The notes under the pieces: generated by a model
What the model saw: the letters and a program-made list of their open reading frames with translations, nothing else
What the model was told of the DNA's origin: nothing
Database searches by the model: none
Part shown: positions 1-2,853 of the stretch, piece after piece
Layout of the letters: every line of letters starts with the position of its first letter
Position numbering within the stretch: the first letter of the stretch is position 1
Made by a program: the position numbers and the translations under genes
Source: a phage
Sequence record: PZ049714.1
Length of the DNA: 2,853 bases
Strand: one strand, 5' to 3'

Positions 1-689
1 TGGTCGACGCCCATGTCCGACAGCGTCGTCAGTTCCTGCGCCAGCTCGATGCCTTCGGCGATGACCTGCGCGCGCGAGGCCCGCGCGATCTTGAGGATCG
101 ACTCGACGAACTCGCGTTTGACCACATCTTGGTGGATGCCGTCGATGAAGTAGCGATCGATCTTCACGTAATCCGGGCGCAGCTCCGACCATAGCCGCAG
201 GCTCGAATAGCCGGCGCCGAGATCGTCGAGGGCGATGCCGAAGCCCATCGCGCGGTAGTGATGCAGGGCCTTGTCCAGCAGTTCGAAATCGTCGGTCGGG
301 GTCTGTTCGGTCAGTTCGATGACCACCTGCCCGGCCGGGATGCCATAGGCATTGAGCAGTTCCAGGGTGCGGCCGGGCTTGTGCGCCGCTTCGAGCAAGG
401 TCTCGGGGGAGGCGTTGAGGAACAGCTTGCCGCGCAATGCGCCTTGGCTGTAGCGGCGGCAGGCGCTGCGCCGGCACGCCATTTCCAGCTCGTTCAGCCG
501 TCCGGCCTGCCGCGCGGTGGCCAGCAGGTTGATCGGCGAATGCAGCGGGCTGTTGGACGGGCCGCGACTCAGCGCTTCGTAACCGAGGATGCGGCGCTCG
601 GAGAGCGAGACGATGGGTTGGAACAGGGTGGTGATGTCGCCTTGAGCAAGGATGTGCCCCAGCATGCTCAACTGCTCGGTGACGGTCAT
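1..689 (-). CDS. EAL-domain cyclic-di-GMP phosphodiesterase, 3'-partial (continues beyond position 1); EAL domain begins ~20 residues from the N-terminus; possibly RapA-like
   Basis: Minus-strand translation from the ATG at 689..687 gives MTVTEQLSMLGHILAQGDITTLFQPIVSLSERRILGYEALSRG...LFLNASPE...VVIELTEQ...ALDDLGAGYSSLRLWSELRPDYVKIDRYFIDG...VIAEGIELAQ..., i.e. the canonical EAL-domain motifs in the correct N-to-C order (EAL, N, E, DDxGxGYSSL, KIDR, AEGIE). There are 229 complete codons with no stop to the window edge. An in-frame TGA lies 18 codons upstream of the ATG with no intervening ATG (one GTG sits inside the hairpin). Weak SD-like GAGA 6 nt upstream of the ATG. An alternative start at Met9 (ATG at 665..663) cannot be excluded. 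Confidence 0.88.
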   Translation of the reverse strand, partial: MTVTEQLSMLGHILAQGDITTLFQPIVSLSERRILGYEALSRGPSNSPLHSPINLLATARQAGRLNELEMACRRSACRRYSQGALRGKLFLNASPETLLEAAHKPGRTLELLNAYGIPAGQVVIELTEQTPTDDFELLDKALHHYRAMGFGIALDDLGAGYSSLRLWSELRPDYVKIDRYFIDGIHQDVVKREFVESILKIARASRAQVIAEGIELAQELTTLSDMGVD

Positions 690-707
690 GGAATTCTCGG
701 GCCGTGA

Positions 708-735
708 ATGAAAAAGGGCCACCGCTGTGGCCCTT
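708..735 (-). terminator. Rho-independent terminator-like hairpin (9-bp stem, 4-nt loop, U-tract) oriented for minus-strand transcription
   Basis: Plus 714-722 aagggccac pairs perfectly with 727-735 gtggccctt, loop 723-726. On the minus-strand RNA this reads AAGGGCCAC-AGCG-GUGGCCCUU followed by UUUCAUU (plus 711-715 is A5). The plus-strand RNA has no U-tract after the stem, so the element is unidirectional. It lies downstream of prc (past the REP doublet) and ~20 nt upstream of the EAL start codon. Confidence 0.6.
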
Positions 736-737
736 CC

Positions 738-771
738 ATTTCACGGTTCGCAGATGTCAGCTTGATGACAG
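738..771 (-). promoter_or_regulatory. Candidate PhoB-dependent promoter: Pho-box-like tandem 7-bp direct repeats (754..771) plus a -10-like hexamer (738..743) upstream of the EAL gene
   Basis: Minus strand reads 5'-CTGTCAT-caag-CTGACAT-3' (plus 771..754), against the Pho box consensus CTGTCAT-N4-CTGTCAY: first repeat 7/7, second 6/7, 11-bp periodicity, but the spacer is not A/T-rich. Exactly 10 bp downstream is TGAAAT (plus 743..738), a 4/6 match to TATAAT. The box sits at the position where a -35 would be, which is the classical Pho-promoter architecture. No convincing sigma70 -35 is present. Confidence 0.4.
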
Positions 772-907
772 GGATGGCGTTTTGCCGGTATTTGCGCCGG
801 TCATAATTGACACCTGCCCTCGCTGTCGGTGGCTATCCCAGGCAGGGTGCCACCGTGGCGCGCTTCGACGCCCCGGCGAGGGCAAATCCCCCCAGCGAAC
901 CGCTTTC

Positions 908-994
908 ATTGTAGGAGCCGGCTTGCCGGCGATCGGCGCTGCGCGTCGCCGCGGATCGCCGGCAAGGACTCGGCGTCCCCCAGGCTCCTACAGG
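908..994. repeat. Inverted REP doublet (REPIN-like extragenic palindrome) in the prc 3' flank
   Basis: Outer 10-bp inverted repeat tgtaggagcc (910-919) / ggctcctaca (983-992); inner 13-bp inverted repeat cttgccggcgatc (922-934) / gatcgccggcaag (954-966); 19-nt GC-rich central spacer. The right arm carries a 16-nt insertion relative to the left. The TGTAGGAGC / GCTCCTACA motif is characteristic of Pseudomonas REP families as I recall them. Confidence 0.5.
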
Positions 995-1115
995 GTGGTG
1001 CGAAAGGCCAATCCGATTTTACGCCCACGGTATTCCTGCTGCGCTCAGGACGCCGTGCCCGTGGTGCGCGGAGCGCACCCTACGCCCGCGTCGCACAGTA
1101 TTTTTGTTGCTCCGC

Positions 1116-2853
1116 CTAGTGCTTGGCCATGGCCGAGCTCAGCCCCAGGTAGTCGAGCAGGATACGGCCGCTCTCGGAGAGGTAGGCGTCGTCTTCCGGC
1201 TTGGGCTTGTCCATTTCCTGGTGCGGCGTGGTTTCCTCTTCCTTCTCCAGCTTGGCCAGCGGTTCCTCGCCCTTGGCCTGGCGCAGGGCGTTCTGCAGCG
1301 CCAGCTGGCGTTTCTCGATATCGGCCTGCTGGGCGCGGCGCTTCTCTTCGTTGAGGCTCACCGTGGTTTCGTGCATCAGCTCCTGCGCCAGGGCCAGGCG
1401 ATCACGGGTGAAGACGAAGTCGGGGTTCTCGCCGGTACGGGCTTCGTGACGTGCCTTCAGCTCGGCCAGGAACGGTTTGAACGGGTTCATGTCCGGGTTG
1501 ATCGCGGCGCGGATGCTGTCCCACGGCAGGGCCTCGGGCAGGGCGCTTTCGCCGATCTCCTTGGTGTCGACGTCGGCGGGGTAGGAAATGTCGGGAATCA
1601 CGCCCTGATGCTGGGTGCTCTGGCCCGAGACGCGGTAGAACTTGGCCAGGGTCAGTTTCAGTTCACCGTGGTTGAGCGGCTGGATGGTCTGCACGGTGCC
1701 CTTGCCGAAGGTCTGGCCGCCGAGGATCAAGCCGCGGTGGTAGTCCTGCATGGCGCCGGCGAAGATCTCCGAGGCGGATGCCGAAAGGCGGTTCACCAGG
1801 ACGGCCAGCGGACCCTTGTAGAAGGCGCCGACCTGCTCGTCGGCCAGCACGTCGACACGGCCATCGCTGTTGCGCACCAGCACCGTGGGGCCCTGGTCGA
1901 TGAACAGGCCGGTCAGCTCGGTGGCCTCCTGCAGGGAGCCGCCGCCGTTGTTGCGCAGGTCGATCACCACGCCATCGACCTTTTCCGCTTCCAGTTCGGA
2001 CAGCAGCTTCTTCACGTCGCGGGTGGTGCTCTTGTAGTTCTGGTCGCCGGCACGCAGCGCCTTGAAGTCGAGGTAGAAGGCCGGGATCTCGATGACGCCG
2101 AGCTTGAAGTTCTGCCCCTGGTGTTCGAGGTTCAGCACCGACTTCTTCGCCGCCTGTTCTTCGAGCTTCACCGCCTCGCGGGTGATGGCGACCACCTTGC
2201 TGTTCTGGTCGTTGGGTGCATTGCTCGCCGGGATCACCTCCAGGCGCACCACCGAGCCCTTCGGCCCGCGGATCAGCTTGACCACTTCGTCCAGGCGCCA
2301 GCCGATGACGTCGACCATTTCGTCGTTGGCCTGGGCCACGCCGATGATCCTGTCCGCCGGCGACAGCTGCTTGCTCTTCTCGGCCGGGCCTGCCGGCACC
2401 AGGCGCACGATCTTGACGTGCTCGTTGTCGCTCTGCAGCACCGCGCCGATGCCTTCCAGCGACAGGCTCATGTTGATGTCGAAGTTTTCCGGCGTTGTCC
2501 GGCGACAGGTACTGGGTGTGCGGGTCGTAGGATTGCGCGAAGGCGTTGATGTAGGTCTGGAACACGTCCTCGCCGCGGGTCTGGTTCAGCCGTGCCAGCT
2601 GGTTCTTGTAGCGCTTGGTCAGCAGTTCCTCGATCGCCTTCGGTTCCTTGCCGGCGATCTTCAGGCGCAGCACCTCGTCCTTCACGCGCTTGCGCCAGAG
2701 GTCGTCGAGCTCGGCGGCGTTCTTGGCCCAGGCGGCTTTCTCGCGATCGACCAGCAGCTCTTCGTCGACGCTGAAGTCGAAGCTGTCGACGCCCTTTTCC
2801 AGCAGGCCCAGCGCGTAGTTGAGGCGGTTCTGCAGGCGTTCCAGATGCCGCTT
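1116..2853 (-). CDS. prc: Tail-specific (C-terminal processing) protease Prc/Tsp, peptidase family S41; 5'-partial (N-terminal ~120 aa lie beyond 2853); reading frame interrupted by an apparent 1-bp insertion near 2479-2482, so a possible pseudogene or a sequencing error
   Basis: Minus-strand translation from 2853 down to ~2480 reads ...FQTYINAFAQSYDPHTQYLSPDNA, matching from memory the E. coli Prc region ...FAREIDPHTNYLSPRN. In the +1 frame, from the ATG at 2471 to the TAG stop at 1116-1118, it reads MSLSLEGIGAVLQ... (E. coli EMSLSLEGIGAVLQ), followed by a PDZ-like segment, IDLRNNGGGS, and the S41 catalytic dyad context RLSASASEIF...GQTFGKGTVQ (Ser codon ~1776-1778, Lys codon ~1701-1703, 25 residues apart as in Prc Ser430/Lys455). 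High GC3 codon usage on the minus strand. Confidence 0.92.

Follow-up and report, generated by a model that had tools for sequence, protein, structure and literature searches.

A terminator-like hairpin nested between a candidate PhoB-dependent promoter and the start codon of a rapA-type phosphodiesterase gene

Introduction

Why should a strong terminator lie between a promoter and the gene which that promoter is expected to serve? The question is raised by a 2,853-nt stretch of phage DNA (sequence record PZ049714.1), which was analysed here in full and is referred to as the window. Both of its genes are on the minus strand. The upstream gene, identified from open reading frames and Pfam matches, is the 3' part of prc (1116..2853, minus strand, with the stop codon ending at 1116), whose product is a tail-specific protease with S41, PDZ and DUF3340 domains. 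Downstream lies the 5' part of a rapA/PA3258-type gene (1..689, minus strand), with its EAL domain inside the window; a full-length orthologue encodes 598 amino acids and has the EAL-CBS-GGDEF layout of P. fluorescens RapA and P. aeruginosa PA3258, and the window's gene is of this type. The nearest genome locus is that of Pseudomonas lopnurensis (L001), with 97% amino-acid identity for the EAL protein and 98.3% DNA identity across the whole window.

RapA-type phosphodiesterases lower c-di-GMP and free cells from surfaces once phosphate is exhausted. Because they release cells in this way, leaky expression from prc, a constitutively needed gene, would be costly. In P. fluorescens Pf0-1, RapA is expressed in low phosphate through binding of PhoB~P to a Pho box that precedes rapA (PMC3032545). 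In P. aeruginosa PA14, expression of PA3258/PA14_21870 is down by a log2 value of 2.37 in a phoB mutant and the gene is listed in the primary PhoB regulon (PMC4513871 supplements). By analogy with these orthologues, the gene in the window would also be under Pho control. A preliminary description of this DNA had suggested that a hairpin in the leader of the EAL gene stops read-through from upstream, and that transcripts initiated at the gene's own promoter start within the stem and so escape it.

Results

Candidate promoter and hairpin in the window

Direct reading of the minus strand reveals a compact series of elements ahead of the EAL gene. The Pho box (CTGTCATCAAGCTGACAT, 771..754) is made of two 7-nt direct repeats separated by a 4-nt spacer (CTGTCAT CAAG CTGACAT), in agreement with the 18-bp, two-repeat definition of such sites, and the repeats fit the PhoB motif of two (T)GTCAT boxes derived from P. 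aeruginosa ChIP-seq (PMC4513871). A 10-nt spacer (CTGCGAACCG, 753..744) then separates the Pho box from the candidate -10 element TGAAAT (743..738). The gap from Pho box to -10 in PhoB-activated promoters of E. coli is 10 bp, and the spacing of the Pho promoter proposed in the preliminary description is therefore canonical. TGAAAT equals TATAAT at four of six positions, with G replacing the conserved A at -11; the hexamer variants TGCAAT and TCAAAT likewise have no A there. Because this base is missing, the assignment of the hexamer rests mainly on the 10-bp distance from the Pho box. When that distance was assumed, a Pho-box-like 18-mer was recovered in 77/77 loci from relatives. A standard promoter scan of the window called no promoter here, as expected for a promoter with no -35 element.

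Two other readings of the promoter were considered and dropped. A third PhoB half-site (CTGTCGT), lying over the -10 in most species, could have shifted the promoter; the window does not have this half-site, and no suitably spaced -10 would follow it. In the P. fluorescens lineage, the TGGCAATTTAATGCT motif was weighed as a sigma-54 element and rejected on its GG-to-GC spacing, which is one base short. As a separate observation, the 10-nt spacer and -10 (CATTCTGTCGTGAAAT) are unusually conserved for a promoter spacer in most loci (for example L022 3935-3947). Within CATTCTGTCGTGAAAT, CTGTCGT makes a further GTCAT-like repeat that continues the 11-bp phase of the two Pho-box repeats; in the clade of the window, CTGCGAACCGTGAAAT stands in place of CATTCTGTCGTGAAAT.

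The -10 is followed by a GG dinucleotide (737..736) and then by a hairpin with its 5' arm (AAGGGCCAC) at 735..727, a 4-nt loop (AGCG) at 726..723 and its 3' arm (GTGGCCCTT) at 722..714. The 9-bp stem comprises a 7-bp G+C-rich core, six pairs of which are G:C, and two A:U pairs in which the first two U of the U-rich tract pair also with A735 and A734. This tract (UUUUUCAUU, 715..707) opens with a run of five U (715..711); its portion beyond the stem is the tail TTTCATT (713..707), and the segment directly past the G+C core (UUUUUCAU) has six U in eight. The hairpin has the hallmarks of an intrinsic terminator, namely a G+C-rich stem with a short loop and a U-rich tract right behind the stem. 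The five-U run is 21 nt from the ATG of the EAL gene (689..687), and a GAGA likely to act as a Shine-Dalgarno element (698..695) stands 5 nt before the ATG in columns that are invariant or nearly so in an alignment of relatives. All of the positions given in the preliminary description for the -10, hairpin, U-tract and ATG are correct, and the hairpin does lie between the -10 and the start codon, with the stem beginning 2 nt past TGAAAT.

The minus-strand fold that had been suggested as a check, run on the 56-nt stretch 750..695, gave -30.4 kcal/mol with a z-score of -5.4, and none of 200 shuffled sequences folded equally well; the G+C core alone accounts for -13.4 kcal/mol. We scanned both strands of the 2,853-nt window for terminator-like sites with at least seven perfect base pairs, at least five of them G:C, a loop of 3-8 nt and at least five T in eight. 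Under those thresholds this hairpin is the sole such site, and 3.3% of 300 dinucleotide shuffles yield any site at all. The scan reads the hairpin on both strands, the plus-strand tail (TTCCATTT) being weak. A standard consensus promoter/terminator scan did not list the hairpin (714-735) on either strand, though its own stated criteria are satisfied here. An Rfam search at a permissive threshold matched no family in the hairpin region, and on this basis a known riboswitch or sRNA was ruled out.

The hairpin is enclosed by an outer, imperfect palindrome (CCGTGAA...TTCACGG, 746..702, minus strand), evident from both the fold and the alignment, whose halves CCGTGAA (746..740) and TTCACGG (708..702) pair in the predicted structure and would lengthen the hairpin in read-through RNA. 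The 5' half coincides with the conserved -10 region, and the 3' half (ATTCACGG) is restricted to the window's clade (L001-L003).

Conservation of the module in relatives

The region was compared across 80 loci encoding close relatives of the EAL protein, found in a scan of one genome per species and spanning Pseudomonas, Stutzerimonas, Metapseudomonas, Ectopseudomonas and allies. The complete series of Pho box, 10 nt, TGAAAT-like hexamer, hairpin, T-run, GAGA and ATG is present in about 78 of the 80. Likewise, CGTGAAAT or a close variant is found at most 140 nt from the ATG, with a hairpin almost immediately after it, in 78/80 loci. The module is carried by L013, L033, L037 and L055, the loci nearest to P. 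aeruginosa in the set. An alignment of 72 sequences shows conservation of the two GTCAT repeats (GTCAT-N6-GTCAT-type columns are invariant or nearly so), the CTGTCGTGAAAT block, the GAGA and the ATG, and the block from Pho box to hexamer is essentially ungapped, L014 being shifted by 1 nt.

The letters of the hairpin vary and its pairing is retained. There are 26 distinct basal 7-nt arms, so equivalent hairpins differ in sequence among relatives, and the changes between arms are compensatory. In a count anchored on the basal G:C pair of each sequence, and in that respect partly fitted to the structure, the basal seven pairs are 97.5% paired versus 29-59% in controls with the 3' partner displaced by 1-3 nt; every basal position except the outermost (anchor) pair shows multiple pair types, and G:U pairs are among those that keep the arms paired. 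RNAalifold returned no pairs for a MAFFT alignment of 72 leaders, because the variable length of the stem throws the 3' arms out of register. Stems range from 7 to 18 bp, and the paired G+C core plus loop occupies about 18-42 nt in relatives.

The edges of the hairpin are fixed. Its first G:C pair lies 1-5 nt past the -10 (mode 4), and the distance from the end of the stem to the ATG is 21-29 nt in 75/78 loci (mode 23). This fixed spacing could in part reflect inheritance within a very compact intergenic region as opposed to selection. At least six T in the 8 nt behind the stem are found in 66 of 78 loci, and the tract is weak or interrupted in the other 12. Several Stutzerimonas and Ectopseudomonas loci, and several other lineages, keep the hairpin with an interrupted or weak U-tract (3-5 T in eight), and L003 keeps the hairpin and has lost the U-tract. 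Where the U-tract is weak, the hairpin is thus better conserved than the terminator signal, which suggests that the stem may serve some purpose beyond termination, for instance at the 5' end of the mRNA.

Several loci depart from the common arrangement. L026 has gained about 250 nt ahead of the Pho box, an insertion with its own long hairpin followed by TTTT, and the nested hairpin has decayed, with loss of its 5' arm. This single case would be expected if the hairpin were under selection for terminating prc. L063 retains a complete module with a REP-like palindrome inserted between the U-tract and the ribosome-binding site. L045 has a degenerate Pho box, no prc upstream and a hairpin with no U-tract; it was considered as a natural experiment for the loss of prc and set aside, given the degenerate Pho box and upstream open reading frames with no Pfam match. 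In L004 (1-185), from a strain of S. stutzeri, other sequence has taken the place of everything before the hairpin loop, the promoter and 5' arm included. The contig begins 182 nt before the gene and the 3' arm (TGTGCGGCCCTTCGC) alone remains, which suggests a rearrangement or a mobile-element junction inside the hairpin. A search of a plasmid collection returned unrelated EAL genes only.

The neighbouring prc gene and the intergenic region

In 77 of the 80 loci the immediate upstream neighbour, in the same orientation, is prc. The region between prc and the EAL gene is typically 82-149 nt long, and in 74/77 loci the distance from the prc stop codon to the start of the Pho box is -4 to 47 nt. 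In 21 loci the prc stop and the Pho box are separated by 17 nt or less, where a terminator would not fit. No other terminator-like hairpin was seen downstream of prc in the short intergenic regions, which were inspected by eye and from folds rather than by a formal scan. Because no other such hairpin was seen, polymerases leaving prc must pass through both the Pho box and the -10 before they meet the nested hairpin. It follows from this order of elements that the promoter itself is unshielded, since a terminator placed behind a promoter does not protect it from polymerases arriving from prc. In PA14, prc and PA14_21870 were scored as separate transcription units (PMC3460626 supplement), an indirect hint of termination between them.

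The window differs from most relatives in having an intergenic region of 426 nt, so that 380 nt with REP-like palindromes intervene between prc and the hairpin. Judged by its inverted repeats and by the intergenic lengths in relatives, the spacer between prc and the Pho box (772..1115, minus strand) is a lineage-specific insertion, common only to L001 and L002. Inverted repeats within it, upstream of the Pho box, form nested REP-like palindromes (910-992) and another palindrome at about 1062-1078. The proposal that the hairpin insulates the EAL gene from prc and the REP region together may apply as far as prc is concerned, since in almost every relative nothing else resembling a terminator was seen to separate the two genes; the REP region, as a lineage-specific insertion, is not part of the general arrangement. 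In no locus compared was an insertion seen between the -10 and the stem.

Two features of the intergenic region may be recorded alongside. REP-like insertions (window 910-992 and 1043-1080; L026 3660-3895; L063 3888-3975) hit different sub-segments in different lineages: those of the window, L001, L002 and L026 precede the Pho box, and that of L063 separates the U-tract from the ribosome-binding site. In the P. fluorescens lineage, prc and the Pho box are 28-47 nt apart, and a small hairpin that covaries and has no U-tract occupies this gap. The gap (for example L022 3880-3925, L035 3854-3910) carries a conserved GATGGCAATTTAATG motif followed by the covarying hairpin or palindrome of 7-8 bp, which has the first Pho half-site as its 3' arm; the window does not contain it. 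Examples of its arms are GACGCTCC..GGAGCGTC and GACGATCC..GGATCGTC, and in L035 (GAAGCTCC..GGAGCTTC) a base of the Pho box and its partner have both changed.

Predicted transcription start and residual hairpin

Transcription by sigma-70 polymerase is expected to start about 7 nt past the last base of the -10. We infer from this geometry a start zone at 732..729 (minus strand), 6-9 nt past the last T of TGAAAT. Of 73 distinct orthologous sequences, 72 have a purine at position 6 after the -10 and 23 have one at position 7; the corresponding purines in the window are G732 and G731. Our literature search found no mapped transcription start or 3' end for the prc-rapA locus in any species, any Pseudomonas included, and the PA14 operon table for rich medium gives the start site of PA14_21870 as NA (PMC3460626 supplement).

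A start 6-9 nt past the -10 would sit within the 5' arm in 69-70 of the 73 distinct sequences, and the earlier proposal of a start in the arm, made for 7-9 nt, agrees with this geometry. The hairpin left to such an RNA would have no unpaired 5' nucleotides in 69-70/73 sequences, its stability would be reduced by a median of 6-12 kcal/mol and, in most sequences, 2-5 nt, mostly C, would be left unpaired before the U-tract. In the window, an RNA begun at G731 would keep a stem of 5 bp (-7.6 kcal/mol), with CC between this stem and the U-tract. One begun at G732 would keep a stem of 6 bp (-10.9 kcal/mol) with 1 nt (C) before the U-tract, and in that case partial termination could occur and escape would be incomplete. 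The suggestion that the gene's own mRNA escapes for want of a full stem is accordingly supported in that basal pairs would be lost, but has to be qualified for the window, where a start at G732 keeps six pairs. In the P. fluorescens lineage the truncated hairpin would still fold with about -22 kcal/mol and is followed by CC and seven U, so that some self-attenuation of the gene's own transcripts is likely there.

Discussion

The reading that we favour, albeit with modest confidence, is that the hairpin is the terminator of prc nested in the Pho promoter and leader of the phosphodiesterase gene, where it blocks read-through from prc and lets PhoB-driven transcripts begun inside the stem pass, probably with a protective stem at their 5' end. 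The hairpin and U-tract would form an intrinsic terminator for prc, and the rapA-type gene would have this terminator within its PhoB-dependent promoter and 5' leader. Polymerase coming from prc would transcribe the Pho box, the -10, the full hairpin and the U-tract, and would then stop, keeping the phosphodiesterase gene silent unless PhoB is active. PhoB~P on the Pho box would recruit sigma-70 polymerase to TGAAAT, and transcription would begin 6-9 nt downstream, in the 5' arm. The resulting RNA would lack the G-run that pairs with the C-run beside the U-tract, leaving a shorter hairpin flush with the 5' end and 2-5 nt off the U-tract. Intrinsic termination requires a stem that reaches the U-tract, and for this reason a truncated and displaced stem should terminate poorly, so that the transcript runs on into the gene. 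The flush hairpin may also shield the mRNA from decay that depends on the 5' end. We infer all four of the functional steps here from the arrangement of the sequence: where transcription starts, that transcripts from prc end at the hairpin, that those of the phosphodiesterase gene escape it, and that the residual stem stabilises them.

A broader claim, which we advance tentatively and which may well prove too strong, is that this is a selected design throughout the genus, in which one terminator discriminates between transcripts by their origin, being complete in RNA from prc and, in RNA from the PhoB promoter, disabled and converted into a stabilising, cap-like 5' stem. Were this so, an intergenic region of 90-150 nt would suffice for strict Pho-only control of a c-di-GMP phosphodiesterase.

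Other readings give the hairpin a different role. It might be an ordinary prc terminator that abuts the next promoter, its closeness a by-product of compactness with no selected effect on phosphodiesterase transcripts. The intergenic regions are indeed short (82-149 nt) and inherited across the genus, a promoter and a terminator are each needed, and the fixed edges may reflect scarcity of dispensable DNA. Insertions are nevertheless tolerated upstream of the Pho box (the window, L002, L026), in the top or loop of the hairpin and once between the U-tract and the ribosome-binding site (L063), with none seen between the -10 and the stem. Moreover, the gene's own transcript must still start in or next to the stem, making some consequence unavoidable, and we regard an effect-free juxtaposition as unlikely. 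Less probable in our estimation is a leader attenuator, in which PhoB-driven transcripts hold enough of the hairpin to terminate and expression of the phosphodiesterase is damped or conditionally gated, as in frd/ampC. This would suit the still stable truncated hairpins of the P. fluorescens lineage (about -22 kcal/mol, then CC and U7) and the 6-bp stem that a start at G732 would leave 1 nt from the U-tract in the window, and frd/ampC and nlpD1/penA provide precedents. Against it, the basal G:C pairs would be excluded from the RNA at every start 6-9 nt past the -10, and the geometry places such starts inside the arm in all but a few sequences, not upstream of the complete hairpin. There is no leader open reading frame, just 45-70 nt separate the -10 from the ATG, leader folds contain the hairpin and weak local pairs with no alternative anti-terminator pairing, and no Rfam family matches the region. 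In B. pseudomallei, furthermore, a promoter beside the terminator abolished termination (PMC6045580).

The proportion of loci with an intact U-tract bears on whether the hairpin might instead be primarily a 5'-terminal stabiliser of phosphodiesterase mRNA, with termination of prc secondary. E. coli mRNAs are stabilised by 5'-terminal stem-loops in the work cited in PMC3997798 (Emory 1992; Bouvet & Belasco 1992), the residual hairpin would be flush with the predicted 5' end in 69-70/73 sequences, and the hairpin is retained despite a weak or lost U-tract in L003, L007, L010, L014 and L045. A stabiliser has no need, however, of the six or more T in eight kept behind the stem in 66/78 loci, nor of the G-run upstream of the predicted start, which co-varies with the C-run and matters only for RNA begun further upstream; we consider this reading very unlikely. 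Finally, the 45-nt imperfect palindrome at 702-746 could be a DNA operator for a dimeric regulator, as the preliminary description had raised. The palindrome is real and its arms pair in the fold, but its outer arms are clade-specific on the 3' side and part of the -10 region on the 5' side, and the inner arms, of which there are 26 kinds, change letters yet keep pairing, G:U included, which is the signature of an RNA stem; an operator here seems scarcely credible.

Parts of this arrangement have counterparts elsewhere. As far as E. coli frd/ampC is described in PMC6045580, a single hairpin and U-tract ends the upstream transcript and sits in the 5' leader of the next gene, as here, and the next promoter is likewise situated within the last part of the upstream transcription unit or right at its end. 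In that account the ampC start lies upstream of the whole hairpin, so that ampC's own transcripts are attenuated, whereas at the present locus 1-5 nt separate the -10 from the stem, within which the start is predicted to fall, and the promoter, with its Pho box, is activator-dependent. The nlpD1 terminator (TERM264) of B. pseudomallei is also a functional terminator of an upstream gene inside the 5' UTR of a downstream gene, penA, where it does terminate; the authors draw a comparison with E. coli, where the frd terminator serves to attenuate ampC (PMC6045580). A G-78A mutation that creates a -10 about 5 nt before that hairpin gives high penA expression despite the terminator, and a constitutive promoter centred 24 bp upstream of the hairpin does so too (PMC6045580). 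The penA promoter arose by a resistance mutation, the wild type being an operon with attenuation, and its start site was unmappable (PMC6045580); by contrast, a promoter beside the hairpin is the wild-type state here and is conserved across the genus.

The promoter itself resembles PhoB-dependent promoters in general, a class to which P. fluorescens rapA and P. aeruginosa PA3258 are assigned, with two GTCAT-type repeats 11 bp apart that replace the -35 and lie 10 bp before the -10; in the literature on these two genes we found no description of a terminator hairpin nested directly past the -10. The ompA and papA stem-loops, as presented in PMC3997798, stabilise transcripts with essentially no unpaired 5' nucleotides, as is predicted here, and differ in that the DNA of the present hairpin also encodes the full terminator of an upstream gene; the present stem may have a similar stabilising effect. 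Intrinsic terminators, Pho-box promoters and the overlap of an upstream terminator with a downstream leader (frd/ampC, nlpD1/penA) are thus already known. What seems new is a wild-type arrangement, conserved across the genus, with the -10 abutting the stem and the start predicted inside it. If transcription does start inside the stem, the arrangement would be a compact natural insulator that blocks read-through without taxing the downstream gene, which would explain why a strong terminator stands between a promoter and its own gene, and the design could be reused in synthetic operons.

The arrangement also matters for annotation. Gene callers probably often set the start of the EAL gene at a GTG within the hairpin, and terminator predictors would wrongly mark the gene as attenuated. 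This GTG lies in frame within the 3' arm and adds 11 codons to the EAL open reading frame (L001 3968-4003; window 689-722). Many database homologues of the EAL protein are 610-620 amino acids long, not 598, and in the PA14 annotation prc and PA14_21870 are only 38 nt apart. Annotations of the gene probably often put its start codon too far upstream, which places the promoter and hairpin in a 'coding' region.

A separate observation concerns prc itself. The window carries one extra base at about 2491-2492 (GTTTTCCGGCG at 2484-2494, plus strand, versus GTTTTCCGCA in L001, with L002 likewise lacking the base), which shifts the prc frame and yields open reading frames at 1116..2471 and 1663..2685. 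This break is either a sequencing error or a sign that prc is a pseudogene in the window's strain.

Follow-up and report, generated by a model that had tools for sequence, protein, structure and literature searches.

Probable PhoB-dependent promoter of a RapA/PA3258-type phosphodiesterase gene, conserved in Pseudomonas and relatives and adjoining a candidate prc terminator

The window, the whole stretch of 2,853 nt analysed here, carries parts of two genes that are read from the minus strand and separated by a 426-nt intergenic region. The upstream gene, prc, encodes a tail-specific protease with TSP_NTD, PDZ, Peptidase_S41, and DUF3340 domains; it enters the window at position 2853 and ends with a stop codon at 1116-1118. 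The downstream gene begins with an ATG at position 689 and leaves the window at position 1, and its first 229 codons encode an EAL domain (Pfam E=1.4e-48). The EAL signature is intact in the translation, with the motifs YEAL, FLNASP, IELTE, LDDLGAGYS, VKID, and AEGIE all present. The closest orthologs, at 96-97% identity, come from P. lopnurensis (L001), a Pseudomonas MAG, and a strain labelled Stutzerimonas stutzeri. The P. lopnurensis protein (97% identical) is available at its full length of 598 aa and contains an EAL domain, a weak match to CBS, and a GGDEF domain. Two large homolog searches found this EAL-CBS-GGDEF architecture, at ~580-600 aa, to be uniform throughout the family. The window protein is 78-79% identical to orthologs of the P. 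koreensis and P. fluorescens groups, and it shares 74% identity with P. aeruginosa PA3258 (locus L145) across all 229 residues. In the literature, PA3258 is called "an EAL-CBS-GGDEF protein" with RapA as its homolog in P. fluorescens Pf0-1 (PMC12900916), and elsewhere "a putative orthologue of RapA" (PMC9394441). As judged by sequence comparison, the window gene is the EAL-CBS-GGDEF ortholog of PA3258, and its link to RapA is supported through PA3258, by the published homology statements, and by the P. koreensis- and P. fluorescens-group orthologs. The RapA-type architecture with which the first-pass annotation had found the N-terminal EAL domain consistent is borne out by the full-length P. 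lopnurensis relative and by the orthology to PA3258.

Orthologous loci were collected by scanning one genome per species, which yielded 80 loci from Pseudomonas, Stutzerimonas, Metapseudomonas, Ectopseudomonas, and relatives. In 76 of the 80, prc precedes the EAL gene on the same strand, and the window gene holds this family-typical place directly after prc. In most loci only 82-150 nt separate prc from the ATG, and this space is taken up by a module made of a Pho box and a hairpin. In the clade of the window (the window, L001, and L002), a repeat-rich insertion of ~300 nt separates the prc stop codon from the box.

P. aeruginosa was not among the best 120 matches of a homolog search seeded with the M. 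otitidis ortholog. Its locus was found with the published PA3258 EMSA forward primer as an exact search pattern and the reverse primer as a filter, by which 120 mostly irrelevant metagenome matches were reduced to L145. The protein encoded there is an exact P. aeruginosa sequence and belongs to the cluster with AAG06646.1/Q9HYY2, and the gene lengths, together with a 38-nt gap to a GTG inside CGTGAAAT, equal the PA14 annotation exactly. From the prc stop codon onward, L145 reads TGA, 11 nt, GCGTCAT, AAAA, CAGTCAT, GGGA, CTGTCG, and TGAAAT, followed by a hairpin, TTTTT, GAGA, and the ATG. In PAO1 and PA14, PA3258 is annotated at 601 aa, almost certainly from a GTG inside the promoter -10 element; counted from the conserved ATG, the protein has 582 aa. 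The GTG, which is the start in the PA14 annotation, was considered as the true start codon and rejected because its frame agrees with that of the ATG in P. aeruginosa and differs from it in the window, where the GTG lies 55 nt upstream; the residues that it adds merely translate the hairpin.

The Pho box of the window occupies positions 754-771 on the minus strand, which is the coding strand of the EAL gene, and consists of the direct repeats CTGTCAT (771-765) and CTGACAT (760-754) held 4 nt apart by CAAG (764-761). Ten bases, CTGCGAACCG (753-744), separate the box from the -10-like hexamer TGAAAT (743-738), and the box stands 65-82 nt from the ATG (689-687). The spacer region, in which most orthologs carry a third repeat, covers 743-753. 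A Shine-Dalgarno-like GAGA (695-698) precedes the ATG by 5 nt, and nearly all orthologs have GAGA at the corresponding place. Every number that the first-pass annotation gave for the repeat, its distance to TGAAAT, its distance to the ATG, and its strand holds. When the window was searched for the consensus CTGTCATN4CTGTCAT with at most one mismatch, this site was the single match, and none of 200 dinucleotide-preserving shuffles contained one; with up to three mismatches, CTGTCAT-CAAG-CTGACAT was still the sole match in the window. The box has one mismatch to this consensus, and the E. coli K-12 phoA box has two. The mismatch that had been pointed out in the second half-site (GACAT for GTCAT) is indeed present, and it is a variant common to 16 of 53 distinct ortholog sequences. 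The CAAG spacer is A/T at two of four positions, and most orthologs have CAAA.

The -10-like hexamer carries G at its second position and so falls outside the sigma-70 pattern TAnnnT. Sigma-70 -10 hexamers nearly always have A at position 2, and the promoter was missed by a consensus promoter scan of the window because TGAAAT has G there; no TTGACA-like -35 element was found. The hexamer is nonetheless strongly conserved in orthologs, and the promoters that PhoB and TctD co-regulate are described as being without strong -10/-35 motifs (Bielecki 2015, PMC4513871). An Rfam scan at E values up to 10 returned only noise far under the gathering scores, and therefore no known riboswitch or sRNA is recognised at the locus.

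The repeats, the spacing, and the hexamer were combined into a composite pattern, GTCA(T/C)-N6-G(T/A)CA(T/C)-N10-T(G/C)(A/C)AAT, which occurs upstream of the gene in 77 of 82 ortholog sequences, P. aeruginosa included. The absence of the motif from orthologous loci, named beforehand as an observation that would speak against a Pho box, was thus not found. When aligned on TGAAAT, nearly all orthologs share the layout xxGTCAT-CAAA-xxG(T/A)CAT-CAxT-CTGTCG-TGAAAT. Among 53 distinct ortholog sequences, GTCAT and G(T/A)CAT are near-invariant and their spacing is fixed; the columns of GTCAT (-38 to -34), G.CA (-27, -25, and -24), and CTGTCGTGAAAT (-18 to -7) carry 1.2-2.0 bits each, and the six columns preceding the box stay below 0.8 bit, mostly below 0.6. 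The -10 hexamer is likewise near-invariant in orthologs, with TGCAAT and TCAAAT as variants. A third repeat, CTGTCGT, occurs in most orthologs at the position equivalent to 749-743 and therefore overlaps the first base of the hexamer. Its CTGTCG is kept in 68 of 77 sequences and is missing from the window, L001, L002, and L003; in the window clade the repeat has degenerated to GAACCGT, with CGT alone retained. No insertions were seen inside the unit from box to T-run among the orthologs compared, and L063 has an insertion after the T-run. The module is absent from two loci. In L004 only the 3' half of the hairpin is retained. L045 has another gene in front of the EAL gene, degenerate repeats, and no T-run.

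Experimental evidence for PhoB control comes from two relatives. In a PA14 phoB mutant, PA3258 expression falls with a log2FC of -2.37 (corrected P 4.9e-7), and PA3258 is part of the PhoB primary regulon in Tables S3 and S5, whereas prc is in none of the supplementary tables (Bielecki 2015, PMC4513871). In P. fluorescens Pf0-1, a Pho box in front of rapA is reported as a binding site of PhoB~P (Newell 2011, PMC3032545), in agreement with the PhoB-regulated RapA that the first-pass annotation had invoked. The PhoB site has been described as two GTCAT boxes (Bielecki 2015, PMC4513871), and the P. aeruginosa PhoB motif as GTCA(C/T) monomers arranged head-to-tail with 6 nt between them (eLife atlas). 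The window sequence GTCAT-CAAGCT-GACAT fits this motif, except for A in place of T in the second monomer. The eLife atlas lists an EMSA probe for PA3258, and its main text is silent on PA3258 and the neighbouring probes. At the PA14 coordinates of the prc-PA3258 junction that were tried, no ChIP-seq region was found in Table S4 of Bielecki 2015. For the transcription start, the supplement of Gill 2018 has no PA3258 entry, and a literature search for start-site data under low phosphate found nothing usable.

The first-pass interpretation is supported because orthology, motif conservation, and experiments in relatives agree. On this combined evidence, the motif in the window is very probably the PhoB-binding site of the promoter of the rapA/PA3258 ortholog, and the PhoB-dependence known for PA3258 and rapA would be expected to hold in the window species as well. 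PhoB control of rapA/PA3258 is already established in two other Pseudomonas species; the window case is correct and not new. Under phosphate limitation, a head-to-tail dimer of PhoB~P would occupy both direct repeats and stand in for a -35 element. With TGAAAT placed at -12 to -7, the predicted dimer site spans approximately -40 to -23. RNA polymerase would be brought by PhoB~P to the weak -10 element TGAAAT 10 nt downstream, and the resulting expression of the EAL-CBS-GGDEF phosphodiesterase would lower c-di-GMP. The near-invariant third repeat, which overlaps the -10 element in most orthologs, might provide further PhoB-dependent or competing control.

Two other readings of the repeats were weighed against PhoB binding. 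The motif could be a functionless chance match in a G+C-rich intergenic region, as may be suspected from the shortness of the site, the imperfect -10 element, and the negative consensus promoter scan. This reading is already refuted because the motif is conserved, and it retains a negligible probability: apart from the result of the shuffles, the fixed spacing is maintained across genera while the sequence of the adjoining hairpin varies freely, and a scan of both strands of the 80 loci (~1.03 Mb) returned 75 matches to the composite pattern, as many as there are loci counted as having the pattern in front of the gene, with no further matches elsewhere. Alternatively, the main protein at the repeats could be a different regulator, such as another OmpR-family response regulator that uses repeats spaced at 11 bp, and the likeness to a Pho box would then be incidental or arise from shared use of the site. 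Most orthologs indeed have three repeats instead of two, the third repeat CTGTCG is conserved above the first two outside their GTCA cores, and some P. aeruginosa promoters have composite sites used by both PhoB and TctD (Bielecki 2015, PMC4513871). Nevertheless, the conserved core is the published PhoB monomer GTCA(C/T) at PhoB spacing, PA3258 expression depends on PhoB, and PA3258 is not among the PhoB/TctD co-regulated genes reported in Bielecki 2015. The window clade, moreover, has kept the two-repeat box though it has lost the third repeat. Control mainly by another regulator is thus considered very unlikely.

Directly downstream of the -10 element lies a G+C-rich hairpin (712-737, minus strand), a feature in the 5' leader of the EAL gene that was absent from the first-pass annotation. 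Its arms are GGAAGGGCCAC (737-727) and GUGGCCCUUUU (722-712), joined by the loop AGCG and followed by more U. The stem GGGCCAC/GUGGCCC is extended by A-U and G-U pairs and is followed by U5. The corresponding T-run, TTTTT (711-715), continues into CATTC and is partly paired with A/G bases at the foot of the stem. In its 71-nt context the hairpin folds at -33 kcal/mol (z = -5.1), and none of 200 shuffles was equally stable. The minimum-free-energy structure also contains an outer stem (702-746), formed by CCGUGAA (746-740) and UUCACGG (708-702), which encloses the hairpin and most of the -10 element. This outer stem is specific to the clade, being found in the window and L001-L003 and not generally among orthologs; L003 has lost the T-run.

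An equivalent hairpin starts 0-2 nt past TGAAAT in all 79 motif-bearing sequences. The ortholog hairpins comprise 71 distinct sequences with a median stem of 15 bp, and 73 distinct sequences give a median z of -7.2 against shuffles. Counts of the rungs anchored at the base of the stem show several Watson-Crick pair types for each basal rung. Selection acts on the structure of the hairpin and not on its sequence, since the 71 hairpins differ in sequence, their rung pairs vary, and the median z remains this low. The longest T-run of the orthologs has a median length of 7, with at least 5 T in 67 of 77 sequences, and the ATG follows ~20 nt further on. RNAalifold predicted no pairs on a MAFFT alignment of 39 leaders, an alignment that was upset by variation in stem length. 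A consensus terminator scan of the window did not call the hairpin either, probably because the extension of the stem uses up the T-run.

With a gap of just 82-150 nt between the genes, most orthologs offer no other candidate intrinsic terminator for prc than this hairpin. In PA14, the tail-specific protease gene PA3257 is directly upstream of PA3258, the two are scored as separate transcription units, and no start was detected for PA3258 under the conditions used (Wurtzel 2012). Separate units and an undetected start fit prc transcription that ends before PA3258 and a promoter inactive in the conditions of that study. The loss of the T-run in L045, where prc is not the preceding gene, fits a T-run that serves prc, as a single case. 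By sequence, the predicted PhoB promoter would lie between the prc stop codon and the candidate prc terminator.

This arrangement may add a second layer of control to that exerted by PhoB. In this proposal, to which somewhat less than an even chance is given, the promoter sits on the prc terminator in such a way that read-through from prc is stopped and transcripts started by PhoB pass. Since the -10 element abuts the stem at a distance of 0-2 nt, the predicted start falls within the 5' arm. Sigma-70 geometry and the position of the hairpin would place it at 729-732, 6-9 nt past the -10 element, and the PhoB-driven transcript would begin 5-8 nt inside the 5' arm. Such a transcript would be without the basal pairs that bring the stem against the U-tract and would pass, and it would carry a 5'-terminal stem-loop that may stabilise it. 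Read-through from prc would form the full terminator and stop, so that rapA would be silent when phosphate is plentiful. If transcription in the window began at +7, the stem would shrink to 5 bp and -7.6 kcal/mol, compared with -17.9 for the full stem, and its end would lie 5-6 nt away from the point at the U-tract that the full stem reaches. If this holds beyond the window, one hairpin would perform two jobs across Pseudomonas and relatives, blocking read-through from prc, a constitutively expressed gene, and letting PhoB-initiated transcripts through; this broader version, too, is regarded as a tentative possibility that falls a little below even odds.

The same elements could act differently, with hairpin and T-run also attenuating the PhoB-driven transcripts and ending many of them ~25-45 nt downstream. 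The terminator would then set a high threshold or be relieved by some factor, as with frd/ampC in E. coli. This is consistent with the presence of a hairpin and T-run between the -10 element and the ATG in 79 of 79 motif-bearing sequences, and there is precedent in the ampC attenuator, which is the frd terminator, and in the penA attenuator, which is the nlpD1 terminator (PMC6045580). Stem length bears on the question differently in different lineages. In the window clade the truncated stem has just 4-6 bp, which speaks against attenuation, whereas the long stems of the P. fluorescens group survive 5' truncation with 12-15 bp and ~-20 kcal/mol, followed after 2-3 nt by U7, and could terminate a substantial fraction of transcripts there. 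Attenuation is therefore more plausible for the P. fluorescens group. Against it stand the leader, which is too short for an alternative anti-terminator structure, and the in vivo transcript levels of PA3258; since these depend on PhoB, a useful share of the transcripts passes. In one direct test, furthermore, a promoter abutting a terminator escaped almost completely (PMC6045580). Attenuation of the PhoB-driven transcripts is on balance judged rather unlikely, and passage of PhoB-initiated transcripts through the truncated hairpin is held to be slightly more probable, at less than even odds.

The sequence alone suggests that phosphate-starvation control of c-di-GMP via RapA/PA3258 is conserved well past the two tested species and reaches the P. 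stutzeri-like lineage of the window. The conserved site is defined precisely enough for footprinting and reporter design. Only the conserved promoter-on-terminator layout may be new. If true, it would constitute a conserved natural case of start-site-dependent terminator bypass that insulates a tightly regulated gene in an intergenic space of less than 100 nt. Should it work as proposed, the layout would offer a compact insulation design of interest to transcription mechanics and synthetic biology, for which mechanistic precedent exists.

The promoter is similar to classical E. coli Pho-box promoters (phoA, pstS), in which two 7-bp direct repeats with an 11-bp period likewise lie 10 nt before the -10 element and a -35 element is lacking. 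In the K-12 phoA sequence, CTGTCATAAAGTTGTCAC is followed by 10 nt and TATAGT, and this direct comparison upholds the earlier claim that the window reproduces the spacing of PhoB-activated promoters. The window differs from phoA in having TGAAAT instead of TATAGT and a CAAG spacer that has less A/T than the spacers of classic boxes. PA3258 of P. aeruginosa shares with the window the repeats, the 10-nt spacing, TGAAAT, the hairpin, the T-run, GAGA-ATG, and prc upstream on the same strand. In contrast to the window, its box reads GCGTCAT-AAAA-CAGTCAT, its third repeat is intact, and only 11 nt separate the prc stop codon from the box. CTGTCAT-CAAG-CTGACAT of the window is closer to the E. coli consensus than the P. 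aeruginosa box is.

For rapA of Pf0-1 (Pfl01_1678), a Pho box upstream of the phosphodiesterase gene and activation by PhoB~P in low phosphate are described by Monds 2007 as cited in Newell 2011 (PMC3032545). Orthologs of the P. koreensis and P. fluorescens groups share the box, -10 element, and hairpin module of the window, and the Pf0-1 site is presumed to be the same as the window box. The window clade differs in its 300-nt repeat-rich insert between prc and the promoter and in the loss of the third repeat, and the LapD/LapG/LapA pathway may differ in the window lineage.

As for the hairpin, frd/ampC and nlpD1/penA resemble the window in that the terminator of an upstream gene lies between the promoter and the start codon of a downstream gene. 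The E. coli ampC attenuator is described as the frd terminator in the work on Burkholderia pseudomallei penA, whose leader contains the nlpD1 terminator, TERM 264 (PMC6045580). Transcription from a promoter 134 bp upstream of TERM 264 was fully terminated, and transcription from one centred 24 bp upstream escaped (PMC6045580). A natural -10 element created at -78 of penA abuts the hairpin at -73 to -25 (PMC6045580), much as the -10 element abuts the hairpin in the window. Unlike the window, however, frd/ampC and nlpD1/penA involve constitutive or mutational promoters of beta-lactamase genes, whereas the window type combines a conserved, regulator-dependent promoter with a 0-2 nt offset maintained genus-wide, for which the function proposed here would be the selective passage of PhoB-initiated transcripts.

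In the orthologous loci L005-L080, the two-repeat Pho box is accompanied by a third direct repeat, CTGTCGT, which occupies positions -18 to -12 in -10 numbering and overlaps the first base of the -10-like hexamer TGAAAT. This repeat is near-invariant in most of these orthologs and is conserved more strongly than the outer bases of the Pho box itself, yet it has been lost in the window clade. CTGTCGT may serve as a third PhoB site, reflect a constraint on the spacer, or be recognized by another factor. A separate feature of the same region, found only in the window, its closest relative P. lopnurensis (L001), L002, and L003, is the complementarity between CCGTGAA (window 740-746), which covers most of the -10 element, and TTCACGG (702-708), which lies just beyond the T-run of the candidate prc terminator; the T-run itself is missing in L003. 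The complementary arms form an outer stem, in which the -10 region of read-through RNA would be sequestered.

The promoter module of Pho box, -10-like element, and terminator hairpin has been lost at two Stutzerimonas loci. All that is left of it at L004 is the 3′ half of the hairpin. At L045, a different gene replaces prc upstream, the repeats have degenerated to TTGTCAT-CAGA-TTGCAAC, the -10-like hexamer reads TGGAAT, and the hairpin lacks a T-run. At a further ortholog, L063, the terminator T-run is separated from the ribosome-binding site by a palindromic (REP-like) insertion of 119 nt, and the unit of box, -10, and hairpin upstream of this insertion is intact.

Approximately 300 nt of repeat-rich DNA (780-1115, especially 910-992 and 1063-1079) separates the Pho box from the prc stop in the window and likewise in L001 and L002, while the L003 contig stops short of the region. 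Two palindromes lie in this region, one nested and REP-like (TGTAGGAGCCGGCTTGCCGGCGATCG ... CGATCGCCGGCAAG ... CTCCTACA) and the other GGTGCGC-GGA-GCGCACC, and the folding of the region far exceeds that of shuffled sequences (z = -4.7). A 14-nt indel within it distinguishes L001 from the window. In prc itself, on the minus strand, comparison with P. lopnurensis, whose locus is 98% identical, shows one additional base in a GCCGG run at window position ~2492. The additional base shifts the frame and splits the gene into two ORFs, one at 1116-2471 and a second frame upstream. Either a sequencing error or a genuine prc pseudogene could account for the frameshift.

In P. aeruginosa, the annotated start of the 601-aa PA3258 protein (PA14/PAO1-style) is a GTG within CGTGAAAT, inside the -10 element (L145, minus strand), and the first 19 residues of this annotation are merely a translation of the terminator hairpin. 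Translation from the ATG that every ortholog shares, 57 nt downstream of the annotated GTG, yields a protein of 582 aa; the cluster of P. aeruginosa proteins includes both lengths. Beyond the window, the GGDEF domains of the closest relative (L001, 3001-4797) and of P. aeruginosa (L145) carry GGDDF in place of GG(D/E)EF. This motif suggests that cyclase activity in the RapA/PA3258 family is weak or absent, which would fit a mainly phosphodiesterase role for these proteins.

Follow-up and report, generated by a model that had tools for sequence, protein, structure and literature searches.

The BIMEs of E. coli are built from different REP types (Y and Z) and are known to bind IHF, gyrase or Pol I. 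In pseudomonads, the PF3 class of REPs has the consensus GTAGGAGCyGGCTTGCCrGCGAA (Nunvar et al. 2013, Table 1, PMC3686654), and the PF3 and PF4 classes were assigned to RAYT orthogroup II (Nunvar et al. 2013, PMC3686654). What is known of REPINs and RAYTs provides the basis for the view that single-stranded hairpins are copied in trans (PMC3116915, PMC3686654). Heterodimeric REP doublets, with partners that are unlike in loop length or stem, have been documented in the enterobacterial GTAG-3 and the P. aeruginosa GTAG-24 families (PMC3733652). It has been suggested that imperfect pairing shields long palindromes from removal (PMC3733652).

Here we describe a REP doublet at positions 910-992 of the window (the whole stretch of DNA that was analysed, 2,853 nt), between prc and a gene for an EAL/GGDEF protein. 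With a probability of roughly 0.8, we consider it to be a REPIN-type element that joins a canonical REP to a variant half-REP, belongs to a heterodimeric subfamily of its lineage, would by analogy have been copied by a RAYT, and lies in the 3' UTR of prc.

The doublet is flanked by two genes of the minus strand. Of these, prc, which codes for a tail-specific protease (S41), is present as its 3' part (1116-2853) with a TAG stop codon at 1116-1118, and the EAL/GGDEF gene as its 5' part (1-689) with its ATG at 689-687, leaving a spacer of 426 bp (690-1115). In a protein search, the prc product was 97% identical to a carboxy-terminal processing peptidase of Stutzerimonas stutzeri and fell in the same 90% cluster. 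The product of the EAL gene, as encoded in the metagenome assembly L129, is 598 aa long with EAL and GGDEF domains. Since the DNA identity to the nearest relatives in BLAST is 87-91% for prc and about 80-82% for the EAL gene, the source is a separate Stutzerimonas-like species, of an uncultivated lineage. The same locus is found at about 98% identity in three metagenome assemblies, L129 (GCA_032086435.1), L130 (GCA_032014585.1) and L134 (ERZ1029956). Our comparison within the lineage comprises these three and the window; every sequence of the lineage is a metagenome assembly, and they differ from one another by single-base indels.

Two features of these assemblies concern the flanking genes. 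At window 2488-2495, one surplus base breaks the prc frame (the window has GCCGGAAAAC, the relatives GCCGAAAAC). L129 and L130 are without that base but have other flaws nearby, namely an 11-nt insertion at about 2515 and a run of N with a 16-nt gap at 2570-2595. The frame defects in prc are most likely errors of metagenome assembly rather than marks of a pseudogene. Substitutions between the window and L129, L130 and L134 are unevenly spread, with 26 of about 30 in window 1-360, within the EAL gene, and about 4 in the remaining 2.5 kb (361-2853); the cluster may reflect a recombination tract.

The doublet is 83 nt long and its two units are inverted relative to each other. Its outer arms, 910-919 (TGTAGGAGCC) and 983-992 (GGCTCCTACA), are exact reverse complements (10/10), as are its inner arms, 922-934 (CTTGCCGGCGATC) and 954-966 (13/13), so the coordinates proposed for both repeats in the first-pass annotation were exact; a repeat search lengthened the inner match to 17 nt (94%). 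For the 25-mer of the doublet, the number of chance matches expected in the window is 0.

The left unit (910-934, plus strand; GTAGGAGCCGGCTTGCCGGCGAT) has the layout of a canonical GTAG-headed REP, with T, GTAG (911-914), GA, GCCGGC (917-922), TT, GCCGGC (925-930) and the tail GATC, and forms a hairpin of its own (-5.6 kcal/mol). By its sequence, it belongs to the published PF3/PF4 (GTAG-1) class of the Pseudomonas group. The loop of the doublet is a 19-nt spacer without a strand (935-953), in which folding predicts a small internal hairpin. Repeat pairing delimits the right, variant unit (954-992, minus strand), whose architecture recurs at L129:10893-10973 and L129:17346-17423. Read on the minus strand, the right unit begins with T, GTAG (991-988) and GAGCC, continues with an extra module and ends with CTTGCCGGCGATC (966-954), which pairs with the left arm. 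Heads of the form GT(A/G)G, by which REPs are recognised (PMC3686654), are therefore present at 911-914 (plus) and 991-988 (minus). The window carries a canonical GTAG as the right head, whereas L129, L130 and L134 read GT-GG there, with a one-base gap at 989. The palindrome GCCGGC-TT-GCCGGC follows directly after the head in the left unit, whereas the 3' half of the right unit covaries with the left arm and not with its own 5' half; the hairpin that the right unit can form by itself is insignificant (z -0.25).

Folded as RNA of the transcribed (minus) strand, the doublet reaches -55.8 kcal/mol (z -4.4), with 0 of 200 shuffles as good. As DNA, the two strands reach -35.6 and -35.9 kcal/mol (z -5.65 and -6.41), each with a single long hairpin predicted, and the hairpin is retained when the whole 3' region is folded (z -5.5). 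The long bulged stem-loop that had been claimed for either strand is thus borne out, with z from -4.4 to -6.4 over the RNA and DNA folds and no shuffle equal to them. The further claim of an inverted REP doublet of the REPIN type agrees with the GTAG heads, the PF3/PF4 left arm, the 19-nt spacer between two inverted REPs and the one hairpin predicted.

Other kinds of element were also considered. An integron attC site was ruled out by the lack of a GTTRRRY core sequence, and a MITE with a target-site duplication was ruled out as 910-992 is without a flanking direct repeat. In Rfam 15, the sole match to the window was a chance one within prc, with an E of 0.14 and 17.5 bits where the gathering score is 60. 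A Pfam search of three small ORFs overlapping the doublet was empty.

The motif of the left arm is widespread. Its 23-mer occurs exactly in at least 120 stretches from genomes of Pseudomonas, Ectopseudomonas, Stutzerimonas and Phytopseudomonas, often several times per genome. As the motif is multi-copy in these genomes, and not single-copy, the reading as a REP and REPIN stands. We took a census of partners for 166 REPs in 120 loci from other genomes, among the matches listed. Heads-outside doublets accounted for 102 of these REPs and heads-inside doublets for 40, and 24 were partnerless by the rules applied; tandem arrays of REPs were also seen among the listed loci. An asymmetric partner with an extra module was found for none of the 166. 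Given this absence (0/166), the lopsided form is likely a lineage-specific heterodimeric doublet, composed of a full REP and a half-REP with a side hairpin.

The asymmetry of the doublet lies in the distance between outer and inner arms, which is 2 nt on the left (920-921) and 16 nt on the right (967-982). These gaps had led the first-pass annotation to describe 16 extra nucleotides in the right unit. The gaps are as claimed, but alignment to a near-identical symmetric doublet, present in L116, describes the right arm better as having 14 added bases (GACTCGGCGTCCCC) and one C-to-A change. The string quoted for the insert was one letter too long, with 17 letters that took in G983. The extra module proper (GACTCGGCGTCCCCCA; 967-982, no strand), as delimited by alignment to the L116 doublet, can fold into a side hairpin of 4 bp (GGAC/GTCC).

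The same asymmetric right arm is found in three doublets within 18.4 kb of L129, namely the prc copy (A) and two others, B and C. Copy B (L129:10893-10973) is downstream of the EAL gene, between convergent genes, and L130 and the metagenome contig L133 carry it as well. Copy C (L129:17346-17423) adjoins flagellin genes. In BLAST, copy A resembles B and C over window 909-991 only, the similarity ending at both GTAG heads, and the flanks are unrelated. As in a REPIN, the doublet is the unit common to unrelated loci, with similarity stopping at its borders, for three copies of which B and C share about 60 nt more. A scan of metagenomes for the asymmetric arm GGACTNGGCGTCCCCCAGGNTCCTAC yielded a single match, an ortholog of copy B, and a scan of viral contigs with a looser pattern of the arm gave six matches, all by chance and in coding sequence.

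Between copies A and B, identity is 20/25 in the left REP, 12/13 in the inner right arm, 15/16 in the extra module (11/16 between A and C) and 8/10 in the right head. In the spacer it is 8/19, the same value for copies B and C against A, while the length is kept at 18-19 nt. Accordingly, conservation of the extra module is about equal to that of the REP arms, and the spacer has changed in sequence while keeping its length. Copies A and B differ by a C/G to T/A exchange that preserves pairing between the arms (CTTGCCGGC/GCCGGCAAG in one, CTTGCTGGC/GCCAGCAAG in the other). Copy B, with mutated heads, folds with a z of -3.6, and copy C folds poorly (z -1.7).

Whether the lopsided arm arose by damage at prc can be judged from these copies. 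If a symmetric REPIN had landed here and had then taken a random insertion of 14-16 nt in its right arm, it would fit that symmetric doublets are the norm elsewhere (102 of the 166 listed REPs, with 0 asymmetric) and that a near-identical symmetric doublet is present in L116. However, the same module occupies the same position in two more doublets at unrelated loci of the lineage (15/16 and 11/16 identical), the spacers of which differ. An identical, independent insertion at three sites is not credible, and we regard decay specific to this copy as highly improbable. The lopsided arm appears instead to be a common trait of a small local subfamily rather than damage to the prc copy. Of the two possibilities offered by the first-pass annotation, decay or a distinct variant, the latter is therefore upheld by the module in two more doublets of the lineage, and decay of the prc copy is not.

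Copies B and C have about 60 nt in common past the right head (L129:10974-11035 and L129:17424-17485), for 143 nt in total, which the prc copy is without; the shared tail reads GCyCGArAGGCyCTTGCrCTTCTyCCGAGTCGCGGCAAyGCATGGATAA. Beside copy B, at L129:10760-10845, is a heads-outside doublet of a third REP class (GTAGGTTGGCGCTGAGCGCAGCGAGGCCCAACA ... TGTTGGGTTTCGTCGCTACGCGCCCCGCCTCAACCTAC). Together the third-class doublet and copy B fill a spacer of 390 bp, at a place where, in the S. stutzeri relatives, two convergent genes overlap by about 34 nt.

The copies might also have spread by segmental duplication, recombination or gene conversion and not through a RAYT, as pieces of a larger cassette that was duplicated or horizontally acquired. 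The 143 nt shared by B and C, the doublet plus about 60 nt, would fit such a history, as would the arrival of the prc doublet inside, or together with, a block of 347 nt whose sequence is otherwise unique. The similarity of A to B and C, however, stops at the heads of the REPs, and the left and right parts of the block are without another copy in the fetched loci or in plasmids. This origin is unlikely. Because copies B and C are degraded and share the 60 extra nucleotides, both decay and some segmental duplication are plausible for the subfamily, and the asymmetric subfamily may be decaying rather than active.

The block in question (771-1117, no strand) is specific to the lineage, with 347 nt here against about 20 nt in the relatives, as judged from the alignment and from the ends of BLAST homology. 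Homology to eight relatives ends at window 770 and 1118, and their spacer between prc and the EAL gene is 95-99 bp against 426 bp here. Besides the 83-nt doublet, the block contains a second-class singlet REP and about 240 nt of structured sequence. No Pfam-recognisable ORF was found in the approximately 240 nt outside the doublet, the non-REP parts (769-909 and 993-1115) matched orthologs alone in a BLAST against all fetched loci, and a plasmid BLAST of 760-1120 gave no match. The singlet REP (1063-1083, minus strand), recognised by reading the sequence, is composed of GTAG (1083-1080), GGTGCGC, TCC and GCGCACC, with a 7-bp hairpin, and lies 32 nt past the prc stop codon. Ectopseudomonas oleovorans has a similar unit, GTAGGGTGCGCCGTGCGCACC (L013:4409).

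The doublet is fixed within the lineage, being present in 4 of 4 assemblies. In the 22 kb of syntenic DNA from relatives with 87-91% identity in prc, no REP of the PF3/PF4 family was found. No empty site was found for the doublet alone, as the relatives are without the whole 347-nt block and are of different species. From these alignments, the presence or absence of the block appears to be a difference between species. The proposed variability of this spacer accordingly holds for its length between relatives (95-99 and 426 bp); the description as strain-variable does not, given that the four assemblies differ there by single-base indels only. Similarly, the doublet had been taken to make up most of the spacer. 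It accounts for 83 of the 426 bp (19%), within the lineage-specific block of 347 nt.

Across the four assemblies, the spacer has three single-base indels (989, 1015 and 1025) and zero substitutions. A special conservation of the spacer was considered and rejected, the substitutions being merely clustered in window 1-360. Since nearly all substitutions between the assemblies fall there, the absence of substitutions in the spacer is no sign of constraint.

Between the block and the EAL gene is an intrinsic terminator, identified by alignment and folding (711-737, minus strand), with the stem-loop GGGCCAC-AGCG-GTGGCCC followed by UUUUU. It is present in all relatives with compensatory changes in the stem, and the RNA folds range from -17 to -24 kcal/mol (z -2.7 to -4.4). 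The terminator is about 20 nt upstream of the EAL ATG and 175 nt downstream of the doublet. Together with a palindrome, TGTCA-N6-TGACA (753-770), it directly precedes the EAL ATG in the lineage and in all relatives. With a terminator so close to its ATG, the EAL gene might depend on transcription reading through from prc. A simple consensus scan of 600-1250 for promoters and terminators gave no match, the 711-737 terminator included. Because the block was inserted between the prc stop codon and this conserved terminator, the doublet is most likely in the 3' UTR of prc and is probably transcribed as part of it. The placement in the prc 3' UTR that was first proposed is thus plausible, with a conserved terminator downstream of the doublet.

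It is conceivable that the doublet itself serves as a transcription terminator or an insulator between prc and the EAL gene, being a G+C-rich hairpin between co-directional genes. However, the hairpin is followed by no U-run on either strand (AAUGAAAGCGG on the minus, GGGUGGUGCG on the plus), and the terminator scan was empty. A canonical, conserved terminator already exists 175 nt downstream. Because of the missing U-run and the downstream terminator this role is rejected as very unlikely.

Some REPs of E. coli have been described as hairpins that protect mRNA or balance expression. The prc doublet could likewise be an RNA element of this locus, a hairpin retained to shield the prc mRNA from 3' exonucleases or to set the ratio of prc to EAL. 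The transcribed strand is predicted to form a strong hairpin (-55.8 kcal/mol) that persists when the 3' region is folded as a whole (z -5.5), it is positioned between the stop codon and the conserved terminator, and it shows zero substitutions in four assemblies. The last of these points is uninformative, as window 361-2853 has about 4 substitutions overall. The nearest relatives keep the layout of prc, terminator and EAL gene without the doublet, while the 83-nt unit is also present in unrelated contexts, between convergent genes and beside flagellin genes. Moreover, the 123 nt between the doublet and the stop codon exceed the range of the effect that REPs close to a stop codon have on translation in E. 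coli. Given the relatives of the same layout without the doublet and the unit in unrelated contexts, a stabilising role, suggested by the predicted folds, may exist but is not the preferred explanation of why the doublet is here, and a function tied to this locus seems improbable.

The reading we prefer, a REPIN-type element with one canonical and one variant unit, would entail the following. Two REP units headed by GTAG would be arranged in inverted orientation with the heads outside. In the right unit, the 5' half of the palindrome would have been replaced or interrupted by the 14-16-nt module, so that by itself this unit is only a half-REP. Both units together would form a single long hairpin, bulged and with a small hairpin at its side. 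By analogy with described REPINs, the 83-nt unit could have been copied in trans, as single-stranded DNA, to new intergenic sites by a RAYT (HUH/Y1). At prc, the doublet would have become part of the 347 nt that built up ahead of the conserved terminator, after the stop codon, and the 3' UTR of prc would thereby have gained a hairpin of about -56 kcal/mol, any effect of which on mRNA decay would be a by-product.

No Y1_Tnp was found among the called genes of L129 or L130, and a hunt for a RAYT among REP-flanked ORFs in the fetched loci found ordinary genes and one IS110-like transposase only. The latter is a 320-aa ORF of Pseudomonas laurylsulfativorans (L019:81-1043), situated between PF3-class REPs, with a by-eye resemblance to IS110-family transposases. 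It recalls IS elements that insert into REPs, such as ISPpu9 (PMC8450116).

A stronger version would hold that this is an active, lineage-specific REPIN subfamily with arms that differ by design, a canonical REP and a half-REP with a conserved side-hairpin module of 14-16 nt. The form might be kept since the resident RAYT needs no more than one full REP hairpin and two GTAG heads, or since the bulge guards the palindrome from hairpin-cleaving nucleases. We view this version as doubtful. If true, the subfamily would amount to a natural experiment on how little of a substrate a RAYT transposase requires.

The asymmetric doublet is a variant on a known theme and no new kind of element, and its novelty is minor. 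As a local heterodimeric doublet, it provides a small data point on how REPIN architecture may drift while still being copied. It also extends the PF3-class REP family, known from fluorescent pseudomonads, to an uncultivated Stutzerimonas-like lineage; in the nearest S. stutzeri relatives the family is absent from the same 22 kb. For annotation, the doublet-bearing block accounts for the long spacer between prc and the EAL gene, and the REP-derived ORFs at 757-909, 829-1119 and 906-1028 should not be called genes. Beyond annotation, the importance of the locus is little.

Of the systems described, the closest are the PF3/PF4 classes (PMC3686654) and the GTAG-1 family (Di Nocera et al. 2013, PMC3733652), as the left arm matches PF3 save for its last base. 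The GTAG head with two further bases after it, the palindrome of 6 bp around a TT loop and the short tail are shared with PF3/PF4, as are the extragenic location and the occurrence mostly in close inverted doublets. Unlike PF3/PF4, whose host is the P. fluorescens complex, the element described here is hosted by a Stutzerimonas-like lineage, and its right arm, which has no palindrome by itself, contains a module of 14-16 nt that is absent from the 166 listed members. Like the REPINs of P. fluorescens SBW25 (Bertels and Rainey 2011, PMC3116915), it consists of two inverted REPs with a short spacer and one long hairpin predicted. Here too the doublet rather than the single REP is the unit common to the loci, and neighbouring relatives are without the doublet (PMC3116915). 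The SBW25 REPINs, however, are near-symmetric (PMC3116915), whereas here one arm is structurally different in every copy seen (n=3). In that respect the element resembles the heterodimeric doublets of GTAG-3 and GTAG-24 (PMC3733652), in which the partners differ as a rule of the family, although the sequence family is a different one.

Follow-up and report, generated by a model that had tools for sequence, protein, structure and literature searches.

The tail-specific protease Prc of E. coli (Tsp; 5WQL, 6IQQ and related entries) belongs to family S41A and is built from an N-terminal domain (NTD), a PDZ domain, an S41 domain and a C-terminal helical domain, in this order, with Ser452 and Lys477 forming a Ser/Lys dyad. 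The orthologous protease in P. aeruginosa is Prc (AlgO); there, null alleles of prc appear under selection because they suppress mucA22 mucoidy (bioRxiv 10.1101/2024.05.28.596254). In Pseudomonas loci, prc is preceded by an ADH-like gene and followed by an EAL/GGDEF gene, a neighbourhood that the gene studied here shares with its P. aeruginosa ortholog.

The stretch of DNA analysed here (2,853 nt; the window) contains part of such a locus. Its minus strand carries the last 578 of the ~694 codons of prc, followed by a 426-nt intergenic region and an EAL-domain gene, of which the first 229 codons are included. The native start of prc and the signal peptide are located beyond the end of the window, ~116 codons upstream, as judged from the ortholog in Pseudomonas lopnurensis AL-54, the N-terminus of which, MKRTLTCTFLAVFLGLQASLALAKA, looks like a signal peptide. 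Once a single base is taken out, the window encodes a protein (the repaired protein) that shares the domain order of E. coli Prc and has the two dyad residues at the same positions. Unlike E. coli prc, however, the gene as given is broken by one base, after the codon that aligns to E. coli residue 234.

Two reading frames of prc in the window

The 5' part of prc within the window (frame A, minus strand, 2853..2491) can be translated without a stop from KRHLERLQ to DPHTQYLSPDNA and comprises the helical N-terminal domain of Prc (TSP_NTD) up to YLSPDNA; this segment is 100% identical to that of P. lopnurensis AL-54. Past the junction, frame A continues out of frame (minus strand, 2490..1663) through 275 Arg/Gly/Pro-rich codons to a stop at 1663-1665, making up the 3' part of the open reading frame 1663..2685. 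The rest of prc is found in the +1 frame (frame B, minus strand, 2489..1116), which starts with ENFDINMSLSLEGIG (ENFDIN...), remains open until the TAG stop at 1116-1118 and carries the PDZ domain, the S41 domain with its dyad and the C-terminal domain, DUF3340. The earliest start codon in frame B is the ATG at 2471, which gives an open reading frame of 451 amino acids. An initial annotation of this DNA had described a one-base frameshift between the N-terminal domain and the PDZ/catalytic part of Prc, an Arg-rich out-of-frame continuation ending at this same stop, and a 451-residue restart product from ATG 2471 lacking the signal peptide; all of these are present in the sequence.

At the junction, the minus strand (2496-2484) reads AAC GCC GGA AAA C. 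Alignment with the four closest sequences (L001, L002, L003 and L019; see below) places one extra base at 2491..2492, where the coding strand has the dinucleotide CC (GG on the plus strand); the ancestral GCG GAA of the relatives, encoding Ala-Glu, has become GCC GGA A, and the frame has moved by +1. All relatives have prc in one uninterrupted reading frame, whereas the window does not. The range in which the initial annotation had placed the lesion, 2465-2495, does contain the true site, but its pinpointed position, plus 2479-2480, has to be corrected: the minus strand has its GCCGG run at 2493-2489 (CCGGC at 2489-2493 on the plus strand), with the extra base at 2491/2492. Judged by the GCG GAA of the relatives, this base is moreover a C on the coding strand (G on the plus strand) rather than a G, and where AACGCCGAAAAC had been predicted for intact alleles, the relatives read AACGCGGAAAAC. 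Whichever base is removed, the peptide that results is SPDNAENFDINMS.

The repaired protein displays the long-form architecture TSP_NTD-PDZ-S41-DUF3340, which is split over two frames in the sequence as given. Pfam places TSP_NTD at residues 2-119 (E 4e-38), PDZ at 128-206, Peptidase_S41 at 250-423 (E 8e-49) and DUF3340 at 428-569 (E 1e-39), all four far over the Pfam cut-offs; for PF03572 the score is 165.9 bits, with the cut-off at 24, and a match to this family was also precomputed for the 451-residue open reading frame. Both frames are thus homologous to Prc far beyond chance, as had been proposed. Residues 8-573 of the repaired protein align to residues 124-671 of E. coli Prc (5WQL) with an E value of 5e-128, and removal of one base makes the product colinear with its E. 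coli counterpart, with no gap where the junction aligns to residues 224-253 of 5WQL; the junction segments are of equal length, SPDNAENFDINMSLSLEG against SPRNTEQFNTEMSLSLEG. In the same alignment, LSASASEIF is found opposite FSASASEIF (Ser452), and TFGKGTVQ opposite TFGAGTVQ; the dyad residue numbers were counted from this alignment, and position 477 is Ala in the 5WQL crystal construct and Lys in both the wild type and the window. Apart from the extra base, the gene is an ordinary, intact prc of a P. lopnurensis-like bacterium and encodes a tail-specific C-terminal processing protease of MEROPS family S41A.

Relatives of the window and distribution of the extra base

In a scan using one genome per species, the closest genome was that of P. 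lopnurensis AL-54 (L003), with 98.3% nucleotide identity over the whole window and a Prc that is 100% identical to the repaired protein across all 578 residues. Stutzerimonas kunmingensis follows with 96% amino-acid identity, and then other Stutzerimonas species. Contigs from metagenome-assembled genomes (L001, L002 and L019) are also near-identical, the four sequences L001, L002, L003 and L019 showing 97.9-99% nucleotide identity. The framing of the lesion in terms of P. aeruginosa algO and mucoidy is therefore not directly applicable and serves as an analogy only.

All four of these sequences have a single gap at window position 2492 and read AAC or AAT GCG GAA AAC at the junction. A metagenome-wide pattern search that accepted either allele returned 19 contigs with a 42-nt match, every one of which carries the intact allele. 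Among 101 loci fetched from Pseudomonadaceae, 100 encode the continuous DPH..YLSP(D/E)(N/S)AENFDINMSLSLEGIG; in the single exception, L002, a run of N breaks the match, and the site itself reads GCGGAA. No protein identical to the read-through product of the shifted frame was found among 5.8 billion clustered proteins. The exact 451-residue product does occur among public contigs, exclusively in L001 and L002, where prc is cut by runs of N and not by this insertion: in both scaffolds, L001 (GCA_032086435.1, ~4895-4920) and L002 (GCA_032014585.1, ~895-910), prc contains 10-N gaps, at each of which the local length is wrong, and gene callers therefore give the same 451-residue protein there as the restart open reading frame gives in the window. 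The database entry for this product is a scaffolding artefact and no evidence of a truncated Prc.

The prc part of the window differs from L003 at 5 nucleotides and from L019 at 13, all of them synonymous, so that dN is 0 in both halves of the gene. A decaying pseudogene would be expected to have accumulated non-synonymous changes in excess or additional disruptions; here, there are 0 non-synonymous changes, and neither half has a second indel or stop. Since all differences in prc are synonymous, no second lesion is present and the active site is kept, the lesion must be either extremely recent or non-biological.

The EAL-domain gene shows another pattern. The best match to the N-terminus of its product in the window has 96% identity and is encoded on a 2.8-kb ENA contig that ends short of the junction. 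Within this gene, a block at 9-360 (minus strand) contains 25 substitutions found in the window alone, against only 2 at 361-2853 relative to L001-L003. Most of the 25 affect third codon positions, and together they cause six, mostly conservative, amino-acid changes. Sequencing errors were considered as their source and ruled out by the third-position bias and the conservative changes; these substitutions are clearly natural. The sharp mosaic boundary suggests that part of the EAL/GGDEF gene was acquired by recombination with an unsampled lineage.

Origin of the extra base

Three 1-nt indels are specific to the window: the insertion at 2492 in prc and, between prc and the EAL gene (minus strand, 1016..1026), two gaps, one at 1026 and one at 1016, which are seen in the alignment with L001 and L002 and both fall within GCGG. 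All three are located on the first two bases of a minus-strand GCGG. In Monte Carlo sampling of the same sequence, p for three random sites sharing a covering 4-mer was 0.004 when all had to be on one strand and 0.011 when either strand was allowed, values that refer to three events only and to a motif spotted post hoc. The polarity of the intergenic gaps cannot be set, because L003 has a larger deletion there and L019 an unrelated sequence. Outside the divergent block, at 361-2853, the window has three unique indels versus two unique substitutions relative to L001-L003, a ratio that is unusual for natural variation and favours an artefact.

These observations make a sequencing or assembly consensus error the most likely explanation, to which we assign a probability of about 0.6. 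A context-dependent miscall of indels at the motif GCGG (plus-strand CCGC), of the type known as a systematic error of long-read consensus at modified motifs or short G/C runs, would have added one base in prc and removed one at each of the two downstream intergenic GCGG sites. That the three indels share GCGG suggests such a motif-linked error, since natural mutations would have no reason to share a motif. The lesion resembles indel errors of long-read or low-coverage assemblies in being a 1-nt change in a short G/C run, present in one assembly only, in a gene that is otherwise perfectly conserved, and also in that the same short motif is hit again elsewhere in the window. A technical cause is the most likely reading of an insertion that is unique, is free of decay and has its motif in common with two further indels. 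Other frameshifted prc genes can be compared: in CP162760.1 (P0005), a 6.3-Mb Pseudomonas sequence (L103, 3001-6991), and in the JGI metagenome contig Ga0487874_23592 (P0002; L104), prc is split in two calls. The pattern of a broken prc resembles the one seen in the window, and these assemblies have split neighbouring genes as well, EAL/GGDEF or ABC-transporter genes, which indicates that they are rich in indels; in both traced cases, the breaks in prc are therefore most simply assembly artefacts. A frameshift hotspot in prc was also considered and rejected, P0002, P0005 and P0009 being shifted at different codons.

Several observations speak against an artefact. The site is a run of one to two bases and not a long homopolymer. 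Unlike assemblies ridden with indel errors, the window has a single coding frameshift in ~2.4 kb, which shows that its assembly is not full of gross errors; the clustered substitutions in the EAL gene are natural; the GCGG motif was spotted post hoc from three events; the intergenic gaps, for which the polarity cannot be set, lie in a spot that is naturally variable in indels; and prc null mutants are viable and selected in some settings (10.1101/2024.05.28.596254). A genuine, very recent loss-of-function allele, arisen when prc spontaneously gained 1 bp (GCG to GCCG) and truncating the periplasmic protease after its N-terminal domain, is accordingly a possibility that we take seriously but favour less. 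The frameshift is, after all, present in the sequence as given, the remaining coding sequence of the window is free of frameshifts, and the lineage is a distinct natural strain with synonymous variants of its own. Being unique and showing no decay would be expected equally of a recent mutation, for instance one arisen in culture, and the selected mucA22 suppressors of P. aeruginosa provide a precedent, belonging to the same allele class as the frameshift would if it were real. Against this reading stand the lack of a second independent sequence with the insertion among relatives, metagenomes or the protein collection, the dN of 0 in both halves of prc, the GCGG motif common to the other two window-specific indels, and the artefactual appearance of the frameshifted prc calls traced elsewhere. 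Moreover, unlike the suppressor strains, the organism belongs to the P. lopnurensis/Stutzerimonas group and not to P. aeruginosa; no sign of a mucA mutation, mucoidy or clinical origin was seen, and the window contains nothing that would connect it with selection on mucA or alginate. That the frameshift is real, and that a P. lopnurensis-like strain from a natural environment has lost Prc only just now, can be proposed only tentatively.

The initial annotation had held that a sequencing error was possible but not the default. The uniqueness of the insertion, the absence of decay, the GCGG common to the indels and the occurrence of other prc frameshifts in indel-ridden assemblies together put the likelihood of an artefact no lower than that of a real allele, and the selected null allele that had been put forward, while possible, is less likely than a consensus error. 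Relatives with one base fewer had been named as the observation that would refute a real lesion; they were indeed found, in agreement with an artefact, yet a recent real mutation predicts the same result.

Programmed recoding, in which a +1 shift of the ribosome near GCC GGA AAA C or slippage of RNA polymerase would maintain full-length Prc, is very improbable. Frame B overlaps frame A by ~37 codons between its last upstream stop and the junction, and a +1 shift anywhere in this overlap would yield a near-normal protein; GGA, a Gly codon of minor use where genomes are GC-rich, would also fit such a shift. However, programmed shifts are conserved, whereas the shifted arrangement occurs in none of ~100 related loci. 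The site has no in-frame stop, no slippery heptamer and no known +1 shifty motif, a Shine-Dalgarno-like stimulator upstream is absent, and no A/T run of at least 9 that could serve transcriptional slippage is present. An Rfam search of the window gave no RNA family match and nothing credible at or near the junction. With the arrangement not conserved and the motif absent, both programmed frameshifting and transcriptional slippage were rejected.

If the extra base is a consensus error, as we favour, annotation of the gene as a prc pseudogene would be unwarranted, and the GCGG indels would hint at a motif-linked error. If the frameshift does mark a natural strain, selection for prc loss, known from mucA22 revertants of P. 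aeruginosa, would extend to a non-clinical Stutzerimonas-related member. The allele would then be one more spontaneous null of a well-studied non-essential periplasmic protease and would matter only for the phenotype of that strain. Either way, the gene is well known and the event an ordinary one.

Predicted products and neighbouring sequence elements

Were the frameshift real, translation from the native start would produce the signal peptide and the N-terminal domain followed by ~275 unrelated residues. Reading-frame analysis together with known Prc biology would make the allele a null, in line with what had been suggested before. No Shine-Dalgarno-like sequence was found 5-12 nt before ATG 2471 (CGACATCAAC-ATG), nor any stop of the upstream frame near this ATG that could allow translational coupling, and rescue by internal initiation appears unlikely. 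The 451-residue PDZ/S41 fragment would be made poorly or not at all, and, having no signal peptide, would be cytoplasmic, the wrong location for a periplasmic protease. The traits to be expected would be those of prc nulls: changed turnover of peptidoglycan hydrolases, envelope and osmotic sensitivity, and changed processing of anti-sigma factors.

The intergenic region between prc and the EAL gene contains a strong terminator-like hairpin on the minus strand (708-738), AAGGGCCAC-AGCG-GTGGCCCTT, followed by TTTC. It is located ~380 nt after the prc stop, and only ~20 nt separate it from the start codon of the EAL gene (689) downstream. Folding of the 66 nt around it (695-760) gave -32.2 kcal/mol with z = -4.7; a consensus terminator scan yielded weak plus-strand matches only and missed the hairpin at 738-708. 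Nested GC-rich inverted repeats are found at 910-992, pairing TGTAGGAGCCGGCTTGCCGGCGA with TCGGCGTCCCCCAGGCTCCTACA and CTTGCCGGCGATCGGCG with CGCGGATCGCCGGCAAG at 94% complementarity, and presumably resemble Pseudomonas REP-type elements; L019 has an unrelated sequence at this place. At the indel-variable intergenic spot, L003 has a deletion of 14 nt (window 1029-1016) or 20 nt, differing between two alignments, and its copy of the G6 run at 893 is shorter by one G. Finally, P0001, a 679-residue protein of Pseudomonas sp. OF001 named 'putative LigA' at NCBI, appears to be an alternative-frame, Arg/Gly/Pro-rich translation of nearly the whole of prc, and thus a spurious long open reading frame called in a GC-rich genome.
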